In this document: positions 1 through 9,208 of the stretch, one piece after another | Position numbering within the stretch: position 1 is the stretch's first letter | Layout: each line of letters begins with the position of its first letter | Source: a virus | Taxonomy: Duplodnaviria; Heunggongvirae; Uroviricota; Caudoviricetes | Virus record (IMG/VR): IMGVR_UViG_2526164634_000013 | Span: 1 to 9,208 of that record | Length of the DNA stretch: 9,208 nucleotides | Reading direction: 5' to 3' (one strand) | The notes under the pieces: model-generated | Told to the model about the DNA's origin: nothing | Database searches by the model: none | What the model saw: the letters and a program-made list of their open reading frames with translations, nothing else | Program-made: the position numbers and the translations under genes

Positions 1-1
1 C

Positions 2-172
2 ACCATTGGCGATAAAAGCATTTACCTGTATGACCTGCGCCGCATGGATGAAATCATGGAGGCTCTTGATAATCGTTCGTCGATGGATTGGTGTGTTGCT
101 GTCCATGATATGAATGCCGGATTTGATGAAAGGATTTTGTTCCCCTCATCAGTTGAAAGCACTGCGGGTTAA
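2..172 (+). CDS. 3' end of an upstream gene (partial, function unknown)
   Basis: Reading frame 2 is open from the window edge to TAA at 170-172 (…SVESTAG*). No start codon in window and no recognisable motif. The stop overlaps the AAGGAG Shine-Dalgarno of the next gene. Confidence 0.3.
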   Translation, partial: TIGDKSIYLYDLRRMDEIMEALDNRSSMDWCVAVHDMNAGFDERILFPSSVESTAG

Positions 173-182
173 GGAGTAACAC

Positions 183-1412
183 ATGACCACTATTACCAAA
201 GAACGTATTGAATTGTTCATTAAAAATCCGCTTGAAAACGGGCTTACCCGTGGTGAACAAATGGAACTGGCACGGATTGCGCTGGCATCGCTGGAAGCAG
301 ATCCAGTTAAACGAGTTAACTCAGATCAGATGCGCCGAGTCTGCTTAGAAGCTAATCGCCATTTAGATAAATATGACGCGATGGCGAAAGAGGTAAATAA
401 GTTGCTTGGACGCATCGCCCCGCCAGCGCCGGTAGTGCCGGAAGAAGCAACTCCGGAAAACGTAGAAATGCTCTCTGGCTATGTTTCCACGTACAAATTA
501 ACCGATAGCGAGCGCGATATTGCTACCGAAATATGGAACGCCTGCCGCGCCGCCATGCTTCAGTCCGGAAACTTTCGGGAAAACAAGAATTCGTCAACCA
601 ATAATTTTCGGGAAATCGCGGAAACGTCAACCAACTATCCGGCAATTCCTAGTGAGGTGTTGTCCGCAATCCTGAAGGTTGCCAGGATTCGTGCCGATTT
701 CGATGATTTTGACGGTGACAGGCGAGGTATCGGTGATTGTCTGGATGAGGCTGAGCAAGAGCTTATCGTTACCATTAACAAATATGCCAGTCAGTTGGCA
801 GCAGAACCGATAGCGACTAATGACGTTCGAGAGCAGCAGACAGCCGTTCCGCCAGTTCCGGAAATACAGGATGATGTCGCGCAAGCAATTGAAAATCTCA
901 AGCAGAAGTTAGTGGAATGCAATCGCTATAACTACTGCGCAGATGCAGTTAAAGGCGTAGAGGATGCCTGCCACGCTGCCATGCTTCAGGGTAGCCAACC
1001 TGTAAGCCAAACTTACAAGTTGCCAGTTAATACACCTTGCCAAGATGCGCCAGCCCATATCTGGCTGCAAACGGCTGGAGTATGGCCAGAAGATGGCGAG
1101 TTAAGCGAATTAACGTGGTGCAGCCACAATCAGCACCATGATGACACGCTATATGTTCGAGCTGACCTTGTGAATGGCAACTCTCCGGTAACTCCGGATG
1201 GTTGGATAAGCTGTAGTGAGCGAATGCCGGATACCAAAACAGCCGTTCTTGTTGCCAGGGAGTTTGACAGGAAAGGTGACTGGCGAATGAAATGGGCGAC
1301 TTACATCCCGGGTCATCCTGACGCTAATGATGGGTGGATAATACCTGGTGCGTCGTGGATACCATCACACTGGATGCCTCTACCAGAACCGCCGCAGGAG
1401 GTGCGCCAATGA
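183..1412 (+). CDS. Prophage protein with C-terminal DUF551-like domain; N-terminal ~300 aa of unknown function
   Basis: 409-aa ORF with ATG at 183 preceded by AAGGAG (171-176). The C-terminus (…WISCSERMPD…WIIPGASWIPSHWMPLPEPPQ) matches, from memory, the W-rich DUF551 signature ending in HWMPLPEPP seen in enterobacterial prophage proteins. No database search was run. Confidence 0.75.
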   Translation: MTTITKERIELFIKNPLENGLTRGEQMELARIALASLEADPVKRVNSDQMRRVCLEANRHLDKYDAMAKEVNKLLGRIAPPAPVVPEEATPENVEMLSGYVSTYKLTDSERDIATEIWNACRAAMLQSGNFRENKNSSTNNFREIAETSTNYPAIPSEVLSAILKVARIRADFDDFDGDRRGIGDCLDEAEQELIVTINKYASQLAAEPIATNDVREQQTAVPPVPEIQDDVAQAIENLKQKLVECNRYNYCADAVKGVEDACHAAMLQGSQPVSQTYKLPVNTPCQDAPAHIWLQTAGVWPEDGELSELTWCSHNQHHDDTLYVRADLVNGNSPVTPDGWISCSERMPDTKTAVLVAREFDRKGDWRMKWATYIPGHPDANDGWIIPGASWIPSHWMPLPEPPQEVRQ

Positions 1413-1492
1413 ACTGGCCTGAAGCATTTGCAATTACAGGCGTTGCTATGGCTATAGCTTTTTTAGTATATGTTATTTGTCGGTGGGGGTAA
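1409..1492 (+). CDS. Micro-ORF, 27-aa hydrophobic peptide (MNWPEAFAITGVAMAIAFLVYVICRWG), putative single-pass membrane peptide
   Basis: ATG at 1409 overlaps the TGA of the upstream gene (ATGA coupling). AGGAGG at 1396-1401 sits 7 nt upstream. A hydrophobic stretch of about 20 residues is followed by RW. Too short for the supplied ORF track; translated by hand. Confidence 0.4.
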   Translation: MNWPEAFAITGVAMAIAFLVYVICRWG

Positions 1493-1527
1493 AAACGTTC
1501 GCCGGGATTAACACCAAAGGAGGGAAT

Positions 1528-1632
1528 ATGTCGGATGATATATCACTGGCAATGGAAGGTGCGCTGGCTGTTGTTGCTGTTGTGGGCGTTTACTGCCTGG
1601 TTGTGTTTTTGATGGATCGACTAGGGAACTGA
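1528..1632 (+). CDS. Micro-ORF, 34-aa hydrophobic peptide (MSDDISLAMEGALAVVAVVGVYCLVVFLMDRLGN), putative single-pass membrane peptide
   Basis: ATG at 1528 with AAGGAGGG at 1517-1524. Acidic N-terminus followed by a ~20-residue hydrophobic helix. Not in the ORF track; translated by hand. Confidence 0.45.
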   Translation: MSDDISLAMEGALAVVAVVGVYCLVVFLMDRLGN

Positions 1633-1640
1633 ATTCATTA

Positions 1641-1662
1641 CGATATGGGAATTCCCATATCG
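1641..1662. repeat. Perfect 22-bp palindrome CGATATGGGAATTCCCATATCG
   Basis: The sequence equals its own reverse complement and contains a central GAATTC. It lies 9 nt after the stop of the 34-aa micro-ORF and about 35 bp upstream of the predicted hok promoter. No U-tract follows, so it is not a classical intrinsic terminator. Confidence 0.6.
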
Positions 1663-1673
1663 GGTAAAAACGG

Positions 1674-1702
1674 TTTGCGGTAAAGCGAGAGTTAAGTAGA
1701 AT
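1674..1702 (+). promoter_or_regulatory. Candidate sigma70 promoter of the hok transcript (-35 TTTGCG/TTGCGG, -10 TAGAAT at 1697-1702)
   Basis: TAGAAT matches the -10 consensus at 5 of 6 positions, with a 16-17 bp spacer to a weak TTG-containing -35. The predicted +1 near 1707-1709 coincides with the 5' arm of the long-range complementarity to the mRNA 3' end. Confidence 0.4.
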
Positions 1703-1878
1703 TGCAGCGGGTGCTTGAGGCTATCTGTCTCAGGCATGAACACCAAAAGGCAGATAGAGAAAAGCCCCAGTTAACATTATGCGTCCTGCAAGACGCTTAA
1801 CATTAATCTGAGGCCCAATCTATGTCTCACAAATGTAGGTTAGCCTCTTACGTGCCGAAAGGCAAGGAGAAGCAGGCT

Positions 1879-2034
1879 ATGAAGCAGCAAAAGGCGATGT
1901 TAATCGCCCTGATCGTCATCTGTTTAACCGTCATAGTGACGGCACTGGTAACGAGGAAAGACCTCTGCGAGGTACGAATCCGAACCGGCCAGACGGAGGT
2001 CGCTGTCTTCACAGCTTACGAACCTGAGGAGTAA
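1879..2034 (+). CDS. hokD: Hok/Gef-family type I toxin (51 aa, small membrane-depolarising peptide)
   Basis: The product MKQQKAMLIALIVICLTVIVTALVTRKDLCEVRIRTGQTEVAVFTAYEPEE has the Hok/Gef hallmark: N-terminal TM helix and conserved TRKDLCEV…R…G…EVA.F.AYE. From memory it matches E. coli HokD/RelF very closely. The family call is secure; the exact paralog name is by recall only. An in-frame upstream ATG at 1822 with GAGG SD gives the 70-aa track ORF. Confidence 0.85.
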   Translation: MKQQKAMLIALIVICLTVIVTALVTRKDLCEVRIRTGQTEVAVFTAYEPEE

Positions 2035-2082
2035 GAGACCAGGCGGGGGAGAATCCCTCGCCACCTCTGATGTGTCAGGCAT

Positions 2083-2097
2083 CCTCAACGCACCCGC
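2083..2097 (+). promoter_or_regulatory. 3' fold-back element of hok mRNA (fbi-like), complementary to the predicted 5' end at 1707-1720
   Basis: 1707-1720 (GCGGGTGCTTGAGG) pairs antiparallel with 2083-2097 (CCTCAACGCACCCGC): 8 bp plus 6 bp with one bulged C. This is the architecture described for hok mRNAs, where the 3' end pairs with the 5' translational activator region. Confidence 0.5.
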
Positions 2098-2103
2098 ACT
2101 TAA

Positions 2104-2128
2104 CCCGCTTCGGCGGGTTTTGTTTTTT
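2104..2128 (+). terminator. Rho-independent terminator ending the hok transcript
   Basis: Hairpin CCGC-TTCG-GCGG (2105-2116) followed by GTTTTGTTTTTT. Confidence 0.75.
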
Positions 2129-2200
2129 CCTGGCATTCTGGTTTACAATTCGCACACCAGCCTGAACAACTGGCACCTGCTGCGCCAGCAGAGACAACCG

Positions 2201-2479
2201 ATGGCGCACGATACCAAATTACACAATTCTGATGATTCTGCCGTCTTTGCCAGCAGGCACGGGCGGCGTTCCCGCACTTTCAAATCTGACTGGTTCCAGC
2301 ATCCCCCATGCACTGAAGAACAGGCCGAGTGGCTAATTCAGTGCTACCGCAGACACGGATACGAGATTAAGAAAGCCCTCAGCCTCGATTATCGTCACTG
2401 GATAATCTCCGTCAGGCTTCCTTACTCCGAACGCCCACCGCGTCCGTCCCGCACATTCCAGCAACGCATCTGGAGGTAA
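2201..2479 (+). CDS. Small basic hypothetical protein (92 aa); Rem-like by position only
   Basis: ORF with ATG at 2201 chosen because the track start at 2072 would overlap the hok terminator. The SD is weak (GAGA). The TAA stop at 2477-2479 sits 1 nt before the GTG start of the next gene. Sits where rem sits between hokD and ydfU in the Qin prophage, as I recall that order. Confidence 0.45.
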   Translation: MAHDTKLHNSDDSAVFASRHGRRSRTFKSDWFQHPPCTEEQAEWLIQCYRRHGYEIKKALSLDYRHWIISVRLPYSERPPRPSRTFQQRIWR

Positions 2480-2480
2480 C

Positions 2481-3527
2481 GTGCGGGTATTACTTCGACC
2501 TGTTCTGGTACCGGAACTCGGGCTGGTGATCGTTAAGCCGGGCCGTGAATCCATGCCGGTATTCCACAATACCCGGGTACTGGTGGAGCCGGAACCGAAA
2601 AGCATGCGTAATCTGTCGTCCGGGGTCGTTCCTGCCGTTCGCCAGCCGCTGGCGGAGGATAAATCATTACTGCCATTTTTCAGCGACGAACGAGTGATTC
2701 GTGCTGCTGGTGGCGCTGGCGCATTGTCTGACTGGTTACTGCGCCATGTTAAATCCTGCCAGTGGCCACACGGCGATTATCACCACAGTGAAACCGTCAT
2801 TCACCGTTATGGTACCGGCGCAATGGTGTTGTGCTGGCACTGCGACAACCAGCTGCGCGACCAGACCTCCGAATCACTCGGGCAACTTGCTCACCAAAAC
2901 CTGTCTGCATGGATGATTGACGTCATACGCCATGCAATGAATGGCTCGCAGGAACGGGAATTATCGCTGGCTGAATTATCCTGGTGGGCGGTCCGCAATC
3001 AGGTGGCGGACGCGCTACCGGAAGCGGTATTACGTCGTTCGCTGGGGTTGCGTGCGGAAAAAATCCGCTCAATGTACCGTGAAAGCGACATCGTACCGGG
3101 AGAGCAGACCGCCACCAGCATACTGAAGCAGCGCACAAAAAATCTTGCGCCGCTGCCTCACGCCCACCAGCAAAACCCGCCACAGGAAGAGACGGTGGTC
3201 AGCATTGCCGTTGATCCTGAGTCTCCGGAATCTTTCATGAAACGACCTAAACGTCGCCGCTGGGTTAACGAGAAATACACACGCTGGGTGAAGACACAGC
3301 CGTGTGCGTGTTGTGGTAAGCCAGCCGACGATCCCCATCACCTGATTGGTCATGGTCAGGGCGGAATGGGGACAAAATCTCACGATATTTTCACGCTACC
3401 GCTGTGTCGGGAGCATCACAACGAGCTTCATGCGGATCCTCTGGCGTTCGAAGAAAAGTATGCTTCTCAGGTTGATTTAATTTTTCGTTTTCTTGATCAC
3501 GCCTTTGCAACTGGCGTGCTTGGGTAA
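2481..3527 (+). CDS. ydfU: DUF968 (YdfU-like) prophage protein with C-terminal Cys/His HNH-like motif
   Basis: 348-aa ORF with GTG start at 2481 and GGAGG at 2472-2476. The C-terminal segment CACCGKPADDPHHLIGHGQGG…LPLCREHHNELH resembles a zinc-binding HNH-type module. The length matches the roughly 349-aa YdfU of Qin as I recall it; the family call is by recall. Confidence 0.75.
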   Translation: MRVLLRPVLVPELGLVIVKPGRESMPVFHNTRVLVEPEPKSMRNLSSGVVPAVRQPLAEDKSLLPFFSDERVIRAAGGAGALSDWLLRHVKSCQWPHGDYHHSETVIHRYGTGAMVLCWHCDNQLRDQTSESLGQLAHQNLSAWMIDVIRHAMNGSQERELSLAELSWWAVRNQVADALPEAVLRRSLGLRAEKIRSMYRESDIVPGEQTATSILKQRTKNLAPLPHAHQQNPPQEETVVSIAVDPESPESFMKRPKRRRWVNEKYTRWVKTQPCACCGKPADDPHHLIGHGQGGMGTKSHDIFTLPLCREHHNELHADPLAFEEKYASQVDLIFRFLDHAFATGVLG

Positions 3528-3539
3528 AAGAGGTGACTG

Positions 3540-3899
3540 ATGCTCATAGATTTGGTTTTACCTTACCCGCCGACGGTGAACACTTACTGGCGACGCCGTG
3601 GCAGCACATATTTTATCTCGGAGGAGGGAAAGCGTTATCGCCGTGATGTGGCGCTTATTGTTCGCCAGCAGCAACTGAAATTAAACCTGTCCGGAAGGCC
3701 GGCAATAGAAATTATTGCAGAGCCACCGGATAAGCGCCGTCGTGACCTGGACAATATCCTGAAGGCACCACTGGATGTACTGACGCATGCGGGGCTGCTC
3801 ATAGACGACGAGCAGTTTGATGAAATTAATATTGTGCGCGGTCAGCTTGTTCCTGGTGGGCGGTTGGGGATAAAAATCACAGAACTGGAGTATGCATGA
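3540..3899 (+). CDS. rusA: RusA-family Holliday junction resolvase
   Basis: 119-aa product with PPxxNxYWRRRG…RRRDLDN…DDxQ…GGRL, matching the RusA catalytic acidic-residue pattern. SD AGAGG upstream. The stop overlaps the next start (ATGA at 3896-3899). Confidence 0.88.
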   Translation: MLIDLVLPYPPTVNTYWRRRGSTYFISEEGKRYRRDVALIVRQQQLKLNLSGRPAIEIIAEPPDKRRRDLDNILKAPLDVLTHAGLLIDDEQFDEINIVRGQLVPGGRLGIKITELEYA

Positions 3900-4585
3900 A
3901 TAACCAGTATTTACAGTTTGTTCGTGAGCAACTCATGATTGCCACCGCCGATTTGAGTGGATCAACAAAAGGGCAGCTTGAGGCCTGGCAGGAGAATGCC
4001 ATGTTTGATACAGGGCGTTACAGGCGTAAAAAAATCCGGTACCGCGATGAAGTGACTGGAAAAATGATAACGCGGGATAATCCACCAATCCCGGGAAAGC
4101 AATCGCTGGCGAAGGGGGCGTCAATTCCTCTCGTCAGTCCGGTTGAGTTTTTGACATCATCGTGGCGGCGGGCTGTTCTGTCTCTTGAAGAACATCATAA
4201 AGCCTGGTTGTTGTGGTGTTACAGCGGGAGTATTTGTTGGGAATATCAGATCGCGATAACGCAGTGGGTGTGGAATGAATTTAAAACCCGGTACGGCACC
4301 AGAAAAATTGCAGGGAAAACGCAGGAGCGCGCGAAGAAGTTGATCTGGCTGGCGGCACAGGATGTCAGAGGATGGATTACCGGGTGTGAGGTCTACCAGA
4401 GACAGGAGCTTGCCAGACTGTGTGGAGTTAAGCCTGATAACTGGAGCCATAATTATGCGAACTACTGGCGTGAGATGTGCGATATTTTTAAGAGTCTCGA
4501 TAGAGAATCTGTGATTTGCACCGTGAAAATAAGAGCGCAACAAAAAGCGACTTTTTCACGACGAGATATTGCAAAAGTCAATTAA
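3896..4585 (+). CDS. Putative late-gene antiterminator Q (long Q-like family, QuuQ/YdfT-type)
   Basis: 229-aa ORF translationally coupled to rusA, with GGAG 5 nt upstream. It is the last gene before a promoter-like AT-rich stretch and a strong terminator, which is the canonical Q position in lambdoid phages. The family is inferred mainly from synteny; I cannot confirm by motif. Confidence 0.55.
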   Translation: MNNQYLQFVREQLMIATADLSGSTKGQLEAWQENAMFDTGRYRRKKIRYRDEVTGKMITRDNPPIPGKQSLAKGASIPLVSPVEFLTSSWRRAVLSLEEHHKAWLLWCYSGSICWEYQIAITQWVWNEFKTRYGTRKIAGKTQERAKKLIWLAAQDVRGWITGCEVYQRQELARLCGVKPDNWSHNYANYWREMCDIFKSLDRESVICTVKIRAQQKATFSRRDIAKVN

Positions 4586-4644
4586 ATAGCGTACGTTTCG
4601 TATAAATCTGATATTTTGCCGATTTTGTACGCGATGGCAAAGTA

Positions 4645-4675
4645 AGAAAAAAACTGCCGTCAGGCGGTTTTTTTT
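4645..4675 (+). terminator. Strong intrinsic terminator downstream of Q (tR'-like), flanked by A-run and T-run
   Basis: AGAAAAAAA, then stem CTGCC-GTCA-GGCGG (one G-U pair), then TTTTTTTT (4668-4675). It is about 60 nt downstream of a TATAAAT box (4601-4607). Confidence 0.7.
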
Positions 4676-4797
4676 ATGCCCAAAATCGCGTCAGTACAGT
4701 AAACACGCTGGTGGTTGCGAATACGGGTCTTTCAGCTTGCTGGCTTTTTCGACAAGAGTTATTGGTATGTCACGTTAACCGGAAAAAGGAAAAAGAC

Positions 4798-4995
4798 ATG
4801 CTAAAACAGCAGGATATGACAGAAACCGCCAGAGTGGTGTTTAATGAATTAAGCGTTACCGAACCGGCGACAGTCGGGGAGATAGCGCAGAATACTTACC
4901 TTTCACGCGAACGCTGCCAGTTAATACTGACTCAGCTGGTTATGGCGGGTCTGGCAGACTATCAGTTCGGTTGTTACAGACGCCTTCCGCAGTGA
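4798..4995 (+). CDS. Small helix-turn-helix DNA-binding protein (65 aa)
   Basis: ATG at 4798 with AGGA 8-11 nt upstream. The segment ATVGEIAQNTYLSRERCQLILTQLVMAGLA has an HTH-like pattern. The track start at 4711 is an in-frame extension lacking an SD. Confidence 0.55.
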   Translation: MLKQQDMTETARVVFNELSVTEPATVGEIAQNTYLSRERCQLILTQLVMAGLADYQFGCYRRLPQ

Positions 4996-5006
4996 AGGCT
5001 TTTTTA
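4982..5006 (+). terminator. Intrinsic terminator overlapping the stop codon of the HTH gene
   Basis: Stem GCCTTC (4982-4987) / GAAGGC (4994-4999) with loop CGCAGT, followed by TTTTTTATTT. Confidence 0.6.
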
Positions 5007-5023
5007 TTTGTGGTAAATGGGCG

Positions 5024-5052
5024 GCTGGTGGGTGTTAGGGGCACCCACCAGC
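5024..5052 (+). repeat. Perfect 11-bp-stem hairpin (GCTGGTGGGTG / CACCCACCAGC, 7-nt loop) in the methyltransferase leader
   Basis: Exact inverted repeat with no following U-tract. A second 7-bp-stem hairpin lies at 5095-5113 (CTGCTTT-GCGCA-AAAGCAG). Confidence 0.6.
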
Positions 5053-5145
5053 CATCTGCTCATGCGTTGGGTTCACAAGCAAACCTCAGGCCCACTGCTT
5101 TGCGCAAAAGCAGAATGAGCCTATCAGAGACAGGCTTAATGATCC

Positions 5146-6195
5146 ATGCTTAATACTGTAAAAATATCCAGTTGTGAGTTAATCAACGCCGACTGCCTGG
5201 AATTTATCCGGTCGTTACCCGAAAATTCTGTTGACCTGATAGTCACGGACCCGCCGTACTTTAAAGTGAAGCCTGAGGGCTGGGATAACCAGTGGAAGGG
5301 CGACGATGATTACCTGAAATGGCTGGACCAGTGTCTGGCGCAGTTCTGGCGGGTGCTGAAACCTGCCGGAAGTCTTTACCTGTTCTGTGGTCATCGCCTG
5401 GCATCTGATATCGAAATCATGATGCGTGAACGCTTCAGTGTGCTGAACCATATTATCTGGGCGAAGCCGTCCGGACGCTGGAACGGGTGCAACAAGGAAA
5501 GCCTGCGGGCGTATTTCCCCGCCACAGAGCGCATTCTGTTCGCGGAACATTATCAGGGGCCGTATCGCCCGAAAGATGCCGGGTATGAGGCGAAGGGCAG
5601 GGCACTGAAACAGCATGTGATGGCCCCGCTGATTTCTTACTTTCGTGATGCGCGCGCTGCCCTGGGGATAACGGCAAAACAGATAGTGGATGCCACAGGA
5701 AAGAAAAACATGGTGTCACACTGGTTCAGTGCCAGTCAGTGGCAGCTACCGAACGAAAGCGATTATCTGAAATTACAGTCGCTGTTTGCCCGGGTGGCAG
5801 AAGAGAAACATCAGCGGGGAGAACTGGAAAAGTCCCATTACCAACTGGTCAGCACATACAGTGAGCTGAACCGGCAGTATACGGAACTGCAGAGTGAATA
5901 TAAGCATCTGCGGCGGTATTTTGGCGTGACGGCGCAGGTGCCGTACACGGATGTGTGGACGCATAAACCGGTGCAGTACTATCCAGGGAAACATCCGTGC
6001 GAAAAACCGGCAGAAATGCTGCAGCAGATAATCAGCGCAAGTAGTCGTCCTGGTGATCTGGTTGCGGATTTTTTCATGGGGTCGGGTTCAACGGTAAAAG
6101 CGGCGATGGCACTGGGGCGTCGTGCGATTGGCGTTGAACTGGAGACCGGACGTTTTGAGCAGACAGTCAGGGAAGTTCAGGATTTAATCGTTTGA
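5146..6195 (+). CDS. Orphan DNA methyltransferase, beta class (N6-adenine/N4-cytosine family, PF01555-like)
   Basis: 349-aa product with catalytic DPPY (residues 35-38) preceding the AdoMet-binding motif HPCEKP…GDLVADFFMGSGST (residues 283-316). That motif order defines the beta class, and DPPY rather than SPPY favours N6-adenine. No obvious SD before the ATG. No restriction endonuclease ORF in the window. Confidence 0.88.
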   Translation: MLNTVKISSCELINADCLEFIRSLPENSVDLIVTDPPYFKVKPEGWDNQWKGDDDYLKWLDQCLAQFWRVLKPAGSLYLFCGHRLASDIEIMMRERFSVLNHIIWAKPSGRWNGCNKESLRAYFPATERILFAEHYQGPYRPKDAGYEAKGRALKQHVMAPLISYFRDARAALGITAKQIVDATGKKNMVSHWFSASQWQLPNESDYLKLQSLFARVAEEKHQRGELEKSHYQLVSTYSELNRQYTELQSEYKHLRRYFGVTAQVPYTDVWTHKPVQYYPGKHPCEKPAEMLQQIISASSRPGDLVADFFMGSGSTVKAAMALGRRAIGVELETGRFEQTVREVQDLIV

Positions 6196-6244
6196 AACGG
6201 ATGAGATTGCAGAATTAATTACGCACCATTATTATTCTGCTCCC

Positions 6245-6320
6245 GGCCCTTTAGCTCAGTGGTGAGAGCGAGCGACTCATAATCGCCAGGTCGCTGGTTC
6301 AAATCCAGCAAGGGCCACCA
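6245..6320 (+). tRNA. ileZ: tRNA-Ile2 (anticodon CAU, lysidine type), ileZ-like
   Basis: Hand-folded cloverleaf: acceptor GGCCCTT/AAGGGCC, D-stem GCTC/GAGC, anticodon loop CTCATAA, T-loop TTCAAAT, encoded CCA. Closely resembles E. coli tRNA-Ile2 as recalled. Confidence 0.8.
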
Positions 6321-6327
6321 TCACATA

Positions 6328-6404
6328 CCGCCATTAGCTCATCAGGAAAGAGCGCCAGCCTTCGAAGCTGGCTGCGCGGAGTTCGGGTCCCCGAAGGCGG
6401 TCCA
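6328..6404 (+). tRNA. argN: tRNA-Arg (anticodon UCG as read from sequence), argN-like; atypical stems
   Basis: Perfect anticodon stem CCAGC/GCTGG with loop CTTCGAA, D-stem GCTC/GAGC, encoded CCA. However there is one A-A mismatch in the acceptor stem, one A-C mismatch in the T-stem, and the T-loop is TTCGGGT (G at position 58). Confidence 0.55.
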
Positions 6405-6417
6405 TTATCTGTATCCT

Positions 6418-6494
6418 GCGTTGTTAGCTCAGCCGGACAGAGCAATTGCCTTCTAAGTAATCGGTCACTGGTTCGAATCCAGTACAACGCGCCA
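6418..6494 (+). tRNA. argO: tRNA-Arg (anticodon UCU), argO-like
   Basis: Acceptor GCGTTGT/ACAACGC, D-stem GCTC/GAGC, anticodon stem ATTGC/GTAAT with loop CTTCTAA, T-arm ACTGG-TTCGAAT-CCAGT, encoded CCA. Confidence 0.82.
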
Positions 6495-6508
6495 CACTTA
6501 TTTTCCCT

Positions 6509-6533
6509 GGCTCGCTTTTGCGGGCCTTTTTTT
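6509..6533 (+). terminator. Intrinsic terminator immediately after the tRNA cluster
   Basis: Stem GGCTCGC / GCGGGCC (one U-G pair) with loop TTTT, followed by TTTTTTT. Confidence 0.7.
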
Positions 6534-6730
6534 AAATGTCTCACAATTCAGACGGTTGACAGTTGTCTGTTTTGCGGGGAGTTTGTTAAAAGAAACTGGC
6601 ATGGTGAATCCCCCTGTGCGGAGGGGCAATCAGCGAGTAGGTATATGGGATAATCGCGGATTCAGGTGCTGGTACTGAATTCACCGGGAGGCACCCGGCA
6701 CCATGCAATGGCACATAGCGCCACTCTCCA

Positions 6731-6755
6731 GCCCCTCTCCGGAGGGGCTTTCTTA
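6731..6755 (+). terminator. GC-rich hairpin with T-rich tail (terminator-like) in the tRNA-to-esterase interval
   Basis: Stem GCCCCTC / GAGGGGC with loop TCCG, followed by TTTCTTA. Shares the core CGGAGGGGC with a second hairpin at 6611-6626. Confidence 0.4.
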
Positions 6756-6760
6756 TGGAC

Positions 6761-6788
6761 AAAAAAATCCCGCGCTGGGAGACGCGGG
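6761..6788 (-). terminator. Minus-strand intrinsic terminator-like element (hairpin CCCGCG/CGCGGG followed on the minus strand by U7)
   Basis: On the + strand this reads AAAAAAAT, then CCCGCG, an 8-nt loop, then CGCGGG. On the minus strand that is hairpin plus T-run. It sits back-to-back with the + strand hairpin at 6731-6755. Confidence 0.35.
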
Positions 6789-6982
6789 CGGCAAGGAATA
6801 AACATCAAAACGTGAAGTAATATTTCAGCTGGCGAATAATATCCGACAGTAATCACTCTGCGCAATAGCGCGGCCTTTTTCGTATTGCGGACTGTTGTCT
6901 CTCTTCTGCCATTGTCCTGTAACTTCCGGACTTCAGCCCGCTCCTCATTTTACTCACAATATTATCCCGGCCGGGAGGATTC

Positions 6983-8836
6983 ATGGCATTTAAACACTAT
7001 GATGTTGTCAGGGCGGCGTCGCCGTCAGACCTTGCGGAAAAGCTGACACATAAACTGAAAGAGGGCTGGCAGCCGTTTGGTAGTCCGGTGGCCATAACCC
7101 CTTATACCCTGATGCAGGCGATTGCAGCAGAAGGTGATGTGGTCGTCAGTGGTGCAACTGAGCCGGAGTGGTACTACGTCATCGTACTGGCCGGGCAGTC
7201 CAATGCCATGGCTTACGGTGAAGGGCTTCCGCTTCCGGATTCATACGATGCGCCGGATCCGCGCATTAAACAGCTGGCGCGCCGCAGTACAGTGACGCCG
7301 GGTGGGGCTGCCTGCAGATATAACGATATTATTCCGGCCGACCACTGCCTGCATGATGTGCAGGATATGAGTACGCTGAATCATCCGAAGGCAGACCTGA
7401 GCAAAGGGCAGTACGGCTGTGTCGGCCAGGGCTTACATATTGCCAAAAAACTGCTTCCGTATATCCCGAATAACGCGGGGATCCTGCTGGTACCATGCTG
7501 TCGTGGTGGTTCGGCATTCACCCAGGGCGCGGAGGGGACATTCAGTGCGGACACGGGGGCCAGCCAGGATTCGGCACGCTGGGGTGTGGGTAAACCGTTA
7601 TATCAGGACCTGATTGCGCGCACTAAAGCTGCATTACAGAAGAACCCGAAAAATGTGTTGCTGGCGGTGTGCTGGATGCAGGGAGAGTTTGACATGAGCG
7701 CCGCCACCTACGCACAGCAACCTGCGCTGTTTACAGCCATGCTGAAGCAGTTTCGTGCTGACCTCACTGTGTTTAACGCGCAGTGTCATGGTGGCAGTGC
7801 TGCAGATGTGCCGTGGATTTGTGGTGACACGACGTATTACTGGAAAAATACATACGCTACCCAGTACGACACCGTGTACGGCGGGTATAAAAACAGGGAG
7901 AGTGAGGGCGTTTATTTTGTGCCCTTCATGACAGACGGTAACGGCGTCAATACCGCCACTAACGCACCGGCAGAAGATCCGGATATTCCGGCATCAGGAT
8001 ATTACGGTGCGGCATCGAGAACGAATGGAAACCAGGTATCATCAAACCGCCCGACACATTTCAGTTCATGGGCGCGCAGGAGCATTATTCCGGATCGTAT
8101 GGCAACCGCTATTCTGAACGCAGCCGGGCGCACCTCAGCCTTCATCAGTGGTAAGGCACCGGAAATCAAACCCTCGCCCGGCGTCGACACGCCATCGGGG
8201 CCGTCTGAAGATGCATCCGTACGCACAATCTCCCTGTTGCCGACAGCCGGAGAGGCTGCTGCGCAGGGCTGGACCATTAAGGACGGCGGAATTCAGTTGT
8301 CGGGTGGTGTATTTAAGATCGCCAAGCAGAGCAATAAAGCCTGGTCCCTGACGCGCCCGGTGGGTGACGCAGTCTCCCTGCTGACACGGGGTGGCAGACT
8401 GAGCTGTAAGTTTCGACTGTCAGGCGCACTGACCAACAACCAGTTCGGTCTGGGAATTTATCTGTATACCGATGTAGCGTTACCTGACGTCGTGGCGATG
8501 ACCGGGACTGGTAACCCGTTCCTGATGTCGTTCTTCACCCAGACCACAGACGGCAAACTGAATCTGATGCATCACAAGAAAGCAGGAAACACAAAGTTGG
8601 GCGAGTTCGGGAATTACAGTAACGACTGGCAGACGCTGGAGCTGGTGTTCACCGCCGGCCAGTGCCACGGTTACTCCGAAACTGAATGGAGTGGCTGGCC
8701 CGGCATTCCAGGTCATAAAGACAGTCTGACAGTGGGACTAAATGCACTGACGCTGACGGATATTACCAAAAATGCAACGTATGGCGTTGAGATAGAAAGT
8801 CTGGTGCTGGAGATAAATGCACCGGCATCATCATAA
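6983..8836 (+). CDS. nanS-p: Prophage sialate O-acetylesterase NanS-p-like (SGNH/SASA hydrolase with N-terminal DUF1737-like region)
   Basis: 617-aa product. The motif [16 protein letters not shown] carries the GQSN catalytic-serine signature of SASA-type esterases (NanS/YjhS family). The N-terminal [21 protein letters not shown]… resembles the short domain that heads prophage NanS-p proteins. GGGAGG SD at 6973-6978. Confidence 0.8.
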
Positions 8837-8921
8837 AAAGTGAGCCAGTCAAGTGGAAGGTATCGTTAAACTCACCGGTAGTGTCAGTGGGTCGTCTGAG
8901 ACGCCTGCATGAGTTATCAGA

Positions 8922-8950
8922 GCCATCAGTACTTAACTGGTGGCTTTTTT
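8922..8950 (+). terminator. Intrinsic terminator between the esterase gene and the holin gene
   Basis: Stem GCCATCAG / CTGGTGGC (one G-U pair) with 7-nt loop TACTTAA, followed by TTTTTTATT. Confidence 0.6.
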
Positions 8951-8985
8951 ATTGTTGTCAGCTTCCGGATAACGGGAGACGGGGT

Positions 8986-9201
8986 ATGTACCAGATGGAA
9001 AAAATCACAACAGGTGTGTCATACACCACGTCAGCGGTGGGAACGGGCTACTGGTTCCTGCAGTTGCTGGACAGGGTTTCCCCGTCTCAGTGGGCGGCAA
9101 TAGGCGTGCTGGGGAGTCTGCTGTTTGGGCTGCTGACATATCTGACTAACCTGTATTTCAAAATCAGAGAGGACCGTCGTAAGGCGGCGCGGGGAGAGTA
9201 A
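8986..9201 (+). CDS. S: S21-like pinholin (class II holin) with dual-start motif
   Basis: 71-aa product [71 protein letters not shown]. From memory it is near-identical over the C-terminal two thirds to the phage 21 holin (…[15 protein letters not shown]…[22 protein letters not shown]). Two TM segments and Met1/Met4 dual starts. The track ORF from 8881 is an unsupported N-terminal extension. A new ATG at 9206 starts the next gene. Confidence 0.85.
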
Positions 9202-9208
9202 AGCGATG

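Follow-up and report, generated by a model that had tools for sequence, protein, structure and literature searches.

Our analysis of a 9,208-nucleotide stretch of a Caudoviricetes record (hereafter the window) revealed two consecutive plus-strand micro-ORFs, ORF A (1409-1492) and ORF B (1528-1632), in the early accessory region (nin / exo-xis type) of a lambdoid prophage. Judged from the conservation of its sequence, ORF A is a genuine, frame-conserved protein-coding gene. ORF B is a genuine conserved gene, already annotated as a hypothetical protein, and it is associated with the hok cassette, not with the DUF551 gene found upstream of ORF A. Altogether, we consider it very probable that both are real genes with products of membrane character, and our best guess is that they act as membrane-embedded accessory peptides rather than as stand-alone type I toxins. 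These findings alone overturn nothing. Annotation systematically overlooks small membrane proteins, and much of the strain-specific biology of pathogenic E. coli lies in the accessory regions of prophages. ORF A provides a new recognizable phage family, defined by an MxWPxAFxIVG motif and one helix across varied base composition, and the B family adds a conserved gene beside hok, one of the best-studied toxin-antitoxin loci. Both peptides, together with the natural fusion allele and the defined junction, constitute experimental targets that bear on the early accessory genes of Stx-type prophages and on protein partners for prophage hok loci.

The ORF A gene and its upstream junction

ORF A follows an Ea22-like mosaic early gene of the plus strand (183-1412), whose 409-aa product combines phrog_14306, phrog_60 and phrog_5117 and ends in a DUF551 domain (PF04448, residues 340-405, E=5e-20 in Pfam). 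PGAP names a homologue of this product 'DUF551 domain-containing protein', and a C-terminal DUF551 domain is the hallmark of the Stx-phage Ea22 V2 variant (PMC10834534). The TGA stop codon of this gene (1410-1412) is overlapped by the ATG of ORF A (1409-1411), forming an ATGA junction, and the Shine-Dalgarno (SD) sequence AGGAGG (1396-1401, plus strand) lies 7 nt 5' of the ATG, within the final codons of that same gene. ORF A runs to a TAA stop codon (1490-1492) and encodes a 27-aa peptide of the MxWPxAF family, MNWPEAFAITGVAMAIAFLVYVICRWG.

It is conservation, not motif counting, that places ORF A and ORF B beyond chance. Full-length 27-aa relatives of ORF A, at 55-70% protein identity, were found by tblastn in 99 phage records, and 491 relatives were confirmed in IMG/VR. 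All 21 distinct 84-nt homologues keep the 27 codons, with positional entropies of 11.2, 9.4 and 25.1 at codon positions 1, 2 and 3 and with the other frames closed; over this set, dN is 0.208 and dS is 1.155 (dN/dS of ~0.18). For codons 7-27, on which the search pattern places no constraint, four disjoint pairs gave Sd=39 and Nd=32 (p=1.4e-7). Among 53 loci chosen independently of ORF A, 52 have it intact, and one variant carries an in-frame deletion of two codons. Disrupted alleles were also found: P0004 and P0007 are frameshifted or stop-truncated, a W26stop form of 25 aa occurs in 11 loci, and one allele reads MT*. The preliminary description of this DNA had proposed two SD-led micro-ORFs of 27 and 34 aa, with conservation of the frames across related prophages as a check; the AGGAGG-type sites and the single hydrophobic helix of each product are borne out, and the frames are kept in the homologues of both ORFs.

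The conserved architecture of the junction argues that ORF A, and only ORF A, is translationally coupled to the preceding gene. The ATGA start is present in 140 of the 141 E. coli-type copies, and in the Stx phages, Av-05 and PhiR12 the upstream coding sequence ends exactly 3 nt past the ORF A start. An SD-like purine block and the overlapping start are kept despite differing upstream proteins (CAGGAGGTG, CAGAAGGTG, GAAGGGGATG, GTGGAGGATG), at least four unrelated upstream C-termini all being associated with the SD and the ATGA junction. Stop-start overlaps recur in relatives from Salmonella SJ46 and from Klebsiella, the latter phage having TAATG, and in distant relatives (TGATG, TAATG), and many family members have overlapping or near-abutting stops and starts on both sides. 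Since ORF A remains constant while its upstream partner is swapped, the micro-ORF together with its junction behaves as a portable module. We propose that ORF A would be made by termination-reinitiation, in fixed proportion to the upstream Ea22-like/DUF551 protein. The stop-start overlap and the SD within the upstream coding sequence are shared with the ATGA/TAATG coupled pairs of phage early operons, from which ORF A differs in that the downstream partner is constant and only 22-33 codons long whereas the upstream partner is one of several unrelated proteins. The coupling to the DUF551 gene that had been claimed for both micro-ORFs therefore stands for ORF A and not for ORF B, which lies 35 nt beyond ORF A and has its own ribosome-binding site.

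We also considered ORF A as a membrane anchor split off from DUF551, which is unsupported since no ORF A-DUF551 fusion was found: in a protein-representative search with the natural A-B fusion (see below) as the query, the 12 matches were all close, truncated or extended variants, and none joined ORF A to the upstream DUF551 protein. The exo-xis/Ea22 genes of lambda and the Stx phages (orf60a, orf61, orf63, orf73, ea22, ea8.5) occupy the same neighborhood as ORF A and belong to the same early expression class. Lambda itself differs in having no ORF A after ea22, and a modelling review of the exo-xis region mentions no membrane micro-ORF.

The MxWPxAFxIVG motif defines a family of 21- to 33-aa peptides encoded on phage contigs of 36-63% GC, with 72 motif-bearing loci and ~30 distinct peptides of this size in a DNA pattern scan. 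Its members open with an N-terminal MxWP(E/D/T)AF..(I/V)G cap, continue as a single hydrophobic helix and finish in a short tail of aromatic and basic residues (ICRWG). ORF A was found in many unrelated temperate phages and in one virulent phage, Av-05; a scan of genome contigs with the narrow E. coli-type pattern retained Escherichia and Shigella only, and tiny Xanthomonas and Acinetobacter contigs matching the ORF A pattern look like contamination. Searches of Pfam, NCBIfam, PHROGs and PADLOC with ORF A, ORF B, the B2 form of ORF B, the A-B fusion and ten distant ORF A relatives gave no match at curated cut-offs, the best E value being ~0.002. The ORF A family is previously uncatalogued in these four collections. 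A weak match to phrog_38566 was rejected as a family assignment, having not been strengthened by the N-terminally extended form P0030.

Both micro-ORFs had been described as missing from annotation and as easily lost to length cut-offs. This is the case of ORF A, which has no PGAP call and which, at 27 aa, falls below the cut-off of the published Sakai ribosome-profiling screen, limited to ORFs of >=30 aa. ORF B, on the other hand, is called by PGAP as hypothetical protein WP_001278454.1 / WP_001278450.1.

ORF B and its linkage to hok

ORF B (B1 type) starts at an ATG (1528-1530), 4 nt 3' of the SD sequence AAGGAGG (1517-1523, plus strand) that is kept in all B1 copies, and runs to a TGA (1630-1632), encoding the 34-aa peptide MSDDISLAMEGALAVVAVVGVYCLVVFLMDRLGN. 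It corresponds to XECs145, a 'novel intergenic gene' of O157:H7 Sakai, with which it is identical or differs by one residue at the same genomic position. According to the passages of Hücker 2017 (PMC5597208) that concern it, XECs145 in LB has a translatome RPKM of 346 versus 79 in the transcriptome (RCV 4.35, coverage 0.99), values to be read with the possibility that reads multi-map among near-identical prophage copies. The ribosome occupancy that the preliminary description had asked for is thus available from published profiling, for ORF B only. The same passages predict an inner-membrane protein with one TM helix, list XECs145 in supplementary tables without functional follow-up, and contain nothing on hok linkage, the B2 subfamily or A-B fusions. 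XECs145 was called there as a 54-aa protein, from an upstream alternative start, and its interval spans the last ~22 nt of ORF A and the linker; the footprints, therefore, do not fix the start codon. The conserved SD and ATG/GTG place the start of ORF B at the 34-aa form. Literature searches on the ORF A and ORF B peptide strings, or on a small ORF upstream of hok, returned Hücker 2017 only.

The ORF B family comprises three forms, B1, B2 and B3, with a dN/dS of 0.18 within B1, 0.13 within B2 and 0.27 between B1 and B2. In the divergent homologue B2, the reading frame and the SD are conserved, as are the start and the terminal ...YCLxVxLMDRLxx*; this start is an invariant GTG with CAGGAGG 5 nt upstream. 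Variants of ORF B in which the start changes from ATG to GTG or the stop from TGA to TAA leave the ORF intact. Outside the pattern-forced codons, set apart because part of the sample was gathered with a pattern requiring some conserved codons, 17 polymorphisms are synonymous and 16 nonsynonymous (26% synonymous expected, p=0.002); single tests were weaker, with p=0.07 for the B1-B2 pair and p=0.17 for the B1 polymorphisms alone. A tblastn search of ORF B against phages gave no match, probably through low-complexity masking plus real rarity, and blastn against phages retrieved divergent Evi and Tritos copies and the palindrome described below, nothing else.

An autonomous phage moron would carry its own promoter and terminator and be expressed from the prophage. 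ORF B lies in a cassette flanked by an 11-nt direct repeat, GGGTAAAAACG, on the plus strand (1487-1497 and 1662-1672), and there is expression of ORF B in a lysogen; our promoter scan, however, picked up no plus-strand promoter ahead of it. A perfect 22-bp palindrome, CGATATGGGAATTCCCATATCG (1641-1662, no strand), stands 3' of ORF B and forms a hairpin; B1 and B3 cassettes have it whereas B2 does not, and it was rejected as a terminator, having no U tract and no compensatory changes among its variants. Directly 3' of the cassette, TTTGCG-17 nt-TAGAAT (1674-1702, plus strand) would be the hok promoter, followed on the plus strand by the hok/sok locus (1709-2034), with a sok match at 1709-1884 (RF01794, Rfam, 121 bits) and hok at 1879-2034 (PF01848, E=1e-23; phrog_251, E=3e-33).

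The position directly upstream of hok had been pointed out as notable for the pair. We found that this belongs to ORF B, with hok downstream in 103 of 105 loci (47/49 for B1, 56/56 for B2), and not to the A-B pair. Of 5426 complete E. coli genomes, 1576 carry the GTG-started B2 ahead of hokD and contiguous with the hok leader; in the 27 copies that we inspected, it had never been annotated. Taken as a whole, the B family precedes hok in about 40% of the complete E. coli genomes, mostly without annotation. In one B2 locus (L221), the promoter scan placed TTGGCG-17-TAGAAT 8 nt past the B2 stop, the first hexamer being the hok -35 element.

Such a linkage raises the possibility that the prophage hok/sok cassette has in ORF B a third functional part, which would act on Hok as a protein-level modulator, for instance in an immunity or co-toxin role, or would condition Hok-dependent killing during phage development. 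The near-constant presence of hok after ORF B, the contiguity of B2 with the hok leader and its end just short of the -35 element would fit this possibility, as would the nature of ORF B and Hok, both being small single-helix inner-membrane peptides. However, ORF B is lacking from many hok loci: in VT2-Sakai, for instance, TAAAAACGGTTTGCGG, in the hok promoter region, comes directly after ORF A, and matches to the hok leader occur in 3540 genomes whereas the A-B1 stretch occurs in only 630. Conversely, ORF B is kept in three loci (L217-L219) where an IbrA/IbrB-like pair replaces hok, and it is intact in another (L252) where the hok ORF has apparently been lost. The same co-occurrence is expected from plain linkage in a recombining module, and the parts of a recent large Hok survey considered here name no such partner. 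We regard a Hok-modulating function of ORF B as unlikely. A more novel hypothesis, to which we likewise give only a small chance, could be that the prophage hok cassette is a three-part membrane module and that, in parallel, the MxWPxAF peptides are widespread phage modulators of host membrane proteins. If so, the B peptide would interact with Hok in the inner membrane and determine if or when Hok kills, such as through the gating of abortive infection or of killing after induction, while the MxWPxAF modulators would be delivered at a fixed ratio with the early genes.

A different view would be that translation itself matters rather than the peptides, the ribosomes kept on the early transcript averting Rho-dependent polarity or shielding the promoter and leader of hok from read-through, or that both ORFs are decaying remnants. 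The tight packing of many family members, the ORF B stop placed right at the hok -35 element and the existence of frameshifted, truncated or fused alleles agree with it. Nevertheless, the dN/dS values (0.18 for A, 0.13-0.27 for B) reveal purifying selection on the amino acids, and the N-terminal motif and the hydrophobicity persist at dS above 1 and across 36-63% GC, making this view very unlikely.

Membrane character and candidate roles

Each peptide holds one 18-residue hydrophobic stretch, at residues 7-24 of ORF A (mean Kyte-Doolittle hydropathy 2.48) and 12-29 of ORF B (2.87). Both would be single-pass inner-membrane peptides, and the acidic N-terminal cap and basic C-terminal tail of ORF A suggest that its N-terminus is outside and its C-terminus inside. 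We propose that both may bind and modulate another host or phage membrane protein within the membrane, and that the target or the context of ORF B could be tied to the hok cassette. Argued by analogy and exclusion, this modulator role is put forward tentatively, at somewhat less than an even chance; for the explanation taken as a whole (genes, membrane location, coupling and modulator role), we would put the chances slightly above even.

The analogy is with the small single-pass regulatory proteins of the enterobacterial inner membrane, of the AcrZ, MgtS, MgrB, KdpF and CydX type, which are, as ORF A and ORF B, shorter than 50 aa, with one TM helix and an own or coupled ribosome-binding site. 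They likewise escape annotation because of length cut-offs, and it is mainly ribosome profiling that reveals them. The likeness in action, namely the binding of a larger membrane protein, is only proposed for ORF A and ORF B. In contrast to the two peptides, which are phage-borne, without known partner and without sequence similarity to these proteins, the AcrZ-type genes are chromosomal core genes with known partners; the MxWPxAF N-terminal cap is also distinctive of ORF A.

One or both peptides could instead be stand-alone membrane toxins, of a type I toxin-antitoxin system or acting as lysis modulators, silenced by an antisense RNA or by mRNA structure. The TisB, Ldr, Ibs and Hok-type toxins are also small with a single hydrophobic helix. 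The size, the hydropathy (2.5-2.9 over 18 residues) and the prophage location of ORF A and ORF B agree with such a class, and antisense RNAs over both ribosome-binding sites could in principle start from two minus-strand sites resembling sigma-70 promoters (1552-1525 and 1493-1465). Yet the score of these sites is 9 of 12 and their number is that given by chance (2 versus 1.0 +/- 1.2 expected), and no Rfam family matches at 1409-1700. Neither peptide matches Hok or the toxin models of NCBIfam, Pfam and PADLOC, and Pfam, including the Hok family PF01848, gave no match at E<=1; BLASTP aligned no part of ORF B with the adjacent Hok. As for the Hok/Gef family (PF01848), the likeness is that of a small hydrophobic inner-membrane peptide in a prophage, whereas ORF A and ORF B have no mok-like leader ORF, fold-back mRNA elements or Sok-like RNA, and no periplasmic Cys-containing domain. 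Moreover, whereas translation of a type I toxin is expected to be repressed in unstressed cells, ORF B is translated in normal growth; its strong ribosome occupancy in an unstressed lysogen in ordinary LB culture argues against a tightly silenced toxin of this type. ORF A, for its part, is coupled to an ordinary early gene and not separately gated. We thus see little probability in a stand-alone toxin, and propose that neither peptide would be a self-contained, antisense-controlled one.

Small membrane proteins are a known class of superinfection-exclusion factors. ORF A and ORF B could accordingly block DNA entry, or a receptor or transporter, of competing phages, in line with their place in the accessory (moron-rich) region of temperate phages, with the expression of ORF B in the lysogen and with the occurrence of ORF A in many unrelated temperate phages as well as in virulent Av-05. 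No similarity to PADLOC defence models was found, however, and the coupling with early lytic genes points to ORF A being expressed in the course of infection and not in the lysogen. Such an exclusion or anti-phage function is, in our opinion, rather unlikely, and we retain the modulation of another membrane protein as the preferred role.

Relation between ORF A and ORF B

The partnership between the two ORFs is not obligatory, since ORF A is often found without ORF B and B2 is found without ORF A, and the two share no sequence similarity. Their adjacency is kept in a divergent lineage with an unrelated linker, the A-B3 locus L252. Directly 5' of the ORF A stop, a run of five Gs (1485-1489, plus strand) marks the position at which six-G alleles fuse ORF A and ORF B in frame. 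These alleles occur in two lineages (proteins P0008 and P0009; DNA in L217-L219), and the fusion product is a 74-aa protein with two helices.

The G run also brings up the idea that ORF A and ORF B are one gene, expressed through programmed -1 slippage (T GGG GGT AA) as a 27-aa peptide and a 74-aa two-helix protein. In the window, ORF B indeed reads in the -1 frame of ORF A, no stop interrupts the 35-nt linker in this frame, the P-site GGG would re-pair perfectly after a -1 slip, and the six-G alleles hard-wire the same 74-aa product in two lineages. However, a canonical slippery heptamer and a stimulatory structure are both lacking, ORF B is equipped with a strong SD and a start of its own, and ORF A relatives not linked to ORF B carry GGA, GGT or AGA at this codon. 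Programmed frameshifting as a conserved feature of the A-B arrangement is ruled out by locus L252, where the G run is missing, the linker is unrelated and ORF B is in frame +1 with respect to ORF A, and a single slippage-expressed gene is hardly credible.

With ORF A and ORF B taken as two separate genes, the fusion alleles bear on the proposed membrane role: since natural alleles join both peptides into one two-helix protein, A and B could act side by side. An AlphaFold2 model of this natural fusion, of low confidence (pLDDT 67), consists of two helices joined by a loop.

Layout of the prophage locus

The locus lies in the nin/Q region of a lambdoid prophage of EHEC type, where a sequence check confirmed to the nucleotide the two hydrophobic micro-ORFs of the preliminary description: ORF A, from the ATG at 1409 to the TAA at 1492 (plus strand; product MNWPEAFAITGVAMAIAFLVYVICRWG), and ORF B, from the ATG at 1528 to the TGA at 1632 (plus strand; product MSDDISLAMEGALAVVAVVGVYCLVVFLMDRLGN). 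Both are led by Shine-Dalgarno (SD) sequences, AGGAGG at 1396-1401 (plus strand), 7 nt 5' of the ORF A ATG, and AAGGAGG at 1517-1523 (plus strand), and each peptide does carry a single hydrophobic segment (18 residues, mean Kyte-Doolittle >2.4). The upstream gene (183-1412, plus strand) encodes a 409-aa Ea22-like protein with a DUF551 C-terminal domain, and its TGA has three bases in common with the ORF A ATG (ATGA). ORF A and ORF B are followed by hok/sok (Rfam sok match, 1709-1884; hok, 1879-2034, plus strand), a 92-aa hypothetical gene, DUF968, RusA, and antiterminator Q, and then by a DNA methylase, three tRNAs, and a NanS-p-like esterase.

The 92-aa ORF (2201-2479) keeps its position between hok and the DUF968 gene; a Pfam search gave no match, and PGAP labels its homologue in related prophages a hypothetical protein. 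The tRNA genes (Met-CAT, Arg-TCG, and Arg-TCT; 6245-6494), downstream of Q, are flanked by the methylase (5146-6195) and the esterase (6983-8836). This is the location of the stx genes in Stx phages; here, stx-sized genes are absent. Two minus-strand sigma-70-like hexamer pairs (1552-1525 and 1493-1465, 9/12 matches each) could give rise to antisense RNAs covering the ribosome-binding sites of ORF B and ORF A; two such pairs against 1.0 +/- 1.2 expected is chance level, and their conservation is uninformative because they overlap coding and SD sequence.

Conservation of ORF A and its junction

ORF A is a conserved coding gene. Full-length relatives with 55-70% protein identity occur in 99 of 50,697 phage records searched by tblastn, including Stx1 and Stx2 phages, PhiR12, and the virulent Vequintavirinae phage Av-05, and at least 491 tblastn-confirmed copies are present in IMG/VR. 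In the four phage records inspected, the peptides are all 27 aa, M[TNS]WP[ED]A...[IV]CRW[GR], and the stop of the upstream CDS falls exactly 3 nt past the ORF A start. Among 21 distinct 84-nt sequences, all retain 27 codons, both alternative frames contain stops, variable columns number 14/13/24 at codon positions 1/2/3 (entropies 11.2/9.4/25.1), and mean dN is 0.208 against a mean dS of 1.155. Over codons 7-27, which are free of any search-pattern constraint, four disjoint pairs showed 39 synonymous and 32 nonsynonymous differences for 64.5 and 187.5 sites, respectively (binomial p 1.4e-7). ORF A is also intact in 52/53 loci gathered via ORF B, hence independently of ORF A itself, with an in-frame two-codon deletion variant among these copies. 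No ORF A-type ORF follows ea22 in lambda, and none is mentioned in the accessible text of the exo-xis literature.

Among the alleles of L007-L207 (individual comparison loci), 11 loci carry a W26stop form of 25 aa and others the tail variants CRCG and CRWE; rare frameshifted or extended forms also occur (proteins P0004, P0007, P0036, P0037, and P0039). It therefore seems that ORF A can do without its final two or three residues.

The proposed coupling of ORF A to the DUF551 gene was borne out at the junction, where the ORF A start always overlaps the stop of the preceding gene (ATGA start in 140/141 copies). At least four unrelated upstream C-termini were found, namely ...PLPEPPQEV[RN]Q (DUF551), ...NIEQKVNQ, ...MLKKKGMNQ, and ...ISVEDVLR, all four with the SD-like block and the overlap, so that the micro-ORF and its junction act like a portable module. 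ORF A would be produced by termination-reinitiation. Such an arrangement invites the alternative that translation acts purely in cis and that the peptides are irrelevant; the purifying selection on the amino-acid sequence instead favors peptides that matter as such.

ORF B, its linkage to hok, and its translation

At the protein level, ORF B has relatives only in E. coli and Enterobacteriaceae (76-100% identity). A degenerate pattern scan of IMG/VR gave at least 119 loci dividing into B1, the form of the window, behind ORF A, and a divergent form, B2, which in phages Evi and Tritos immediately precedes hok (CAGGAGG, a 5-nt spacing, an invariant GTG, and then LVLKCALAIAAVMAIYCLAVVLMDRLSD and a stop) with neither ORF A nor DUF551 nearby. 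A third form, B3, lies behind a divergent ORF A, with an unrelated linker, in locus L252. ORF A nearly always precedes B1; ORF A is often found without ORF B, and B2 without ORF A. Among loci with enough downstream sequence, hok follows ORF B in 47/49 B1 and 56/56 B2 loci. The placement upstream of hok thus held for ORF B, whereas its tie to DUF551 did not: ORF B travels together with hok and belongs to the hok neighborhood. The putative hok promoter (TTGGCG-17-TAGAAT) starts 8 nt past the B2 stop; its window equivalent, TTTGCG-17-TAGAAT, is at 1674-1702. This linkage makes a Hok partner an alternative reading of ORF B. BLASTP of ORF B against Hok returned no similarity.

L252 (minus strand, from 663) carries the divergent ORF A, the 34-nt linker, B3, the palindrome described below, and the promoter and leader of hok; other sequence apparently stands in place of the hok coding region, and ORF B therefore outlives hok there.

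ORF B is likewise a conserved coding gene, with dN/dS of 0.18 within B1, 0.13 within B2, and 0.27 between them. Codons not forced by the search pattern carried 17 synonymous and 16 nonsynonymous polymorphisms, where a synonymous share of 26% would be expected (p=0.002); taken by itself, B1 was not significant (p=0.17), and the one B1-B2 pair gave p=0.07. The ORF is retained throughout, with ATG or GTG starts and TGA or TAA stops, while the codon preceding the B2 GTG varies freely.

Ribosomes occupy ORF B in a lysogen. For O157:H7 Sakai, Hücker et al. (2017, PMC5597208) report it under the name XECs145, with an alternative start further upstream, and predicted an inner-membrane protein with one TM helix. 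In LB, transcriptome and translatome RPKM were 79.1 and 346.1, with a ribosome coverage value of 4.35 and coverage of 0.99 (BHI control, 121.3/150.1/1.14/0.84), reads possibly being shared among near-identical prophage copies; the signal was essentially off in cold and osmotic stress. That screen had a minimum ORF length of 30 aa, and ORF A was therefore excluded by design.

An 11-nt direct repeat, GGGTAAAAACG (1487-1497 and 1662-1672), brackets the ORF B cassette, palindrome included. In VT2-Sakai, a single repeat copy connects ORF A straight to the hok promoter, which suggests insertion or deletion of the cassette by recombination at the repeat. The perfect 22-bp palindrome, CGATATGGGAATTCCCATATCG (1641-1662), just 3' of ORF B, folds into a 9-bp hairpin (z = -2.7) with no U tract and may represent either an operator-like element or a small mobile repeat. 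The same stretch of ~45 nt recurs with 89-93% identity at unrelated sites of other phages, in PPompW prophages, inside KilA-N/DNA-binding genes of vB_EcoS phages, and in a Proteus phage.

Three metagenome contigs of two lineages have six G, not five, before the ORF A TAA, which joins ORF A in frame, through a linker of 13 aa, to ORF B and gives a 74-aa protein (L217, 2501-2725; L218, 1053-1277; L219, 556-780); both peptides are therefore compatible in one polypeptide. AlphaFold2 predicts, with low confidence (pLDDT 67), two helices and a joining loop. These contigs carry in place of hok a convergent 214-aa and 408-aa pair (PAPS_reduct/DUF3440, IbrA/IbrB-like). A conserved programmed A-B frameshift is unlikely, as in L252 the G run is missing, the linker differs, and the frame offset is reversed.

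Function, annotation, and wider family

ORF A and ORF B are small single-pass prophage membrane proteins, neither being a new kind of system. Given its acidic N-cap and basic or aromatic C-tail, and by the positive-inside rule, ORF A would insert N-out/C-in. Both peptides would be active in the membrane. We favor accessory peptides modulating another membrane protein, as their amino-acid sequences are under purifying selection, the density of translation on ORF B is high during ordinary growth, and ORF A is made together with an ordinary early gene. Such single-helix peptides could alternatively be stand-alone toxins, or else superinfection exclusion factors; searches for an antisense RNA and for similarity to toxin families were negative (Rfam, promoter scan, and BLASTP of ORF B against Hok), which again favors modulators.

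Both ORFs had been described as missing from the ORF track. In public annotation this is so for ORF A, left unannotated by PGAP, but not for ORF B, a hypothetical protein in RefSeq E. coli genomes (WP_001278454.1/WP_001278450.1). Both exact peptides have only "hypothetical protein" entries in a 15-billion-protein collection, and neither matched a family in Pfam, NCBIfam, PHROGs, or PADLOC. The ORF A family appears uncatalogued. ORF B was known from databases and a single ribosome-profiling paper, neither of which assigns it a function; the searchable literature made no mention of its linkage to hok, of the B2 subfamily, or of the A-B fusions. At least 80% of positions 1300-1760 is covered in 630/5426 complete E. 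coli genomes. B2, a GTG-started ORF of 29-30 aa (E. coli chromosomes L221, 4046-4138, and L222; also L087 and L088), occurs in 1576/5426, in a ~670-nt "intergenic" gap before hokD of Qin-like prophages, with no annotation in any of the 25 matches listed or in two regions inspected. The result is solid, nowhere contradicts expectation, and offers clean experimental handles.

More distant ORF A relatives include a 24-aa peptide in the Salmonella P1-like phage SJ46 and a 22-aa one, with a TAATG overlap, in a Klebsiella phage. A DNA pattern for M-x-W-P-x-A-F-x-I-V-G matched 72 IMG/VR loci (~30 distinct peptides of 21-33 aa), where ~1 chance match is expected by a rough estimate of collection size. 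Nearly all consist of the motif and one hydrophobic helix and overlap the upstream stop (ATGA, TGATG, or TAATG), and the downstream gene often starts 1-5 nt past their stop. The contigs span 36 to 63% GC, and the distant members have no Pfam or PHROG family. In L248, a 36% GC phage contig, tandem micro-ORFs MMWLTAFMIVGWILIITFWWRGL then MDWPTAFTIVGCSFAILGVFWILVKA (minus strand, around 6864) suggest duplication within the family. At Klebsiella-type loci (L225, L262, L266, L281, and L296), no more than 1-4 nt separate a micro-ORF of 22-23 aa (MDWPTAF...) from a conserved 48-aa ORF downstream (MNREFEIW...CHCRGLEVV), and with the upstream gene the two form a three-gene stop-start chain.

Follow-up and report, generated by a model that had tools for sequence, protein, structure and literature searches.

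The window (the whole stretch of DNA analysed, 9208 nt) carries at positions 1641–1662 a 22-bp palindrome, which can best be explained, with a probability of about 0.5, as an orphan site in double-stranded DNA, two-fold symmetric, to which a dimeric KilA-N protein would bind; it may act in trans as a decoy or immunity site or be a relic. The palindrome is probably a protein docking site or the relic of one, and not a hok control element. Its sequence, CGATATGGGAATTCCCATATCG, is the commonest variant of a palindrome found inside KilA-N genes, and it is very probable that the two are homologous.

Sequence and geometry of the palindrome

Direct reading and a script both revealed that the sequence at 1641–1662 is identical to its reverse complement, the two arms being perfect, exactly 11 nt long and joined with no spacer, which confirmed the perfect spacerless palindrome described in an earlier note on this DNA. 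The only other spacerless palindrome with arms of at least 6 nt in the window was the 12-mer TCCCGGCCGGGA at 6965–6976. By chance, a spacerless 11+11 palindrome is expected about 0.002 times in 9208 nt (approximately 9208 × 4^-11), and an arm length of 11 was reached in 2 of 500 mononucleotide shuffles of the window. The palindrome is real and non-random. When folded as a single strand, the 22-mer forms a 9-bp stem with an AAUU/AATT loop, and the energy of this hairpin is −12.9 kcal/mol as RNA (z = −4.3) and −7.6 kcal/mol as DNA. An Rfam scan at a permissive E-value revealed no family at 1641–1662. The further half-site copies that the earlier note had suggested looking for were present in the window at chance level only. 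The palindrome is followed by GGUAAAAACGG on the plus strand and by UAAUGAAUUCAG on the minus strand, so that the hairpin is present while a U-run is missing on both strands, and the terminator scan made no call there; the factor-independent terminator lacking a U-tract, which had also been suggested, was rejected accordingly.

Gene map of the window

The window is part of a lambdoid E. coli prophage and covers its segment from the early-right region to lysis. Its features are as follows.

183–1412: DUF551 protein
1409–1492, plus strand: micro-ORF1, 27 aa, hydrophobic (MNWPEAFAITGVAMAIAFLVYVICRWG)
1486–1496, plus strand: 11-bp direct repeat GGGTAAAAACG, copy 1, where micro-ORF1 has its true 3' end and stop
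1528–1632, plus strand: micro-ORF2, 34 aa, hydrophobic, a hypothetical protein in RefSeq (CDS 3149–3253 in L003–L005)
1623–1640: left flank of the palindrome, GGGAACTGAATTCATTA, carrying the micro-ORF2 stop codon
1641–1662: palindrome
1662–1672, plus strand: second copy of GGGTAAAAACG, a remnant of the micro-ORF1 3' end
1674–1702, plus strand: inferred hok promoter, −35 TTTGCG at 1674–1679, spacer of 17 nt, −10 TAGAAT at 1697–1702
1709–1884, plus strand: hok mRNA leader and sok target region (Rfam RF01794, 121 bits)
1822–2034, plus strand: mok, 70 aa, overlapping hok
1879–2034, plus strand: hok, 51 aa (Pfam HOK_GEF, E 1e-23)
2102–2129, plus strand: intrinsic terminator-like hairpin with a T-run, end of the hok unit
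2481–3527: DUF968 protein
3540–3899: RusA
3896–4585: Q antiterminator
4798–4995: 65-aa ORF, no Pfam match and no family assignment
5146–6195: DNA methylase
6245–6491: three tRNAs
6570–6760: STnc100 sRNA homologue
6983–8836: sialate-esterase-like protein
8986–9201: holin

The hok promoter was read by eye relative to the Rfam leader start at 1709, and a consensus promoter scan did not flag it. An A-tract is located at −43 to −39 of this promoter, next to the palindrome. The annotation of sokW in VT2-Sakai suggests, by analogy, that the Sok antisense RNA is encoded at approximately 1759–1829 on the minus strand. The palindrome begins 8 nt after the micro-ORF2 stop; its right end lies 12 nt upstream of the putative −35 and its centre at about −57.5. 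The earlier placement at 35–55 bp upstream of the hok −35/−10 therefore holds for the −10 but not for the −35.

In loci free of the palindrome, a homologue of micro-ORF1 is followed directly by the hok promoter, and the second GGGTAAAAACG copy marks the point at which homology to these loci resumes (BLAST breakpoints 1659–1666). Of the two repeat copies, one is the 3' terminus of micro-ORF1 and the other a leftover of it; compared to the simpler arrangement, the segment with micro-ORF2 and the palindrome has therefore been inserted or has replaced other sequence. Micro-ORF2 was confined to the window-type arrangement.

Relation of the palindrome to hok/sok

Conservation in syntenic hok loci was evaluated in IMG/VR contigs picked by hok promoter and leader sequence alone (n = 107 loci). 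The palindrome was missing in 78 loci (approximately 73%) and present in 29, of which 17 carried it exactly and 12 carried one or two uncompensated changes; the uncompensated variant CCGTATGGG occurred in seven hok-linked loci. The distance from the palindrome to the GTTAAGTAGAAT anchor in this sample was either 28 or 46 nt, which leaves no constant helical phase. BLAST analysis of positions 1380–2140 against phages and 5426 complete E. coli genomes also revealed that most hok loci are homologous only rightwards of 1659–1666, a breakpoint which coincides with the right edge of the palindrome. In VT2-Sakai hokW (L002) and in L006, the stop of the micro-ORF1 homologue leads into the hok promoter with the palindrome absent, and L007 and L008 have a different sequence upstream of hok. 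In the Paa/AdfO context (L001), all 22 of 22 positions and a further 14 nt leftward are kept and micro-ORF2 is absent, while in QueH-type loci the hok junction is located elsewhere, at the −10. The palindrome also lies outside the Rfam hok/sok model, which begins at 1709.

A function of the palindrome as a component of hok/sok control is not supported. Absence from syntenic homologous loci had been named in the earlier note as grounds for refutation, and since the palindrome is missing from such loci, a role in hok is refuted on those grounds. The coupling of the micro-ORFs to hok that it had suggested is not supported either. For the hok locus this is a useful negative, which places the palindrome outside hok/sok.

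The main idea of the earlier note was that a dimeric regulator of the hok promoter binds here, with the palindrome as its upstream operator or activator site. The perfect two-fold symmetry, the centre at about −57.5 beside the A-tract and the recurrence of the site upstream of hok in several arrangements are in line with such a role. However, 73% of hok loci, among them the annotated hokW/sokW of VT2-Sakai, do not have the site, the two spacings of 28 and 46 nt are out of helical phase, the window offers no second site or candidate regulator, and established hok/sok control is post-transcriptional, all of which makes an operator of hok highly improbable. What stands of that idea is its general part, as a symmetric site for a dimeric protein is still the best general reading. 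Nothing links the palindrome to the 65-aa ORF at 4798–4995, which had been put forward as an HTH protein and possible binder; this ORF has no Pfam match, and the window has no second half-site. The operator of a locally encoded repressor was rejected on the same lines: no extra half-site could be found above chance, the closest prophage carries no KilA-N gene and the 65-aa ORF could be assigned to no family.

Distribution of the 22-mer

The exact 22-mer could be found in at least 119 IMG/VR contigs. Among the IMG/VR matches listed, 124 loci were analysed, of which approximately 89 were linked to hok in several arrangements and approximately 35 were not. In the matches not linked to hok, the 22-mer was present in frame as (S/R)DMGIPIS inside ORFs with a KilA-N domain, and the flanks of these ORFs had diverged strongly while the 22-mer stayed identical. 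It was also present in a dozen or more unrelated phage contexts.

A scan for the 18-mer core in one genome per species revealed 95 stretches distributed across many phyla, 63 of them with the full 22-mer, and approximately 50 stretches were located at the same point of KilA-N genes (Pfam PF04383). The motif was also found in KilA-N genes of cyanobacteria and Bacteroidota, whatever the C-terminal domain, and six Bacteroidota KilA-N genes translate this DNA in a different frame, giving RYGNSHI at the matching place in the domain. Further, the linker of an unrelated phage protein family carries the palindrome as an in-frame patch in two separate clades, and the patch appears to have been gained at least twice.

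Several intergenic 18-mer matches had long variable stems, and a hairpin element with a constant tip was considered for them and rejected, as they resemble ordinary terminator hairpins. These extended-stem matches were L133, L157/L170, L178, L192 and L158, from Patescibacteria and others, with an A-run and a T-run in L178. By a rough estimate, tens of chance 18-mer matches are expected among all hairpins in 185,000 genomes; orphan counts were therefore limited to the full 22-mer (CG..CG). A dispersed repeat of E. coli (REP/BIME/ERIC type) was also rejected, since the sampled sites were all located upstream of prophage hok or inside a KilA-N gene and had no Rfam match.

Symmetry of the palindrome inside KilA-N genes

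An unbiased sample of 80 KilA-N loci was chosen only by the peptide GTW[VM][HE][PE]x[VL]A (GTWVHPxVA) and contained 62 distinct sequences. At a single point of the domain, in most cases 53 nt ahead of the GTW codons, 58 of the 62 pair at 9–11 of 11 positions (29 at 11/11, 16 at 10/11 and 13 at 9/11), and in control windows from the same genes nine or more pairs were seen in 5 of approximately 30,900. When pairing was counted by position (n = 62), it was observed in 48–61 sequences at positions 1–11, in 42 at position 12 and at background level beyond, which gives a palindromic unit of approximately 22–24 bp with a sharp edge. The centre GGAATTCC was nearly invariant across the sample.

The arms of the palindrome change together. 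In 56 distinct sequences, 94.5% of the pair cells were complementary compared to 76% in shuffles, a level reached by none of 500 shuffles; 10 of the 11 pairs showed changes on both sides, and there were 91 double-change cells against 22.5 expected. Controls in which the partners were slid by 1–3 columns were 26–50% complementary. Variant palindromes and the heptapeptides which they encode are given below.

CGATATCGGAATTCCGATATCG: DIGIPIS
CGATACCGGAATTCCGGTATCG: DTGIPVS
CGATGTCGGAATTCCGACATCG: DVGIPTS
CGATGCGGGAATTCCCGCATCG: DAGIPAS
GTCCATGGGAATTCCCATGGAC: SMGIPMD
GGAAACGGGATATCCCGTTTCC: ETGYPVS

In 99 proteins from an independent protein database, the residues of the heptapeptide covaried as codon complements (M-I, I-I, T-V, V-T and A-A; D-S, E-S and V-T). 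The paired arm changes, the sharp edge, the invariant centre and the other-frame reading in Bacteroidota together indicate that the nucleic acid is conserved and not the peptide. Based on this pattern, we lean slightly towards the view that the palindrome in KilA-N genes is under selection as a symmetric double-stranded DNA site.

In an AlphaFold2 model (pLDDT approximately 98), the heptapeptide DMGIPIS caps helix B at its C-terminus, continues through a G-I-P turn and enters a short helix. Because this turn is structured, a protein constraint may account for some of the invariance at the centre. The KilA-N profile matches Mbp1 structures (E 8e-6) with a 7-residue gap exactly at sdmGiPi. The motif was absent from more distant KilA-N genes (HK544, Klebsiella and Moraxella phages), and D3 orf11 has a different palindrome (9/11) at the same spot. 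A comparison of protein identity with palindrome class was confounded by the choice of loci and was left unused.

Duplex site or hairpin, and the candidate ligand

The central AATT stays complementary at the synonymous third positions of GGA and ATT. In a hairpin these bases would form the unpaired loop, and their being kept nevertheless favours a double-stranded DNA site. Mismatches in the 62 sequences comprised 13 G-T, 18 A-C and 27 others; the lack of a wobble excess again favours a duplex over a hairpin, and the fixed unit length fits a protein footprint.

These observations also bear on the possibility that the window palindrome is an RNA hairpin, that is, a 3' stabiliser, an RNase III site or a U-tract-less terminator for read-through or micro-ORF transcripts. 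Such a hairpin is stable (−12.9 kcal/mol, z = −4.3) and is located 8 nt past the micro-ORF2 stop. It is nevertheless the least probable explanation considered, as no U-run, terminator call or Rfam match accompanies it, the loop bases stay complementary in the KilA-N family with no preference for wobble pairs, and the palindrome is kept in the Paa context, where micro-ORF2 is absent.

Regarding the ligand of the double-stranded site, no factor other than the KilA-N protein necessarily accompanies the motif in the different phyla, which makes this protein the candidate by inference. That the ligand is the KilA-N protein itself, through its predicted DNA-binding domain, can be put at slightly under even odds. 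The searchable literature contained no KilA-N binding data for the motif and no report of an interaction of KilA-N with GGAATTCC. No description of a palindrome inside KilA-N genes could be found in the searchable literature either, including the newer BstA work.

The BstA-like gene and aba

The E. coli gene with the exact 22-mer of the window encodes a protein of 257 aa (WP_000200358.1) with an N-terminal KilA-N domain (Pfam E 4e-27) and a C-terminal BstA-like domain. The full length of the protein matched PHROG 6287 'BstA abortive infection system' (E 3e-89), and a further match was to the PADLOC BstA model, in the C-terminal part of that model (E 3e-21). In phage vB_EcoS-673R7 and in a Rac-like prophage, this gene lies antisense directly upstream of hok, and in other phages it follows cI, which is the position of bstA.

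In the bstA locus, a DNA element named aba switches off BstA, is cognate to each variant, shows tight linkage to the gene and is effective at high copy (Owen et al. 2021, PMC8585504). The aba of BTP1 is a non-palindromic sequence of 63 bp which straddles the bstA start codon and needs terminal CCCGCC direct repeats; for BstA-Ec and BstA-Kp, aba was left unmapped, and its mechanism was left open (PMC8585504). The window palindrome was rejected as the published aba, as it has no similarity to the 63-mer and another architecture, and BTP1 bstA contains no internal 22-bp palindrome. The likeness to aba is therefore a conceptual or functional analogy and not homology. In both cases, a short DNA element is located in the locus of a prophage defence protein with a KilA-N or KilA-N-like DNA-binding domain; the palindrome, in contrast, tracks the canonical KilA-N domain whatever the C-terminal domain.

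Origin of the window copy

The window copy is intergenic with no KilA-N ORF around it, and is thus an orphan. The closest complete prophage, integrated at ompW and 49 kb long, is 99% identical over window positions 1176–3228 and carries one palindrome and no KilA-N gene, and a KilA-N ORF is likewise absent from the window. A 30-nt query spanning the palindrome matched 978 of 5426 complete E. coli genomes (approximately 18%), including O157:H7 and other STEC prophages, and the KilA-N gene was present in 137 of the 5426 (approximately 2.5%). The query had a median of four BLAST places per genome, which can be read as approximately two sites on the assumption that a palindromic site is matched on both strands. 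A KilA-N gene was lacking in 148 of 151 orphan loci. All sampled E. coli orphans were directly upstream of hok with differing left neighbours (micro-ORF2, Paa or an ORF6N gene), and upstream of hok at least four left contexts could be distinguished next to the 22-mer.

Hok-linked orphans have the left flank CTTTAACTGATTGAATTCGCTC and variants of it, the window version being GGGAACTGA----ATTCATTA. The left flank of the window resembles the antisense KilA-N 3' flank CTTTAAATGATTGAATTAACTC over approximately 14–22 nt with a 4-nt gap (L303, L309, L380, L023 and L370 compared), and the right flank is unrelated to the KilA-N gene. The likeness on the left fits a derivation from a neighbouring antisense KilA-N gene, and, short as it is, is no more than suggestive of descent of positions 1623–1640 from the antisense KilA-N 3' flank with a deletion of approximately 4 nt.

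In the proposed course of events, the palindrome would have its source at the fixed domain point of KilA-N genes, where it is translated into DMGIPIS, the turn that leads from helix B to the wing. An antisense KilA-N/BstA-like gene may once have been located immediately upstream of hok, as in related Rac-like and lambdoid prophages, and recombination may then have replaced the gene and left the palindrome with approximately 15–20 nt of flank between micro-ORF2 and the micro-ORF1 remnant. The symmetric duplex would serve as a docking site for a dimeric KilA-N protein. As the prophage has no KilA-N protein, the site can act only in trans, where, by analogy with aba, it might titrate or silence the KilA-N/BstA-like defence protein of another prophage during phage replication; alternatively, the site may no longer be used. 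It is doubtful that the window copy currently functions as a decoy or immunity site.

The varied neighbours of the orphans, the lack of a KilA-N gene, the linker patches and a locus with two palindromes of different class in one ORF, 14 nt apart (L062), argue for repeated capture or retention. The damage in 12 of 29 hok-linked copies and conservation at the level of the flanks count against it; in the window-type lineage the palindrome had two variable columns compared to a mean of four, which 27% of windows equal or better and which is not significant.

The same evidence bears on the possibility that the window copy is an inert relic of recombination, with the symmetry in KilA-N genes produced by template-switch self-correction together with the protein constraint on G-I-P. 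The absence of the palindrome from 73% of sampled hok loci, a closest prophage without the cognate gene and a left flank that looks like a KilA-N remnant are consistent with this, as are the copies with one damaged arm, which is how a decaying relic would look, and, in the window-type lineage, a palindrome whose conservation does not exceed that of its flanks. Furthermore, the G-I-P turn is structured, and template switching from arm to arm could preserve symmetry without selection. However, the 22-mer is intact at two independent junctions, one of them exactly at its right edge. It also stands beside at least four left contexts upstream of hok, and a dozen or more unrelated contexts in phages carry it too, some of them as in-frame patches apparently gained more than once. 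Neutral self-correction also does not predict the sharp 22–24 bp edge or upkeep across phyla and reading frames. An inert relic is thus possible, if rather unlikely.

Another possibility is that the palindrome is a recombination-prone junction, which as a single-stranded DNA hairpin or nuclease target would be a preferred breakpoint for exchange of early-region modules in lambdoid phages. The homology of the different arrangements breaks within 0–20 nt of the palindrome edges, the left neighbours vary (micro-ORF2, Paa, ORF6N gene), and the 11-bp direct repeat brackets the segment with micro-ORF2 and the palindrome, all of which would suit such a junction. Nevertheless, 22 bp is short for cruciform extrusion and the DNA hairpin has only −7.6 kcal/mol, many hok junctions are located elsewhere (e.g. 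at the −10 in QueH-type loci), and family-wide upkeep inside KilA-N ORFs with a centre invariant at synonymous sites would be left unexplained. A preferred breakpoint is therefore improbable.

The reading as a site for a dimeric KilA-N protein can be extended to the family as a whole. The 22-mer would then be the cognate 'self' DNA mark of a cross-phylum family of KilA-N sensor and defence proteins, each binding its site as a dimer, and phages without the gene, among them the prophage of this window, would capture orphan copies as decoys and so evade abortive infection of the KilA-N/BstA type. With the site inside its own coding sequence, protein and site would be inseparable by recombination, and specificity classes would diversify by paired changes in the arms. 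We regard this extension as speculative and on balance unlikely.

Comparison with other systems and implications

The lambda ori is located inside gene O, an origin embedded in the gene of its initiator, and consists of four iterons and an AT-rich region. It resembles the KilA-N palindrome as a symmetric cis site inside the coding sequence of its presumed binder, where it is translated into a connecting segment. In contrast, the KilA-N palindrome is usually a single 22-bp site and has no sign of a replication function. APSES proteins, which recognise short palindromic boxes such as ACGCGT, belong with Mbp1 to the same fold family as KilA-N, although Mbp1 is without the seven residues encoded by the palindrome. 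Rickettsia palindromic elements (RPE) are 100–150 bp long, multi-copy and restricted to one genus. They are alike in that a palindromic unit is translated inside ORFs in more than one reading frame, with linker patches in unrelated proteins, whereas the KilA-N unit is 22–24 bp long, occurs in one or a few copies per genome and in one domain across phyla, and has arms that covary. Among the cis elements of hok/sok (promoters, tac, fbi and sokT), the likeness is one of location, as the palindrome adjoins a complete hok/mok/sok unit; unlike them, it lies outside the Rfam model and is missing from most hok loci.

If a KilA-N protein does bind the palindrome, the site would provide a handle on the DNA target of phage KilA-N domains, which are very common. 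It could also indicate how BstA-like prophage defences whose KilA-N domain is canonical distinguish self DNA under replication from invading DNA, and phages might evade such a defence by means of 22 bp of DNA instead of a protein. If the self-mark reading were true, BstA/aba would be generalised to a large domain family, with a class of protein-free anti-defence elements. Regardless of function, the persistence of a symmetric palindrome within a protein domain, in different phyla and reading frames, represents an unusual overlapping constraint, and this constraint would bias codon-level or dN/dS analyses of KilA-N genes.

A scan for pairs of GGGAATTCCC mostly revealed unrelated tandem repeats, and only L062, L428 and L431 were informative. 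The orphan L018 was flanked by iteron-like repeats.

Direct repeat bracketing micro-ORF2 and the palindrome

The segment holding micro-ORF2 (window 1528-1632, +) and the perfect 22-bp palindrome (the 22-mer, 1641-1662) was found to be bracketed by an 11-bp direct repeat, GGGTAAAAACG, at window positions 1486-1496 and 1662-1672. The copy at 1662-1672 is left over from the 3' end of micro-ORF1 (1409-1492, +), and micro-ORF1 leads directly into the hok promoter in loci that lack the segment. In locus L309, a different, degenerate palindrome, CGATGCGGGACTTCCCACATCG, stood in for the 22-mer at a point about 46 nt upstream of the promoter anchor of hok, which suggests that the site upstream of hok can change class or decay in place.

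Palindromes in KilA-N ORFs and in other contexts

The KilA-N gene sets L223-L302 and L128-L222, which come from viral contigs and from genomes across many phyla, retained a palindrome of 22-24 bp with the centre GGAATTCC at one fixed position of the ORF, and the changes in its arms were compensatory. In a Bacteroidota KilA-N subfamily, the palindrome was read in a different frame (RYGNSHI vs DMGIPIS).

A KilA-N gene on the viral contig listed below carried three GGGAATTCCC-centred palindromes with different arm sequences (1940-2021), located 30 nt apart and all in the same inter-helix segment.

L431: viral contig of 244 kb with 27% GC, bearing a KilA-N gene

The GC-rich viral contig L428 contained six copies of GCGCGGGGAATTCCCCGCG(C/T)G at a spacing of 30-50 nt (4341-4550), in a stretch that may be intergenic. 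No KilA-N gene was present near these copies within the 8.7 kb of contig examined. The stretch looks like a binding-site array with the same centre type as the KilA-N palindrome.

Palindromes of the KilA-N type were also observed in frame in the linkers of unrelated phage proteins (L062 13856-13913; L072 about 2172), and at the L062 site two palindromes of different class stood side by side. In one phage protein family, two separate clades had a patch of this kind (P0010 and P0049 against P0014). In L018, an orphan 22-mer (6877-6898) was flanked by copies of an iteron-like repeat, GCAACCAATGCGCGC, in a region that may be origin-like.

Other features of the window

The following features were also recorded in the window.

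4641-4716, - strand: sub-threshold STnc370-like match (46.7 bits vs 54), directly downstream of the antiterminator gene Q
5023-5053: perfect 12-bp inverted repeat with a 7-nt loop, after the 65-aa ORF at 4798-4995, for which no Pfam family matched
6570-6760, + strand: sRNA family STnc100, matched over its full length (139 bits vs a gathering score of 47)

The STnc100 match sits between a three-tRNA cluster (6245-6491) and a SASA/nanS-p-like esterase gene, the position that the stx genes occupy in Stx-converting phages.

Follow-up and report, generated by a model that had tools for sequence, protein, structure and literature searches.

Positions 1675–2128 of the window, by which we mean the whole 9,208-nt stretch of DNA analyzed here, very probably hold a type I toxin–antitoxin cassette, an intact hok/mok/sok unit of the hokD allele. 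It is carried by a lambdoid prophage, whose nin region has the cassette between the replication genes on one side and Q on the other. The initial annotation had described a complete hok-family toxin unit, and Pfam, Rfam, RNA folding and covariation all agree on that point. The features it listed are present at the positions given, while two components had been overlooked: the mok leader open reading frame (ORF) and the Sok gene. The cassette itself is ordinary and already known, being found and annotated as hokD in most Escherichia coli genomes. Its elements, several of them predicted, are as follows.

1675–1702, plus strand: hok/mok mRNA promoter, with a weak −35 box TTGCGG (1675–1680), a 16-nt spacer and a −10 box TAGAAT (1697–1702)
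1709–1720, plus strand: tac element at the predicted mRNA 5′ end, GGGUGCUUGAGG (position 1 of RF01794; pairing with 2083–2095 in the minimum free energy (MFE) fold; covariation)
1721–1757, plus strand: leader 5′ hairpin, nt 13–22 with 40–49 (Rfam match, MFE)
1761–1768, plus strand: ucb, or anti-SD, box AAAGCCCC (partner of the mok Shine-Dalgarno (SD) sequence in the full-length fold, and of tac in the open Rfam structure)
1810–1813, plus strand: mok SD, GAGG (GAGG in 35 of 35 loci)
1822–2034, plus strand: mok leader ORF, 70 codons; being in frame with hok, it would encode a Hok extended at the N-terminus
1756–1830, minus strand: predicted Sok antisense RNA, about 70–75 nt, antisense to the SD and start codon of mok (from its fold; ends inferred)
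1837–1865, minus strand: predicted Sok promoter, −35 TTGCCT (1865–1860), 17-nt spacer, −10 TAACCT (1842–1837)
1864–1869, plus strand: hok SD, AAGGAG, read from the sequence, overlapping the Sok −35 box and kept in 31 of 35 loci
1879–2034, plus strand: hok toxin ORF, 51 aa
2042–2062, plus strand: 3′ UTR stem-loop, predicted terminal stem of the 3′-processed, active mRNA (MFE, conservation of helix 15)
2083–2095, plus strand: fold-back inhibitory element fbi, CCUCAA(C)GCACCC, with C2089 bulged (MFE, covariation, duplex search)
2102–2128, plus strand: intrinsic terminator, 7-bp stem, TTCG loop and T-run

Identity of the toxin gene and limits of the predicted transcript

The 51-aa ORF matches the Pfam profile PF01848 (HOK_GEF) over its whole length, positions 1–42, with 82.9 bits against a cut-off of 22. 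Its DNA shows no difference from K-12 hokD (b1562), and RefSeq names the identical protein HokD. The NCBIfam subfamily model NF007279 (Hok family toxin) scores 48.5 bits, below its curated cut-off of 73; it is evidently a narrower model, with the HokC/HokD branch outside its range, and family membership is therefore based on Pfam and Rfam. The Rfam model RF01794 matches 1709–1884 on the plus strand from model position 1 to 157 of 157, with 121 bits (gathering score 59; E = 7e-28). Though named ‘sok’, this model aligns to the strand of the hok mRNA, and its match stops at the AUG of hok. With the ORF intact and all family elements found, the locus looks intact and undecayed in its sequence, as had been supposed. 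Decayed copies differ visibly: one carries indels in fbi and in the ORF (L047), a second has lost the 5′ motif (L005) and in a third an insertion breaks the 3′ hairpin and deletes fbi (L015).

The −10 box reads TAGAAT at exactly the positions first proposed. With one exception, the complete loci shown from other genera have a TAnnnT hexamer 6 nt 5′ of a conserved GGG(T/C)GCTT; the sequence farther 5′ is unrelated in them, yet the position of the −10 box is kept. A simple sigma-70 consensus scan included neither the hok nor the sok promoter among its calls, because one hexamer in each, the −35 box of hok and the −10 box of sok, matches the consensus at only 3 of 6 positions. Consequently, both promoter calls are based on homology and conserved position. 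The transcript’s +1 is placed by homology at about G1709, where the RF01794 match begins, 6 nt downstream of the −10 box conserved across genera; the R1 numbering G4/C5/T6 served for this placement (PMC9841398). At the other end, a strong terminator had been proposed near 2104–2128, and a terminator scan calls the same element, with a stem at 2102–2119 and a T-run up to 2128. The same terminator is kept in K-12 Qin.

Long-range pairing between the mRNA’s 5′ and 3′ ends

The annotated complementarity between 1707–1720 and the 3′ element CCTCAACGCACCCGC at 2083–2097 is real, and comprises 14 bp with C2089 as a bulge. With +1 at G1709, only 12 of these 14 bp (1709–1720 with 2083–2095) would lie inside the transcript. 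RNA folding, one of the checks suggested at the outset, recovers them: the unconstrained MFE fold of 1709–2128 pairs nt 1–12 with nt 375–387 (−169.7 kcal/mol, z = −6.8 against shuffles). A duplex search over 9186 22-nt segments of the plus strand found that −21.5 kcal/mol, the energy of the observed duplex, is reached by eight overlapping segments only, all containing fbi, which is the unique best partner on that strand. When fbi is constrained to stay unpaired, the fold is 14.5 kcal/mol less stable and tac pairs with ucb, as in the published open form.

Covariation was the second suggested check, and we examined it in an alignment of 35 loci from seven genera (Escherichia, Shigella, Kluyvera, Pseudocitrobacter, Citrobacter, Pantoea and Photorhabdus), in which the complementarity is kept by compensatory changes. 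At the tac/fbi pair 4/405, 22 loci have U-A and 11 have C-G; at the pair 12/396, 19 have G-C and 5 have A-U. Pairing in the helix reaches 90.5% despite the bulge-less Photorhabdus group being one column off register; MAFFT had shifted the fbi of that group by one column, so that pairing is under-counted at columns 396–401. Per-locus duplex folding, added to offset this misalignment, gives 11–14 bp in 22/22 distinct 5′/3′ combinations. Across the whole mRNA structure, 32 pairs have changed on both sides (21.3 ± 2.3 in shuffles), and 86.6% of cells are paired compared with 40–47% when the partners are slid by 1–3 columns. Cognate 5′ and 3′ ends bind more strongly than non-cognate ones (−20.4 versus −18.4 kcal/mol), a modest gain because most tac/fbi positions are invariant; the covariation signal is limited to a few positions (4, 10, 11 and 12).

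These data bear on the possibility that the complementarity is a chance match beside a decayed hok remnant, to which we assign a vanishingly small probability. The shortness of the helix, 12–14 bp, is all that speaks for it. It is contradicted by the pairing’s presence in the MFE fold with its low z-score, and by an ORF that is intact amid every family element, whereas decayed copies look different. The status of fbi as best partner among 9186 segments, together with the compensatory changes from U-A to C-G and from G-C to A-U, rules it out.

Leader RNA and the predicted Sok antisense RNA

The leader contains elements through which the mRNA’s 5′ end may adopt alternative pairings. The first 35 nt are predicted to fold into a hairpin of nt 3–13 with nt 19–29 (−16.9 kcal/mol), so that nt 19–29 (1727–1737), part of the 5′ leader hairpin, are also the local partner of tac in a predicted nascent, metastable hairpin. 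The leader hairpin itself (helix 2) is 92.9% paired in the 35 loci, with three pairs changed on both sides. The Rfam consensus structure pairs nt 1–8 with nt 54–60 (tac/ucb), and the ucb box is 99% identical in the 35 loci. In the full-length MFE fold, nt 57–60 of ucb pair instead with nt 102–105, and the mok SD is thereby sequestered. Helix 4 is 88.9% paired, with six pairs changed on both sides. The mok start column reads ATG in 33/35 loci; mok is in frame with hok in 24/35 and in the +1 frame in 9/35.

At the level of sequence, a cis-encoded antisense Sok gene is found opposite the mok translation start. A 75-nt Sok is predicted to fold into a single-stranded 5′ tail, a long hairpin and a U-rich tail (−30.7 kcal/mol, z = −5.4). 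Its promoter stretch has the same sequence as the corresponding stretch of the hokW-sokW locus of Sp5, and its −35 box is TTGCCT or TTGACC in 35/35 loci. In Sp5, sokW acts from its own promoter and is reported to be complementary to the hokW 5′ UTR over 71 nt (PMC8621323). Among close copies, the target of the Sok 5′ tail (1815–1836) has 70% identity, as against 95–100% in its flanks. This hypervariability may reflect selection for Sok/hok pairs that do not cross-react; from 2 to 11 hok/sok copies coexist in each E. coli genome.

The 3′ stem-loop and the proposed open form of the mRNA

A second 3′ hairpin just after the stop codon had been noted at 2042–2062. It is present, with 8 bp (one of them G.U) and a 5-nt loop, and is more than a second hairpin, being the counterpart of the terminal stem of the processed R1 mRNA. 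That stem in R1, G345–C358, is required for the stability of the truncated mRNA and shields the processed form from 3′ exonucleases (PMC9841398). The corresponding helix 15 is 97.5% paired in the 35 loci, with two pairs changed on both sides.

The tac/ucb pairing is the MFE structure of the first 60 nt, and of the full-length RNA with fbi held single-stranded. It is absent from the ViennaRNA MFE structure for every 3′ end between 2060 and 2081; these RNAs retain the local 5′ hairpin and a paired mok SD, and enforcing the tac/ucb form on the truncated RNA is 9 kcal/mol worse. The open conformation is therefore not reproduced thermodynamically. The tac/ucb pairs are invariant in the 35-locus alignment and give zero covariation signal. 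In addition, an exonuclease removing fbi would need to get past the canonical terminator hairpin 3′ of it, and activation may be slow or endonuclease-dependent.

Genomic context and distribution

The cassette occupies a standard nin-region slot of lambdoid phages, Qin among them, in which the genes run hok, (rem), 92-aa ORF, DUF968, rusA, Q. The initial annotation had placed the cassette in a non-Qin context, which holds for the upstream neighbors (relBE in K-12) but not for the slot or the downstream synteny, both of which are shared. We reject ‘non-Qin’ in any deeper sense, given the shared gene order and the 84% identity of 2184–3527 to the ydfU region of Qin. The Qin-type relB-relE-hokD arrangement, leaderless and with relE directly 5′ of the hok SD, is not found in the window. 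Homology to K-12 Qin starts at about 1864, where the window carries a full 170-nt leader. K-12 Qin retains only the equivalent of about 1864–2129, its 5′ half missing because relBE replaces everything 5′ of about 1864. Among 5426 complete E. coli genomes, an intact leader occurs in 4293 and the K-12 type relE-hokD junction in 1173. The window thus has the ancestral, common and un-rearranged arrangement, and K-12 Qin represents a rearranged minority.

Proposed mechanism and role

We propose a mechanism whose steps are drawn by homology to R1 hok/sok and Sp5 hokW-sokW, following the scheme in PMC9841398. An mRNA of about 420 nt would start near G1709 and end at the terminator at 2128, with the nascent transcript holding its 5′ end in a local hairpin. 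In the full-length RNA, tac (1709–1720) would pair with fbi (2083–2095) and ucb would hold the mok SD; both pairings appear in silico here, and the former also by covariation. This RNA would be stable, untranslated and a poor target for Sok. Slow trimming of the 3′ end to the stem-loop at 2042–2062 would remove fbi, whereupon the 5′ end would re-pair with ucb and free the mok translation start, and mok translation would presumably be coupled to that of hok. Sok, a short-lived RNA of about 70 nt running on the minus strand from about 1830 to about 1756, would anneal to the processed mRNA over the SD and AUG of mok and lead to its decay by RNase III. Hok, probably a 51-aa inner-membrane peptide that depolarizes the cell, would then be made only upon loss of Sok. 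For the copy in the window, expression, processing and toxicity are predictions. Its role would most likely be prophage retention, or an aid to lysis and phage release upon induction, as reported for hokW-sokW.

The behavior of the truncated RNA is consistent with a different outcome, in which the cassette is intact in sequence and physiologically silent: a stable mRNA and Sok together would yield too little Hok, and the locus would persist by hitch-hiking on prophage modules. The truncated-RNA folds leave the mok SD closed, the terminator hairpin 3′ of fbi may hamper 3′ trimming, and the chromosomal hokA, hokB and hokC would offer a parallel, being reported, in the summary given by a preprint, to lack post-segregational killing (bioRxiv 10.1101/2025.08.07.668861). 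We nonetheless consider silence somewhat unlikely. All regulatory elements are kept with compensatory changes in seven genera, which argues for selection on regulation beyond mere carriage. Moreover, the near-identical hokW-sokW is active: Hok is made on mitomycin C induction, and deletion of hokW-sokW halves phage release (PMC8621323).

That same halving of phage release weighs against a mainly anti-phage role by abortive infection, where a lytic phage would stop host transcription, Sok would decay and Hok would kill the cell; the measured effect in the closest characterized relative favors release of its own resident phage (PMC8621323). Nor is hok enriched near defense systems (bioRxiv 10.1101/2025.08.07.668861). 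This role is decidedly unlikely in our judgment, even though defense genes are common in prophages, hok is enriched in prophages (bioRxiv 10.1101/2025.08.07.668861) and high-copy R1 hok/sok lowered T4 plating and plaque size, according to a passage in PMC8621323.

Returning to a role in retention or release, we tentatively suggest, while regarding it as unlikely, that transcriptional interference lets the cassette sense the induction of its prophage. All lambdoid contexts that we examined have hok pointing the same way as the early-right (pR to Q) operon, into which the Sok promoter consequently fires head-on. If the suggestion is true, antiterminated read-through from pR would occlude the weak Sok promoter, or collide with it, while adding hok-sense RNA, so that Sok would drop and Hok would be made just before lysis. 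It would also account for the unexplained RecA-dependent loss of sokW RNA reported for Sp5.

Significance

As a discovery the cassette is minor. Few RNA-regulated toxin systems have been studied as thoroughly as hok/sok, and tac/fbi covariation has been in print since 1997 (cited in PMC9841398). The enrichment of hok in prophages is likewise documented, and thousands of genomes carry this allele under the annotation hokD. The locus is useful as a clean positive control, with a long-range RNA interaction recognizable from raw sequence by a first-stage reader. It also makes plain that K-12 hokD, the familiar version, derives by truncation from an intact and widespread prophage cassette; anyone who takes K-12 as the reference for regulation or A-to-I editing of hokD needs to bear this in mind.

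Comparison with known systems

The prototype is hok/sok (parB) of R1 and F-type plasmids, whose architecture we read directly in an IncF plasmid locus (L057) and which fits the Rfam model. It shares with the window the −10 box, a +1 at GG(G)YGCUUGAGG, the 5′ hairpin, ucb, an opposite-strand Sok with its −35 box over the hok SD, mok, hok, a GC-rich 3′ stem-loop, fbi and a terminator. The two Hok proteins are only about 43% identical, and mok is in the +1 frame in R1 but in frame in the window. In R1, tac is shorter by one nucleotide, and the tac/fbi helix has about 7 bp, compared with 12 bp and a bulge in the window. R1 is plasmid-borne and acts in post-segregational killing; toxicity, 3′ processing and RNase III cleavage of the Sok duplex have been demonstrated there (PMC9841398).

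The chromosomal hokC (gef)/mokC loci (L014–L021) belong to the same sub-family, with 80–82% protein identity. In most copies mok is in frame; tac is the same as in the window and fbi differs by one G.U wobble, whereas the Sok-hairpin region is 18–20 nt shorter. These loci occupy a chromosomal, non-prophage site, and the decayed copy L015 described above is the K-12-like one.

K-12 Qin hokD (relF) has an identical hok ORF, and its SD, 3′ stem-loop, fbi and terminator are about 99% identical to 1864–2129 of the window. Downstream, DUF968 (ydfU) and Q are common to both, although in K-12 rem is inserted after hokD. The K-12 copy lacks the promoter, tac, ucb, Sok target and mok start, all present in the window, because relBE abuts the hok SD; this copy is described as inactivated by genomic rearrangement (PMC12214031).

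The hokW-sokW locus of the Stx2 phage Sp5 (VT2-Sakai) is likewise in a lambdoid prophage, and has 93% DNA identity to the window over 1665–2105. It has the same sequences for tac, fbi, the mok SD and the sok promoter, and mok is again in frame. Both Hok proteins have 51 aa and differ only at four C-terminal residues (VDYESEK in HokW, TAYEPEE in the window), and several differences fall in the target region of the Sok 5′ tail. The Sp5 locus is without a canonical terminator after fbi, unlike the window, and adjoins the 8.4-kb orf71 outside the nin region, while the window’s cassette lies within it. For this relative, the toxicity of HokW and the antitoxin activity of sokW have been demonstrated experimentally (PMC8621323).

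A complete hok cassette with its antisense gene

By direct sequence reading, we found every element that the initial annotation had listed for a complete hok unit, at the positions it had given. Its list stands but omitted two family-defining parts that are also present, the mok leader ORF overlapping hok and the gene for the cis-antisense RNA Sok.

Elements of the hok cassette, read from the sequence (for the terminator, also a terminator scan)
1675-1680, plus strand: weak hok -35 hexamer TTGCGG, 16 nt upstream of the -10 box
1697-1702, plus strand: hok -10 box TAGAAT
1810-1813, plus strand: mok Shine-Dalgarno (SD) sequence GAGG
1822, plus strand: ATG of mok, in frame into hok, giving a 70-aa extended Hok
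1865-1860 and 1842-1837, minus strand: Sok promoter, -35 TTGCCT and -10 TAACCT, 17-nt spacer
about 1830 to about 1756, minus strand: predicted Sok RNA
1879-2034, plus strand: hok ORF, 51 codons
2017-2022, plus strand: UACGAA over the hok Tyr47 codon
2042-2062, plus strand: 3′ hairpin
2083-2097, plus strand: 3′ element CCTCAACGCACCCGC
2102-2119, plus strand: stem of a textbook intrinsic terminator, with a T-run to 2128

The 51-codon ORF encodes a Hok/Gef peptide, with 82.9 bits for Pfam PF01848 (cut-off 22). Rfam model RF01794, which is named 'sok' yet models the hok mRNA leader and stops at the hok AUG, spans 1709-1884 on the plus strand end to end (121 bits, E = 7e-28), with G1709 as its first matched position. 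In an IncF plasmid hok locus, the equivalent of the window's 5′ end, GGCGCTTGAGG, lies 6 nt after a TATGAT box, and in plasmid R1, which carries the prototype hok/sok, G4, C5 and T6 are counted from the equivalent first G (PMC9841398). Together, the Rfam match, this spacing and the R1 numbering set the +1 at about 1709.

Long-range pairing of the mRNA ends

The initial annotation proposed that the two ends of the hok mRNA pair with each other. Positions 1707-1720 are complementary to 2083-2097 over 14 bp, with C2089 bulged; given the +1 at about 1709, the outermost two base pairs (1707-1708 with 2096-2097) probably lie outside the RNA. The unconstrained minimum free energy (MFE) structure of 1709-2128 pairs nt 1-12 with nt 375-387, closing the molecule (-169.7 kcal/mol, z = -6.8); none of 100 shuffled sequences matched this stability. 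The 14-nt 5′ end was also duplexed with every 22-nt segment of the plus strand, and the observed energy was reached only by eight overlapping segments containing 2083-2095. A chance match between the two ends is ruled out by this z-score and by the unique duplex partner on the plus strand.

A scan of one genome per species yielded 53 related loci, from which 35 complete, non-identical mRNA-equivalent stretches, from +1 to just beyond the fold-back inhibitory element (fbi, 2083-2095), were aligned with MAFFT. They come from Escherichia, Shigella, Kluyvera, Pseudocitrobacter, Citrobacter, Pantoea and Photorhabdus. Between the predicted 5′ end (tac, 1709-1720) and fbi, pair 4/405 is U-A in 22 loci, C-G in 11, U-G in one and unpaired in one; pair 12/396 is G-C in 19 loci and A-U in 5, pair 10/398 is A-U in 22 and G-C in 2, and pair 11/397 alternates among G-U, G-C and A-U. 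Overall pairing in the helix reaches 90.5%, despite a bulge-less Photorhabdus arm that MAFFT set one column out of register, and when the two ends of each locus are folded against each other, every one of the 22 distinct combinations forms 11-14 bp. Position 4 covaries with fbi, yet it is bulged in the alternative helix that tac forms with the anti-SD box (ucb, 1761-1768) in the Rfam structure.

When the window's MFE structure is mapped on the alignment, 32 pairs have changed on both sides, compared to 21.3 +/- 2.3 in column shuffles (0/500 reach 32), and 86.6% of cells are paired; displacing the partners by 1-3 columns lowers this share to 40-47%. For the 3′ stem-loop (2042-2062), the paired share is 97.5%. 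The proposed pairing is thus upheld by the unconstrained fold, the best plus-strand partner and covariation, and the compensatory changes on which it had been staked are present across the 35 loci. Covariation of tac and fbi across the family has already been published (Gultyaev et al. 1997, as cited in PMC9841398).

In Kluyvera loci L028-L031 and Photorhabdus loci L033 and L039, a T-run directly follows fbi with no obvious local hairpin, whereas the window has a separate canonical terminator. One possibility is that these mRNAs terminate on the long-range tac/fbi helix followed by Us.

Closed and open states of the mRNA

In R1, a metastable hairpin forms at the 5′ end of the RNA as it is being made; in the full-length RNA, tac/fbi closes the molecule and ucb sequesters the mok SD. 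Slow 3′ trimming then leaves a truncated RNA with a protective stem-loop at its end, which refolds to tac/ucb and exposes the mok SD. Sok binds this refolded RNA, the duplex is destroyed by RNase III, and Hok is produced only upon loss of the unstable Sok (PMC9841398).

For the window's mRNA, the first 35 nt are predicted to form a local hairpin (-16.9 kcal/mol), and in the full-length fold tac/fbi forms and nt 57-60 pair with the SD (nt 102-105). Forcing fbi to be single-stranded costs 14.5 kcal/mol, and tac then pairs with ucb precisely as in the Rfam model. RNAs truncated anywhere within 2060-2081 retain the local hairpin and the sequestered SD in their MFE structures, and the tac/ucb columns are invariant among the 35 loci, providing no covariation information for that helix. 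On this evidence the closed state is well supported, and we infer the open state from homology only. Since trimming must pass the strong terminator hairpin 3′ of fbi, activation may be slower. Every defining feature of the family that sequence analysis can address is present. Only two checks fell short: the score against a narrow NCBIfam subfamily model stayed under its cut-off, and thermodynamics did not predict the open form.

Variation in mok and Sok, and a conserved editing motif

The predicted Sok RNA folds into a long hairpin between a single-stranded 5′ tail and a U-rich tail (-30.7 kcal/mol, z = -5.4). In Sp5, an Stx2 phage carrying hokW-sokW, the Sok promoter hexamers match those of the window exactly, as does everything between 1834 and the hok AUG; its sokW has its own promoter and 71 nt complementary to the hokW 5′ UTR, and neutralizes HokW (PMC8621323). 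The reading frame of mok relative to hok varies among the 35 loci. In 24 the two share a frame (offset 57 nt). Nine have mok in the +1 frame (offset 58), the arrangement of R1, and two of these nine lack its ATG; the other 2 have mok in the +2 frame, where it stops after 19 codons. Close relatives therefore differ in whether mok yields an N-terminally extended Hok or a Mok peptide unrelated to it.

Positions 1815-1836, the target of the predicted single-stranded Sok tail, double as coding sequence for the mok N-terminus. They are hypervariable, with 70% pairwise identity among seven close copies (including two, L004 and L012, from one genome, CP178302.1) compared to 95-100% in flanking elements. 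This variability may reflect selection against cross-talk among co-resident hok/sok copies. In the least ordinary reading, the cassette would sense induction via head-on transcriptional interference with the Sok promoter, and copies sharing a genome would be selected to have orthogonal Sok tails; both ideas are speculative.

UACG is the A-to-I editing motif of TadA. At the Tyr47 codon it is invariant in 35/35 aligned loci, and neighboring codons vary; editing there would recode Tyr47 to Cys. Low-level editing (6%) is described for K-12 hokD (PMC12214031).

Prophage context and the Qin locus

The window belongs to a lambdoid prophage. Its genes run from a DUF551 protein through two small hydrophobic ORFs, hok, a 92-aa ORF, DUF968, RusA and antiterminator Q to a DNA methylase, three tRNAs, an STnc100-like RNA, a SASA-family esterase and the start of the lysis region, where the esterase's name and the lysis assignment (from a holin) follow the annotation of the best-matching E. 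coli prophage, H1.

Features around the hok cassette
183-1412, plus strand: DUF551 protein, a single 409-aa ORF, domain at residues 340-405
1409-1492, plus strand: hydrophobic 27-aa micro-ORF upstream of the hok promoter, one predicted membrane-spanning stretch
1528-1632, plus strand: hydrophobic 34-aa micro-ORF directly upstream of the hok promoter, one predicted membrane-spanning stretch, a RefSeq hypothetical protein
6245-6494, plus strand: three tRNA genes (anticodon CAT, Arg-TCG, Arg-TCT) downstream of Q and the methylase
6570-6760, plus strand: strong Rfam match to the sRNA STnc100 (RF02076), 139 bits (gathering score 47)

Where the window has one DUF551 ORF, the closest E. coli prophage has a pseudogene and, apart from it, a 112-aa DUF551 gene, and the region aligns only in parts, a mosaic variation directly upstream of the hok cassette. 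Neither micro-ORF has a Pfam or NCBIfam match; by eye, a relative of the 27-aa one abuts the hokW promoter in Sp5. The tRNA cluster is of a type typical of Stx-type lambdoid phages, and its CAT tRNA is called Met by ARAGORN and tRNA-Ile by RefSeq. The STnc100 match lies just downstream of this cluster and upstream of the esterase gene. In H1, iraM follows the STnc100 region; no alignment to H1 was found for 6750-6981, so iraM appears to be absent from the window.

The initial annotation described a non-Qin context. K-12 Qin is ~99% identical to the window only over about 1864-2129 (hok SD, ORF, stem-loop, fbi and terminator), with relE upstream of that stretch, and its ydfU region is 84% identical to 2184-3527. 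In phages PPompW, HannyBb and Evi, hok occupies the identical slot and orientation, with replication genes on one side and rem, the 92-aa ORF, DUF968, rusA and Q on the other. Consequently, the upstream difference holds but the slot does not differ: the locus sits in the same syntenic slot as in Qin, without the relBE rearrangement. Some K-12 hok loci are thought to be inactivated by genomic rearrangement (PMC12214031), hokD among them by elimination.

Among 5426 complete E. coli genomes, and at a coverage of at least 80%, the leader-plus-start query (1690-1900) was found in 4293, the relE-hokD junction in 1173 and a 601-nt query (1600-2200) in 2594, where the annotation is hokD. Phage records use the names MokW, HokD, gef and 'host killer'. 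In Kluyvera sp. CHPC 1.2972 (L027), the hok leader is replaced by upstream sequence common to E. coli loci L006 and L043. Judged from the shared alignment and not from a direct comparison of L006 with the K-12 locus, L002, this appears to be the K-12-type relE-hokD junction, in which case the rearranged cassette has crossed between genera.

Comparison with known systems

Two tiny contigs (L017, 275 bp; L022, 431 bp) labeled Acinetobacter idrijaensis and Xanthomonas pisi encode Hok proteins 96-100% identical, and a record named Actinobacillus phage vB_Apl-pPE4 (H31) has 97.8% DNA identity; all three are probably E. coli or coliphage contamination or mislabeling. Enrichment of hok in prophages has already been reported (bioRxiv 10.1101/2025.08.07.668861). 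The locus in the initial annotation was correctly recognized and well described, and is already known. Its closest characterized relative is hokW-sokW of Sp5, with 93% DNA identity and identical regulatory motifs, though in a different part of its phage. The R1-type Hok has about 43% protein identity to the window's Hok, in a locus with the same order of elements.

What the first reader, a model, noticed from the sequence alone, without database searches (positions are those of the whole stretch)
1780..1880. Sok-type antisense RNA and mok frame not resolved; the only upstream ORF is in-frame with hok
Hok systems need an antisense Sok RNA and an overlapping mok reading frame that couples hok translation. 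I could not place a convincing minus-strand promoter and terminator for Sok by eye; candidate minus-strand boxes near 1840-1865 match consensus at only 3-4 of 6 positions. The other two forward frames are closed by stops within this stretch (TAG at 1836-1838 and 1841-1843, TGA at 1880-1882). The only upstream start with an SD is the in-frame ATG at 1822 (GAGG at 1810-1813), which would make an N-terminally extended 70-aa Hok rather than a separate-frame Mok. Either the regulation here differs from the plasmid paradigm, or the antitoxin RNA lies where I did not recognise it. A hairpin at 1781-1796 (GCGTC-CTGCAA-GACGC) sits in the expected target region.
Basis: inference. Interest (0 to 1): 0.45.

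Follow-up and report, generated by a model that had tools for sequence, protein, structure and literature searches.

The report
Ordinary prophage hok/mok/sok toxin-antitoxin locus

Summary
Every coordinate checks out, and the only upstream start with a ribosome-binding site (SD) is ATG 1822, in frame with hok (1879), giving a 70-aa ORF.

**Sok can be placed.**
- Window 1833-1881 is identical to the tested hokW-sokW locus of Sakai prophage Sp5.
- That span holds -35 TTGCCT (1865->1860), a 17-nt spacer and -10 TAACCT (1842->1837). Mutating that -10 in Sp5 abolished antitoxin activity.
- I predict Sok at about 1830->1760 on the minus strand, 71 nt like sokW.
- It folds as a 5' tail, a long hairpin and a U tail (z -5.4). 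Four of its pairs covary across relatives.
- K-12's annotated sokC maps to the same place.

**The in-frame mok is normal here.**
- R1 and K-12 mokB have mok 58 nt upstream of hok, out of frame.
- K-12 mokC and the Sp5 'MokC' ORF (ECs_1245) are 57 nt upstream, in frame.
- Among 94 distinct related leaders the spacing is 57 nt in 73, 58 in 10 and 56 in 6.

**The locus looks intact.** The 5' end (tac) pairs with the 3' fbi element, and a terminator follows. The toxin is 100% K-12 HokD, whose own copy lacks everything upstream of 1865.

Verdict: already known; low interest.

The parts
1697..1702 (+). Probable -10 (TAGAAT) of the hok mRNA promoter. A weak -35 (TTTGCG/TTGCGG) lies at 1674-1680.
   Evidence: Read from the sequence. 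It sits 7 nt upstream of the first base of the Rfam leader match at 1709. This is inference; the consensus scan did not call it.
1709..1720 (+). hok mRNA 5' end, the 'tac' element GGGUGCUUGAGG.
   Evidence: First position of the RF01794 match. It is invariant in the alignments with hokC, hokW and the R1-type locus. In the minimum-energy fold of the full-length RNA it pairs with 2083-2095.
1760..1830 (-). Predicted Sok antisense RNA, about 71 nt. It has a 5' single-stranded tail (1830 to ~1817), a long hairpin (1816 to ~1765) and a U-rich 3' end (UUUU at 1763-1760).
   Evidence: K-12 sokC (16952..17010) maps to window 1830->1754. sokW is stated to be 71 nt complementary to the hokW leader. RNA fold -30.7 kcal/mol, z -5.39, 0 of 200 shuffles as good. 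Four stem pairs show compensatory changes in 24 relatives. The ends are inferred, not measured.
1837..1842 (-). Sok promoter -10, TAACCT on the minus strand.
   Evidence: Identical to Sp5 sokW. Primers YO-421/YO-422 change plus-strand TAGGTTA to CCGGCTC, which turns TAACCT into GAGCCG, and create the 'pro-less' mutant that loses antitoxin activity. TAAYCT or TATCCT sits at the same offset in 59 of 94 distinct leaders, and most other variants keep the final T.
1860..1865 (-). Sok promoter -35, TTGCCT on the minus strand, 17 nt from the -10. It overlaps the hok SD.
   Evidence: Identical to Sp5. TTG is kept at this offset in 89 of 94 distinct leaders (TTGCCT 60, TTGACC 27, TTGCGC 2). Mean column entropy over 1837-1865 is 0.009 among close relatives.
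1780..1797 (.). 18-nt palindromic insertion that lengthens the tip of the Sok / sokT stem-loop.
   Evidence: Absent from K-12 hokC and R1-type loci, present in Sp5 hokW and in Kluyvera and other relatives. Shown as an insertion in the Rfam alignment.
1810..1813 (+). mok Shine-Dalgarno (GAGG).
   Evidence: GAGGC is conserved 5-9 nt upstream of the mok ATG across relatives.
1822..2034 (+). mok reading frame, 70 codons, in frame with hok: 19 extra N-terminal codons followed by Hok.
   Evidence: ORF list. Its ATG aligns with the annotated K-12 mokC start and with the Sp5 ECs_1245 'MokC' 70-aa ORF. The 57-nt spacing occurs in 73 of 94 distinct leaders.
1826..1829 (+). YUNR (CUCA) motif in the loop of the mok-start hairpin, opposite the Sok 5' end.
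   Evidence: Loop of the hairpin 1817-1841 in the RF01794 structure and in the fold. CUGA or CUAA occupies the same place in R1-type, hokC and hokW. Its role follows from Franch et al. 1999 (U-turn model), which is cited in PMC1635323.
1864..1869 (+). hok Shine-Dalgarno (AAGGAG).
   Evidence: Read from the sequence. Invariant in the alignments.
1879..2034 (+). hok toxin gene, 51 aa, 100% identical to K-12 HokD (RelF).
   Evidence: Pfam HOK_GEF at 81.6 bits. Identity to K-12 HokD and 46 of 51 residues shared with HokW. RefSeq names the same gene hokD in near-identical loci.
2083..2095 (+). 'fbi' element (CCUCAACGCACCC), which pairs with the mRNA 5' end.
   Evidence: Minimum-energy fold of 1709-2127: -169.7 kcal/mol, z -6.68, with 1709-1720 paired to 2083-2095.
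2102..2129 (+). Intrinsic terminator of the hok mRNA.
   Evidence: Terminator scan: 7-bp stem at 2102-2119 followed by TTGTTTTTTC.

Best explanation
Window 1697-2129 is an intact hok/mok/sok type I toxin-antitoxin cassette of the hokD/hokW kind. It sits in the nin region of a lambdoid prophage, upstream of a DUF968 gene, rusA and Q.

**Proposed mechanism (inferred by homology, not measured here)**
1. A stable, highly folded hok mRNA (about 1709-2127) is made.
2. Pairing of its 5' end (tac, 1709-1720) with its 3' end (fbi, 2083-2095) keeps it untranslatable and inaccessible to Sok until 3' processing.
3. After refolding, ribosomes can load at the mok SD and ATG (1810-1813, 1822). Translation through the leader opens the hok SD and ATG (1864-1869, 1879).
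4. A short unstable antisense RNA, Sok, is transcribed from the minus-strand promoter TTGCCT-17 nt-TAACCT (1865->1837), from about 1830 to about 1760.
5. Sok's single-stranded 5' tail pairs with the YUNR loop at the mok start and blocks mok translation, and therefore hok translation. The duplex is then cut by RNase III.

**The one difference from plasmid R1**
The mok ATG is 57 nt rather than 58 nt upstream of hok. The 'Mok' product is therefore an N-terminally extended Hok, not a separate-frame peptide. The same is true of K-12 mokC/hokC, Sp5 hokW and most relatives. It is compatible with the mechanism, because in R1 only mok translation up to the hok initiation region is needed.
For: **Family identity**
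- RF01794 leader match at 121 bits.
- HOK_GEF domain present.
- The toxin is 100% identical to K-12 HokD.
- RefSeq names the gene hokD in loci that are at least 99% identical.

**Sok placement**
- K-12 sokC maps to window 1830->1754.
- Window 1833-1881 is identical to Sp5 hokW-sokW, and the whole locus is 93.9% identical.
- In Sp5, sokW was seen on northern blots. Mutation of the -10 TAACCT removed protection, and sokW supplied in trans partly restored it (PMC8621323).
- The complementing fragment (primers YO-406/YO-541) corresponds to roughly window 1727-1882.
- The predicted Sok folds as tail + hairpin + U tail, z -5.39.
- Four stem pairs change in a compensatory way.
- The -35 TTG and the -10 are conserved at fixed offsets, and the promoter is nearly invariant among close relatives.

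**mok**
- The window ATG aligns with the annotated mokC start, which is also in frame.
- Sp5 ECs_1245 is a 70-aa in-frame ORF annotated MokC.
- Spacing survey of 94 distinct leaders: 57 nt in 73, 58 nt in 10, 56 nt in 6.
- In R1, stop codons in mok downstream of the hok start are tolerated, and only translation up to the hok SD is required (PMC9841398).

**mRNA architecture**
- tac-fbi pairing appears in the minimum-energy fold, z -6.68.
- A terminator follows the locus.
Against: - No expression data exist for this window. The Sok 5' and 3' ends, the hok mRNA start and the use of ATG 1822 are all inferred from homologues.
- By consensus the Sok promoter is weak (4/6 and 3/6), and the pattern TTGnnn-17-TAnnnT alone is expected about once by chance in a region of this size.
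- The covariation in the hairpin cannot tell the Sok strand from the mirror-image stem in the hok mRNA.
- Chromosomal hok loci of K-12 and related strains were reported not to mediate post-segregational killing (summarised in bioRxiv 10.1101/2025.08.07.668861). An intact sequence therefore does not prove activity.
- hokW lies at a different place in its prophage (near the right end of Sp5) than this locus, which is in the nin region. The biological role may differ.
Confidence: 0.9

Rival explanations
1. The locus is a decayed, non-functional chromosomal hok remnant, like most K-12 hok loci. Sok and mok cannot be recognised because they no longer work.
For: The K-12 hokD copy really is truncated: its homology to the window begins only at 1865, so it lacks mok, the Sok target and the Sok -10. 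Chromosomal hok loci have been reported inactive for post-segregational killing. The consensus scan calls no promoter.
Against: Every element is present and aligned here: tac, fbi, mok SD and ATG, an open 70-codon frame, the Sok promoter, hairpin and U tail, and the terminator. The regulatory core is identical to the functional hokW-sokW. Loci covering at least 80% of the query occur in 3948 of 5426 complete E. coli genomes, and the promoter is nearly invariant among close relatives.
Confidence: 0.05
2. Regulation really differs from the paradigm. There is no mok-hok coupling, and the 70-aa in-frame product is the toxin, or one of two toxic isoforms. Sok would then repress the toxin's own initiation site directly.
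For: With a 57-nt spacing, any ribosome starting at 1822 must read through to the hok stop and make the 70-aa protein. The extension (MSHKCRLASYVPKGKEKQA) is short and basic. The in-frame state is the majority. No paper I found reports the size of the product or products.
Against: Close relatives with the same Hok have mok 58 nt upstream (a separate frame) or 56 nt upstream (a 19-codon ORF ending at the TGA that overlaps the hok ATG). The extension is therefore dispensable. Codons 2-4 of the extension are hypervariable. The hok SD AAGGAG and its ATG are invariant. The 51-aa HokW ORF alone is toxic when expressed.
Confidence: 0.05

Closest known systems
hokW-sokW of Sakai prophage Sp5 (E. coli O157:H7; Takada et al. 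2021, PMC8621323)
   Same: 93.9% identical over the whole mRNA. The Sok promoter and hok initiation region are identical (window 1833-1881). It has the same 18-nt hairpin extension, the same in-frame 70-aa mok ORF, and a Sok length of about 71 nt. It is also carried by a prophage.
   Different: The Sok 5' tail and mok codons 2-4 differ (window GUGAGACAUAGAUUGGG, sokW GUUCAGCAUGGAUUGAG). Five residues at the Hok C-terminus differ. hokW lies near the right end of Sp5 on the opposite strand, whereas this locus is in the nin region, co-oriented with Q.
hokC(gef)/mokC/sokC of E. coli K-12
   Same: mokC is annotated in frame with hokC, 19 codons longer, and sokC overlaps the first 9 nt of mokC on the opposite strand. 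The start codons align with the window.
   Different: hokC lacks the 18-nt hairpin extension. In K-12 an IS186 copy lies immediately downstream of its hokC locus and the alignment with the window breaks off in the 3' region. Its -10 region reads CACTCT rather than TAACCT.
hok/mok/sok (parB) of plasmid R1
   Same: Same set of elements: tac, fbi, mok SD and ATG, YUNR loop, hok SD, and a Sok made of a 5' tail plus a hairpin, with its promoter at the homologous position (TTGCGC-17-TATCCT in the R1-type locus).
   Different: The R1 mok ATG is 58 nt upstream of hok, so Mok is a separate-frame 70-aa peptide of Pfam DUF5431. R1 Sok is 64 nt with a shorter hairpin. HokW, a close relative of this Hok (46 of 51 residues), is reported as only 44% identical to R1 Hok.
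hokD (relF) of the K-12 Qin prophage
   Same: The Hok protein is identical, the DNA is 98.5% identical from 1865 to 2127, and the prophage neighbourhood is the same (a DUF968-type gene and Q downstream).
   Different: In K-12, relBE replaces everything upstream of window position 1865, so there is no mok start, no Sok target and no Sok -10. The window carries the intact form.

Membership tests
[quoted passage not shown] | Small hydrophobic Hok/Gef toxin ORF | tested here: met
   PF01848 HOK_GEF at 81.6 bits (cut-off 22). 100% identical to K-12 HokD.
[quoted passage not shown] | Structured hok mRNA leader (Rfam RF01794 covariance model) | tested here: met
   121 bits against a gathering score of 59, full-length match at 1709-1884.
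[quoted passage not shown] | Long-range pairing of the 5' end (tac) with the 3' end (fbi) in the full-length mRNA | tested here: met
   The minimum-energy fold pairs 1709-1720 with 2083-2095, z -6.68. This is a prediction only.
[quoted passage not shown] | Upstream mok reading frame with its own SD that runs into or over the hok start | tested here: met
   GAGG at 1810-1813 and ATG at 1822, open through the hok start. The ATG aligns with the annotated mokC start. Actual translation was not tested.
[quoted passage not shown] | Cis-encoded antisense Sok RNA complementary to the mok initiation region, with its own promoter and a terminator hairpin | tested here: met
   In sequence terms the promoter is identical to the experimentally defined sokW promoter. 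Hairpin plus U tail, z -5.39. Covariation in the stem. Positionally equivalent to sokC.
[quoted passage not shown] | Sok RNA is expressed, represses Hok, and the duplex is cleaved by RNase III | not testable with these tools
   Shown for the near-identical hokW-sokW locus, not for this sequence.
[quoted passage not shown] | YUNR U-turn motif in the target loop opposite the Sok 5' end | tested here: met
   CUCA at 1826-1829 in the loop of the mok-start hairpin. CUGA or CUAA occupies the same place in homologues.
R1-type Mok peptide (Pfam DUF5431, separate frame) | mok ATG 58 nt upstream of hok (the +1 frame) and a product that matches DUF5431 | tested here: not met
   The spacing here is 57 nt and in frame. 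The 70-aa product hits only HOK_GEF, whereas plasmid Mok products hit DUF5431 at 72-115 bits.
mokC-type (in-frame) Mok | mok ATG 57 nt upstream of hok, sharing its frame and stop codon | tested here: met
   Same geometry as K-12 mokC/hokC (16751..16960 against 16751..16903) and Sp5 ECs_1245. Found in 73 of 94 distinct leaders.

The most novel reading that the evidence does not exclude
In the in-frame class there may be no separate Mok peptide. Every ribosome that starts at 1822 would make a 70-aa Hok with a basic N-terminal extension, and that protein may itself be active in the membrane. Sok would then control a toxin isoform directly rather than only through translational coupling.

In addition, the hypervariable Sok 5' tail (1815-1834) next to an invariant promoter and hairpin may act as an addressing code. 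It would keep the up to ten co-resident prophage hok/sok copies of one genome from cross-repressing each other.
Probability: 0.3. Interest if true: 0.4.

Novelty: already known. Interest (0 to 1): 0.12.

Why it matters
The finding matters little as a discovery. The cassette is a textbook system, its nearest relative (hokW-sokW) has been characterised experimentally, and related loci covering at least 80% of this one occur in about three quarters of complete E. coli genomes.

It has some practical value:
- RefSeq annotates only the hokD CDS at such loci, so the Sok RNA and the mok frame go unrecorded.
- The Rfam model named 'sok' matches the hok mRNA strand, not the Sok strand.
- Consensus promoter scans miss the real Sok promoter.
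- The natural variation in mok-hok spacing (56, 57 or 58 nt) among close relatives independently supports the view that it is mok translation, not the Mok product, that matters.

Tried and rejected
1. **Consensus promoter and terminator scan of 1600-2200.** It found no promoter on either strand and only the hok mRNA terminator. It is therefore uninformative for Sok. I estimate that the pattern TTGnnn-17-TAnnnT alone would occur about once by chance in a region of this size.

2. **An early wrong belief about R1.** I first thought R1 mok was also in frame. An IncFII plasmid whose Hok is identical to R1 Hok has the upstream ATG 57 nt away. I rejected this after three checks:
   - the numbering of Le Rhun et al. 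(mok ATG 116-118, hok ATG 174-176; Mok residues Q15 G16 E17 E18);
   - a plasmid CDS annotated 'mok';
   - the DUF5431 hits.

   All three show that R1-type mok is 58 nt upstream and out of frame.

3. **Looking for hokW in the Sp5 nin region** (Sakai 1256000-1272000). It is not there. It lies near the right end of the prophage.

4. **Sources I could not reach.** Thisted et al. 1994 (PMC395038) is not held, and the R1 record KY749247 is not in the plasmid collection.

5. **Literature on an in-frame Mok.** Searches for an explicit statement found none. A 2026 preprint says that Mok prediction across the family remains unresolved.

Full report
**1. The observation**

- GAGG lies at 1810-1813.
- ATG lies at 1822-1824, 57 nt upstream of the hok ATG at 1879 and so in frame with it.
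- TAG at 1836-1838 and TAG at 1841-1843 close the other two forward frames.
- TGA at 1880-1882 overlaps the hok ATG.
- The hairpin GCGTC-CTGCAA-GACGC lies at 1781-1796.

The ORF table lists 1822..2034 as a 70-aa ORF whose last 51 residues are Hok. A scripted scan found no other SD-preceded start 20-90 nt upstream of hok.

The region is not chance sequence. Rfam RF01794 matches 1709-1884 over the full model at 121 bits (gathering score 59).

**2. Context**

The window is the early-right (nin) and Q region of a lambdoid prophage of E. coli.
- The hok locus is followed by a DUF968 gene (2481-3527), rusA (3540-3899) and Q (3896-4585), as named in a near-identical RefSeq locus.
- Further on come a 349-aa ORF at 5146-6195 (not searched here), three tRNAs and the STnc100 sRNA.

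Near-identical loci (at least 98%) are annotated hokD in many E. coli chromosomes. Of 5426 complete genomes, 4956 have a match and 3948 have one covering at least 80% of the query, with a median of 2 copies and up to 10. RefSeq annotates only the hokD CDS there, with no mok and no sok.

The toxin is 100% identical to K-12 HokD (RelF). The K-12 copy matches the window only from 1865 onward, because relBE replaces its leader. The window therefore holds the intact form of a locus that is truncated in K-12.

**3. Where Sok is**

Three independent lines place Sok on the minus strand from about 1830 to about 1760.

*Annotation transfer.* K-12 RefSeq annotates sokC at 16952..17010, opposite mokC/hokC. 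In a pairwise alignment this maps to window 1830->1754, and the mokC ATG aligns with ATG 1822.

*An experimentally characterised near-twin.* The hokW-sokW locus of Sakai prophage Sp5 (Takada et al. 2021, PMC8621323) is 93.9% identical to window 1709-2097, and it is identical from 1833 to 1881.
- Their hokW-mRNA probe YO-597 equals the window's minus strand 1866->1837 exactly.
- Their mutagenic primers YO-421/YO-422 convert plus-strand TAGGTTA to CCGGCTC. On the minus strand this turns the -10 TAACCT into GAGCCG.
- That 'pro-less' mutant lost protection against HokW, and sokW supplied in trans partly restored it. sokW was seen on northern blots and is described as 71 nt complementary to the hokW leader.
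- In the window the same hexamers are -35 TTGCCT (1865->1860) and -10 TAACCT (1842->1837), separated by 17 nt.
- A start near 1830 and a stop in the U run at 1763-1760 give 71 nt.

*Structure and conservation.*
- RNA 1830->1756 folds into a single-stranded 5' tail, a long hairpin and a U-rich tail (-30.7 kcal/mol, z -5.39, 0 of 200 shuffles as good). R1 Sok has the same architecture: 64 nt, an 11-nt tail and one stem-loop (PMC1635323).
- In 24 diverse relatives, four stem pairs show compensatory changes, for example A-U/G-C at 14:9 and G-C/A-U at 12:11.
- Anchored on the hok ATG, the -35 keeps TTG in 89 of 94 distinct leaders. The -10 is TAACCT, TAATCT or TATCCT in 59, and most other variants keep the final T.
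- Among close relatives, 1837-1865 is almost invariant, with mean column entropy 0.009.

It is simply a weak match to consensus.

Two caveats apply. The hexamer pattern alone would occur by chance about once in such a region. The stem covariation equally fits the mirror-image stem in the hok mRNA. The case rests on homology to the tested locus.

**4. The hairpin at 1781-1796**

This hairpin is an 18-nt palindromic insertion (1780-1797) at the tip of the Sok stem and of the complementary target stem. It is absent from hokC and R1-type loci. It is present in hokW, in Kluyvera and in other relatives.

It lengthens Sok from about 57-59 nt to about 71-75 nt. It is not the site of first contact. That site is the loop of the mok-start hairpin (1817-1841), where CUCA at 1826-1829 is a YUNR motif facing the Sok 5' end. 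CUGA or CUAA occupies the same place in R1-type, hokC and hokW.

**5. The mok frame**

- In R1 the mok ATG is at 116-118 and the hok ATG at 174-176, which is 58 nt apart. Mok residues Q15 G16 E17 E18 are read in the +1 frame (PMC9841398).
- A plasmid CDS annotated 'mok' and a Klebsiella plasmid 'DUF5431' CDS have the same geometry. Their products hit Pfam DUF5431.
- K-12 mokB is also 58 nt upstream.

The in-frame geometry is nevertheless established.
- K-12 mokC (16751..16960) shares its stop codon with hokC (16751..16903) and is 19 codons longer.
- The Sakai genome annotates a 70-aa in-frame 'MokC' ORF at hokW.

I surveyed 94 distinct leaders drawn from 53 genome loci, 80 viral contigs and reference loci.

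| Spacing of the SD-preceded mok ATG from hok | Distinct leaders | Notes |
|---|---|---|
| 57 nt | 73 | in frame; includes Photorhabdus, Pantoea, Citrobacter and Pseudocitrobacter |
| 58 nt | 10 | separate frame, as in R1 |
| 56 nt | 6 | a 19-codon ORF that stops at the TGA overlapping the hok ATG |
| none found | 5 | includes truncated, K-12-like copies |

Loci encoding the same Hok differ by single-base indels here. This fits the R1 result that only mok translation up to the hok initiation region is needed and that the Mok product is irrelevant. The window's 70-aa product hits HOK_GEF only, not DUF5431.

**6. The rest of the machinery**

- The minimum-energy fold of 1709-2127 (-169.7 kcal/mol, z -6.68) pairs the 5' end GGGUGCUUGAGG (1709-1720) with CCUCAACGCACCC (2083-2095). 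This is the tac-fbi lock of the paradigm.
- A terminator follows at 2102-2129.
- A plausible hok mRNA promoter (-10 TAGAAT at 1697-1702) sits 7 nt upstream of 1709. This is inference from the sequence.

**7. Mechanism and confidence**

Shown here:
- the sequence-level presence of every element;
- their homology to annotated and tested loci;
- the predicted folds;
- conservation and covariation across relatives.

Inferred:
- that Sok is expressed from 1865-1837;
- that ATG 1822 is used;
- RNase III cleavage of the duplex;
- 3' processing of the mRNA.

I put 0.9 on a conventional hok/mok/sok cassette. I put 0.05 on a dead remnant and 0.05 on a truly different regulation in which the 70-aa in-frame product is the toxin or one of two toxic isoforms.

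**8. Novelty**

This is already known. The in-frame mok, the Sok position and the promoter are all annotated or published for mokC/sokC and hokW-sokW.

Two points may be worth a note.
- No systematic statement of mok frame variation seems to exist. A 2026 preprint explicitly left Mok prediction aside.
- The Sok 5' tail is hypervariable next to an invariant promoter and hairpin.

Noticed in passing
window 1815-1834: Among near-identical prophage loci, variation is concentrated in the Sok 5' tail, which covers the mok SD-ATG spacer and mok codons 2-4. Mean column entropy is 0.71 at 1817-1830, against 0.009 for the Sok promoter and 0.07 for the hairpin, and there are at least 9 tail alleles. Copies that share one genome carry different tails: L009, L010 and L017 in E. 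coli ECMA0423, and L012, L014 and L018 in S. flexneri. This may insulate co-resident hok/sok copies from cross-repression.
   Followed up: partly
loci L010, L015, L016, L019, L021, L028, L030, L033-L036, L062, L072, L098, L138, compared with window 1822-1879: The spacing between the mok ATG and the hok ATG is 56, 57 or 58 nt in close relatives because of single-base indels. Mok is therefore a 19-aa ORF ending at the ATGA overlap, an in-frame Hok extension, or a separate-frame peptide.
   Followed up: partly
L003 344-403 (IncFII plasmid pMTY1886_IncFII): This plasmid encodes a Hok identical to R1 Hok, yet its upstream ATG is 57 nt away and in frame. R1 itself and F-like plasmids have a 58-nt spacing. 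I did not check whether this is a 1-nt deletion variant or a sequencing error.
   Followed up: no
window 1709-1884; L002 502-654: The Rfam family RF01794 is named 'sok antitoxin', but it matches the hok mRNA (sense) strand. In K-12 the hit is on the hokC strand, opposite the annotated sokC. Annotation drawn from it would put 'sok' on the wrong strand and make it about 100 nt too long.
   Followed up: yes
window 1865 (breakpoint); L143: The K-12 Qin hokD locus matches the window at 98.5% only from 1865 to 2127. The junction with relBE falls inside the Sok -35 and the hok SD.
   Followed up: yes
window 2017-2020: Tyr47 of Hok is encoded by TAC within CTTACGAA, which contains the TACG motif. A preprint reports A-to-I editing that recodes Tyr to Cys at the equivalent site of hokC, hokD and hokE, as first found at a different site (codon 29) in hokB. 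I did not examine this here.
   Followed up: no
window 1641-1662: A perfect 22-bp palindrome, CGATATGGGAATTCCCATATCG, lies between the stop of the upstream small ORF (1630-1632) and the hok promoter. No T run follows it on either strand. Its function is unknown; it could be a protein-binding site or an RNA stem.
   Followed up: no
window 1530-1632: A small hydrophobic ORF (MSDDISLAMEGALAVVAVVGVYCLVVFLMDRLGN) lies immediately upstream of hok on the same strand. A 34-codon 'hypothetical protein' CDS is annotated at the corresponding position in a 99%-identical RefSeq locus; I did not compare the sequences.
   Followed up: no
window 6245-6760 and 6983-8836: Three tRNA genes are followed by the sRNA STnc100 (139 bits) and then a 617-aa ORF. 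No ORF resembling Shiga toxin subunits lies between the tRNAs and that ORF. The third tRNA call (6328-6401) is weak at 42 bits.
   Followed up: no
L022 (Acinetobacter idrijaensis), L027 (Xanthomonas pisi), L060 (Candidatus Scatousia MAG): Very short contigs (275-2995 bp) assigned to non-enterobacterial genomes carry hok sequences that are 96-100% identical to this one. They are most likely E. coli or phage contamination in those assemblies.
   Followed up: no

Follow-up and report, generated by a model that had tools for sequence, protein, structure and literature searches.

A close, experimentally characterised relative of the protein described here is Gp16 of the Staphylococcus phage PhiNM1, which was shown to be a nickase whose activity is enhanced by RecA and which promotes phage replication (PMC12817073, 2026). 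Gp16 cleaves DNA in vitro, and it requires C181, the counterpart of C309 in the present protein (PMC12817073). DUF968 proteins, including YdfU of Escherichia coli K-12, had already been classed as His-Me finger nucleases in 2014 and 2017, when RusA, Q and antirepressor neighbours were also noted (PMC4118853; PMC5714182). The later of these studies names YdfU as its example for His-Me finger group 7 (DUF968 and DUF1364) and puts forward the same functional hypothesis that is favoured below (PMC5714182). For YdfU itself, a literature search yielded neither biochemical nor genetic data. Since Pfam, PHROG 96 and the papers of 2014, 2017 and 2026 already hold the HNH nuclease assignment or a homologue with nickase activity, this assignment, which an earlier note on the same DNA had implied to be new, is correct but ordinary. 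The sole new lead is a conserved zinc module in the N-terminal part of the protein.

The ydfU-like gene and its operon

The window, i.e., the whole 9,208-nucleotide stretch of phage DNA that was analysed (IMG/VR record IMGVR_UViG_2526164634_000013), contains a lambdoid prophage late-regulatory block in the order hok/sok, rem, ydfU, rusA, Q, with the following features:

2102..2128, + strand: intrinsic-terminator-like hairpin and T-run between hok and rem (7-bp stem with 5 GC pairs, tail TTGTTTTTTC)
2201..2479, + strand: rem-like ORF directly 5' of ydfU, 92 aa plus stop, 93 codons (PHROG 1212, E 1.6e-35)
2472..2476, + strand: Shine-Dalgarno sequence GGAGG of the GTG start, abutting the rem stop (sequence)
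2481..3527, + strand: ydfU-like gene with GTG start, encoding a 348-aa DUF968 protein (ORF, Pfam, PHROG 96, identity to K-12 YdfU)
3528..3539, + strand: 12-nt spacer from the DUF968 stop (3525-3527) to the rusA ATG (3540), with GAGG at 3530-3533 (sequence)
3540..3899, + strand: rusA, Holliday-junction resolvase, 119 aa (Pfam RusA, E 9.8e-15; PHROG 34)
3896..4585, + strand: late-gene antiterminator Q, 229 aa, its start overlapping the rusA stop (Pfam Phage_antiter_Q, E 8.6e-83)

The DUF968 ORF on the plus strand at 2481-3527 is real. A chance ORF is discounted by the match to Pfam DUF968 (PF06147), which lies above the curated threshold (E 2.9e-75, 252.5 bits against a cutoff of 27.8; residues 160-345 on model positions 1-171), and by that to PHROG 96, 'HNH endonuclease' (E 5.6e-175; residues 1-347 on positions 1-333 of 334). 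The product is 85% identical over its full length to YdfU of the Qin prophage of E. coli K-12, and the gene is ydfU, which encodes a common E. coli prophage protein. PGAP places the start of the gene in E. coli E2348/69, which has a prophage 98.9% identical, at the same GTG, and residues 1-24 are kept in distant homologues, so that the ATG further downstream at 2553 is an unlikely start. Other ORFs within the gene, antisense or in another frame, lack family support, save for a trivial 21-residue PHROG match, and those at 2333-2605 (-), 2923-3183 (-), 3069-3383 (-), 2701-2916 (+) and 2941-3126 (+) were accordingly taken as non-coding.

The genes of this block are closely packed. The rem-like ORF, annotated in related phages and genomes as rem or as a hypothetical protein, has the ydfU ribosome-binding site within its last codons, and its stop (TAA, 2477-2479) is separated from the GTG at 2481 by the single base C2480. 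Both this 1-nt gap and the overlap of the rusA stop with the Q start (ATGA, 3896-3899) are as the earlier note had read them; the junction between ydfU and rusA is close-packed without overlap. Tight junctions are normal in phage operons and unremarkable by themselves. The rusA product also matches NCBIfam PRK09786, below the cutoff of that model. The gene would be cotranscribed with rem, rusA and Q in a delayed-early (nin-region) operon, and the hairpin upstream of rem is probably a terminator of the nin-region type, which would have to be read through for the expression of rem-ydfU-rusA-Q.

The C-terminal HNH domain and the N-terminal zinc module

The protein has two parts, which are joined by a linker and contain the following elements:

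2757..2852, + strand: N-terminal zinc module, residues 93-124, with putative ligands C93, H101, C118 and C121, then D122-N123 (conservation, model)
3162..3200, + strand: linker, residues 228-240, low-confidence and probably flexible, joining the N-terminal region to the HNH domain (pLDDT <50)
3237..3260, + strand: conserved basic lead-in FMKRPKRRRW, residues 253-260, before the HNH core (alignment, conservation)
3303..3431, + strand: HNH (His-Me finger) core, residues 275-317 (motif, alignment, model, conservation)

The earlier note had proposed that the C-terminal Cys/His cluster forms an HNH/zinc nuclease-type fold, a proposal supported by the agreement of Pfam, PHROG 96, the AF2 model and residue conservation, the latter two being the checks that the note had suggested. 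The motif residues (C275-A-C277-C278, H286-H287 and C309-R-E-H312-H313-N-E-L-H317) are present as it described them, but they begin 74 residues from the C-terminus and not within the last 60, and the range 280-348 put forward for structure prediction would miss the CxxC (C275, C278). In the AF2 model (pLDDT 87.7), a beta-beta-alpha unit spans residues 284-318, with H287 closing the first strand and the metal-site histidines on the helix. Conservation was counted over ~80-88 representatives of 50%-identity clusters, in which the Cys/His residues are kept at 77-94%. Among the predicted zinc ligands, C275 is conserved at 91%, C278 at 78%, C309 at 87% and position 312 (H/C) at 77%; H/C interchange at this last position is typical of a metal ligand, and C278 and C309 are lost together in a subset of homologues. 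Conservation is 92% at H286, 94% at H287 (83/88), 98% at D302 (84/86), and 88% at both H313 (72/82) and H317 (70/80). By residue conservation the core also shows the CxxC ... CxxC/H arrangement of the zinc-finger subclass. Upstream of it, the basic lead-in contains an invariant K257 (77/79) and a nearly invariant P256, and the linker varies in length and sequence in alignment A1.

As judged from conservation and the predicted fold, the C-terminal domain is a zinc-stabilised HNH (His-Me finger) nuclease domain, and the protein is predicted to be an active nuclease. In the proposed mechanism, the last ~95 residues would make up this domain, C275, C278, C309 and H312 would hold a structural zinc, H287 would act as the general base, and the invariant D302 together with the histidines H313 and H317 would form the site of the catalytic metal. 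The textbook assignment of H287 may be too simple, since substitution of the equivalent histidine of Gp16 (H157A) did not relieve its toxicity (PMC12817073).

The first ~226 residues would fold as a globular region of their own, organised around another zinc module with four ligands. This module is modelled as a beta-hairpin (105-110, 113-118) followed by a helix (119-124), with pLDDT values of 91-96, and its four conserved ligands are placed at a knuckle and where strand 2 ends and the helix begins. The ligands (C93, 96%; position 101 H/C, 91%; C118, 98%; position 121 C/H, 98%) are better conserved than the ligands of the C-terminal HNH core, and D122 (88%) and N123 (77%) stand after the last ligand in place of a His. 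The module may be treble-clef/HNH-like and is putatively zinc-binding. It has no catalytic His where strand 1 ends, position 108 being variable (M 24, H 14, L 8, others), and the alignment and conservation counts reveal no other conserved His on the hairpin. The likeliest role of the N-terminal region is to bind DNA or a protein partner, and not to cut.

No Pfam model covers the N-terminal module, a Pfam scan of 30 N-domain sequences at E up to 10 returned scattered chance matches and no HNH family, and the N-terminal profile found no meaningful match in the PDB. An internal duplication between the N-terminal and C-terminal cores was considered and rejected as not significant (P 0.04; 8/100 shuffles equal or better). 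In some proteins the N-terminal region appears fused to a tail-tip, tail-fibre, capsid or Q domain (P0140, P0185, P0187, P0168, P0151), but these look like deletion chimeras of decaying prophages or gene-calling read-through and were not taken as functional architectures.

Genomic context and alternative functions

A set of 80 Enterobacterales DUF968 loci was gathered with a 15-sequence C-terminal alignment. Counting DUF968 loci alone, 53/80 have a same-strand RusA gene no more than 4 kb away, directly adjacent in 12 of them, and this linkage is missing in 27/80 and in K-12 Qin. Only the Escherichia-type arrangement (L003) has rusA downstream of the DUF968 gene, and most other Enterobacterales have it on the upstream side; Q-type antiterminators from four different Pfam families follow directly in 73/80 loci. 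On both counts the translational chaining to rusA and Q does not hold as a trait of the family. What is constant across many genera is the position of the gene, with KilA-N/RusA genes on one side and Q on the other: it always occupies the nin slot beside recombination and antitermination genes and is not placed as an accessory 'moron'. The same slot of DLP12 holds the mini-HNH gene ybcO, which overlaps rusA. The two-domain architecture is retained in 78/80 loci, and the divergence of homologues reaches 25% identity over the full length. The region is matched in 4636/5426 complete E. coli genomes; YdfU-like genes are among the commonest E. coli prophage genes and are also found in Stx-type late-regulatory regions. 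Lying just upstream of Q, ydfU could bear on prophage induction, on recombination among resident lambdoid prophages and on the mosaicism of Stx phages.

By analogy with characterised relatives, YdfU is most likely a delayed-early HNH nickase or endonuclease that acts on recombination or replication intermediates alongside RusA. We infer that it would nick or cut DNA at D-loops or on branched or RecA-bound DNA, and that phage replication and recombination would benefit from this activity, which would belong to one pathway with the RusA resolvase, in a mode likened to those of P1 Ref, PhiNM1 Gp16 and lambda Rap/NinG. Taken as a whole, the reading of YdfU as a two-part DNA enzyme, with a C-terminal HNH nuclease and an N-terminal zinc-module region working in the RusA pathway, is given a probability of roughly 55%. 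Counting against it are the loci without a linked rusA and the intact ydfU that K-12 tolerates in a cryptic prophage, where the silent gene causes no gross toxicity and its product may be inactive. A more specific and much more tentative proposal is that YdfU-type proteins are tandem, pseudo-dimeric His-Me finger enzymes, whose N-terminal half carries an ancient, catalytically dead HNH/treble-clef copy; recognition of branched or RecA-bound DNA would fall to this copy, which would also place the single live C-terminal HNH for a nick in one defined strand, yielding a substrate for RusA. If true, this would represent both an undescribed HNH architecture and an undescribed two-enzyme recombination module.

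Alternatively, the nuclease could be a weapon directed against the host or a competitor, damaging or stalling host DNA (replication shut-off) or the DNA of rival phages and plasmids. Expression of Gp16 alone inhibits both growth and replication of the host, whose nucleoid condenses (PMC12817073), P1 Ref makes lysogens more sensitive to ciprofloxacin (PMC4713147), and HNH domains are frequent in toxins and defence systems (PMC5714182). Yet PADLOC defence models match none of YdfU, Rem and RusA, the gene sits in the nin slot and not at accessory 'moron' sites, and most E. coli genomes harbour an intact copy that is silent. A role as a weapon is for these reasons doubtful. It partly overlaps with the nickase reading, because Gp16 does both.

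Still less probable is a non-catalytic zinc-finger protein that would only bind zinc and serve as a DNA-binding regulator or scaffold, for instance in late-gene control beside Q. Such a role would suit the two conserved four-ligand zinc sites, the N-terminal one without a catalytic His, and the location of the gene, nearly always immediately upstream of Q. In Arsenophonus, a homologue bears the annotation 'phage transcriptional regulator' (PMC5714182), and zinc-ligand mutants of Gp16 have stronger phenotypes than its catalytic-His mutants (PMC12817073). However, homologous Gp16 cuts DNA, as outlined above, and a purely structural finger would not need the 88-98% conservation of the non-ligand positions H287, D302, H313 and H317. 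Moreover, the partner Q proteins come from four unrelated families, which argues against a specific Q cofactor.

Homing endonucleases account for many of the HNH genes that stand free in phage genomes, and lambdoid nin regions are mosaic; a selfish, mobile gene whose product makes a site-specific cut to copy the gene into phage genomes without one is nevertheless improbable here, given the fixed position between KilA-N/RusA genes and Q in many genera, the retained two-domain architecture and the absence of any association with introns or inteins. The full-length divergence described above further indicates that the gene has long been inherited vertically and has stayed functional in the phage. 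Packaging HNH genes, in turn, adjoin terminase genes and are expressed late, whereas ydfU lies upstream of Q in a delayed-early operon, several kb ahead of the lysis genes. A protein that acts with terminase to cut concatemers at cos, like HK97 gp74, is the least probable of these alternatives, although many cos phages have such HNH proteins according to work cited in PMC12817073, since the closest structural and sequence relatives of YdfU are Ref, YbcO and Gp16 and not gp74.

Comparison with known HNH proteins

The branched-DNA endonuclease NinG/Rap of lambda belongs to the same superfamily, in His-Me finger group 24 (PMC5714182), and is encoded in the same genome region, in the last part of nin before Q. 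It represents a different family: hhalign gives a probability of 8% (P 0.004), and YdfU has no match to Pfam NinG (PF05766) and is not a member. In lambda, Rap occurs without RusA, whereas DUF968 is usually found with it. No NinG gene lies within 4 kb of the DUF968 gene in any of the 80 loci, which fits positional replacement. YbcO of DLP12 and phage 82, whose structure is solved (PDB 3G27), matches the C-terminal domain profile (hhalign 84.5%, E 7e-6; hmmsearch E 0.009), but consists of the HNH domain alone (96 aa), with a first zinc knuckle of C-x7-C in contrast to the CxxC of YdfU. Membership of DUF1364 (PF07102) is not indicated, as YdfU has no match to that model even at E up to 10. A PDB search with the single protein sequence yielded only chance C2H2 zinc-finger matches (E >1), and with the full-length profile YbcO appeared at E 1.2 only.

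The best structural neighbour of the YdfU model is the RecA-dependent HNH endonuclease Ref of phage P1 (PDB 3PLW), which, unlike YdfU, has no structured N-terminal domain. The match of YdfU to Pfam RecA_dep_nuc (Ref, PF16786) falls below the cutoff (E 0.1, 13.2 bits against 26.9), and YdfU is outside that family, so a Ref-like dependence on RecA would be an analogy and not a matter of membership.

Qin YdfU (b1560; DUF968/PHROG 96) shares the two-part architecture of the window protein, and its neighbourhood, hokD - rem - ydfU - Q, resembles that of the window. In Qin, however, a different Q (ydfT, PF03589-type) directly follows ydfU, with no rusA in between, and rem and ydfU are 346 nt apart, compared with 1 nt in the window.

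Gp16, a 223-aa protein of a phage with a Gram-positive host (the window protein has 348 aa), has in common with YdfU the core CxxCGKP...H...CREHHNExH...F(E/D)(E/D)KY, in which C145, C148, H157, C181, H184, H185 and H189 are the equivalents of C275, C278, H287, C309, H312, H313 and H317. The two proteins align at 95.1% in hhalign (E 3e-8) and at 41% over 59 aa in BLASTP. Gp16 passes the Pfam cutoff for DUF968; the reciprocal match of the 348-aa protein to HNHc_6 (PF16784), the Pfam family of Gp16, is sub-threshold, which together with its lack of a NinB/Orf-like N-terminal domain places it outside that family. Such a domain is present in Gp16, whereas YdfU has instead a 226-residue region with the zinc module, in which no similarity to NinB was found; the choice of partner and substrate may differ for this reason. 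Like ydfU, gp16 is an early-operon gene, and the early operon of PhiNM1 also contains rusA. The HNH core that YdfU shares with Gp16 suggests a concrete, testable function, namely RecA-linked nicking that boosts phage replication.

Genomic setting and the start of the DUF968 gene

The window (9.2 kb) comprises the late-regulatory portion of a lambdoid prophage of E. coli and carries the following features.

Features of the window
183-1412, +, DUF551 mosaic protein
1709-2034, +, hok/sok toxin-antitoxin locus (sok RNA 1709-1884, Rfam RF01794, 121 bits; hok ORF ending at 2034, Pfam HOK_GEF)
2102-2128, +, terminator-like hairpin
2201-2479, +, rem-like ORF
2481-3527, +, DUF968 gene
3540-3899, +, rusA
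3896-4585, +, Q
between Q and the methyltransferase, +, small ORF
5146-6195, +, orphan DNA methyltransferase (Pfam N6_N4_Mtase; PADLOC MTase_II, E 3e-166)
6245-6494, +, three tRNAs
6570-6760, +, STnc100 sRNA (Rfam RF02076, 139 bits)
6983-8836, +, NanS-like sialate esterase
8881 onward, +, P21-type holin

Around the DUF968 gene, a 2-kb stretch shares 98.9% identity with an EPEC E2348/69 prophage. Of 5426 complete E. coli genomes, 4636 have a match to it, as do many Stx-converting and other lambdoid phages. Upstream, the 409-aa product of 183-1412, with its DUF551 domain at the C-terminus, has matches to several unrelated PHROGs spread over its sequence, as if modules typical of accessory genes in lambdoid early regions had been fused. 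The hok/sok locus is a complete type I toxin-antitoxin system (sok RNA plus mok/hok ORF) located just 5' of rem, ydfU, rusA and Q; a hok gene takes this place in K-12 Qin too (hokD-rem-ydfU). A strong hairpin resembling an intrinsic terminator (AACCCGCTTCGGCGGGTT with a T-run) separates hok from rem. It is probably a nin-region terminator and would make expression of the downstream genes, including Q, dependent on antitermination; further terminator-like sites occur directly after Q (4656-4668) and at 4982-4999. The N6/N4 methyltransferase between Q and the tRNAs has no restriction enzyme nearby. The tRNA cluster (6245-6760) consists of a 'Met' CAT tRNA, annotated as tRNA-Ile in the E2348/69 prophage, Arg-TCG and Arg-TCT, followed by STnc100; with the NanS-like esterase and the holin further downstream, it reproduces a Stx-phage late-region layout, although stx genes are absent from the window.

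The GTG start assigned to the DUF968 gene, 1 nt past rem, is present as described: C2480 is the sole base between the rem stop TAA (2477-2479) and GTG 2481, a GGAGG (2472-2476) precedes this GTG and abuts the TAA, and the PGAP annotation of E2348/69 has the identical start and 1-nt gap. Since distant homologues share this alignment start and conserve residues 1-24, GTG 2481 is better supported than ATG 2553. The rusA-Q junction is also as described, the two genes overlapping through a shared ATGA. Between the DUF968 stop and the rusA start lie 12 nt that include a separate GAGG, so these two genes are close-packed without overlap.

The HNH domain and the N-terminal region

An HNH reading of DUF968/YdfU is not new; this very common prophage gene is already known under that annotation. 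DUF968 proteins have been described as carrying a zinc-finger HNH motif and as fused to Erf, Rad52 or RusA (Curtis et al., 2014, PMC4118853). Together with DUF1364 they form His-Me finger group 7, in which YdfU and YbcO are named; its neighbors are RusA, Q and antirepressor genes, and a NinG/Ref-like role in recombination or repair was proposed (Jablonska et al., 2017, PMC5714182). YbcO was further linked to Ref and HNHc_6 (Kaur and Subramanian, 2016, PMC4999995). A literature search found no paper reporting an experimental test of YdfU itself.

The HNH fold that the earlier note read into the C-terminal Cys/His cluster was borne out by every test available (Pfam, PHROG 96, AlphaFold2 model and conservation), and the window protein very probably carries an HNH-fold nuclease domain. 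Pfam DUF968 matches residues 160-345 (E 2.9e-75), with HNHc_6 sub-threshold at 270-319, and PHROG 96, labelled 'HNH endonuclease', matches over the full length (E 5.6e-175). Homologues were sampled as representatives of 50%-identity clusters (3087 matches at E up to 0.001, the best 150 of which were listed), and 30 full-length homologues with 25-84% identity were aligned. In the AlphaFold2 model built on this alignment (mean pLDDT 87.7), strands 284-287 and 305-308 and helix 310-318 form a beta-beta-alpha unit, preceded by a disordered linker (228-240). Across ~80-88 representatives the Cys/His residues are kept at 77-94%: C275 91%, C278 78%, C309 87%, His or Cys at position 312 77%, H286 92%, H287 94%, H313 88% and H317 88%, with D302 at 98%. 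Given this unit and these figures, neither a missing metal finger nor poor conservation argues against the fold. Many homologues have the canonical helix motif CxxCHxxLH; the window protein reads C-R-E-H-H-N-E-L-H, with His in place of the fourth Cys. The motif residues (C275, C277, C278, H286, H287, C309, H312, H313, H317) are all present, but not within the last 60 residues as had been described: the motif opens 74 residues before the end, so a structural test confined to 280-348 leaves the CxxC out.

No Pfam or NCBIfam model matches residues 1-226, yet this region holds the protein's two most conserved cysteines, C93 (96%) and C118 (98%), along with His or Cys at position 101 (91%), Cys or His at 121 (98%), D122 (88%) and N123 (77%). 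In both AlphaFold2 models, positions 93, 101, 118 and 121 border a hairpin (105-110, 113-118) and a helix (119-124), both modelled with confidence, a predicted layout like that of a treble-clef zinc finger. Foldseek with this region returned nothing below E 2.2; comparing the N core with the C core in hhalign gave P 0.04, a level that 8 of 100 column-shuffled controls also reached, and the N core gave P 0.27-0.47 against YbcO, Gp16 and NinG; and the hairpin has no conserved His where the catalytic one would sit. The label 'conserved second zinc module' thus draws on conserved ligands and model layout, and is a lead rather than a result. Such a module, not found described in the DUF968/YdfU literature, would probably be non-catalytic and possibly a degenerate HNH-like fold. 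Database proteins in which the N-terminal region of YdfU is joined to a tail-tip, tail-fibre, capsid or Q domain (P0140, P0185, P0187, P0168, P0151, P0043) most likely stem from prophage deletions or read-through gene calls and are not genuine architectures.

Gene neighborhood across Enterobacterales

In 80 loci from many Enterobacterales genera, one genome per species, the N-terminal region and HNH domain occur together in 78. A same-strand RusA gene lies within 4 kb in 53 of the 80, mostly upstream of DUF968, and is directly adjacent upstream in 12, often with a 4-nt overlap. A KilA-N protein of ~263 aa is encoded directly 5' of DUF968 in 42 loci (L007, L010, L011 and 39 others), where rusA, if present, sits further upstream, giving a recurrent RusA-KilA-N-DUF968-Q module. 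Directly 3' of DUF968, 73 of 80 loci have a Q-type antiterminator from one of four families (PF06530 in 38, PF03589 in 20, DUF1133 in 10, PF06323 in 5). The DUF968-rusA-Q order of the window is the Escherichia-type arrangement (locus L003), whereas in K-12 Qin Q directly follows ydfU without rusA, and in DLP12 the mini-HNH gene ybcO overlaps rusA in the equivalent slot. Homologues of lambda NinG, NinB and NinH are absent from all 80 loci. The specific translational chain is therefore not a conserved trait, rusA being mostly upstream and Q of four families; what this survey shows to be conserved is the place at the end of the nin region, just before Q, and a linkage to RusA that is frequent but independent of gene order.

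Characterized relatives and a proposed role

The DUF968 C-terminal profile aligns to the entire 96-aa YbcO of DLP12/phage 82, whose structure is known (hhalign 84.5%, E 7e-6, 78 columns; hmmsearch E 0.009). The nearest experimentally characterized relative is Gp16 of Staphylococcus phage PhiNM1, which scores 389 bits as an HNHc_6 protein and, with 29.1 vs 27.8 bits, is above the DUF968 cutoff as well. Its core NCVICGKPHADLAHY...LALCREHHNEQHA...FDDKY aligns to YdfU PCACCGKPADDPHHL...LPLCREHHNELHA...FEEKY (BLASTP 41% identity over 59 aa, E 3e-11; hhalign 95.1%, E 3e-8). Gp16 binds dsDNA, nicks and linearizes supercoiled plasmid, requires C181 and interacts with RecA, which enhances its activity; it also suppresses replication of the host, and the phage depends on it for normal DNA replication and burst (PMC12817073, January 2026). 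Its C181 is equivalent to C309 of the window protein. At family level, Gp16 answers whether such proteins are nucleases.

The HNH-fold domain of the window protein keeps its active-site signature intact and is homologous to a nickase whose stimulation by RecA is proven. The gene lies in a delayed-early operon downstream of a terminator-like hairpin, usually with the RusA resolvase. After induction, antiterminated transcription would express rem, ydfU, rusA and Q; YdfU may then nick or cut the DNA of intermediates in recombination or replication, RecA-bound D-loops (as for Ref and Gp16) being one possibility, with its N-terminal zinc region perhaps recognizing substrate or partner and RusA resolving the resulting junctions. 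This mechanism as a whole is given a probability of about 0.55. A nuclease directed mainly at host or competitor DNA is a considerably less likely reading that overlaps with it, since Gp16 does both, and the protein has no PADLOC match. A non-catalytic zinc-finger regulator is improbable given the conservation of catalytic residues that are not ligands, and a homing endonuclease more so, synteny being fixed and divergence deep. A packaging HNH has the wrong operon and the wrong relatives and is very improbable.

Beyond the known annotation, two points keep their value: the candidate N-terminal zinc module and the direct link to the newly characterized Gp16 nickase, which makes YdfU function readily testable. 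In PhiNM1 (L086), gp16 (4052-4723) and rusA (7706-8113) belong to one early operon with ~3 kb between them, a pairing that mirrors the HNH-RusA linkage of enterobacterial prophages.

Follow-up and report, generated by a model that had tools for sequence, protein, structure and literature searches.

Gene content of the prophage segment

The stretch of DNA analyzed here, which is 9,208 nt long and is referred to as the window, is a 9.2-kb portion of a lambdoid prophage of E. coli, and the genes listed below are all encoded on the plus strand. In their order along the window these are:

Plus strand: DUF551 protein, the first gene of the series
1709-2034: hok/sok module (Rfam sok, 121 bits), upstream of the DUF968-RusA-Q block
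Plus strand: DUF968 protein, between hok/sok and RusA
3540-3899, plus strand: RusA
3896-4585, plus strand: Q antiterminator of 229 aa, Q82 family (PF06323)
4798-4995, plus strand: reading frame of 65 aa with a weak TrmB-like match and a terminator of its own (4982-4999)
Plus strand: DNA methylase, after the 65-aa reading frame
Plus strand: three tRNAs, after the methylase
6570-6760: small RNA STnc100 (strong match, 139 bits), between the tRNA cluster and the esterase gene
Plus strand: sialate-esterase-like protein of 617 aa, before the holin
8881-9201, plus strand: P21-type holin (PF04971, E=2.6e-32)

A hok/sok-type toxin-antitoxin module is likewise placed before the DUF968-RusA-Q block in the Qin prophage of E. 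coli K-12. From 4798 onward all large reading frames lie on the plus strand with the P21-type holin as the last one, and these co-oriented late genes, including the holin 4.3 kb downstream of the module described below, are located beyond several further terminator-like sites, which a simple scan placed at 4982-4999, 6509-6526, 6730-6749, 6858-6873, and 8919-8947. Terminator-like sites are enriched over the window as a whole (19 observed vs. 9.0 ± 3.5 expected). Shiga-toxin phages carry stx at the place equivalent to the interval between tRNA cluster and esterase gene, which holds STnc100 here; toxin genes are absent from the prophage in the window, and there is no stx. The stretch from Q to the leader is 99.5% identical to the chromosome of E. 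coli strain ST648, the closest genome, in which the same prophage contains an IS3 insertion and pseudogenes. It was matched by 52 E. coli records at an identity of at least 99%; any part of it was matched in 1806 of 5426 complete E. coli genomes, and at least 80% of its length in 376.

The Q protein and its family

The 229-aa protein had been regarded in an earlier note on this DNA as a Q-family antiterminator, and this assignment is borne out by its membership in PF06323 (E=8.6e-83, 277.8 bits vs. a cut-off of 25, 217 of 220 profile positions covered) and by its relation to phage 82 Q (X92588), to which it is equal in length and 66% identical over 229 aa in a gapless alignment. PF06323 is the sole Pfam hit, and the families of the lambda-type and phage-21-type Q proteins, PF03589 and PF06530, gave no match. 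PF06323 corresponds to the Q82 family; there are three Q families, which are alike in function but not in sequence (PMC9388147). As of 2022, no experimental structure of full-length 82Q had been reported (PMC9371919), and a PDB sequence search with the 229-aa protein matched neither a Q homologue nor a solved Q structure. The Q gene has an intact, full-length reading frame with its stop codon at 4583-4585, which confirms that the module starts immediately downstream of Q, as had been proposed.

Identities computed by segment revealed that Q is a mosaic with a break near 4365. Over residues 1-156 the identity is 91-94% to the Q protein of prophage PPompW and 76-79% to that of phage 82, while the 73 residues 157-229 are 41% identical to the proteins of 82, 434, and PPompW and 60% identical to the Q protein of Enterobacter phage CobraSix; the same C-terminal motifs are visible by eye in the Q protein of Klebsiella phage 2 LV-2017. 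This C-terminal type travels with the promoter spacer AAGTCAATTAAAT, where 82 and 434 have AACTGGATTAAAA. As the C-terminal domain is only 41% identical and the spacer is changed in step with it, the DNA specificity may differ from that of Q82, and judged by sequence the C-terminal type together with the spacer could represent a DNA-recognition class of its own, the second in the Q82 family.

Architecture and conservation of the region downstream of Q

The region 4569-4675, which overlaps the end of Q, is very probably the module by which late transcription is controlled in a lambdoid prophage that has a Q protein of the phage 82 type. It comprises the following features, all on the plus strand:

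4569-4574: -35 hexamer TTGCAA, inside the last Q codons (..ATT GCA AAA GTC AAT TAA)
4573-4608 (about -31 to +5): zone expected for the Q-binding element, putative
4592-4597: -10 hexamer TACGTT, 17 bp after the -35 hexamer, keeping T1, A2, and T6
4601-4607: TATAAAT box of the earlier note, spanning the predicted start from -3 to +4 and distinct from the conserved -10
4604 (± 1 nt): predicted start, +1 = A4604, 7 nt past the -10 hexamer, by homology to phage 82
4604-4675: predicted terminated leader RNA of about 70-72 nt, derived from start and terminator and made without Q
4609-4620: predicted sigma70-dependent pause element with TG at +6 and +7, TATTTT at +9 to +14, and GCC at +15 to +17
4612-4644: leader hairpin, 4612-4621 pairing with 4635-4644 (arms UAUUUUGCCG and UGGCAAAGUA)
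4628-4629 (+25 U, +26 A): predicted promoter-proximal pause sites and Q loading point, transferred from phage 82 pR'
4647-4675: intrinsic, tR'-like terminator with A7 (4647-4653), stem CTGCC/GGCGG, loop GTCA, and T8 (4668-4675)

Conservation was assessed in a close set and in a cross-species scan. The close set was composed of 80 viral contigs, whose Q proteins are 81-99% identical, together with 434, PPompW, ST648, and an 82-type prophage, and it yielded 33 distinct promoter-leader sequences. The cross-species scan, with one genome per species, yielded 58 loci in about 50 species of enterobacteria, in which Q identity goes down to 50%. Across species the layout begins with TTGCAA, 14 nt ahead of the stop of Q, followed by 17 bp, a hexamer, 11 nt, and TGATATnnT. 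The strict pattern is fitted by 51 of the 58 loci, and five of the seven non-fitting loci (two of which share one sequence) differ from it in one or two bases; of the remaining two, one carries the motif downstream of an early in-frame Q stop and in the other the printed stretch is free of the motif. The same promoter and pause layout recurs in Enterobacter phage CobraSix and Klebsiella phage 2 LV-2017. The earlier proposal of a late promoter followed by a tR'-like terminator after Q is thereby upheld, as a Q82-family Q is followed by a conserved layout of promoter, pause element, and terminator.

The promoter and the predicted start

The earlier note had assumed a weak, GTCAAT-like -35; the conserved -35 is instead TTGCAA at 4569-4574. 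This hexamer is invariant in all 33 close variants and was found in 62 of the 73 variants of a wider set, and in almost every one of the 58 cross-species loci its first base lies 14 nt ahead of the Q stop. Within it, the GCA codon never varies in its third base, which suggests a constraint beyond coding. The hexamer 17 bp downstream is more variable and reads TACATT in 12, TATGTT in nine, TACGTT in six, TATATT in four, and TATACT and TAAATT in one each of the 33 close variants, and T1, A2, and T6 are invariant in all of them. These three positions of the -10 hexamer are the ones weighing most for sigma70. The homologous -10 is TATATT in the prophage with the phage 82 Q gene and in PPompW and TATACT in 434, and TATATT is also the commonest form across species.

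The phage 82 record X92588 stops at the Q stop codon, and the phage 82 promoter was read instead from a prophage of E. coli strain DAM that agrees with phage 82 in the order of the genes upstream of Q and has a Q gene of 100% DNA identity to that of the phage. Downstream of Q this prophage reads TTGCAA-AACTGGATTAAAAAGCA-TATATT-TCATAT-AAATCTGATATTTTGCCAATGTTGTA; the form TTGCAA-17-TATATT-TCATAT-AAATCTGATATTTTGCCAATGTTGT is consistent with the published landmarks of 82 pR'. Aligned to it base for base, the window has TTGCAA, the spacer AAGTCAATTAAATAGCG, TACGTT, TCGTAT, and then AAATCTGATATTTTGCCGATTTTGT from 4604. For 82 pR' it was reported that the pause-inducing element is closer to TATAAT than that of lambda and contains an extended -10 motif, that GCC at +15-17 is required for the pause, and that the pause occurs at +25/+26 with U as base +25 (PMC5001585). 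All four published landmarks fit if +1 is the first A of AAATCTG, 7 nt past TATATT, the sole start that, read on the prophage sequence, places GCC at +15-17 and U at +25. In the window the equivalent base is A4604, 7 nt after TACGTT, where transcription would start by homology to phage 82. The predicted sigma70 promoter thus corresponds in position to 82 pR' and overlaps the end of Q with its -35. The comparison with a mapped late promoter, that of phage 82, which the earlier note had named, supports the module in its landmarks but moves the start from 4610-4620 to A4604, as the promoter had been placed nine bases too far downstream.

The earlier placement relied on the TATAAAT box, which is indeed found at 4601-4607. 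According to this reading, TATAAA(T) would be the -10 and GTCAAT or TCAATT a poor -35, and transcripts beginning at about 4613 would run to the same terminator. TATAAA matches the -10 consensus at five of six positions, TACGTT at three of six, and the upstream hexamer is degraded in the window allele relative to TATATT of the phage 82 type; the two candidate promoters come to 7/12 each in total and neither passed the scan. The conserved promoter, 9 bp upstream, is nevertheless found in every relative with T1, A2, and T6 of its -10 retained throughout, whereas the box is kept as TATAAAT in 15 of the 33 close variants and is replaced by TGTAAAT, TGCAAAT, CGTAAAT, or TGTAAAC in the other 18, all with G at position 2. 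Most relatives carry TGTAAAT at this place, and A at position 2 is absent from most cross-species variants (it is kept in 6 of 73 unique variants of the wider set, with about five spurious pattern matches counted in). The 82-type prophage also has TATAAAT, though its start, as set by the published GCC at +15-17, falls within the box. The box itself is no more frequent than chance: TATAAAT occurs once in the window, 0.72 copies were expected in shuffled sequences, and at least one copy was present in 97 of 200 shuffles. GTCAAT (4577-4582, 18 bp upstream of the box) matches TTGACA at only two of six positions, and there is no TG just upstream of the box for an extended -10. Furthermore, a start at about 4613 would lie inside the pause element and would leave Q without a paused complex to load on. 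It is thus very unlikely that the TATAAAT box serves as the -10.

For the conserved promoter upstream of the box, TTGCAA-17-TACGTT (7/12 overall), the low match of TACGTT to the consensus and the failure of a simple promoter scan of the window to pick it up indicate that it may be weaker than 82 pR'. Taken further, the degraded -10 could mean that the module is a relic, with a nearly silent late promoter and a non-functional switch, and the IS3 insertion and the pseudogenes in the same prophage of ST648 would suit such a decay. This is argued against by the intact and full-length Q frame, by the recurrence of the TACGTT allele in six distinct sequence variants and 17 viral contigs and of the Q-to-leader stretch in the 52 E. 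coli records, and by the integrity of the critical -10 positions, the pause element, and the terminator. Moreover, TATGTT and TACATT are common in relatives, and non-consensus middle positions are therefore normal for a Q82-type -10. A relic is accordingly regarded as unlikely, and a working late promoter as the preferred reading.

The cis-elements of 82 pR', i.e., the Q-binding element and the pause element, are contained in -31 to +30 (PMC4914094), and the Q-binding element of the window would by this analogy be expected at about 4573-4608. Literature searches for the sequence of the leader or of the pause element returned nothing relevant. E. coli K-12 was considered as a source of start-site data and was discarded, since the Q protein of its Qin prophage (ydfT) is of the lambda family (PF03589) and is followed by a lambda-type pause element (AACGATGGG). 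Two side observations concern the end of Q. The simple scan gave a promoter-like site on the minus strand (TTGCCA-16-CAAAAT, 4613-4640) that is directed back into Q. The annotation of the phage 434 record places a CII box (TTGC-N6-TTGC) and the antisense promoter paQ where the homologous Q gene ends; at the place of this CII box the window has TTGCAATATCTCGT (4561-4574), which is one mismatch away from the box.

Predicted pause element and leader RNA

The earlier note overlooked the pause element itself, which is the defining part of a Q-utilization site. In the window TGaTATTTT is located at 4609-4617, GCC at 4618-4620, and T4628 at +25. The element TGATATTTTGCC is present in 29 of the 33 close variants, and almost every one of the 58 cross-species loci has TGATATnnT at a constant distance of 11 nt past the -10. 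Judged by its sequence, the predicted element fits the published 82 pR' with its extended -10-like element, GCC at +15-17, and U at +25.

The leader (4604-4676) folds with -25.9 kcal/mol (z = -4.65), and none of 200 shuffled sequences reached an equal fold. The hairpin at 4612-4644 is contained in both the minimum-energy and the centroid fold. Its standing as a conserved element is uncertain: among the close relatives zero compensatory changes were found and several pairs are broken, RNAalifold on 16 diverse leaders returned no consensus structure, and 75% of the shuffled controls pair too. In relatives with long leaders (L004 and L089-L145) bases +12 to +19 can pair near +30 to +38, with arms that differ by clade (UUUGCC/GGCAAA, UGCCA/UGGCA, GUCG/CGAC, and UGCUGCC/GGCGGCA) and in a register that differs between clades, and short-leader relatives of the 434 type are without this hairpin.

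An Rfam search over 4586-4680 gave no family at gathering score. The sub-threshold match to isrK (RF01394; 4595-4674, plus strand) reaches 18.5 bits vs. a gathering score of 50, while the true isrK of Gifsy-1 scores 79.3 bits, and membership of the leader in the IsrK family was rejected. Directly ahead of the U8 terminator lies an A/G-rich stretch (AGUAAGAAAAAA). Such a stretch before a U-run terminator is common in Hfq-binding RNAs. That the leader of about 70 nt, produced constitutively in lysogens, acts in trans as a regulatory small RNA, comparable to StxS or IsrK, or that the Q protein represents a second specificity of the Q82 family, is a tentative idea with a low chance of being right. 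If true, the second specificity would fall in the one Q family that is without a solved structure.

The terminator and the boundary of the module

The stem of the terminator is formed by 4654-4658 and 4663-4667; the simple scan gave the register 4656-4668. Among 23 distinct related leaders, six of 13 pairs show compensatory changes on both sides, and 92.5% of the cells pair vs. 43-61% if the partners are slid by 1-3 columns. Covariation and pairing above the slid control show that the terminator is more than a chance hairpin. The earlier note had described it as strong and bidirectional-looking, of which the hairpin with its A7 and T8 flanks, supported by covariation, stands, while a role on the minus strand is argued against by the comparison. 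The T-run of the plus strand is kept in nearly all relatives and the A-run, which would be needed for termination on the minus strand, is often lost. In addition, G-U pairs outnumber A-C cells in the terminator (36 vs. 10). These patterns argue that selection is acting on the plus-strand terminator.

The same data bear on the possibility that the hairpin mainly serves transcripts other than the late leader, either as the end of the early operon to which Q belongs or in two directions together with a minus-strand RNA of the STnc370 type running from 4716 to 4641. An STnc370 (RF02064) match does exist on the minus strand at 4641-4716 (E=9e-6 in a 351-nt search), and A7 and T8 in the window allele would permit termination both ways; yet its 46.7 bits stay below the gathering score of 54 and derive mostly from the terminator itself, i.e., from A-run, hairpin, and U-run. 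Upstream of 4716 the minus strand gave no promoter-like site, and its fold is ordinary (z = -1.8). Many relatives have AAGCAAAACCC or AAGCAAGGCCC in place of the A-run, by which the U-tract of the minus strand is lost and the T-run of the plus strand is kept, and the excess G-U pairs are valid on the plus strand only. Ending early-operon transcripts is compatible with the late switch as the main explanation. Absence of a promoter, ordinary fold, loss of the A-run, and the G-U excess led to the rejection of a minus-strand small RNA as the main role, and overall it is highly unlikely that the hairpin primarily serves other transcripts. The terminator of the late leader remains the reading followed here.

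Homology to phages with other Q families starts at about 4650, the 5' edge of the terminator. From there on, Stx2a and Stx2d phages and phiP27 are 91-94% identical to the window, through the 65-aa reading frame and the methylase (window 4650-5150, locus L086 1190-1700). The only Stx phage checked, Stx2_EH2201, encodes a 126-aa Q protein of the Q21 family (PF06530) followed by the homologous terminator AAATCCGCCGTCAGGCGGGTTTTTTATGCC, and the K-12 Qin prophage has a closely related terminator after its lambda-family Q. From these alignments, the block of Q, promoter, and pause element is exchanged as a unit up to the terminator, with the recombination joint at the 5' edge of the terminator. An exchange as a unit fits the expectation that each Q travels with its own recognition site.

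Proposed mechanism and implications

The Q family, the conserved spacing of promoter, pause element, and terminator, and the covariation of the terminator were read directly here, while start, pause, and Q loading are transferred from phage 82 by homology. On this basis, sigma70 RNA polymerase would start at about A4604 from TTGCAA-17-TACGTT, and sigma70, still bound to the polymerase, would recognize TGaTATTTT at +6 to +14. GCC at +15-17 would help to hold the polymerase, resulting in a pause at about +25/+26 (4628-4629). Without Q, the polymerase would escape from the pause and terminate at the hairpin and U8 of 4647-4675, releasing the leader of about 70 nt. Q supplied by the early operon would bind DNA just upstream of the paused complex and join the polymerase, and the Q-modified polymerase would then resist the terminator at 4647-4675 and the later terminators and proceed into the genes for methylase, tRNAs, esterase, and holin.

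The module is thus presented as an ordinary late-gene switch of a lambda-like prophage, which leaves the understanding of antitermination unchanged. Its value lies in a correct annotation: promoter, start, and pause are predicted to the base, for use in transcript mapping and switch engineering, in a module that is common among E. coli prophages. The comparison also provides a compact signature of Q82-type late promoters, i.e., TTGCAA 14 nt before the Q stop, 17 bp, TAnnTT, 11 nt, and TGATATnnT, which is left unmarked by annotation pipelines.

Comparison with known systems

The closest known system is pR' of phage 82, with which the window shares the Q family and length, the TTGCAA -35, and the 17-bp spacing. 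The first 17 transcribed bases (AAATCTGATATTTTGCC) are identical to those of the phage 82 type, including the pause element and GCC, and both have U at +25. The two differ in the -10 (TACGTT in the window vs. TATATT in the phage 82 type), in the spacer (AAGTCAATTAAATAGCG vs. AACTGGATTAAAAAGCA), and in the C-terminal third of Q, which is 41% identical to that of phage 82 Q. The terminator of the window lies at about +70 and has another sequence, whereas the first terminator-like hairpins of the 82-type prophage are found further downstream.

The lambda system composed of pR', 6S RNA, and tR' follows the same logic, with a promoter after Q, a sigma70-dependent pause at a -10-like element among the first transcribed bases, a short RNA that is terminated when Q is absent, and the late genes behind the terminator. 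Lambda Q (PF03589), in contrast, is unrelated in sequence to the Q protein of the window, and lambda polymerase pauses at +16/17 with the element AACGAT at +1 to +6, in contrast to +25 in the 82 type. The lambda leader is much longer than that of the window and ends at +193 in the numbering of PMC4914094.

In Shiga-toxin phages, the short transcript from pR' to tR', StxS, is produced constitutively in lysogens and is a by-product of antitermination control; a distance of 258 nt separates pR' from tR', and processing yields a 74-nt small RNA that binds Hfq (PMC7547250). Homology of the window to Stx2 phages sets in at the terminator (about 4650) and extends over the late region behind it. The Stx2 phage checked carries a Q21-family Q, while the window encodes a Q82-family Q and no stx. 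Further parallels are the lambda 6S RNA and the short late-promoter RNAs of phages 21, phi80, 82, and P22.

The antQ-isrK region of Gifsy-1 in Salmonella likewise combines a Q82-family gene with a promoter (TTGACA-18-TATATT) that overlaps the Q stop and with a terminated RNA of about 77 nt, read-through of which yields a downstream mRNA; isrK occupies the same place after antQ as the leader does in the window. The Gifsy-1 leader is unrelated in sequence to that of the window, the downstream genes differ, and IsrK has a demonstrated regulatory role. In Gifsy-1 (L087 2175-2287) IsrK starts 7 nt past TATATT, and CAAAAT is located at about +8 to +13, the place of the 82-type pause element. Judged from this arrangement, IsrK looks like a leader RNA made from the late promoter of a Q82-type module and ended at its terminator.

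Follow-up and report, generated by a model that had tools for sequence, protein, structure and literature searches.

Predicted intrinsic terminators close separate modules between Q and the lysis genes of an stx-less lambdoid E. coli prophage

Layout of the Q-to-S region

The window, a 9,208-nt stretch of DNA analysed at its full length (IMG/VR record IMGVR_UViG_2526164634_000013), is the Q-to-S late regulatory region of an stx-less, Shiga-toxin-phage-like lambdoid E. coli prophage whose Q belongs to the phage 82 family. Between Q and the lysis genes lie five ordinary, largely already-described terminators (T1–T5), one for each separate module: the late-promoter leader, a small ORF, a tRNA cassette, a known small-RNA gene and the esterase. 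The features of this interval are as follows.

3896–4585, + strand: Q antiterminator gene, phage 82 (Q82) family, 229 aa (Pfam PF06323, E 8.6e-83)
4569–4617, + strand: candidate late promoter pR' and pause element (placed by conservation and the EPEC PP6 layout)
4647–4675, + strand: T1, predicted tR'-like intrinsic terminator of the pR' leader (hairpin fold, discriminant, covariation)
4798–4995, + strand: orf65, small conserved phage ORF, 65 aa (phrog_331, unknown function, E 1.4e-37; RefSeq hypothetical protein)
4982–5005, + strand: T2, predicted intrinsic terminator overlapping the orf65 stop codon (fold, discriminant)
5146–6195, + strand: DNA N6/N4 methyltransferase gene, cargo (PF01555, E 7.8e-45; PHROG DNA methyltransferase families)
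6207–6235, + strand: candidate tRNA promoter, TTGCAG-17-bp-TATTAT, homologous to phage 933W pT
6245–6494, + strand: three tRNA genes, CAU (ileZ-type; Met per ARAGORN), Arg-UCG and Arg-UCU (ARAGORN, Rfam tRNA, 933W ileZ-argN-argO annotation)
6509–6533, + strand: T3, predicted intrinsic terminator closing the tRNA cassette (fold, discriminant, 933W annotation)
6570–6760, + strand: STnc100/PasD-family small RNA gene (Rfam RF02076, matched over the whole model at 139.2 bits, gathering score 47, E 1.8e-31)
6730–6757, + strand: T4, predicted terminator hairpin of the STnc100-family sRNA, tail UUCUUAUG (Rfam terminal stem, fold, discriminant)
6761–6942, − strand: convergent sRNA gene, EcOnc08/21/42-like (~98% identity to an Hfq-bound EPEC RNA)
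6858–6873, + strand: weak sixth hairpin, tail CCUUUUUCG, antisense to the minus-strand sRNA (−9.1 kcal/mol, z −1.7)
6983–8836, + strand: NanS-p-type sialate O-acetylesterase gene (DUF1737, SASA and DUF6645; Pfam)
8919–8950, + strand: T5, conserved hairpin and T6, ~40 nt upstream of the holin start (fold, discriminant, covariation)
8986–9201, + strand: first lysis-cassette gene, encoding an S21-type (class II) holin with two starts, Met1 and Met4 (PF04971, E 9e-33; RefSeq 'class II holin family protein')

The Q protein is 65.9% identical to that of phage 82 (X92588), and its Pfam family, PF06323, is the Q82 family (PMC9388147). In related phages the esterase is annotated as yjhS or 9-O-acetyl-N-acetylneuraminic acid deacetylase. 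This inventory departs from a preliminary description of the same DNA, which had all genes co-oriented and an empty interval between the tRNAs and the esterase: positions 6540–6980 hold both the STnc100-family sRNA gene and, on the opposite strand (6942–6761), a second sRNA gene. Nor was the gene before T2 recognisable as the helix-turn-helix gene it had been taken for, as no HTH was detectable in orf65 by Pfam and PHROG searches, the former of which returned no family at all.

Terminator motifs and chance expectation

The window was scanned with a scripted discriminant of the d'Aubenton-Carafa type, combining hairpin dG per length with a weighted T-tail, in which a site passes with a score above 0. 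Exactly six sites passed on the + strand, T1–T5 and the hok terminator at 2104–2117, all six of them intergenic, and one passed on the minus strand. In 40 dinucleotide shuffles the same discriminant yielded 0.125 and 0.175 passing sites per strand and never more than 1. All five hairpin/U-tract motifs previously proposed for the + strand were recovered by fold energies and discriminant, displaced by no more than about 3 nt, and all five scored above 0 (T1 +28, T2 +17, T3 +39, T4 +25.5, T5 +30).

Could T1–T5 nevertheless be functionless chance hairpins beside T-runs? A looser, permissive consensus scan does find many sites, 19 in the window and 9.0 ± 3.5 in shuffles. The strict discriminant, however, gives about 0.1 per strand in shuffles and six in the window, all of them intergenic and on the coding strand, while the T1 and T5 stems covary, T3 corresponds to an annotated element and T4 to a modelled one. 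We therefore regard this explanation as having next to no probability, effectively refuted by the discriminant excess and the T1/T5 covariation. T1–T5 are real, far above chance expectation, and, lying on the coding strand of a late region under Q control, credible as predicted intrinsic terminators.

The module closed by each terminator

The proposed pR' comprises a −35 element TTGCAA (4569–4574), a 17-bp spacer and a −10 element TACGTT (4592–4597), with a start near A4604. The segment is highly conserved, and TGATATTTTGC at 4609–4619, a candidate sigma70-dependent −10-like pause element, is invariant in 23 variants; in phage 82 the pause lies at +25 (PMC4914094). The −10 is poor, and a built-in promoter scan left the site unflagged. 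The related EPEC prophage PP6 has the same layout (TTGCAA-17-TATATT), and the leftmost RIL-seq coordinate there, 1442553, falls 7 nt past its −10, indicating that in this relative the pR' leader is made and Hfq-associated in the lysogen.

T1 consists of A7 (4647–4653), the stem CTGCC/GGCGG (4654–4667) and U8 (4668–4675), with an extended fold of −18.4 kcal/mol (z −5.6). Among 23 variants five of its stem pairs are changed on both sides, 95% of cells pair and none of 500 shuffles comes up to the covariation score; a hairpin also occupies this position downstream of a different Q type. Given the proposed promoter position, we infer that T1 is the equivalent of tR' and closes a leader of ~70 nt. 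It is probably leaky, since RIL-seq fragments in EPEC PP6 run ~48 nt beyond the U-tract. In Sp5/933W, moreover, the stable pR' RNA has its 3' end not at the first, T1-like hairpin but further downstream, at the second of the annotated terminators (+258; PMC7547250), and together these observations argue that T1-type hairpins are not absolute.

T2 (GCCTTC/GAAGGC, 4982–4999; T6, 5000–5005; −8.9 kcal/mol, z −2.2) is the weakest hairpin of the five, and the TGA stop of orf65 sits at its junction of loop and 3' arm. Of 16 variants, most keep the stem constant and differ in the loop; a few are weakened, and no compensatory changes were found among them.

In the case of T3 (GGCTCGC/GCGGGCC, 6509–6526; T7, 6527–6533; −13.8 kcal/mol, z −4.1), an identical hairpin in 933W follows ileZ-argN-argO upstream of stx2 and is annotated there as 'possible rho-independent terminator upstream of the stx genes'. 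The 933W record (AF125520) also carries a 'pT; putative tRNA promoter' at the position homologous to our candidate, and tRNA-module homology with EPEC PP6 begins at 6207. The tRNAs are thus not simply insulated in the lysogen, as had been supposed: with a pT-type promoter (by the 933W annotation) in front of them, T3 becomes the end of an autonomous tRNA cassette.

Turning to the interval behind T3, published work treats PasD and STnc100 as related sRNAs of prophages, encoded immediately before the esterase gene, and the family is strongly expressed in lysogens. T4 (AGCCCCTC/GAGGGGCT, 6730–6749; −18 kcal/mol) is the terminal stem of the Rfam STnc100 consensus structure; its tail, UUCUUAU, is an interrupted U-tract, and the hairpin is kept in three different flank contexts. 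We rejected the idea of T4 as a stray terminator in an empty interval, as Rfam assigns it to the sRNA gene. Between T4 and the esterase lies the minus-strand sRNA gene, whose EPEC counterpart is E2348C_1409.E2348C_1408.IGR (NC_011601, 1444797–1444978, minus strand); it has a promoter-like site at 6989–6961 in the promoter scan and a terminator with its stem at 6788–6769 and T7 at 6767–6761 (−13.4 kcal/mol). The + strand hairpin at 6858–6873, missing from the earlier list, has a negative discriminant and is doubtful as a terminator.

T5 (GCCATCAG/CTGGTGGC, 8922–8944; T6, 8945–8950; −17 kcal/mol, z −5.1) lies between the esterase and the holin gene, where, as the preliminary description had held, it would separate cargo from lysis genes in the absence of antitermination. 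The promoter scan showed no promoter-like site from T5 to the holin, and transcription of the lysis genes must therefore arrive from further upstream. Across 35 distinct upstream contexts, nearly all have a hairpin at the same distance from an S21-type holin gene; five of the pairs show two-sided changes, pairing holds in 94% of cells, and none of 500 shuffles comes up to the score. In several lineages the hairpin is kept with a degenerate U-tract (CCTCTTGTTG), and it may therefore have another or additional role.

Homology breakpoints with relatives fall on the terminators, at 4664–4680 (T1), directly past the T3 T-run at 6533, and at 8917, the point from which most Stx phages are homologous to the window. 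No promoters of their own were found for orf65, the methyltransferase and the esterase, which look dependent on read-through from pR'.

Late transcription, alternative readings and known systems

We consider it likely, with a probability of roughly 0.7, that T1–T5 are genuine terminators, each closing a different mosaic module, which insulate the downstream genes in the lysogen and are crossed by Q-modified transcription. Where the promoter lies, how efficiently the sites terminate in vivo and that read-through depends on Q are inferred here. T1 would end the short (~70 nt) leader of a constitutive late promoter just behind Q; T2 would end the 65-aa ORF and act as a second barrier in series; T3 would end the tRNA cassette with its own promoter; T4 would be the terminator, and probably also the Hfq-binding 3' end, of the STnc100/PasD-family sRNA; and T5 lies ~40 nt ahead of the holin gene. 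Polymerases that set out in the lysogen from pR' or from the tRNA and sRNA cargo promoters would be halted at T1–T5, so that very little transcription would reach the methyltransferase, the esterase and, in particular, the lethal lysis cassette. Upon induction, Q would load onto polymerase paused just downstream of pR', and the resulting terminator-resistant polymerase would cross all barriers over ~4.4 kb to the lysis genes.

The putative lysogen insulation with Q-dependent read-through is the textbook reading; it has indirect support from published induction and RNA-seq data, which for related phages fit Q-dependent expression. In such phages pR' fires constitutively and its transcripts end at tR' in the lysogen, a picture backed by Term-seq (PMC7547250), and nanS-p rises by 1–2.4 logs on mitomycin C induction (PMC10462455). 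In uninduced EPEC PP6, a 97%-identical prophage segment, BaseMean is 19.8 for the esterase and 0.39 for the holin, both very low counts without length normalisation (PMC8550237, table S2); in uninduced EPEC PP2 it is 11017 for PasD2, 102 for the esterase and 3.5 for the holin, likewise without length normalisation (PMC8550237).

A rather unlikely alternative is that the hairpins are primarily 3' ends of small RNAs and of independently acquired cargo units ('morons'), serving as stable Hfq-binding RNA ends and module borders, with insulation of the late operon a by-product and not the selected function. The inclusion of T4 in an sRNA gene, the Hfq association of the leader that T1 ends in the related prophage, the sRNA activity of pR' leaders such as StxS (PMC7547250), the promoter-bearing cassette closed by T3 and the coincidence of terminators with homology breakpoints all speak for it. 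This reading is, however, compatible with insulation, and T5 fits it poorly: no + strand sRNA is known before T5 (EPEC PasA/PasC are minus-strand genes in a spacer that has no homology here), and the hairpin is conserved specifically before the holin whatever lies upstream. Such retention suggests that protection of the lysis cassette is itself selected. T5 might instead act chiefly after transcription, in the holin mRNA or the mRNA upstream of it, for instance as a 3' hairpin that stabilises processed RNA or as a structure tuning S translation, and not as a transcription terminator. Its covarying stem and fixed distance of ~40 nt to the S start codon would agree with such a role, and so would the U-tract, which varies from T7 to the CCTCTTGTTG or ACTTGTTG of some lineages with a negative discriminant. 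We nevertheless judge it improbable, as the window and most variants have a canonical T5–T7 run with a positive discriminant, and the fall in counts from esterase to holin in uninduced PP6 (PMC8550237) also argues against it.

The window resembles lambdoid late control as known from Q, pR', the sigma70-dependent promoter-proximal pause, tR' and leader of lambda (6S RNA) and phage 82. Directly behind a Q82-family Q come a conserved stretch resembling a promoter, the invariant −10-like element and, ~70 nt from the proposed start, T1 with its covarying stem and U8, while the lysis genes follow downstream on the same strand; promoter, Q-binding element and pause are putative here. In lambda, S lies close behind tR', whereas the window has ~4.3 kb of cargo and four more terminators between tR' and the holin gene. 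Prophage morons are autonomous promoter-gene-terminator units within lambdoid late regions, and the tRNA cassette, which runs from pT to T3, resembles them, as do both sRNA genes, in being self-contained and terminator-bounded, with mosaic junctions at their borders, unlike orf65, the methyltransferase and the esterase, which have no detected promoter.

As in STnc100 (RF02076) and PasD (EcOnc13), the window's sRNA matches the model over its full length, lies directly upstream of a sialate esterase gene and has T4 as its terminal hairpin, but its tail is an interrupted U-tract; strain CE10 has two tandem copies of the family where the window has one. StxS, the Hfq-binding sRNA from the Stx-phage pR'-tR' leader (PMC7547250), likewise arises from a late promoter that is constitutive and whose transcripts stop a short way downstream in the lysogen (putative for the window), and the leader of the related Q82-type prophage is Hfq-associated and forms RIL-seq chimeras with MgrR. 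The StxS leader is 258 nt long and processed to 74 nt, compared with ~70 nt for the window's putative leader, and BLAST of the 933W pR'-tR' segment against the window gave no similarity. The Q-stx2 region of 933W (AF125520) shares with the window pR', terminators before the tRNAs, a homologous pT, ileZ-argN-argO, the identical T3 hairpin and a T5-class hairpin before S (unannotated in 933W). It differs in having another Q type and leader, in lacking orf65, in retaining only ~100 nt of the methyltransferase 3' end and in carrying stx2AB where the window has the STnc100-like sRNA.

Predicted terminators of the Q-to-S region

Every protein and tRNA gene of the window lies on the + strand, and no stx genes are found in it. 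Its relatives, identified by Megablast, are Stx-converting and related lambdoid phages together with E. coli prophages, with 94% identity in strain CE10 and 97% identity over 6614-9201 in PP6, a prophage of EPEC E2348/69. The encoded Q protein matches PF06323 (E 8.6e-83, Pfam), which is the Q82 family (PMC9388147), and is 66% identical to the Q protein of phage 82; there is no solved structure for a Q of the Q82 family. A hok/sok-type toxin-antisense locus is complete within 1709-2119, with the Hok/Gef peptide at 1879-2034.

Features of the window
183-1412, + strand: DUF551 protein
1709-2034, + strand: hok/sok locus (Rfam sok, 121 bits; Pfam HOK_GEF)
2104-2117, + strand: hok terminator, a strong intrinsic terminator and the sixth of the + strand
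2481-3527, + strand: DUF968 protein
3540-3899, + strand: RusA
3896-4585, + strand: Q antiterminator (PF06323)
4654-4667, + strand: predicted terminator T1, stem; A7 before it (4647-4653), U8 after it (4668-4675); -18.4 kcal/mol (extended fold)
4798-4995, + strand: orf65, an ORF of 65 aa
4982-4999, + strand: predicted terminator T2, stem; T6 at 5000-5005; -8.9 kcal/mol
5146-6195, + strand: N6/N4 DNA methyltransferase
6245-6494, + strand: three tRNAs
6509-6526, + strand: predicted terminator T3, stem; T7 at 6527-6533; -13.8 kcal/mol
6730-6749, + strand: predicted terminator T4, stem; interrupted tail; -18 kcal/mol
6788-6769, minus strand: sRNA gene terminator, stem; T7 at 6767-6761
6989-6961, minus strand: promoter-like site of the sRNA gene, overlapping the esterase start codon
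6983-8836, + strand: NanS-p-type sialate O-acetylesterase
8922-8944, + strand: predicted terminator T5, stem; T6 at 8945-8950; -17 kcal/mol
8986-9201, + strand: S21-type holin

The preliminary description had named five hairpin/U-tract motifs on the + strand, and all five were found in place, each with a G+C-rich stem followed by a U-rich tract. With a discriminant of the classical type, built from hairpin energy per length and a weighted T-tail and passing any site that scores above zero, T1-T5 all passed, with scores of +17 to +39. Exactly six sites pass on the + strand, T1-T5 and the hok terminator, all six of them intergenic, and one passes on the minus strand. Forty dinucleotide shuffles yielded 0.125 and 0.175 passing sites per strand, with a maximum of one. 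Since six + strand sites, all intergenic, compare with about 0.1 per strand in shuffled sequence, T1-T5 are real features beyond chance. Among the five, T2 has the weakest stem and T4 an interrupted tail. Compensatory substitutions in relatives reveal covariation at T1 and T5, while the stems of T2, T3 and T4 are conserved among relatives, with variation too low to reveal covariation. T1-T5 are, as judged from sequence, predicted intrinsic (Rho-independent) terminators.

The Q leader and T1

The window's Q, a member of the phage 82 family, is encoded immediately upstream of a candidate late promoter. This candidate pR' comprises TTGCAA (4569-4574), a 17-bp spacer and TACGTT (4592-4597), and would start near A4604; it was left unflagged by the promoter scan of the window. 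The phage 82 Q record (X92588) stops at the Q stop codon. The segment 3' of the Q stop was aligned from 80 IMG/VR loci with Q relatives of 81-99% protein identity. The leader is strongly conserved in this alignment, and the -10-like string TGATATTTTGC is invariant. We infer that it is a candidate pause element at about +6 to +14, a position that fits the late pause of phage 82 at +25 (PMC4914094). The EPEC PP6 counterpart of the candidate promoter reads TTGCAA-17-TATATT, and the Hfq RIL-seq fragments from the Q-tRNA spacer of that prophage (1442553-1442672) have their leftmost coordinate exactly 7 nt past the TATATT -10, an RNA 5' boundary consistent with the candidate promoter layout.

Among 23 distinct sequences of the T1 hairpin, 95% of cells pair and both sides are changed in five of the stem pairs, with paired substitutions such as CTGCC/GGCGG, CCACC/GGTGG, CCCGC/GCGGG and CCTGTC/GGCAGG. 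The covariation score was matched by none of 500 shuffles, and slid controls collapse. Where a different type of Q is present, as in PPyecE_EH1910 (compare the Stx phage 933W), a hairpin and T-run stand at the place of T1 downstream, and homology of the PPyecE_EH1910 / 933W type to the window begins within the hairpin/T-run of T1. T1 is the predicted equivalent of tR', the leader terminator, downstream of the candidate late promoter.

T1 is not absolute, because the RIL-seq fragments of EPEC PP6 extend about 48 nt beyond the U-tract of its T1 equivalent. The stable pR' RNA of Sp5/933W has its 3' end at +258 (PMC7547250), which corresponds to the second of the terminators annotated in 933W, a T1-like hairpin coming first; the 3' end of StxS, the pR'-tR' leader sRNA of Stx phages, was placed by '+258 from pR'' against the 933W annotation, the Sakai coordinates being unusable as the genome version differs. 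Given this second terminator at +258 and the RNA that passes the T1 equivalent, a series of two terminators seems to be the usual arrangement after pR', with T2 seemingly the second in the window.

Further observations concern the same segment. Published RIL-seq data include 29 chimeras of the Q-tRNA spacer RNA (EPEC PP6, NC_011601 1442553-1442672) with the core sRNA MgrR, whose predicted site lies just 3' of the T1-equivalent hairpin (homologous window segment about 4676-4720), a hint at a possible interaction of MgrR with leader RNA made by read-through. On the minus strand, 4641-4716 resembles the Rfam family STnc370 at a score below threshold (46.7 bits, gathering score 54; E 7e-6 in a local search), a match which uses the T1 hairpin in the opposite reading direction. 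Lying between A7 and U8, T1 could act bidirectionally, but its U-G pair becomes a C-A mismatch on the minus strand. There is also a weak isrK match (18.5 bits, + strand, 4595-4674).

Modules between the Q leader and the esterase

The T2 stem and the orf65 stop codon overlap. Among 16 variants, most keep the stem as it is and a few weaken it, and the loop occurs in four versions, a pattern consistent with a selected hairpin. The designation of orf65 as an HTH gene fails, as the protein has no Pfam match or HTH signature and its sole match is a PHROG of unknown function. In EPEC PP6, which lacks the block of orf65, T2 and methyltransferase (about 4680-6207), the tRNA promoter comes directly after Q, leader and T1, and in 933W the methyltransferase is reduced to about 100 nt of its 3' end (window 6094-6195). 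By this comparison, the block is a discrete cassette. The spacer between T2 and the methyltransferase (5000-5150) is unusually structured (-63.4 kcal/mol, z -4.1), with a stem of 14 bp near 5021-5051 and another long hairpin around 5085-5127, neither followed by a U-tract.

The GenBank record of 933W (AF125520) annotates pR', qut and two 'possible rho-independent terminators upstream of the tRNA genes', then 'pT; putative tRNA promoter', ileZ-argN-argO and a 'possible rho-independent terminator upstream of the stx genes'. T3 is identical to the last of these and pT is homologous to window 6207-6235, and T3 can thus be read as the end of an autonomous tRNA cassette. The same hairpin therefore closes the tRNA cassette of the window and precedes stx2 in 933W; in toxin phages it is the putative last barrier before stx2. 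Mosaic breakpoints fall directly after the T-run of T3. The H-19B record carries no terminator annotation. ARAGORN calls the first tRNA (6245-6320) Met, with anticodon CAT; its homologue is annotated ileZ / tRNA-Ile (AUA reader) in 933W and Sakai as well as in the RefSeq entries of CE10 and E2348/69.

The interval before the esterase, which had been taken to be empty, contains two convergent sRNA genes. On the + strand, 6570-6760 is a full-length Rfam match to STnc100 (RF02076; model positions 1-206 of 206, at 139.2 bits where the gathering score is 47), the terminal stem of which is T4. STnc100 is related to the PasD sRNAs, which lie directly upstream of a sialate esterase gene (2026 preprint), and PasD2 is abundant in uninduced EPEC (BaseMean 11017; PMC8550237). 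On the minus strand, 6942-6761 shares about 98% identity with E2348C_1409.E2348C_1408.IGR, an Hfq-bound RNA of EPEC whose homologues in EHEC are EcOnc08/21/42. The statement that all genes are co-oriented falls with this convergent gene, which late transcription must cross antisense. The interval that carries stx in toxin phages thus holds known small-RNA genes in the window. In the E. coli CE10 prophage (L002, 3741-4360) there are two tandem STnc100-like copies against one in window 6540-6760; the second copy is more diverged, and the tandem explains why the CE10 prophage is about 490 bases longer.

The pre-holin hairpin and the late operon

The 120 nt that precede S21-type holin genes were collected from 80 IMG/VR loci and the reference phages. 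The set comprised 35 distinct sequences, in which several unrelated genes lie upstream, and nearly all contain a hairpin ending about 40 nt before the holin ATG. In 22 distinct sequences of T5, 94% of cells pair and five pairs are changed on both sides (for example GCCATCAG/CTGGTGGC, GACCATCGG/CCGGTGGTC and GGCCGCCAG/CTGGTGGTC), and the covariation score was matched by 0/500 shuffles. The foot of this hairpin, at 8917, is where most Stx phages become homologous to the window. The U-tract ranges from T7 to CCTCTTGTTG among relatives, and terminator strength therefore probably differs between lineages. The promoter scan of the window found no promoter-like site between T5 and the holin.

We tentatively propose, with a probability of roughly 0.3, that T5 belongs to a conserved and hitherto unannotated 'safety' element that many lambdoid prophages carry ahead of their S21-type holin genes, regardless of the upstream cargo, and that would shield the lethal lysis cassette from cargo read-through in lysogens. 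The strength of the U-tract would tune leakiness, or the element may have a second, post-transcriptional role. The hairpin would then be a candidate barrier against self-lysis of the lysogen during transcription of cargo genes. Together with T1-T4, it would allow lysis only if one Q-modified polymerase had passed no fewer than five terminators as well as the convergent sRNA gene.

Other readings of this hairpin were weighed. As a terminator of PasA/PasC it is rejected, with PasA lying on the minus strand (NC_011601 743415-743499) in a non-homologous spacer; the 149-nt esterase-holin spacer of the window has no match to the 447-nt spacer of EPEC PP2. No RNA is listed where T5 has its equivalent in the EPEC supplementary tables. 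A separate candidate, an sdi-like hairpin at the ribosome site of the holin (8962-8978), was discarded, the folding being no better than in shuffles (z -0.07). The conserved hairpin may have a second role. The K-12 Qin prophage, for which 3'-end maps are published, was set aside as an experimental proxy: its segments downstream of Q and upstream of essQ are non-homologous to the window and lack the T5 hairpin. Just past the esterase stop, the minus strand of 8839-8876 has a weak hairpin and TTTTTAT with a negative discriminant, possibly a remnant of a PasA/PasC-like minus-strand element of longer spacer versions.

Insulation in the lysogen combined with Q-modified transcription is the established logic of lambdoid late operons. 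For the methyltransferase, esterase and lysis genes, the proposed insulation and Q dependence is supported indirectly by the lack of a promoter-like site between T5 and the holin, by the induction of nanS-p in Stx phages (up 1-2.4 logs; PMC10462455) and by the very low esterase and holin counts in uninduced EPEC (PMC8550237). It does not extend to the tRNA cassette or the sRNA genes, each of them a self-contained unit. Read-through of T1-T5 would be Q-dependent, judging from what is known of Q proteins and from the same nanS-p induction. In this scheme the leader RNA, the tRNA cassette, both convergent small RNAs and the esterase would be modules that each end in a terminator, and only Q-modified polymerase would reach the lysis genes.

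Compared with known systems, the likeness of the leader to StxS is a functional analogy only, as 933W pR'-tR' (locus positions 880-1170) has no BLAST match to the window. The layout resembles a Q82-type late operon, with Q, T1 shortly 3' of the candidate promoter, and a holin at 8986 for which no promoter of its own was found. The covarying hairpin before S21-type holins is the sole, modestly new item. Rather than a new mechanism, the window is an ordinary example of a known architecture, much of it annotated already in 933W, in Rfam and in the recent sRNA literature, and a clean example of an Stx-like prophage Q-to-S region assembled from self-contained modules.

Follow-up and report, generated by a model that had tools for sequence, protein, structure and literature searches.

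A conserved leader RNA and a small winged-helix gene upstream of a predicted toxic adenine methyltransferase in an E. coli lambdoid prophage

Directly upstream of a methyltransferase gene in an E. coli prophage lies what is apparently an undescribed RNA element, a conserved, structured leader of ~140 nt that probably pairs the start of that gene, helping to keep the enzyme silent until late lytic growth. It lies in a 9,208-nt window (the whole stretch of DNA analyzed; positions are those of the window, and features located below, the tRNAs aside, are on the + strand except where the minus strand is named), and upstream of it is a gene for a 65-aa winged-helix protein that may have a regulatory role or be the enzyme's partner. 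Enzymes of the M.EcoGII type methylate every accessible adenine, are toxic to the host, and are widely used for chromatin footprinting. How does a prophage keep such an enzyme off and then turn it on? Our search of the literature found no account of this for M.EcoGII-type enzymes. Here, we propose that the front end of a lambdoid late operon is organized to hold a toxic enzyme off until late lytic growth, a proposal that, taken whole, we think reasonably likely. A leader with two folds and a dedicated small protein would make this mechanism concrete and open to testing.

We identify the window as the late-regulatory region of a lambdoid prophage of E. coli because it encodes Q (PF06323), RusA, a DUF968 protein, a SASA-family acetylesterase, and a holin, the last matching PF04971 in a Pfam profile search of the window's open reading frames (ORFs). 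From 5' to 3', the order is the Q antiterminator, a probable pR'/tR', the small winged-helix gene, a terminator, the leader, the methyltransferase, the tRNAs (6245-6494), the esterase, and the holin; that is, Q, promoter-like blocks, a terminator, and then lysis genes stand on one strand, as in a Q-dependent late operon, the promoter being a predicted one. The Q gene (3896-4585) belongs to the phage-82-type family (Pfam PF06323, 277.8 bits), with relatives in Gifsy-1 and other lambdoid phages; a PDB sequence search with Q returned nothing useful. A candidate late promoter pR' lies at 4569-4614, with a -35 TTGCAA (4569-4574), a -10 TACGTT (4592-4597), and a -10-like TGATAT (4609-4614) that is possibly a sigma-dependent pause element. 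Its placement agrees with the lambdoid pR' position (PMC7547250), and its blocks are kept in three loci of the same Q type, where the intervening sequence differs; from these sequence features, we infer that it is pR'. A strong intrinsic terminator, probably tR', follows at 4647-4676 (arms 4647-4658 and 4663-4674, -18.4 kcal/mol, z -5.6). A terminator stands at this position in every related locus, its stem changes with Q type, and homology with phages of other Q types starts at the T-run of the 4647-4676 terminator. All of this resembles lambdoid pR'-tR'/Q antitermination (lambda 6S RNA, StxS), where a promoter-like block and a strong terminator likewise sit immediately 3' of Q and the late genes, here including the module under study, lie downstream and need read-through. 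Unlike those systems, the window adds a gene-specific layer within the late operon, a second terminator and a putative translational leader for one gene.

That gene (5146-6195, 349 aa) encodes a beta-class N6-adenine DNA methyltransferase of the M.EcoGII family (PF01555, 153.9 bits), with DPPY at residues 35-38 and FMGSG at 310-314, the beta-class order. The protein is 96% identical to the enzyme of phage 1720a-02, and the tie to M.EcoGII runs via this homologue, named very similar to M.EcoGII in the part of the paper by Murray et al. drawn on here (PMC5778455). Judged by its sequence, then, the family assignment holds, and we predict a toxic, sequence-non-specific DNA adenine methyltransferase. 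The same part of that study (Murray et al. 2018, PMC5778455) reports that the M.EcoGII and M.EcoGI prophage enzymes are silent in lysogens and deleterious on expression, and the window's enzyme shares their protein family, their length of 349 aa, and their kind of prophage; what is characterized there is the enzyme only, and the upstream gene, leader RNA, and control mechanism are undescribed in that part. The initial annotation of this DNA had remarked that the ATG at 5146 has no recognizable Shine-Dalgarno (SD) sequence, and conservation extends both to this start and to its lack of an SD. The alignment of homologues begins at residue 1 in 23 of 23 genome loci, making ATG 5146 the conserved start. 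The sole AGG near it, 5132-5134, is 11 nt upstream and base-paired.

The strongest evidence beyond chance that the spacer before this start is structured comes from comparison. In 22 of 23 genome loci from several genera, the spacer is 142-154 nt long, and its sequence is highly conserved; it covaries across genera, and across Enterobacterales, the leader is more conserved than the proteins that flank it, with many compensatory base changes. A covariance model matches the whole element (about 5008-5154) at 128 bits and gives one + strand match per locus, ending at the methyltransferase start, and the leader lies 5' of that start in every case examined. About half of the raw matches in a metagenome pattern search were random, and leaders retrieved by the RNA pattern were followed by a methyltransferase from residue 1 in 44 cases of 44. 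A viral-contig scan with an E. coli-first alignment returned near-identical E. coli loci only and added no diversity. Is it an RNA already known? A cmscan of the whole window (E up to 1) found no Rfam match on the + strand of 5008-5154, the sole match there being a chance-level P26 on the minus strand (24 bits, E 0.14), and a literature search found the leader nowhere described.

Each feature of the initial annotation is present, at or within 1 nt of where it had been placed. The terminator claimed at 4982-5006 is an intrinsic terminator, hairpin P0 (stem 4982-4987/4994-4999) followed by TTTTTTATTT, that spans 4982-5009 with its U-run, overlaps the stop codon of the small gene, and folds at -8.9 kcal/mol (z -2.65, with 2 of 200 shuffles folding equally well). 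With the stop codon in its loop, P0 is kept via compensatory changes in Enterobacteriaceae; U-run quality is uneven among loci, and the hairpin is missing in the Providencia group. What had been described as a perfect 11-bp hairpin at 5024-5052 proved one pair longer (12-bp arms 5023-5034/5042-5053; -28 kcal/mol, z -5.9, 0 of 200 shuffles), and the 7-bp hairpin at 5095-5113 has the perfect arms reported (5095-5101/5107-5113; -8.4 kcal/mol, z -2.4, 4 of 200). A fourth hairpin, 5118-5136, was absent from that account, and 4970-5160 as a whole beats shuffles (z -3.9, 0 of 200). Hairpins 5023-5053 and 5095-5113, which lack a U-run, are not terminators. Nor are they the independent elements that they had been taken for; they form helices P1 and P3 within a single conserved leader RNA.

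In that RNA, P1 is lengthened by P1ext (AUGGGC 5017-5022 with GCUCAU 5058-5063) into a long hairpin at 5017-5063. Both sides change in 9 of the 12 P1 pairs, and in some lineages, the arm sequences are wholly different yet pair; P1ext is 98% paired, with 57 G-U cells. P2, the sequestering helix, has its 5' strand at 5071-5080 (5071-5075, written GUUCA or GGUCA, and AAGC 5077-5080) and its 3' partners at 5134-5137 and 5140-5144, and 90.5% of its cells are paired, with three pairs changing on both sides and 61 G-U cells. P3 (5089-5121) sets outer strands GGCCCA 5089-5094 and UGAGCC 5116-5121 around the inner arms given above, and both-sided change occurs in five of its pairs. The methyltransferase translation initiation region (5134-5148) consists of GCUU 5134-5137, UGAUC 5140-5144 (which contains GATC), and AUG 5146-5148; the MFE fold in the window pairs 5134-5149, and the motif CTGATCTATG is conserved. 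Over 55 diverse leaders, the fold made of these helices, which we call OFF, has 87.8% of its cells paired (vs. 32-46% with slid partners) and 17 pairs that change on both sides. Its covariation score of 0.203, vs. 0.04-0.11 for slid controls, was reached by 0 of 500 shuffles, a control that overstates significance because the leader sequences are related. The G-U pairs in P1ext and P2 fit + strand RNA. Gating of expression by RNA structure, suggested in the initial annotation, is probable, since the covariation-supported OFF fold keeps the start region paired.

Pairings that belong to a second fold, ON, are also supported by the alignment. Px (5055-5083; 5055-5063 with 5075-5083) is mutually exclusive with P1ext and P2, changes on both sides in five of its nine pairs (U-A/C-G at one position, for example, and C-G/U-A/A-U/U-G at another), and is a full 9-bp helix in some lineages. 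Alt1, UGGGC 5018-5022 with GCCCA 5090-5094, is 100% paired with one double change, and covariation links alignment columns 92-95 to their partners in Px as well as to those in P2. A conserved C-A mismatch in P3 is accounted for by the alternative pairings Alt1 and P4alt. In nearly all sequences, the MFE structure is one of the two folds; in the window, the energies are -61.0 kcal/mol for OFF vs. -52.9 kcal/mol for ON.

It should be said that the lesser stability of ON in the window, by 8 kcal/mol, tells against our proposal. Support for Alt1 and P1ext comes mostly from invariant positions or one-sided changes.

In Enterobacteriaceae, Px is weakened by two A-C mismatches (113 A-C vs. 5 G-U cells), and it may be that + strand Px rarely forms there or that Px belongs to an antisense RNA. 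Suppose, then, that a minus-strand RNA over the leader and start codon holds the toxic gene in check in lysogens, much as type I toxin-antitoxin systems or RNA-OUT do, and that Px is part of it. The A-C cells would all be G-U wobbles on that strand, the window's minus strand folds at -62.6 kcal/mol (z -5.7) into a structure that has a three-way junction and a Px of 11 bp, and a terminator-like minus-strand hairpin is present at 5136-5118. We think this unlikely nevertheless, because our search turned up no conserved minus-strand promoter, the sole candidate -10 (TACAGT, complement of ACTGTA) is variable at base 1 and owes its remaining bases to coding constraints and a sense-strand hairpin, and the G-U pairs of P1ext and P2 fit the + strand only. 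A-C mismatches are, moreover, equally expected if selection favored a weaker ON helix in the + strand RNA. A small post-start hairpin lies at 5155-5172 (ACUG/CAGU in the window; other loci have up to 8 bp) and recurs as AAUACUGU-N8-ACAGUGUU in most loci. Synonymous sites are frozen in methyltransferase codons 2-9; an antisense promoter within the first codons was considered and rejected, as the sense-strand hairpin explains the frozen sites and the would-be -10 varies.

Might the big hairpin instead work as DNA? An inverted Chi pair would then form a recombination hotspot and mosaic joint there, the remaining hairpins would be terminators of the ordinary kind, and there would be no dedicated leader RNA. 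Chi does occur on both P1 arms (5024-5031, +; 5045-5052, -), the window holds 6 Chi sites vs. 0.34 expected from shuffles, and the Chi-bearing 5' arm is invariant in Enterobacteriaceae, where the 3' arm drifts. E. coli prophages without the methyltransferase diverge in or just past the P1 hairpin: PhiR5_1 and other E. coli matches end just past the left-arm Chi, at window 5035 (query position 450), and the match of phiSTEC1575-Stx2k runs to about window 5069. As a replacement for the leader, this is very unlikely, for the arms of Providencia-type and other lineages have no Chi and are still fully paired, hairpins 3 and 4 have no U-runs, and all 140 nt covary as a single structure that always abuts the methyltransferase start; Chi may be less a competing explanation than an extra function that one arm serves at the DNA level. 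One further Chi site, GCTGGTGG at 4707-4714, is found in PhiR5_1, phiSTEC1575-Stx2k, and three other genome loci and is altered in most of the more distant aligned loci.

The small gene (4798-4995, ATG 4798 to TGA 4995, with an AAGGA SD 7 nt upstream) encodes a 65-aa protein whose AlphaFold model (mean pLDDT 91) has three helices and a beta-hairpin wing (H-H-H-wing), its structural neighbors being generic winged helices (IclR, MarR, and others). The protein belongs to a conserved family with 334 matches, phrog_331, of unknown function. A Pfam search gave TrmB only, sub-threshold (18 bits vs. a cutoff of 25.6), with no HTH_3 match; NCBIfam and PADLOC searches gave no family, and a PDB sequence search gave nothing useful. 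Upstream of the gene, a block CTTGCTG...GAGTTATnnGTATGTCAC (4736-4775) is kept across genera and is possibly a weak promoter or a 5' UTR element, its match to the sigma-70 consensus being poor and promoter prediction listing nothing there. The winged-helix gene lies upstream of the methyltransferase in 23 of 24 species-level genomes and in 66 of 80 loci retrieved via the methyltransferase alone, across three spacer types (a ~150-nt leader, a ~100-nt short leader, and a ~70-nt terminator with an SD). The leader occurs without the winged-helix gene in the other 14 of the 80, and the gene also occurs with quite different spacers, so the protein is not an obligatory partner, and RNA control does not strictly depend on it.

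Is this protein, then, a controller of the kind found in restriction-modification systems, a likeness that the initial annotation had seen in the gene arrangement? The linkage of the small gene to the methyltransferase bears out one half of that resemblance; the other half falls, for the protein is a winged helix and not an XRE-type HTH, and homology searches ended with phrog_331 and sub-threshold TrmB. C proteins, too, come from a small HTH-class gene 5' of a modification gene and are presumed to time its expression, but they have an XRE-type fold, act at C-boxes 5' of the C gene itself, and regulate a restriction enzyme. None of these three features was found in the window: the block at 4736-4775 shows no clear palindrome and no C-box was identified in it, and, just as first reported, the window's ORFs include no restriction enzyme, nor does a nuclease of this type adjoin the pair in related loci. 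The winged-helix protein could still behave like a C protein by binding inverted repeats as DNA operators and switching methyltransferase transcription. A small DNA-binding-type fold encoded directly 5' of the methyltransferase invites that idea, as do inverted repeats in the spacer (among them the near-palindrome GCTTTAGCGCTAAAGC in many genera) and a nearly invariant recognition-helix segment, CQLILTQLVMAGL. It is quite improbable, however: besides the wrong fold and the missing restriction enzyme, the P1 arms change wholesale while the recognition helix stays constant, the helices tolerate G-U and the partners of columns 92-95 covary over 60 nt, both of which fit RNA and not operators, and the leader persists where the protein is absent. 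Covariation of the recognition helix with P1 arm sequence was looked for, and none was found.

It is possible, though we incline against it, that the protein is a subunit or partner of the methyltransferase, tuning its substrate choice or activity, with the leader RNA acting independently. Linkage across three unrelated spacer architectures fits a protein-protein relation better than recognition of one RNA, and the 65-aa protein is near-neutral to acidic. There is also the case of PNB-2 in Stx phage phiPA8, a small upstream winged helix that co-purifies with an MT-A70 methyltransferase at a 1:1 ratio and targets that enzyme to 16S rRNA (Gong et al. 2023, PMC10810198). Its gene, like that in the window, lies immediately 5' of a prophage methyltransferase, with which it is co-transcribed, and a terminator stands just upstream of the pair, as here. 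The precedent, however, concerns another methyltransferase family, M.EcoPA8orf6770P being of MT-A70 type (DPPW motif) and located elsewhere in the phage genome, and the common ground of the two small proteins is gene arrangement and winged-helix class, not a sequence comparison; PNB-2 is a stoichiometric subunit directing rRNA methylation, and a structured leader is unreported there. Further against a partner, M.EcoGII works as a single polypeptide (in the part of PMC5778455 used here), no fusion of the two proteins appears in 84 family clusters, and E. coli prophages retain the small gene after loss of the methyltransferase.

We therefore keep to staged control of the late operon as the preferred reading, in which transcription from the probable late promoter 3' of Q would halt at 4647-4676, terminating at 4676, unless Q has modified RNA polymerase. 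Read-through by Q would supply a transcript carrying, in order, the 65-aa winged-helix gene, the second terminator at 4982-5009 (with termination at 5009), the ~140-nt leader, and the non-specific adenine methyltransferase gene. Antitermination, one of the gates first suggested, very probably operates, since the genes lie 3' of Q and its terminator with a second terminator after the small gene. In OFF, AUGGGC:GCUCAU would extend P1, and GGUCA/AAGC would pair GCUU/UGAUC directly before the SD-less AUG; with the start region paired, ribosomes would be unable to load. In ON, Px, UGGGC:GCCCA, and GUGAGC:GCUUAC would form, incompatible with OFF, and the start region would be open. On this reading, translation would be under the leader's control, and a factor would switch OFF to ON, candidates being the winged-helix protein acting like Mu Com, the ribosome, or a ligand. 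The stronger claim, of a genuine two-state RNA switch of a new class that licenses methyltransferase translation only in late lytic growth and is flipped by a winged-helix RNA-binding activator (a Com analogue of different fold) or by a ligand such as SAM/SAH, we regard as doubtful. M.EcoGII methylates RNA too, so m6A feedback in its own leader is conceivable. As for the interpretation first put on this DNA, it is partly supported.

The OFF/ON energy balance does not follow the presence of the winged-helix protein, an apparent tie between the two not being robust once 5' ends were equalized. A leader peptide with attenuation was likewise set aside: the ORF from the invariant AUG of AUGGGC (UGG-UGG in E. 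coli) runs for 3-58 codons, has no SD, and encodes an unconserved peptide.

The closest analogue of the proposed arrangement is Mu com-mom, together with Com-Hin1523/Hia5 of Mu-like prophages. In both, a small gene lies directly 5' of a toxic, broad-specificity DNA-modification gene that is silent in lysogens. In both, too, an RNA stem occludes the start of the modification gene, a likeness that in the window is one of computed fold (MFE pairs 5134-5149), and expression is late-lytic only, as we propose for the window. The modification enzyme of FluMu and its relatives among prophages is likewise a non-specific adenine methyltransferase (PMC3299994; PMC12707154). The differences are several. 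Com is a four-cysteine zinc finger, whereas the window's protein, which is neither a Com homologue nor a C protein, is a winged helix with two cysteines only (C40 and C59); com-mom has a single stem where the window has a ~140-nt multi-helix leader with two alternative folds; the window's methyltransferase is beta-class (M.EcoGII type), neither Mom nor Dam-like Hin1523; and the Mu operon is activated by Mu C and regulated by Dam/OxyR, in contrast to a Q-antiterminated lambdoid late operon. By analogy, Com-like activation is a candidate role for the small protein. The leader also resembles translational riboswitches and other RNA switches in being a conserved multi-helix 5' leader with conserved unpaired junction nucleotides and two incompatible pairings, of which one hides the start region; unlike them, it has no known ligand and no Rfam riboswitch match, lies mid-operon in a phage, and precedes a start without any SD.

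With the leader, an organism as intensively studied as E. coli gains a candidate RNA family. In Stx2 phages, the same module is flanked directly by Q and the Shiga toxin genes, so that all toxin transcripts run across it, and the leader may affect downstream transcription or translation towards stx. The module was found in 2382 of 5426 complete E. coli genomes, in 1878 with at least 80% coverage; roughly one-third of complete E. coli genomes carry it.

Our main result is a conserved leader RNA, supported by covariation and predicted to adopt two alternative folds, in front of genes of the M.EcoGII family. The element is apparently undescribed: no Rfam family matched it, and a literature search found no published description. 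The gene that it precedes in the window (5146-6195, plus strand; N6_N4 DNA methylase by Pfam) encodes 349 aa in beta-class motif order (DPPY at 35-38, FMGSG at 310-314), with 96% identity to the enzyme of phage 1720a-02, which Murray et al. name as very similar to M.EcoGII (PMC5778455). M.EcoGII is described as a 349-aa non-specific adenine methyltransferase, silent in its own lysogen and harmful when expressed (PMC5778455; PMC12707154), and because of that silence and that harm one expects the methyltransferase to be tightly controlled. How might this be done?

One part of the answer may lie in transcription. Judged by its Pfam content, its tRNAs and its occurrence among E. coli genomes, the window belongs to a lambdoid prophage that lacks stx, of which it is the late-regulatory region. 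The window holds genes for a DUF968 protein (PF06147; 2481-3527), RusA (3540-3899), a phage-82-type Q antiterminator (3896-4585; 277.8 bits), the methyltransferase, three tRNAs (6245-6494), a SASA-family sialate acetylesterase with DUF1737 and DUF6645 (6983-8836) and a P21-type holin (8986-9201), and among 5426 complete E. coli genomes 2382 carry the module, with coverage of at least 80% in 1878. The homology of the window to phages of other Q types begins only at the T-run of a hairpin at 4647-4676; a terminator occupies this position in every related locus, its stem varying with Q type, and upstream of it three blocks are common to three loci of the same Q type. Conserved among these three are a candidate pR' -35 (TTGCAA, 4569-4574), a candidate -10 (TACGTT, 4592-4597, a -10-like hexamer 17 nt after the -35) and an invariant -10-like TGATAT (4609-4614) that could induce a sigma-dependent pause. 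In its layout, 4569-4676 fits a pR' that has a promoter-proximal pause element and is followed by tR', an arrangement that in Stx phages is constitutively active, yet terminated in lysogens (PMC7547250). On this assignment, the small gene and the methyltransferase would lie downstream of tR', within a Q-dependent late operon, which lends support to the gating by antitermination that the initial annotation had proposed. The stretch from candidate pR' to tR' would yield a terminated RNA of about 70 nt (compare lambda 6S RNA and StxS). A sub-threshold Rfam match to STnc370 (4641-4716, minus strand; 46.7 bits against a gathering score of 54) covers the probable terminator and a Chi site, and may mark a homologous region of Salmonella Gifsy-type prophages.

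The other part concerns the RNA itself. The methyltransferase ATG at 5146 has no usable Shine-Dalgarno sequence (SD), the sole AGG lying 11 nt upstream and being base-paired. ORF calls, terminator prediction, shuffled folding and perfect arms bear out each element that had been noticed here: the HTH gene, the terminator, two hairpins and the SD-less start. The terminator hairpin (4982-4999, then TTTTTTATTT; -8.9 kcal/mol, 2/200 shuffles folding as well) sits at the stop codon of the small gene; it is conserved in Enterobacteriaceae, with a U-run of varying quality, and missing in Providencia-type loci. There follow a hairpin with perfect 12-bp arms (5023-5034/5042-5053; -28 kcal/mol, z -5.9, 0/200 shuffles), one with perfect 7-bp arms (5095-5101/5107-5113) and a fourth hairpin, at 5118-5136, that the earlier list lacked.

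Comparison across loci indicates that the spacer is one conserved RNA. Its length is kept at 142-154 nt and its sequence is highly conserved across genera. RNAalifold joins the 12-bp helix P1 and an extension, AUGGGC:GCUCAU (5017-5022 with 5058-5063), into one long hairpin, and builds a second domain, in which helix P2 (GGUCA.AAGC with GCUU..UGAUC, directly before the AUG) encloses a hairpin P3; the two hairpins first seen correspond to P1 and to the inner stretch of P3. Across 55 diverse leaders, 87.8% of cells are paired in this fold, which we call OFF, as opposed to 32-46% in slid controls; both sides change at 17 pairs, and the covariation score was matched by 0/500 shuffles. P1 is the clearest helix, with double changes at 9/12 pairs and, in several lineages, arms of wholly different sequence that still pair perfectly. 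A covariance model made from the alignment gives exactly one plus-strand match per locus, ending at the methyltransferase start, and among 44 model-confirmed leaders from a metagenome RNA-pattern scan the methyltransferase follows from residue 1 in all 44. Gating by RNA structure, also suggested at the outset, is thus supported by a covariation-backed fold that would pair the start region. Sequestering the start site of a toxic phage gene is a kind of control already known from com-mom. An ORF from the AUG of AUGGGC was discarded, its length not being conserved.

What, in turn, would open the start? The segment just 3' of P1, AUUCGCUCA (5055-5063), can pair instead with CAAGCGAAC (5075-5083); this helix, Px, has double changes at five positions and is incompatible with both the P1 extension and P2. 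Once it forms, UGGGC:GCCCA (Alt1) can pair in 55/55 sequences, with one double change, and GUGAGC:GCUUAC accompanies them. This alternative, ON, explains an invariant C-A mismatch in P3, since each of the two bases pairs in it, and alignment columns 92-95 show covariation with their partners in either fold. The minimum-energy structure is OFF or ON in nearly every sequence; for the window, the start-sequestering fold is favoured at -61.0 over -52.9 kcal/mol. The modelling points to a two-state leader whose stable state would occlude the SD-less start and whose other state would free it. The energy balance does not follow the presence of the small gene. Could the conserved RNA be an antisense transcript from the minus strand? 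Px in Enterobacteriaceae has two A-C mismatches (113 A-C against 5 G-U cells) that would be wobbles on that strand, which itself folds well, but we found no conserved promoter for such a transcript, and the G-U pairs in the P1 extension and P2 fit the plus strand only; we consider an antisense RNA improbable and keep to the sense-strand leader.

Just past the start codon, the synonymous sites of codons 2-9 are frozen in most related loci because of a small sense-strand hairpin, AAUACUGU-N8-ACAGUGUU, present in most of them (5155-5172 in the window, only 4 bp). A four-codon mini-ORF (AUG AUC CAU GCU UAA, 5139-5153), with an AGG 4 nt upstream, runs across the methyltransferase AUG in another frame; three distant relatives (L161, L164 and L170) use the homologous AUGAUC as the start of the methyltransferase itself, with a real SD before it. 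A GATC (Dam) site at 5141-5144, 2 nt before the start codon, is kept in 50/55 aligned leaders; it coincides with the P2 3' strand (UGAUC), and pairing may explain why it is conserved. A direct repeat, CUGU(G/A)AAAAU, at the leader's 5' edge (5011-5021) and in codons 4-7 (5156-5166), clearer in the related loci L006-L027, may have arisen by chance or may be a binding site present twice.

The small gene (ATG 4798 to TGA 4995, 65 aa, behind a good AAGGA) is, by its conservation, a real gene, with 334 homologues in Escherichia, Salmonella, Klebsiella, Citrobacter, Buttiauxella, Mixta and others, and it belongs to phrog_331 (annotated as function unknown). Of 24 species-level genomes, 23 have it upstream of the methyltransferase, as do 66 of 80 loci retrieved via the methyltransferase alone, and the linkage persists at 35-48% identity, with spacers of about 150, 100 or 70 nt and differing architecture. 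The suspected pairing of HTH gene and methyltransferase is therefore real, but the likeness to restriction-modification controller proteins fails: the AlphaFold model is a minimal winged helix (pLDDT 91) with only generic winged helices as structural neighbours, and model and sequence reveal neither an XRE-type fold nor a zinc finger. Two roles would fit the linkage. The protein may act on the leader, either activating as Com does or repressing; in the precedents, Mu com-mom and Com-Hin1523/Hia5, a stem that occludes the start is opened by a small regulator, which thereby controls a toxic gene for broad-specificity DNA modification (PMC3299994). Or it may be a partner of the enzyme. PNB-2 of Stx phage phiPA8 is the model here: this small winged-helix protein, encoded upstream of an MT-A70 methyltransferase, binds that enzyme 1:1 and determines which substrate it modifies (PMC10810198). 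The family of the window's protein is a small one; all its 84 clusters among 1.8 billion proteins are stand-alone, with no fusion to a methyltransferase. Because the leader occurs at loci without the protein and the protein with other spacers, we favour two separable layers of control, as the comparison suggests, over a single obligate RNA-protein pair. In viral contigs of a low-GC lineage (L139-L147), a spacer of about 70 nt, which has no structured leader, holds a Chi-containing terminator hairpin and then a good SD (AAGGA); a remnant locus (L021, 3169-3308) has a 5'-truncated small gene, an almost complete leader (98 bits) and a deleted methyltransferase.

P1 probably carries a DNA-level feature as well. 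The window has six Chi sites (GCTGGTGG; 2706, 3112, 3164, 4707, 5024, 5045) against 0.34 expected from shuffles, and two of them, 5024 and 5045, lie on the two P1 arms. E. coli prophages from which the methyltransferase has been lost cease to match in or just beyond P1, and for PhiR5_1 and several genomes of E. coli this happens at about 5035, where the left-arm Chi has just ended; in Enterobacteriaceae the Chi-bearing arm is invariant and its partner drifts. These breaks and this asymmetry are why we see Chi as an additional feature of one arm; lineages without Chi retain the hairpin, which makes pairing the primary constraint. In PhiR5_1 (about 4470-4690 of that locus), an STnc100 element lies directly 3' of the truncated P1 arm. 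The window has its own full-length match to this sRNA (6570-6760, 139 bits), with terminators after it; the match falls where Stx phages have their stx genes, past the tRNA cluster and ahead of the esterase gene. ARAGORN assigns the tRNA at 6245-6320 (anticodon CAT) to Met; its counterpart in phiP27 is annotated ileZ (tRNA-Ile), so this may be an Ile tRNA carrying lysidine. Finally, a hok/sok-type type I toxin-antitoxin locus lies at 1709-2034, with an Rfam sok match of 121 bits over 1709-1884 and an overlapping ORF (1822-2034) whose C-terminal 51 aa look Hok-like (MKQQKAMLIALIVICLTVIV...).

Follow-up and report, generated by a model that had tools for sequence, protein, structure and literature searches.

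The 9,208-nucleotide stretch of DNA that was analyzed (hereafter the window) carries the Q-to-lysis segment known from Stx-like lambdoid phages. All features described here lie on its + strand. Pfam, Rfam, and ARAGORN searches place a DUF551 protein, sok/hok (1709-2034), a DUF968 protein, RusA, and the late-gene antiterminator Q (3896-4585; Pfam Phage_antiter_Q, E = 8.6e-83) upstream of a DNA methyltransferase (MTase) gene at 5146-6195. The MTase is followed in turn by three tRNA genes, a match to the STnc100 sRNA (6570-6760), an esterase, and a P21-type holin. The tRNA genes (6245-6494), with anticodons CAU, UCG, and UCU, were recovered by ARAGORN and Rfam and are named tRNA-Ile, tRNA-Arg, and tRNA-Arg in RefSeq; situated directly 3′ of the MTase, they form the ileZ-argN-argO-type cluster of Stx-like phages. 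The esterase (6983-8836) is NanS-p-like, with DUF1737, SASA, and DUF6645 domains by Pfam, and the interval separating it from the tRNA genes (6495-6982) holds no open reading frame (ORF) of sufficient length to be stx, according to the ORF list of the window. No nuclease gene adjoins the MTase among its RefSeq and Pfam neighbors. An earlier description of this DNA, made from the letters alone (the sequence-only reading), had called the enzyme an orphan in a late operon; the first term holds, as no restriction or nuclease gene is adjacent, and the second is right by position, since the gene is found among the late genes of a lambdoid prophage.

The interval between Q and the MTase contains a strong intrinsic terminator about 65 nt past Q (4650-4677), composed of an A-tract, a GC hairpin, and a U-tract, which is a candidate tR′. 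Its predicted RNA fold has a stability of -18.4 kcal/mol (z = -5.55), and 0 of 200 shuffled sequences were equally stable. A weaker terminator-like hairpin followed by a T-run occupies 4982-5005, in the gap between a small ORF and the MTase, although its fold is not significant (z = -1.49). The small ORF (4798-4995) encodes 65 amino acids, belongs to phrog_331, and is conserved together with the MTase, upstream of which it also sits in Stx phages. The RefSeq record of phiP27 names this ORF a TrmB-family regulator. A role as a C-protein-like controller of the MTase was considered and set aside, being backed by one RefSeq label and a phrog_331 entry that reads ‘unknown function’. A simple consensus scan found no + strand sigma-70 promoter between Q and the MTase, and pR′ was not located.

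The MTase ORF begins with ATG and encodes a 349-residue product. The boundaries given for it by the sequence-only reading are confirmed by RefSeq, which has the same ones under the label ‘DNA-methyltransferase’ in a chromosomal copy 99.9% identical to the window gene. Pfam N6_N4_Mtase (PF01555) covers residues 29-340 (E = 7.8e-45; score 153.9 bits, cut-off 26.7 bits), and none of the NCBIfam models matched the protein at its own cut-off. Catalytic motif IV, DPPY, is found at residues 35-38 (5248-5259) and the AdoMet-binding motif I, FFMGSGST, at residues 309-316 (6070-6093). Among 114 homologues, D35, P37, and G312 are invariant and P36, Y38, D308, and F310 are more than 90% conserved. [quoted passage not shown]

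Alignment of the MTase by BLASTP with M.EcoGII, which is also 349 residues long, gave 335 identities over 350 positions. The M.EcoGII reference was taken from Suppl. Table S1 of PMC11551740, a machine-read PDF with reading errors, and three of the mismatches are evidently such errors: NHHIWAK, an extra R in GRRRAIG, and WTKVPQ for WTHKPVQ. I103 is invariant among homologues, which marks NHHIWAK as an error of the reference. About ten real substitutions remain, for an identity of about 96-97%. From the window to M.EcoGII these are S164A, V181A, S191P, S230P, Y232H, Q244K, T246M, Q249L, H254N, and A263V, so that about six fall within residues 230-263, and the near-invariant Pro230-His-His of the family reads Ser-His-Tyr in the window MTase. 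The best phage match of the gene is in phage 1720a-02, which aligns with 99% of its length at 94.8% nucleotide identity. The family is abundant: of the 5426 complete E. coli genomes searched, 1978 (~36%) have a match, with up to six copies per genome, and the protein database held 2917 matches to the window MTase at E ≤ 1e-5. Among the best 120 of these 2917, identities range from 73 to 97%, all matches with a named source come from Enterobacterales, and most are labeled merely ‘site-specific DNA-methyltransferase’.

M.EcoGII is a prophage enzyme of E. coli O104:H4, and phage 1720a-02 was noted by its describers to encode an MTase that is ‘very similar’ (PMC5778455). It methylates adenine whatever the context, modifying up to 99% of dA in vitro, where its substrates include RNA and DNA:RNA hybrids as well as DNA in double- or single-stranded form; it is unexpressed in the lysogen, and its expression from a plasmid slows growth (PMC5778455). 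M.EcoGI, identical to M.EcoGII at 333 of 349 residues, is likewise non-specific, and a 99% identical copy of M.EcoGI in prophage Phi4 of ST131 strain EC958 was found by RT-PCR to be untranscribed during laboratory growth (PMC4659465). Two homologues in O111 STEC, at 92-93% similarity, were called ‘nonspecific’ on the basis of REBASE and left no signature in lysogen methylomes (PMC6602927). Reconstructed ancestors on the M.EcoGII lineage also remain non-specific (PMC11551740), and these are far more divergent from M.EcoGII than is the window ORF.

Taken with an identity of ~97%, this literature makes the ‘unknown specificity’ attributed to the enzyme by the sequence-only reading untenable. The window ORF is in all likelihood an M.EcoGII-type solitary, beta-class, S-adenosylmethionine-dependent N6-adenine MTase with no sequence specificity, carried by an stx-less lambdoid prophage of E. 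coli, and it very probably has the non-specific m6A activity of its ~97% identical relative. Its annotation should be corrected to an M.EcoGII-type non-specific adenine methyltransferase. Because such MTases are silent in lysogens (PMC5778455, PMC4659465, PMC6602927), the comparison of lysogen and cured-strain methylomes that had been suggested for finding its motif would probably show nothing.

Two other readings of the enzyme bear on this assignment. It could be a sequence-specific orphan MTase whose motif is yet to be found, the few substitutions relative to M.EcoGII having given it specificity. These ~10 differences do lie chiefly in the TRD and linker, and M.PflMI (CCANNNNNTGG), the nearest site-specific relative, has the same overall predicted fold, with a Rossmann core and helix-turn-helix TRD that resemble those of M.EcoGII (PMC11551740). 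M.PflMI, however, is just ~27% identical to M.EcoGII (PMC11551740), as against ~97% for the window ORF, and it is without the charged linker that holds the heptad helix described below, a linker that the window MTase has. As M.EcoGI and the more divergent reconstructed ancestors are all non-specific as well, we consider acquired specificity highly improbable. We give even less credence to the idea that the gene has lost its activity and merely persists in a degenerating cryptic prophage. M.EcoGII itself was described on a cryptic prophage and is unexpressed there, and truncated or internally deleted copies of the family, such as P0015 and P0018, are present in databases; the window copy, however, retains its full length and every catalytic and family-invariant residue, its adjoining late genes are intact, and M.EcoGII, of the same length, is highly active once expressed.

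An AlphaFold2 model of the window MTase was calculated from 114 diverse homologues (mean pLDDT 89, pTM 0.79), and an earlier run on 31 close homologues (mean pLDDT 64) was discarded. Between the Rossmann halves the model contains helices at residues 147-173, 177-184, 187-194, 204-223, and 233-253, and its pLDDT falls to 60-81 in residues 141-160 and 231-260. These helices agree with the domain plan published for M.EcoGII from AlphaFold, in which residues 1-134 and 260-349 make up the Rossmann domain and residues 160-237 a TRD that is a four-helix bundle with a helix-turn-helix (PMC11551740). With the limits of that study, the TRD of the window MTase spans residues ~160-237 (5623-5856) and is a predicted helical bundle with a helix-turn-helix. 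Foldseek retrieved beta-class MTase cores alone (CcrM, M.BceJIV, M.MboIIA, and M.RsrI; TMq ~0.5, E of 1e-15 to 1e-18), and sequence matches in the PDB span residues ~8-142 and 269-343 only. No experimental structure of M.EcoGII was present among the PDB sequence and Foldseek matches. The enzyme would thus consist of a split Rossmann core (~1-134 and 260-349) into which a helix-turn-helix helical bundle is inserted.

Residues 200-260 had drawn attention in the sequence-only reading as a charged, heptad-like helical segment and predicted coiled coil; the quoted peptide, DYLKLQ...HLRRYF, was placed correctly and corresponds to residues 206-259 (5761-5922). The segment is indeed helical, but AlphaFold2 divides it into two helices, 204-223 (5755-5814), which is the first half of the claimed coiled coil, and 233-253, with a break at 224-232. 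A heptad pattern is significant in the second half: residues 231-258 (5836-5919) comprise four degenerate Y-x-x-L-x-x-x heptads, with H231, Y238, Y245, and Y252 at position a and L234, L241, L248, and L255 at position d, and their heptad score of 0.88 was equaled in 27 of 5000 composition-preserving shuffles. In residues 205-228 the pattern is not significant, as 2026 of 5000 shuffles score as well. Helix 204-223 is the last helix of the TRD. A conserved LRRYF motif (residues 255-259; 5908-5922) closes the heptad helix. The segment is charged as claimed, although the enrichment is mild (18 of 61 residues in 200-260, or 30%, compared to 24% in the whole MTase). At the DNA level, no 21-bp tandem repeat underlies the heptads in the window; two short, chance-level repeats occur elsewhere in the gene.

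The further suggestion that this segment is an unusual insertion did not survive alignment. Residues 200-260 are ungapped in all 30 enterobacterial homologues (73-93% identity), the heptad core recurs in distant homologues, and the region has been described for M.EcoGII, as the last TRD helix followed by a ‘highly charged linker, partly a two-helix structure’ (PMC11551740, 2024, AlphaFold2). Rather than a lineage-specific insertion, it is a standard, length-variable part of the family. Solved beta-class structures have no such segment. In the 31 sequences of the enterobacterial set L234, L241, Y245, L248, L255, R256, R257, and F259 are invariant; across the 114 homologues (32-93% identity) R257 is invariant and R256 and F259 are more than 90% conserved. 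The C-terminal extension of helix 204-223 (~216-229, AEEKHQRGELEK-P) is specific to the enterobacterial clade; at this position a short Gly-rich turn or different insertions are seen in distant homologues. Both the enzyme family and the structural element are thus already known.

The heptads were followed further afield in 1.84 billion representative proteins, which were searched exhaustively and gave 36,690 matches at E ≤ 1e-3, of which 308 reached E ≤ 1e-30. Full-length relatives at 32-63% identity formed the distant set, and heptads were counted in 94 of them. At the position of residues 231-258 these distant homologues carry a tandem heptad repeat, consensus (E/D)-Y-E-D-L-R-R, ending in a conserved LRRPF, and the heptad helix of the window MTase is homologous to this repeat. 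Counting contiguous heptads back from LRRPF, 30 sequences have none, and one, two, three, four, five, and six heptads are found in 13, 15, 11, 17, 6, and 2 sequences, respectively; many of the zero counts are degenerate repeats that fail the strict counting rule. Examples include P0153 (HLRREYEDLRRPF), P0141 with four to five copies of YEDLRRE, and P0209 and P0173 with six to seven copies. In the window clade the charges at g and e have decayed, to T, Q, or E at g and V, N, Q, or R at e. The published descriptions of the region that were consulted speak of a ‘charged linker’ alone and mention neither a repeat nor heptads, so its repeat nature and variation in copy number may be a small new descriptive point. 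A tentative possibility is that the (E/D)YEDLRR repeat, which varies from none or one to about six or seven copies across this phage methyltransferase superfamily, acts as a tunable stalk or intersubunit zipper that sets the distance between the helix-turn-helix and the active site. If true, the presence or length of the repeat could contribute to the loss of sequence specificity. The variation in heptad copy number could also guide engineering of, or structural work on, M.EcoGII.

The arrangement that we favor for the heptad helix is an intramolecular antiparallel pair with the outgoing helix at ~147-160, which would form a stalk for the helix-turn-helix domain. The claimed coiled coil would then combine helix 204-223, the last of the bundle, with a helix of four heptads (231-258) that serves as the return arm of the interdomain linker, and this charged two-helix linker would carry the DNA-binding domain. 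In 111 homologues the length of the outgoing linker (135-160) correlates with that of the return segment (Spearman 0.48, p ~1e-7, uncorrected for phylogeny), the median return segment being 31.5 residues where the outgoing linker has at most 10 residues and 49 residues where it has at least 24. With a stricter alignment, comparing the heptad segment alone to the outgoing linker, the correlation is weak (rho = 0.17, p = 0.11, again uncorrected for phylogeny).

An intersubunit, leucine-zipper-like coiled coil, in which residues 231-258 drive or stabilize the obligate beta-class dimer, is the other arrangement to be weighed. Glutamate at g together with arginine at e favors parallel dimeric coiled coils, and the distant consensus E-Y-E-D-L-R-R has exactly these residues at g and e. 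The window enzyme has four contiguous heptads with a conserved a/d pattern that includes the invariant L234, L241, L248, and L255, and the helix has a pLDDT of just 61-81 in the monomer model, as would be expected of a helix lacking its partner. Beta-class MTases are obligate dimers (PMC7544214), and M.EcoGII elutes from a gel-filtration column as a dimer (PMC11551740). In the published AlphaFold2-multimer model of M.EcoGII, however, the subunits meet through residues 97-110 and 116-140, and the linker is described there as an intramolecular two-helix structure (PMC11551740). The decay of the g/e charges in the window clade also speaks against a zipper, and the length correlation (weak though it becomes in the stricter alignment) fits an intramolecular pair. 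We therefore regard the zipper as unlikely.

The most likely function of the enzyme is blanket methylation of progeny phage DNA against host restriction, following Q-dependent late expression. In the lysogen the MTase would be silent, as transcription would have to pass at least one strong intrinsic terminator between Q and the gene. Upon induction, Q would modify RNA polymerase at pR′, the late transcript would pass the terminator or terminators, and the MTase would be produced early in that transcript. It would then methylate adenines all over the replicating phage DNA with sequence ignored, each adenine being flipped out into the DPPY pocket with AdoMet bound at FxGxG, and with the charged linker and the helix-turn-helix bundle, not base-specific contacts, providing the affinity for DNA. 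Genomes packaged in this state would resist the many restriction systems of the next host that are sensitive to m6A. The tight late control is explained by the hypermethylation of host DNA, and the resulting damage, that constitutive expression would cause. Three parts of this scheme are inferred: Q-dependence at this locus, for which the basis is the terminator(s) separating the MTase from Q together with the lack of expression of homologues in lysogens; the gain in resistance to restriction; and the action of the linker as a non-specific nucleic-acid-binding arm. Protection of progeny DNA, also put forward in the sequence-only reading, is the accepted role of the family as inferred by authors and reviewers (PMC5778455, PMC12707154), and no paper was found in the literature on m6A in virion DNA or on a restriction-evasion phenotype for such phages.

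A different target would change this picture. If RNA or host DNA were the main substrate, the enzyme would reprogram host or phage expression during lytic growth and virion DNA would not be protected; the sequence-only reading had raised an effect on host gene expression, and M.EcoGII does methylate single-stranded DNA, DNA:RNA hybrids, and RNA in vitro. Its initial rate is nevertheless ~100-fold lower on RNA (0.12 as compared to 11.12 on DNA; PMC11551740, Suppl. Table S3), genes of this family are silent in lysogens, and late lytic expression would leave little time for reprogramming a host, all of which makes this alternative very unlikely. With protection of virion DNA as the preferred role, the family is likely a broad anti-restriction device of Stx-like phages. 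Its members are widely used as reagents for chromatin footprinting.

The closest known system is M.EcoGII of the E. coli O104:H4 C227-11 prophage (Murray et al. 2018, PMC5778455), which like the window MTase is 349 residues long, prophage-borne, and solitary, with the same beta-class motif order, TRD, and charged linker, and which differs in having Pro and His where the window has Ser230 and Tyr232. M.EcoGI, or M.EcoMV, from prophage Phi4 of ST131 EC958 (PMC4659465) belongs to the same family and is also non-specific and silent in lysogens. The methylases of the Stx phages 1720a-02 and phiP27 and of Stx2a, Stx2c, and Stx2d phages are again members, at 85-95% nucleotide identity, and in Stx phages the MTase module lies between Q and the tRNA cluster as it does in the window. 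In those phages, unlike the window prophage, which has no stx genes, stxAB comes next after the tRNAs (cf. phage 1720a-02). Solved beta-class structures, namely CcrM (6pbd), M.BceJIV (8urk, 9c3u), M.RsrI, M.MboIIA, and M1.HpyAVI, share the Rossmann core and the DPPY and FxGxG motifs and are dimeric, but none carries a helix-turn-helix bundle mounted on a stalk of two helices, and each of these enzymes is site-specific. Functional parallels are found further away. A 2025 review pairs M.EcoGII with Mom of phage Mu, as activities that are silent in the lysogen, toxic if misexpressed, and switched on after induction (PMC12707154). Both Mom and the promiscuous alpha-class adenine MTases (Drozdz et al.) bring about broad modification of phage DNA and combine lysogen silence with toxicity upon misexpression. 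Their architectures are unrelated to that of the window enzyme, the alpha class having a different motif order and Mom being no methyltransferase, and they are thus best viewed as analogues of the M.EcoGII family.

In distant homologues of the methyltransferase (32-63% identity; among the related proteins P0121-P0265 from the protein search), the linker helix is plainly built of heptads repeated in tandem, (E/D)YEDLRR; the equivalent segment of the window lies at 5836-5922. The number of copies ranges in these proteins from none or one to about six or seven, and the repeat ends constantly in a conserved LRRPF motif. R257 of the closing motif is invariant (114 sequences). In the consulted papers on M.EcoGII, the non-specific N6-adenine methyltransferase of an E. 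coli prophage, the linker helix is not presented as a repeat. The two helices are divided in the family by a near-invariant Pro-His-His, which is replaced in the window by Ser-His-Tyr (5833-5841, residues 230-232); despite this substitution, the break at residues 224-232 is retained in the AF2 prediction.

Directly upstream, the methyltransferase gene is adjoined by a 65-aa ORF (4798-4995, + strand) that belongs to phrog_331, a family of unknown function, and has no Pfam or NCBIfam match. The pair is kept in Stx2 phages and phiP27, and one RefSeq record in this set labels the counterpart of the small ORF a TrmB-family transcriptional regulator. The ORF could act as a controller of the methyltransferase. 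A mosaic boundary lies at about 4650-4664: similarity to Stx-phage records begins right at the terminator that follows the antiterminator gene Q (query position 91-105 of 4560-5150), and the closest chromosome copy of the methyltransferase, L001, is accompanied by a different and longer Q gene (822 bp versus 690 bp in the window). Together, these two observations indicate that the module of small ORF plus methyltransferase recombines independently of Q.

Elsewhere in the window, a hok/sok-type type I toxin-antitoxin locus (1709-2034) comprises sok (1709-1884, Rfam) and a Hok/Gef ORF (1822-2034); its counterpart in a related chromosome is hokD. The first tRNA (6245-6320) is called Met (anticodon CAT) by ARAGORN, and the same gene in L001 is annotated as tRNA-Ile by RefSeq, a disagreement that reflects the usual ambiguity for tRNAs of the ileZ type (lysidine-modified CAU) in Stx-like phages. 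A 617-aa DUF1737-SASA-DUF6645 protein (6983-8836), encoded after the tRNAs and before the holin, is a NanS-p-like sialate O-acetylesterase of the kind typical of Stx-like prophages. The interval 6495-6982 contains several terminator-like hairpins, and the sRNA family STnc100 is matched there over its full length (6570-6760, 139 bits). This interval, the site of stxAB in Stx phages, contains no long ORF, and the virus is therefore a stx-less relative of Stx phages.

Follow-up and report, generated by a model that had tools for sequence, protein, structure and literature searches.

In Stx-converting phages and related lambdoid prophages, a tRNA cluster separates the Q antiterminator region from the stx/lysis genes. 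In the Stx2-converting phage Stx2a_F403 (AP012529), the three genes are named ileZ, argN, and argO and are located between Q and stx2AB, and phage Nil3 has the same cluster order, after q and tR'. Our literature searches under the names ileZ, argN, and argO found nothing usable. "tRNA-pseudo" calls and variation in the cluster near stx2i have been noted in passing (PMC13641118), and the first tRNA-Arg upstream of stx2 has been reported to carry a SNP, in a paper that also mentions a "pS tRNA promoter" in Stx2 phages (PMC2858043). A different role is documented for a tRNA of the lambdoid phage 21, whose tRNA-Thr(UGU) confers protection against the P2-OLD tRNA nuclease (PMC12445682), and phage tRNAs have been proposed as a general anti-defense strategy (PMC10264068, eLife 2023). 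In a related prophage cluster, the same slot is occupied by Ile-Lys(UUU)-Thr(UGU)-Gly tRNAs.

The stretch of DNA analyzed here (9,208 nt in full; hereafter, the window) is the nin-to-late stretch of a lambdoid prophage, based on its Pfam and Rfam matches and its open reading frames. The gene order is DUF551, hok/sok, DUF968, RusA, Q antiterminator, DNA methyltransferase, three tRNAs, the STnc100 sRNA, a SASA/DUF6645 esterase, and a P21-type holin. The Q gene (3896–4585, plus strand; Pfam PF06323, E = 8.6e-83) is upstream of the tRNA cluster and the methyltransferase gene (5146–6195, plus strand; Pfam PF01555) is directly 5' of it, and the layout of methyltransferase and then tRNA cluster is also present in homologous loci. 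Downstream from the cluster, the window has STnc100 and the SASA esterase gene, whereas Stx phages have stxAB. No stx gene was found within the 9,208 nt, nor was any nuclease or defense gene found among the genes of the window. The window is a mosaic, at most 84% of which is covered in one place by any complete Escherichia coli genome, at identities of 93%–96%. Its nin region includes a hok/sok-type toxin-antisense module (1709–2034, plus strand), made up of an Rfam sok match (121 bits; 1709–1884) and a Hok/Gef ORF (1822–2034).

The first gene of the cluster is an ileZ-type tRNA with anticodon CAU (6245–6320, plus strand; detected by ARAGORN, Rfam 72.5 bits), and the third is argO, a tRNA-Arg(UCU) (6418–6494, plus strand; ARAGORN, Rfam 66.7 bits). 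PGAP calls the ileZ homolog tRNA-Ile in homologous loci, where the cluster as a whole is annotated as tRNA-Ile, tRNA-Arg, and tRNA-Arg, and ileZ is nearly invariant among related loci. An earlier note on this DNA, made from the letters alone, described both flanking tRNAs as canonical. The window argO carries a G30·U40 wobble in its anticodon stem owing to U40 (6458). This position is C in 109 of 112 related IMG/VR copies, so that the wobble in the window is shared by only three of the 112, and the common argO allele scores 70.1 bits. The spacer between ileZ and argN (6321–6327) shows a 2-bp (AT) indel polymorphism with two common forms, of which the window has the short one. Using a consensus scan only, we found a terminator-like hairpin with a T-run directly 3' of argO (6509–6533, plus strand), and the same kind of scan found no promoter on the plus strand upstream of the cluster. 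Presumably the cluster would be transcribed from the Q-controlled late promoter, possibly with a promoter of its own in addition. Directly beyond the cluster terminator is a full-length Rfam match to the STnc100 sRNA family (139.2 bits; 6570–6760, plus strand), which in the Stx2a phage is located downstream from stxB, adjoining AsxR. A convergent terminator-like hairpin occurs on the minus strand at 6769–6788.

The middle gene, at 6328–6404 on the plus strand, is the subject of this analysis. ARAGORN returns exactly this interval, 77 nt in length, as a tRNA-Arg and places its anticodon (tcg) at position 35, and Rfam RF00005 matches 6328–6401 with 42.4 bits (E = 1.8e-06), above the gathering score of 29 bits and far beyond chance. 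By parts, the sequence reads CCGCCAT-TA-GCTC-ATCAGGAAA-GAGC-G-CCAGC-CTTCGAA-GCTGG-CTGCG-CGGAG-TTCGGGT-CCCCG-AAGGCGG-T-CCA. The D-arm (GCTC-ATCAGGAAA-GAGC) has a perfect stem, and the anticodon arm (CCAGC-CTTCGAA-GCTGG) has a perfect 5-bp stem and a 7-nt loop with U33, in which the anticodon UCG occupies 6362–6364, just as the earlier note had read it. The variable loop is CTGCG, and discriminator U73 (6401) is followed by an encoded CCA; U8, A14, and G18G19 are all present. The upper half is less regular. The acceptor stem (CCGCCAT/AAGGCGG) contains an A6·A67 mismatch (6333/6395), the T-arm (CGGAG-TTCGGGT-CCCCG) contains an A52·C62 mismatch (6380/6390), and the T-loop has G58 (6386) in place of the A of the conserved U54-U55-C56-R57-A58. 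Thus, neither the 7-bp acceptor stem nor the 5-bp T stem is fully paired. The earlier note had recognized all three irregularities, and the Rfam alignment flags the same two nonstandard pairs.

The gene is argN, the center of the ileZ-argN-argO cluster. This assignment follows from the ARAGORN and Rfam calls, a 92.2% match to the annotated argN of Stx2a_F403, the gene order after Q, and the labeling of near-identical copies as tRNA-Arg by PGAP. It is therefore a member of a known gene family rather than a new kind of tRNA, and its allele is a widespread one. When we searched with the 77-nt gene as query, 261 phage GenBank records matched, almost all of them Stx-converting phages, and the phage copies are 92.2%–93.5% identical to the window allele. 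The argN of Stx phages (Stx2a_F403 and 933W-type) shares with the window the anticodon arm and UCG anticodon, C1-G72, U15 opposite G48, U73, and the CCA. Three of these, C1-G72, U15 opposite G48, and U73, are family traits that the earlier note did not mention. The anticodon, which the note set against the AGA/AGG-reading anticodons often assumed for phage tRNA-Arg genes, turned out to be the ordinary one: it is present in the canonical Stx2a-phage gene, and when phage records were searched with the anticodon arm left free, every argN copy retrieved had it (further copies were retrieved by anticodon-arm patterns).

The two genes from Stx2a_F403 and the window differ by six substitutions. At three of these positions, the phage gene has U67 (pairing with A6), G52 (pairing with C62), and A58, and so folds into a mismatch-free cloverleaf with a canonical T-loop. 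A fourth, U63, forms a G51·U63 wobble, and the remaining two are in the D-loop, at positions 17 and 20a. The canonical homolog thus does not share the imperfect stems. In an allele table built from IMG/VR loci, variation among the common intact alleles is limited to tolerant positions (17, 20a, 26, 44, R57, and 63, the last being C or U opposite G51), and intermediates occur naturally: A52 only (Nil3), A67 only (locus L085), G58 only (L022 and others), and A52 with G58 and an intact acceptor stem (L270). Because the canonical argN has U67, G52, and A58, and because one- and two-lesion intermediates exist, we conclude that the three defects are allele-specific and derived, not traits of the family. 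In the lineage leading to the window, U67 to A breaks the 6:67 pair, G52 to A breaks the 52:62 pair, and A58 to G removes the conserved partner of T54 (the T54·A58 pair).

Rfam scores fall stepwise along this natural series. Intact argN alleles score 54.8, 56.0, and 58.4 bits; alleles with A67 only, G58 only, and A52·C62 only score 54.1, 54.0, and 50.4 bits, respectively; A52 with G58 scores 45.5 bits; and triple-defect alleles score 42.4 (window), 42.9, and 43.4 bits, dropping to 33.8 bits when G10U is added. The window gene is 12–16 bits below intact alleles and 24–30 bits below the neighboring tRNAs, although intact argN also scores below its neighbors. A score in the normal range, which the earlier note would have counted against its reading, is thus not what we see, although the gene is above threshold. 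The middle slot scores <29 bits in an Stx2e prophage, where PGAP calls it "tRNA-OTHER," and in strain S6, where PGAP makes no call. Most triple-defect copies retain the anticodon arm, D-arm, and encoded CCA, and about 26% of copies in the defect clade have a fourth lesion (CCA to UCA, G10U, or G50A). However, some lesion (C11·A24, C2·A71, A3·C70, U54G, or a deletion) is also seen in about 22% of copies outside the clade. It looks, therefore, as if the whole argN family, and not only the window allele, is under loose constraint, and the defect clade differs only modestly from the rest.

Could the gene nevertheless be a working, if atypical, tRNA-Arg(UCG), in which the mismatches and G58 are tolerated and which is processed, charged, used for CGA and CGG codons, and kept by selection? 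The E. coli ArgRS identity set comprises A20, C35, and G36 or U36, with discriminator A73 or G73. In the window gene, A20, C35, and G36 are intact (A20 was assigned by numbering the D-loop, AUCAGGAAA, against E. coli tRNA-Arg). The discriminator is U73 rather than a purine, but this is a trait of nearly all argN copies and not a defect of the allele. Like the chromosomal tRNA-Arg genes of E. coli, argN is class I with A20, C35, and G36 or U36. The host set (argQVYZ with ICG, argX with CCG, argU with UCU, and argW with CCU) lacks UCG, and it has G1 and A73 or G73, in contrast to the UCG, C1-G72, and U73 of argN. E. coli reads CGA only via the ICG tRNA and CGG via the minor CCG tRNA. In the window ORFs, CGA and CGG occur at 6.9 and 11.3 per 1000 codons and jointly make up 27% of Arg codons; for AGA, AGG, and AUA, which correspond to argO and ileZ, the values are 6.5, 6.9, and 11.7 per 1000. 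All five exceed their E. coli averages by a factor of about two to five. An intact argN would thus supply the UCG tRNA-Arg that E. coli lacks, reading CGA and CGG codons that are frequent in phage genes, and this codon-supply role fits the usage in the window. It might also replace host tRNA-Arg under attack by tRNA-cleaving defenses.

That the window copy still serves in this way is possible but, in our judgment, doubtful. Besides the CGA and CGG usage, the arginine identity nucleotides, U33, G18G19, U54-U55-C56, and the CCA are all in favor, as is an Rfam score above the gathering threshold. The gene also passes ARAGORN and PGAP, with no pseudogene flag on near-identical copies. G58, moreover, is found in alleles with otherwise perfect stems, so it may be tolerated by the tRNA. 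Against this reading, all three changes are at positions conserved both in intact alleles and in the general tRNA model, and the additional lesion in about a quarter of the clade's copies counts against it too. The note had also raised the idea of a suppressor-like variant. A suppressor or recoding tRNA is scarcely conceivable here, given that UCG pairs with the sense codons CGA and CGG, that the anticodon loop is an unexpanded 7-nt loop with U33, and that canonical argN has the same anticodon arm; we consider it ruled out on the sequence. Among the note's three suggestions (functional, suppressor-like, or decaying), that of a decaying gene is best supported.

The predicted thermodynamics (ViennaRNA), which leave out tertiary contacts and base modifications, point in the same direction. 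For the window gene, the cloverleaf is at −20.0 kcal/mol and the minimum free energy (MFE) structure at −29.4 kcal/mol, and this gap of 9.4 kcal/mol argues against a functional tRNA. Four intact alleles, in comparison, have cloverleafs at −28.3 to −31.3 kcal/mol, only 1.5–4.4 kcal/mol from their own MFE, so that the predicted loss of cloverleaf stability is 8–11 kcal/mol. In the MFE structure, the T-arm is replaced by a competing hairpin, UUCGG-GUCC-CCGAA (6382–6395, plus strand), in which tRNA positions 54–58 pair with 63–67, and this hairpin dominates the predicted ensemble. G58 and A67 each add one pair to it. It follows that a different fold does not rescue the gene: the hairpin absorbs G58 and A67 but abolishes the T-loop, leaving no L-shaped tRNA.

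The fact that two of the three changes strengthen one alternative hairpin could be taken to favor a reading in which the changes in the upper half serve an adaptive, nondecoding role. The gene might then mark the late transcript for processing by RNase P/E, act as a decoy or as a nuclease-resistant substitute in conflicts with tRNA-cleaving defenses, or form a structural switch based on the 54–58/63–67 pairing. We found no convincing covariation in support of the hairpin among 23 distinct alleles. Positions 58 and 63 can pair in 16 of the 23, compared with about 14 expected from base frequencies, which counts against such a role, and because this is barely above expectation we read the hairpin as a probable misfold rather than a selected structure. 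On the same 23-allele alignment, 95.4% of cloverleaf cells are paired, and the exceptions cluster at 6:67 and 52:62, within the defect clade. The three lesions are predicted to destabilize the cloverleaf and favor a misfold. Anti-defense tRNAs offer some precedent for a nondecoding role, both in the protection of phage 21 against P2-OLD (PMC12445682), likewise involving a tRNA gene on a lambdoid phage, and in the general proposal for phage tRNAs (PMC10264068). However, the published resistance changes are in the anticodon arm, and here that arm is unaltered save in a U32 sub-variant, the changes in the window gene being outside it. Also, unlike the tRNA-Thr(UGU) of phage 21, argN has no known nuclease target, and the lack of any nuclease or defense gene in the window further weighs against this role. 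Overall, we regard an adaptive, nondecoding origin of the changes as highly improbable.

The same three lesions occur in 108 IMG/VR contigs and in hundreds of genomes, so a one-off sequencing error or singleton mutation can be dismissed. The argN query matches 2009 of 5426 complete E. coli genomes, often with several copies each, and in 830 of 2020 matching records the best copy has 95%–99% identity to that of the window. Of the complete E. coli genomes with argN, roughly 40% (~800) have the triple-defect allele. The samples are redundant E. coli isolates rather than independent lineages, so that the counts indicate prevalence and not independent events. There are three main haplotypes across the IMG/VR contigs and complete genomes, and the carriers include the E. 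coli type strain, in which the surrounding prophage is visibly degraded, and O157:H7. The RefSeq copies (for example, in ATCC 11775, which has only one near-identical copy, and O157:H7 FRIK944) share the three lesions and the context, are 97.4%–98.7% identical to the window gene, and are annotated as tRNA-Arg. Near-identical copies already have this annotation in hundreds of RefSeq genomes. No 100% match to the window allele was found in the 5426 genomes (best, 98.7%). Its C44 (6372) is private, with U44 in 107 of 107 other triple-defect IMG/VR copies.

In contrast, the triple-defect allele is absent from all 261 argN-containing phage GenBank records, given that no record is ≥95% identical to the window allele. 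Among loci with enough downstream sequence, stx follows the cluster at 0 of 79 triple-defect loci versus 10 of 69 loci with other alleles (Fisher p = 3e-4). Linkage to stxAB, absent for the window gene, is not obligatory, as many intact alleles also lack stx. The absence of the allele from phage records and from every stx-linked cluster sampled argues against a functional tRNA, whereas its wide distribution as a few haplotypes argues for one and could reflect retention rather than decay. Per-site diversity across 98 IMG/VR loci with all three genes is 0.016 for ileZ, 0.022 for argO, 0.059 for argN (0.076 outside the 17 nt fixed by the search pattern), and 0.18 for the argN-argO spacer. Because the value for argN is above those of its neighbors and below that of the spacer, argN is, by this measure, clearly less constrained than ileZ and argO, yet not neutral.

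Taken together, we think it probable that the window argN is a weakened or nonfunctional allele carried in stx-negative prophages under relaxed selection. The anticodon arm and D-arm are intact, with the three lesions in the upper half, and weakened folding, processing, or handling by EF-Tu or ArgRS would make the gene a hypomorph or a pseudogene in the making. That the gene is argN is shown; that it has lost function is inferred.

The argN body (acceptor CCGCCAT/ATGGCGG, D-arm, T-arm, and encoded CCA) also occurs with other anticodon arms: with a Lys-UUU arm in APEC IMT5155, with an Arg-UCU arm in a Serratia prophage, and with hairpins of 4- to 11-nt loops, accepted by no tRNA model, in Stx2e-type prophages, Salmonella, Citrobacter, Klebsiella, Kluyvera, and elsewhere. 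Our searches for such tRNA-like elements fixed only the first 20–25 nt, and conservation of the 3' half is therefore an independent observation. The pattern suggests turnover of the anticodon arm on a conserved upper half. In related prophage tRNA clusters, middle-slot variants of this kind (L004:1629–1709, L005:1622–1721, L006:1616–1692, L128, L133, L139, L140, L144, L147, and L239–L264) have a Lys-UUU arm with C33, an Arg-UCU arm, a PGAP "tRNA-OTHER" call, or a hairpin with a 4- to 11-nt loop. The persistence of the acceptor, D, and T arms in relatives whose anticodon arm has been exchanged or no longer resembles one favors a nondecoding role, but the lesions of the window allele sit exactly in the part that the wider family conserves, which speaks against an adaptive origin for them.

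One such tRNA-like element, unannotated and 81 nt long, is present in the yahL/yahM-yahN intergenic region of 5169 of 5426 complete E. coli genomes (L238:2501–2581; also L136, L141, L142, L143, and L146). It has argN-like acceptor, D, and T arms and a CCA, with a 7-bp hairpin with a 6-nt loop replacing the anticodon arm. All 81 positions are identical in E. coli, E. albertii, E. ruysiae, and E. whittamii, in which the flanks are 7%–75% identical, and the annotated yahM start codon is inside the 3' acceptor strand. No Rfam match was found for the element even at E ≤ 1, and the yahM literature yielded nothing informative on it. These tRNA-like elements may be relics, attachment sites, or functional tRNA-like RNAs. 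They may form a family with the body CCGCCAT...ATGGCGG-N-CCA in which the arm is swapped (Arg-UCG, Arg-UCU, Lys-UUU) or is a hairpin with a 4- to 11-nt loop. The idea that argN is part of such a larger, as yet undescribed family of tRNA-like RNAs, spanning enterobacterial prophages and chromosomes and with an upper half that functions independently of decoding, is improbable.

If, as we favor, the window argN is a weakened allele, many non-Stx lambdoid prophages of E. coli probably bear an impaired copy under the annotation "tRNA-Arg," although this has little practical consequence. When phage-borne tRNAs are counted, or when codon supplementation or anti-defense is argued for in EHEC and other E. 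coli, intact argN and the triple-defect allele should be kept apart. Alleles with anywhere from zero to four lesions occur naturally and provide a ready test set for how much upper-half damage a bacterial tRNA tolerates. The shared argN body, including the ultra-conserved yahN-adjacent element, is the only lead that might matter more. If the wider family is real, the upper half might, for example, signal processing, act as a decoy or a replacement against nucleases, or provide an attachment site, and the changes in the upper half of the window argN would be functionally meaningful rather than simple decay.

Follow-up and report, generated by a model that had tools for sequence, protein, structure and literature searches.

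The window analyzed here, a stretch of 9,208 nucleotides comprising positions 1 to 9,208 of the caudovirus record IMGVR_UViG_2526164634_000013, contains an interval of 488 bp (6495-6982) between a tRNA cluster and a gene for a NanS-p-type esterase, its extent being set by the end of the tRNAs at 6494 (as located by ARAGORN) and by the start of a 617-aa open reading frame at 6983. Pfam and PHROG assignments bear out the gene order reported in the first-pass annotation of this sequence, namely Q, tRNAs, interval, NanS-p-like esterase and holin. The Q antiterminator (PF06323) is encoded at 3896-4585, and a DNA methylase gene (5146-6195) lies between Q and the tRNAs. The tRNA cluster itself (6245-6494, plus strand; ileZ-type CAU, Arg-UCG and Arg-UCU), recovered by ARAGORN as well as by Rfam tRNA matches, corresponds to the annotated ileZ/argN/argO genes of the prophages Sp4 and Sp5 of E. 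coli O157:H7 strain Sakai. The esterase gene (6983-8836, plus strand) encodes a sialate O-acetylesterase of 617 aa with the Pfam domains DUF1737, SASA and DUF6645, and its homologues are annotated as yjhS, NanS or SASA esterase; the holin gene lies within 8881-9201. Gene order and homology on both flanks (see below) together identify the locus as a late region of the Stx-phage type, in which Q, tRNAs, a moron slot, nanS-p and holin follow one another.

The interval had been described as free of ORFs, which is borne out inasmuch as the plus-strand ORFs that overlap it are only 40, 49 and 53 aa long and none is conserved; on the minus strand, there are ORFs of 43-67 aa and an 81-aa ORF that mostly covers the tRNAs. 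A consensus scan of both strands of the region 6150-7100 for terminators and promoters, with shuffled sequence as the control, detected six terminator-like sites, one of them inside a tRNA, compared to 1.3 +/- 1.4 in the shuffles. The terminator proposed earlier at 6509-6533 (plus strand) was recovered as a stem at 6509-6526 followed by a T-run and closes the tRNA cluster; judging by the homology to the Stx2a phage L001 and Sakai Sp5, the same terminator is located upstream of stx2A in Stx2 phages. Another plus-strand terminator-like hairpin (6858-6880) lies inside the minus-strand small RNA gene discussed below, with a stem and T-run that are identical in all five aligned phages and a loop that varies at two columns.

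The stx slot

In the first-pass annotation, this interval was placed at the site where Stx-converting phages carry stxAB, and three possibilities were considered for it: an unoccupied moron site, a decayed or deleted toxin locus, or a site with non-coding cargo. A blastn comparison with the Stx2a phage L001 (LC567842) matched window positions 6150-6532 to L001 1782-2165, upstream of stx2A, and window positions 6537-7038 to L001 3501-4025, downstream of stx2B. Because the flanking matches end at 6532 and resume at 6537, only the four bases 6533-6536 occupy the position of the 1335-bp stx2AB cassette (L001 2166-3500), and Sakai Sp5 shows the same break in homology (6532/6537). Compared to the stx2AB moron of the Sp5/933W type, the locus thus shares the tRNA cluster and terminator on the left and the STnc100 module (see below) and nanS-p on the right, whereas the cassette itself, with its 53-bp leader, stx2A, stx2B and 41-bp tail, is missing and is replaced by 4 bp. 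Since the interval is homologous to both stx flanks, and the downstream gene is indeed a nanS-p homologue, the proposed synteny with Stx phages is upheld.

No sign of a Shiga toxin locus, whether intact or decayed, emerged from searches for toxin sequences between the tRNAs and nanS-p. A tblastn search with the A and B subunits of Stx1 and Stx2 as queries (E<=10) yielded no match in 6495-6982, so that no residual stxA or stxB was detected by translated search, and blastn with both stx cassettes at E<=1 yielded none in the same interval. The decayed toxin locus is accordingly without support. With respect to the other two possibilities, each captures a part of the locus. The stxB-to-nanS-p spacers of Sp5, the Stx2a phage and the Stx1 phage all align with window positions 6537-6990, each of them contains a copy of STnc100 (160-208 bits), and the minus-strand small RNA slot between stxB and nanS-p is likewise present in Stx1 and Stx2 phages. 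An unoccupied site is therefore an apt description of the 4-bp joint at 6533-6536 but not of 6537-6982, which is a conserved stxB-to-nanS-p spacer; conversely, non-coding cargo is an apt description of 6537-6982, with its two published sRNA genes, but not of the toxin slot itself. Judged from these alignments, the sRNA genes beside the slot are part of the backbone, present with or without stx, and not a substitute for stx.

The joint could also be a scar rather than a site that was never occupied, if the phage descended from an Stx phage by clean deletion of stxAB. Both flanks are homologous to those of Stx2 phages, and an imperfect direct repeat of 7 bp borders the stx2 cassette (ATATCTG at the start, TAATCTG at the end), of which the empty site contains a single related TAAATG, such that recombination between the repeats could excise the cassette precisely. 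However, so short and imperfect a repeat may have arisen by chance, there are zero stx remnants, and the flanks are merely 91% and about 80% identical to those of the Stx2 phage, which implies that the phage is not a recent derivative of an Stx phage. Furthermore, the empty form is widespread: of the 5426 complete E. coli genomes, 955 have the tRNA-interval-esterase arrangement in contiguous form, among them isolates from wastewater, river water and chicken, and a Traversvirus phage that is stx-negative has it too. The direction of the event does not follow from comparing two states, and on balance we regard descent by deletion as unlikely. With its 4-bp joint and no remnant, the locus can serve as an stx-negative reference against which the limits of the stx2 cassette are cleanly defined.

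The plus-strand STnc100-family RNA

The closest published counterpart of the interval is the spacer between argO1 and ECs_1088 in Sakai Sp4, which is 98.4% identical to it (eight differences in 489 columns). The resemblance extends to the three tRNAs, the 489-bp length of the spacer, the gene for a 617-aa esterase and the stx-negative state of Sp4; the differences are the eight point differences, including TTGACA in the window versus TTGACT in Sp4, and the remainder of the window, which is another mosaic. In the Sp4 spacer, EcOnc05 (plus strand, ~222 nt) and EcOnc08/EcOnc21 (minus strand, ~271 nt) have been listed as sRNAs (Tree et al., 2014, Mol Cell, PMC4104026, Table S2) that form a convergent Hfq-bound pair, the Sp4 copy of EcOnc05 being documented by a CRAC peak and a ~222-nt Northern band (Tree et al., 2014, PMC4104026). 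The reverse complement of the EcOnc05 Northern probe is found at window 6628-6662 and the EcOnc08/21/42 Northern probe at window 6835-6869, both with 35 of 35 positions identical and no mismatches. Moreover, of the Sakai Hfq CRAC peaks, those of the plus strand correspond to window 6631-6739 and those of the minus strand to 6763-6835 and 6841-6926. Convergent sRNAs between a moron CDS and a conserved phage ORF downstream of PR' have been reported for Sp3, 4, 5, 9, 10, 11, 15 and 17 (PMC4104026).

The plus-strand gene (6570-6760) is an EcOnc05-type member of the STnc100 family: in an Rfam scan of the window, the match to RF02076 scored 139.2 bits, against a gathering threshold of 47, and spanned model positions 1-206 of 206. 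Two hairpins that share CGGAGGGGC, pointed out previously at 6611-6626 and 6731-6748, are real and turn out to be parts of this match. The first (6611-6626; CCCCU/AGGGG) is the first STnc100 stem-loop according to the Rfam alignment and corresponds to RNAalifold columns 13-28; the second, together with a U-rich tail, makes up the intrinsic terminator of the RNA (6731-6756), which is recovered by the terminator scan (6730-6749), by Rfam and by the predicted fold. The predicted minimum free energy fold recovers the closing helix, the stem-loops and the terminator of STnc100 (z = -2.5), and RNAalifold detected compensatory, double-sided changes in 4 of 35 predicted pairs within the small sample of seven homologues, among which the central segment of the RNA is hypervariable.

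The covariance-model fit and the compensatory base-pair changes also bear on whether the interval encodes one or more small proteins, such as the products of a 49-aa ORF at 6666-6815 (plus strand) or a 67-aa ORF at 6662-6865 (minus strand). ORFs of 40-67 aa do exist here, in RefSeq the homologous region is covered by partial pseudogenes labelled "hypothetical protein", an ORF b70 is annotated there in the Stx1 phage record, and ribosome footprints have been reported on some of the STnc100 copies of EDL933 (PMC5331693). Nevertheless, apart from the 139-bit fit and the compensatory changes, the frames and lengths of these ORFs shift between close homologues via 1-nt indels, the 67-aa ORF being split into 37 and 69 aa in a 98%-identical O104:H4 copy; the ORFs are wholly replaced in Sp5, and those of the minus strand begin with TTG. 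Small-protein coding by the 40-67-aa ORFs, which are not conserved between homologues, was accordingly rejected, and we consider it extremely unlikely.

Returning to the STnc100 reading, a candidate sigma-70 promoter read from the sequence (6563-6592, plus strand) consists of TTGTCT (6563-6568), an 18-nt spacer, a TG at 6584-6585 and TAAAAG (6587-6592), and is probably the promoter of the plus-strand sRNA, with transcription starting at G6599. This start is suggested by the promoter geometry and by the 5' end of PasD2: an upstream sequence of the PasD-like kind, otherwise unrelated, repeats the arrangement TTGNNT, 18 nt, TAAAA[AG], 6-7 nt, GCATGG, and the 5' end of PasD2 estimated from RNA-seq is the G of GCAUGG. 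The probable extent of the STnc100 transcript is 6599 to about 6756. A longer form that would begin near 6535-6545 is suggested by the ~222-nt band of the Sp4 copy, which it would fit, and by the position of the EcOnc13 probe upstream of GCAUGG in a homologue; hence two candidate 5' ends stand for the plus-strand RNA, 6599 and about 6535-6545. The TTGACA box that had been noted at 6556-6561 as lacking a convincing -10 is present as described, and the scan yields no plus-strand promoter for it. With no -10 at a distance of 16-18 bp, it is probably not a working -35; it reads TTGACT in Sp4, is missing from the Stx1 phage and other upstream module types, and is located 7 bp upstream of the better-fitting TTGTCT/TAAAAG promoter.

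Among other characterized members of the family, EcOnc27 of Sp5 and sRNA103 of EDL933 (RF02076) resemble the RNA of the window in the scaffold of a closing helix, three stem-loops and a terminator and in the position directly downstream of the moron slot. In contrast, the window copy has a central segment of the Sp4/EcOnc05 type, which falls short of that in Sp5 or the Stx1 phages by about 15-25 nt, and the STnc100 score is 139 bits in the window versus 208 in Sp5. Previous work has reported STnc100 75 nt downstream of stx2 (PMC12370729), its overlap with EcOnc27/sRNA103 and an increase in fimZ and espA transcripts upon overexpression of EcOnc27/sRNA103, the Sp5 relative (PMC12711010), and ribosome footprints on some EDL933 copies (PMC5331693, cited above). 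The PasD1 and PasD2 RNAs of EPEC (Pearl Mizrahi et al., 2021; Zhu, Shabalina and Storz, 2026, preprint) are similar in the first ~30 nt (GCAUGGUGAAUCC...), in promoter geometry and in position upstream of a sialate esterase gene, and common ancestry of PasD and STnc100 has been proposed. The alignment of PasD to the window, however, covers just these first ~30 nt and one stem, with megablast-level similarity limited to the start of the esterase gene; the PasD body is missing, and TGTGAG (the UGUGAG seed) was not found in 6540-6757. PasA/PasC were also rejected for the stretch that separates the esterase gene from the holin gene, where the PasA probe was unmatched with up to three mismatches.

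The convergent minus-strand RNA

The second sRNA gene (6760-6954, minus strand) is convergent with STnc100 and is assigned to the EcOnc08/EcOnc21 type by the probe match, by homology to EPEC and by the Sakai CRAC peaks. Over 203 bp, it shares 98.5% identity with the EPEC locus NC_011601 1444794-1444996, and the EPEC sRNA E2348C_1409.E2348C_1408.IGR (NC_011601 1444797-1444978, minus strand) maps to window 6761-6942. That RNA is Hfq-associated, was found by RIL-seq in EPEC E2348/69 and has been equated by its authors with EHEC EcOnc08/21/42 (Pearl Mizrahi et al., 2021, PMC8550237). The window and EPEC genes share the terminator, the CCUUGCC seed and a position upstream of, and antisense to, the esterase gene; they differ in that the STnc100 gene beside the sRNA is split by ISEc13 in the EPEC prophage PP6 but is intact in the window.

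At the 3' end, the minus-strand terminator-like element that had been noted at 6761-6788 proved to be genuine in the scan and is the intrinsic terminator of this gene (6760-6788, with the stem at 6788-6769 and a T-run); the ends of the RIL-seq chimeras in EPEC coincide with the 3' end matching this terminator. Directly 5' of the rho-independent terminator lies the seed CCUUGCC (6790-6796, minus strand; GGCAAGG on the plus strand), which is complementary to the target motif GGCAAGG: among the EPEC RIL-seq targets, cfa, tir, emrA and pcm share GGCAAGG/GGCAGGG, and dppA has the related GGCAGCG (PMC8550237, supplement). At the 5' end, a promoter-like site (6961-6989, minus strand) composed of ATGCCA, 17 nt and GATAAT overlaps the start codon of the esterase gene and is the sole promoter-like match on either strand in the consensus scan of 6150-7100. 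From its position, we infer that this site may drive the minus-strand sRNA with a start at about 6954, which is 12 nt upstream of the 5' end estimated in EPEC (6942). The size of the RNA differs between the published accounts, 182 nt in EPEC (PMC8550237) versus ~271 nt in EHEC (PMC4104026). In terms of predicted folding, the whole RNA is as stable as shuffled sequence (z = -0.2).

From its position, the minus-strand element would be expected to be AsxR or AgvB, and we rejected this identity, given that the scaffold differs and there is no Rfam match. The models RF02703/RF02702 (AsxR/AgvB) had no match at E<=10 in 6700-7000 and none at the gathering threshold window-wide, whereas the positive control for AsxR in Sakai Sp5 scored 88.1 bits. 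The resemblance to AsxR, AgvB and EcOnc03 lies in the slot, which is located between the moron and nanS-p, in an orientation that converges on STnc100 and in Hfq dependence, and in Sakai Sp5 the minus-strand slot indeed holds AsxR in place of an EcOnc08/21-type RNA. The RNAs are nonetheless non-homologous: the 42-nt AsxR/AgvB scaffold is missing from the window, and the minus-strand RNA displays neither the ~42-nt 3' scaffold (GUAUCUCAUGC.AUUGCCCGAACCCA.UCGGGC) nor the length of 51-60 nt that characterize the anti-sRNAs, the RNA of the window being about 180-270 nt long. Esr41 was also rejected as an identity, with merely a 13-bit, chance-level match in a homologue. The minus-strand sRNA has no name and no Rfam family, and yet it is present in 1117 of the 5426 complete E. 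coli genomes.

A probable sRNA pair in the late operon

Taken together, these observations make it very probable that the interval represents the usual spacer by which the moron slot is separated from nanS-p in the late operon of a toxin-free lambdoid prophage and that it harbors a convergent pair of sRNAs. Under this interpretation, the interval is composed of three parts, namely the tRNA-cluster terminator (6509-6533), the empty 4-bp stx joint (6533-6536) and two convergent sRNA genes, each independently terminated and each present regardless of stx. The plus-strand gene is predicted to produce a structured STnc100 RNA of roughly 155-220 nt, with a conserved scaffold of several stems, a hypervariable center and a rho-independent terminator. 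The minus-strand gene would give rise to an RNA of roughly 180-195 nt that starts beside the nanS-p start codon, terminates 4-8 nt away from where the plus-strand RNA ends and exposes the CCUUGCC seed just ahead of its terminator.

By analogy with near-identical copies, for which this has been demonstrated, both RNAs are likely to be expressed in the lysogen from their own promoters and to bind Hfq; in the copies described in the literature, EcOnc27 and PasD are destabilized in an hfq mutant, and STnc100-family transcripts show Hfq-associated expression in EDL933 as well (PMC5331693). Likewise, as in the EPEC copy, which forms seed-mediated chimeras with cfa, dppA, tir and further mRNAs, the minus-strand RNA may pair via its seed with GGCAAGG-type sites in mRNAs of the host and of virulence genes. 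Judging from general lambdoid biology, Q-modified polymerase starting from PR' would, after induction, pass all terminators of the interval and continue into nanS-p and the lysis genes.

The abundance of terminators raises the alternative that these elements act in cis only, as a terminator stack that insulates nanS-p and the lysis genes against read-through in the lysogen, with the RNAs as by-products. Four to five terminator-like hairpins in 490 bp, compared to an expectation of 1.3, within a Q-antiterminated operon would fit such a role, as would the conserved plus-strand hairpin at 6858-6880, to which no RNA is assigned. This alternative is, however, difficult to reconcile with the properties of near-identical loci, the RNAs of which are abundant, Hfq-bound and Hfq-stabilized and form specific chimeras with target mRNAs that share a seed-complementary motif. 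Moreover, the STnc100 scaffold is conserved with covariation far upstream of the terminator, and the module is found in contexts without nanS-p. A purely cis-acting role therefore appears very improbable, and we favor the sRNA pair.

The observation that drew attention to this interval is real, but published work already accounts for it as a known sRNA pair beside an empty stx slot, in a common stx-negative lambdoid prophage backbone. RNAs of the EcOnc05 and EcOnc08/21 types have been described from prophages of E. coli O157 and EPEC; the pair next to the moron slot, its occurrence with and without stx, and both RNA families have likewise been published (Tree et al., 2014; Pearl Mizrahi et al., 2021; Paganini et al., 2025; Zhu et al., 2026, preprint). 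The finding is thus an ordinary one because the interval holds two described sRNA genes and the stx slot is a clean 4-base joint. In the RefSeq records inspected, both sRNAs are either unannotated or covered by spurious pseudo-CDSs; as a consequence of this annotation gap, "ORF-free gaps" at this position will keep being flagged.

With respect to distribution, the best whole-window matches in the set of 5426 complete E. coli genomes cover 80-84% of the window at 93-96% identity, which marks the window as a mosaic. The STnc100 variant alone is present in 2861 of these genomes, in up to 12 copies each. Among 100 copies of STnc100 in viral contigs, the central-segment variant of the window is the commonest (51 copies), and the configuration of tRNA terminator, STnc100, EcOnc08/21-type RNA and nanS-p start is found in 13. 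In these 100 copies, the STnc100 gene follows several unrelated left-hand sequences, including the tRNA terminator and the tails of stx2B and stx1B, and each time the homology begins within about 10 bp of the conserved box TTAAAT-N3-TC[A/T]CAATTCAG. One might speculate that this box is a preferred recombination joint, that is, that the 5' edge of the STnc100 module is a favored site for splicing accessory genes into lambdoid late operons, although we consider this rather doubtful. In that case, the stx2AB mRNA, the tRNA operon or other genes upstream would be the source from which the long sRNA form is transcribed or processed, and the sRNA pair would act as an anchor of homology through which toxin cassettes could move from one phage backbone to another. 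The variety of left-hand sequences at the STnc100 edge also fits the known mosaic nature of such phages.

Variation of the small RNA genes among related phages

The slot on the minus strand between stxB and the esterase gene is occupied by AsxR in Sakai Sp5 and by an RNA of the EcOnc08/21 type in phage 12E129. Since both are Stx2a phages, AsxR is not a fixed companion of stx2a.

The convergent plus-strand gene, STnc100, varies in integrity and in copy number. In prophage PP6 of EPEC E2348/69 it is interrupted by ISEc13 (601-2150 of that sequence), with an 8-bp overlap equivalent to window positions 6614-6621; despite this insertion, the convergent minus-strand sRNA of PP6 is intact, and this copy has been detected by RIL-seq. 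Phage vB_EcoS-813R8 carries a tandem pair of STnc100-family copies (1925-2152 and 2405-2613), whose sequence identities to the copy in the window are 72% and 91%, respectively, and an iraM-like gene lies downstream of both. In the public records listed (L003, L002 and that of PP6), neither sRNA is annotated, and the STnc100 region is covered by partial or pseudo "hypothetical protein" coding sequences (7391-7516 in L003, 3357-3680 in L002 and 2153-2251 in PP6).

Within the minus-strand sRNA gene, a terminator-like hairpin in plus-strand orientation, CTGCGCAATAGCGCGG followed by CCTTTTTCG, is found at 6858-6880. Its stem and T-run are identical in all five aligned phages, which include Stx1, Stx2 and stx-negative representatives, and its loop varies at two columns. 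This hairpin, to which no plus-strand RNA is assigned, may function as a stop for read-through from STnc100 or, alternatively, may contribute to the structure of the antisense RNA.

Ends of the stx2AB cassette and the empty site

The stx2AB cassette of phage 12E129 starts with ATATCTG (2166-2172) and ends with TAATCTG (3494-3500), whereas the empty site in the window (6532-6538) contains only one TAAATG. This pattern may reflect either short-homology recombination or chance.

Elements elsewhere in the window

Two plus-strand terminator-like hairpins (4656-4668 and 4982-4999) lie 3′ of Q, which ends at 4585, and an open reading frame at 4711-4995 matches phrog_331, a family of unknown function. 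By analogy with StxS and the lambda 6S RNA, the first of these hairpins is a candidate tR′ that would terminate a short RNA transcribed from PR′.

The esterase and holin genes are separated by a 150-bp spacer (8837-8986), with a plus-strand hairpin and T-run near 8923-8950. At the equivalent position in EPEC, the minus strand is occupied by PasA and PasC; the PasA probe had no match in the window spacer with up to three mismatches allowed.

Finally, the segment 1709-2034 is a type I toxin-antitoxin locus of the hok/sok type. The Rfam sok model matches the plus strand at 1709-1884 (121 bits), and a 70-aa open reading frame that overlaps this match, at 1822-2034, is assigned to phrog_251, a family of MokW-like host-killing proteins.
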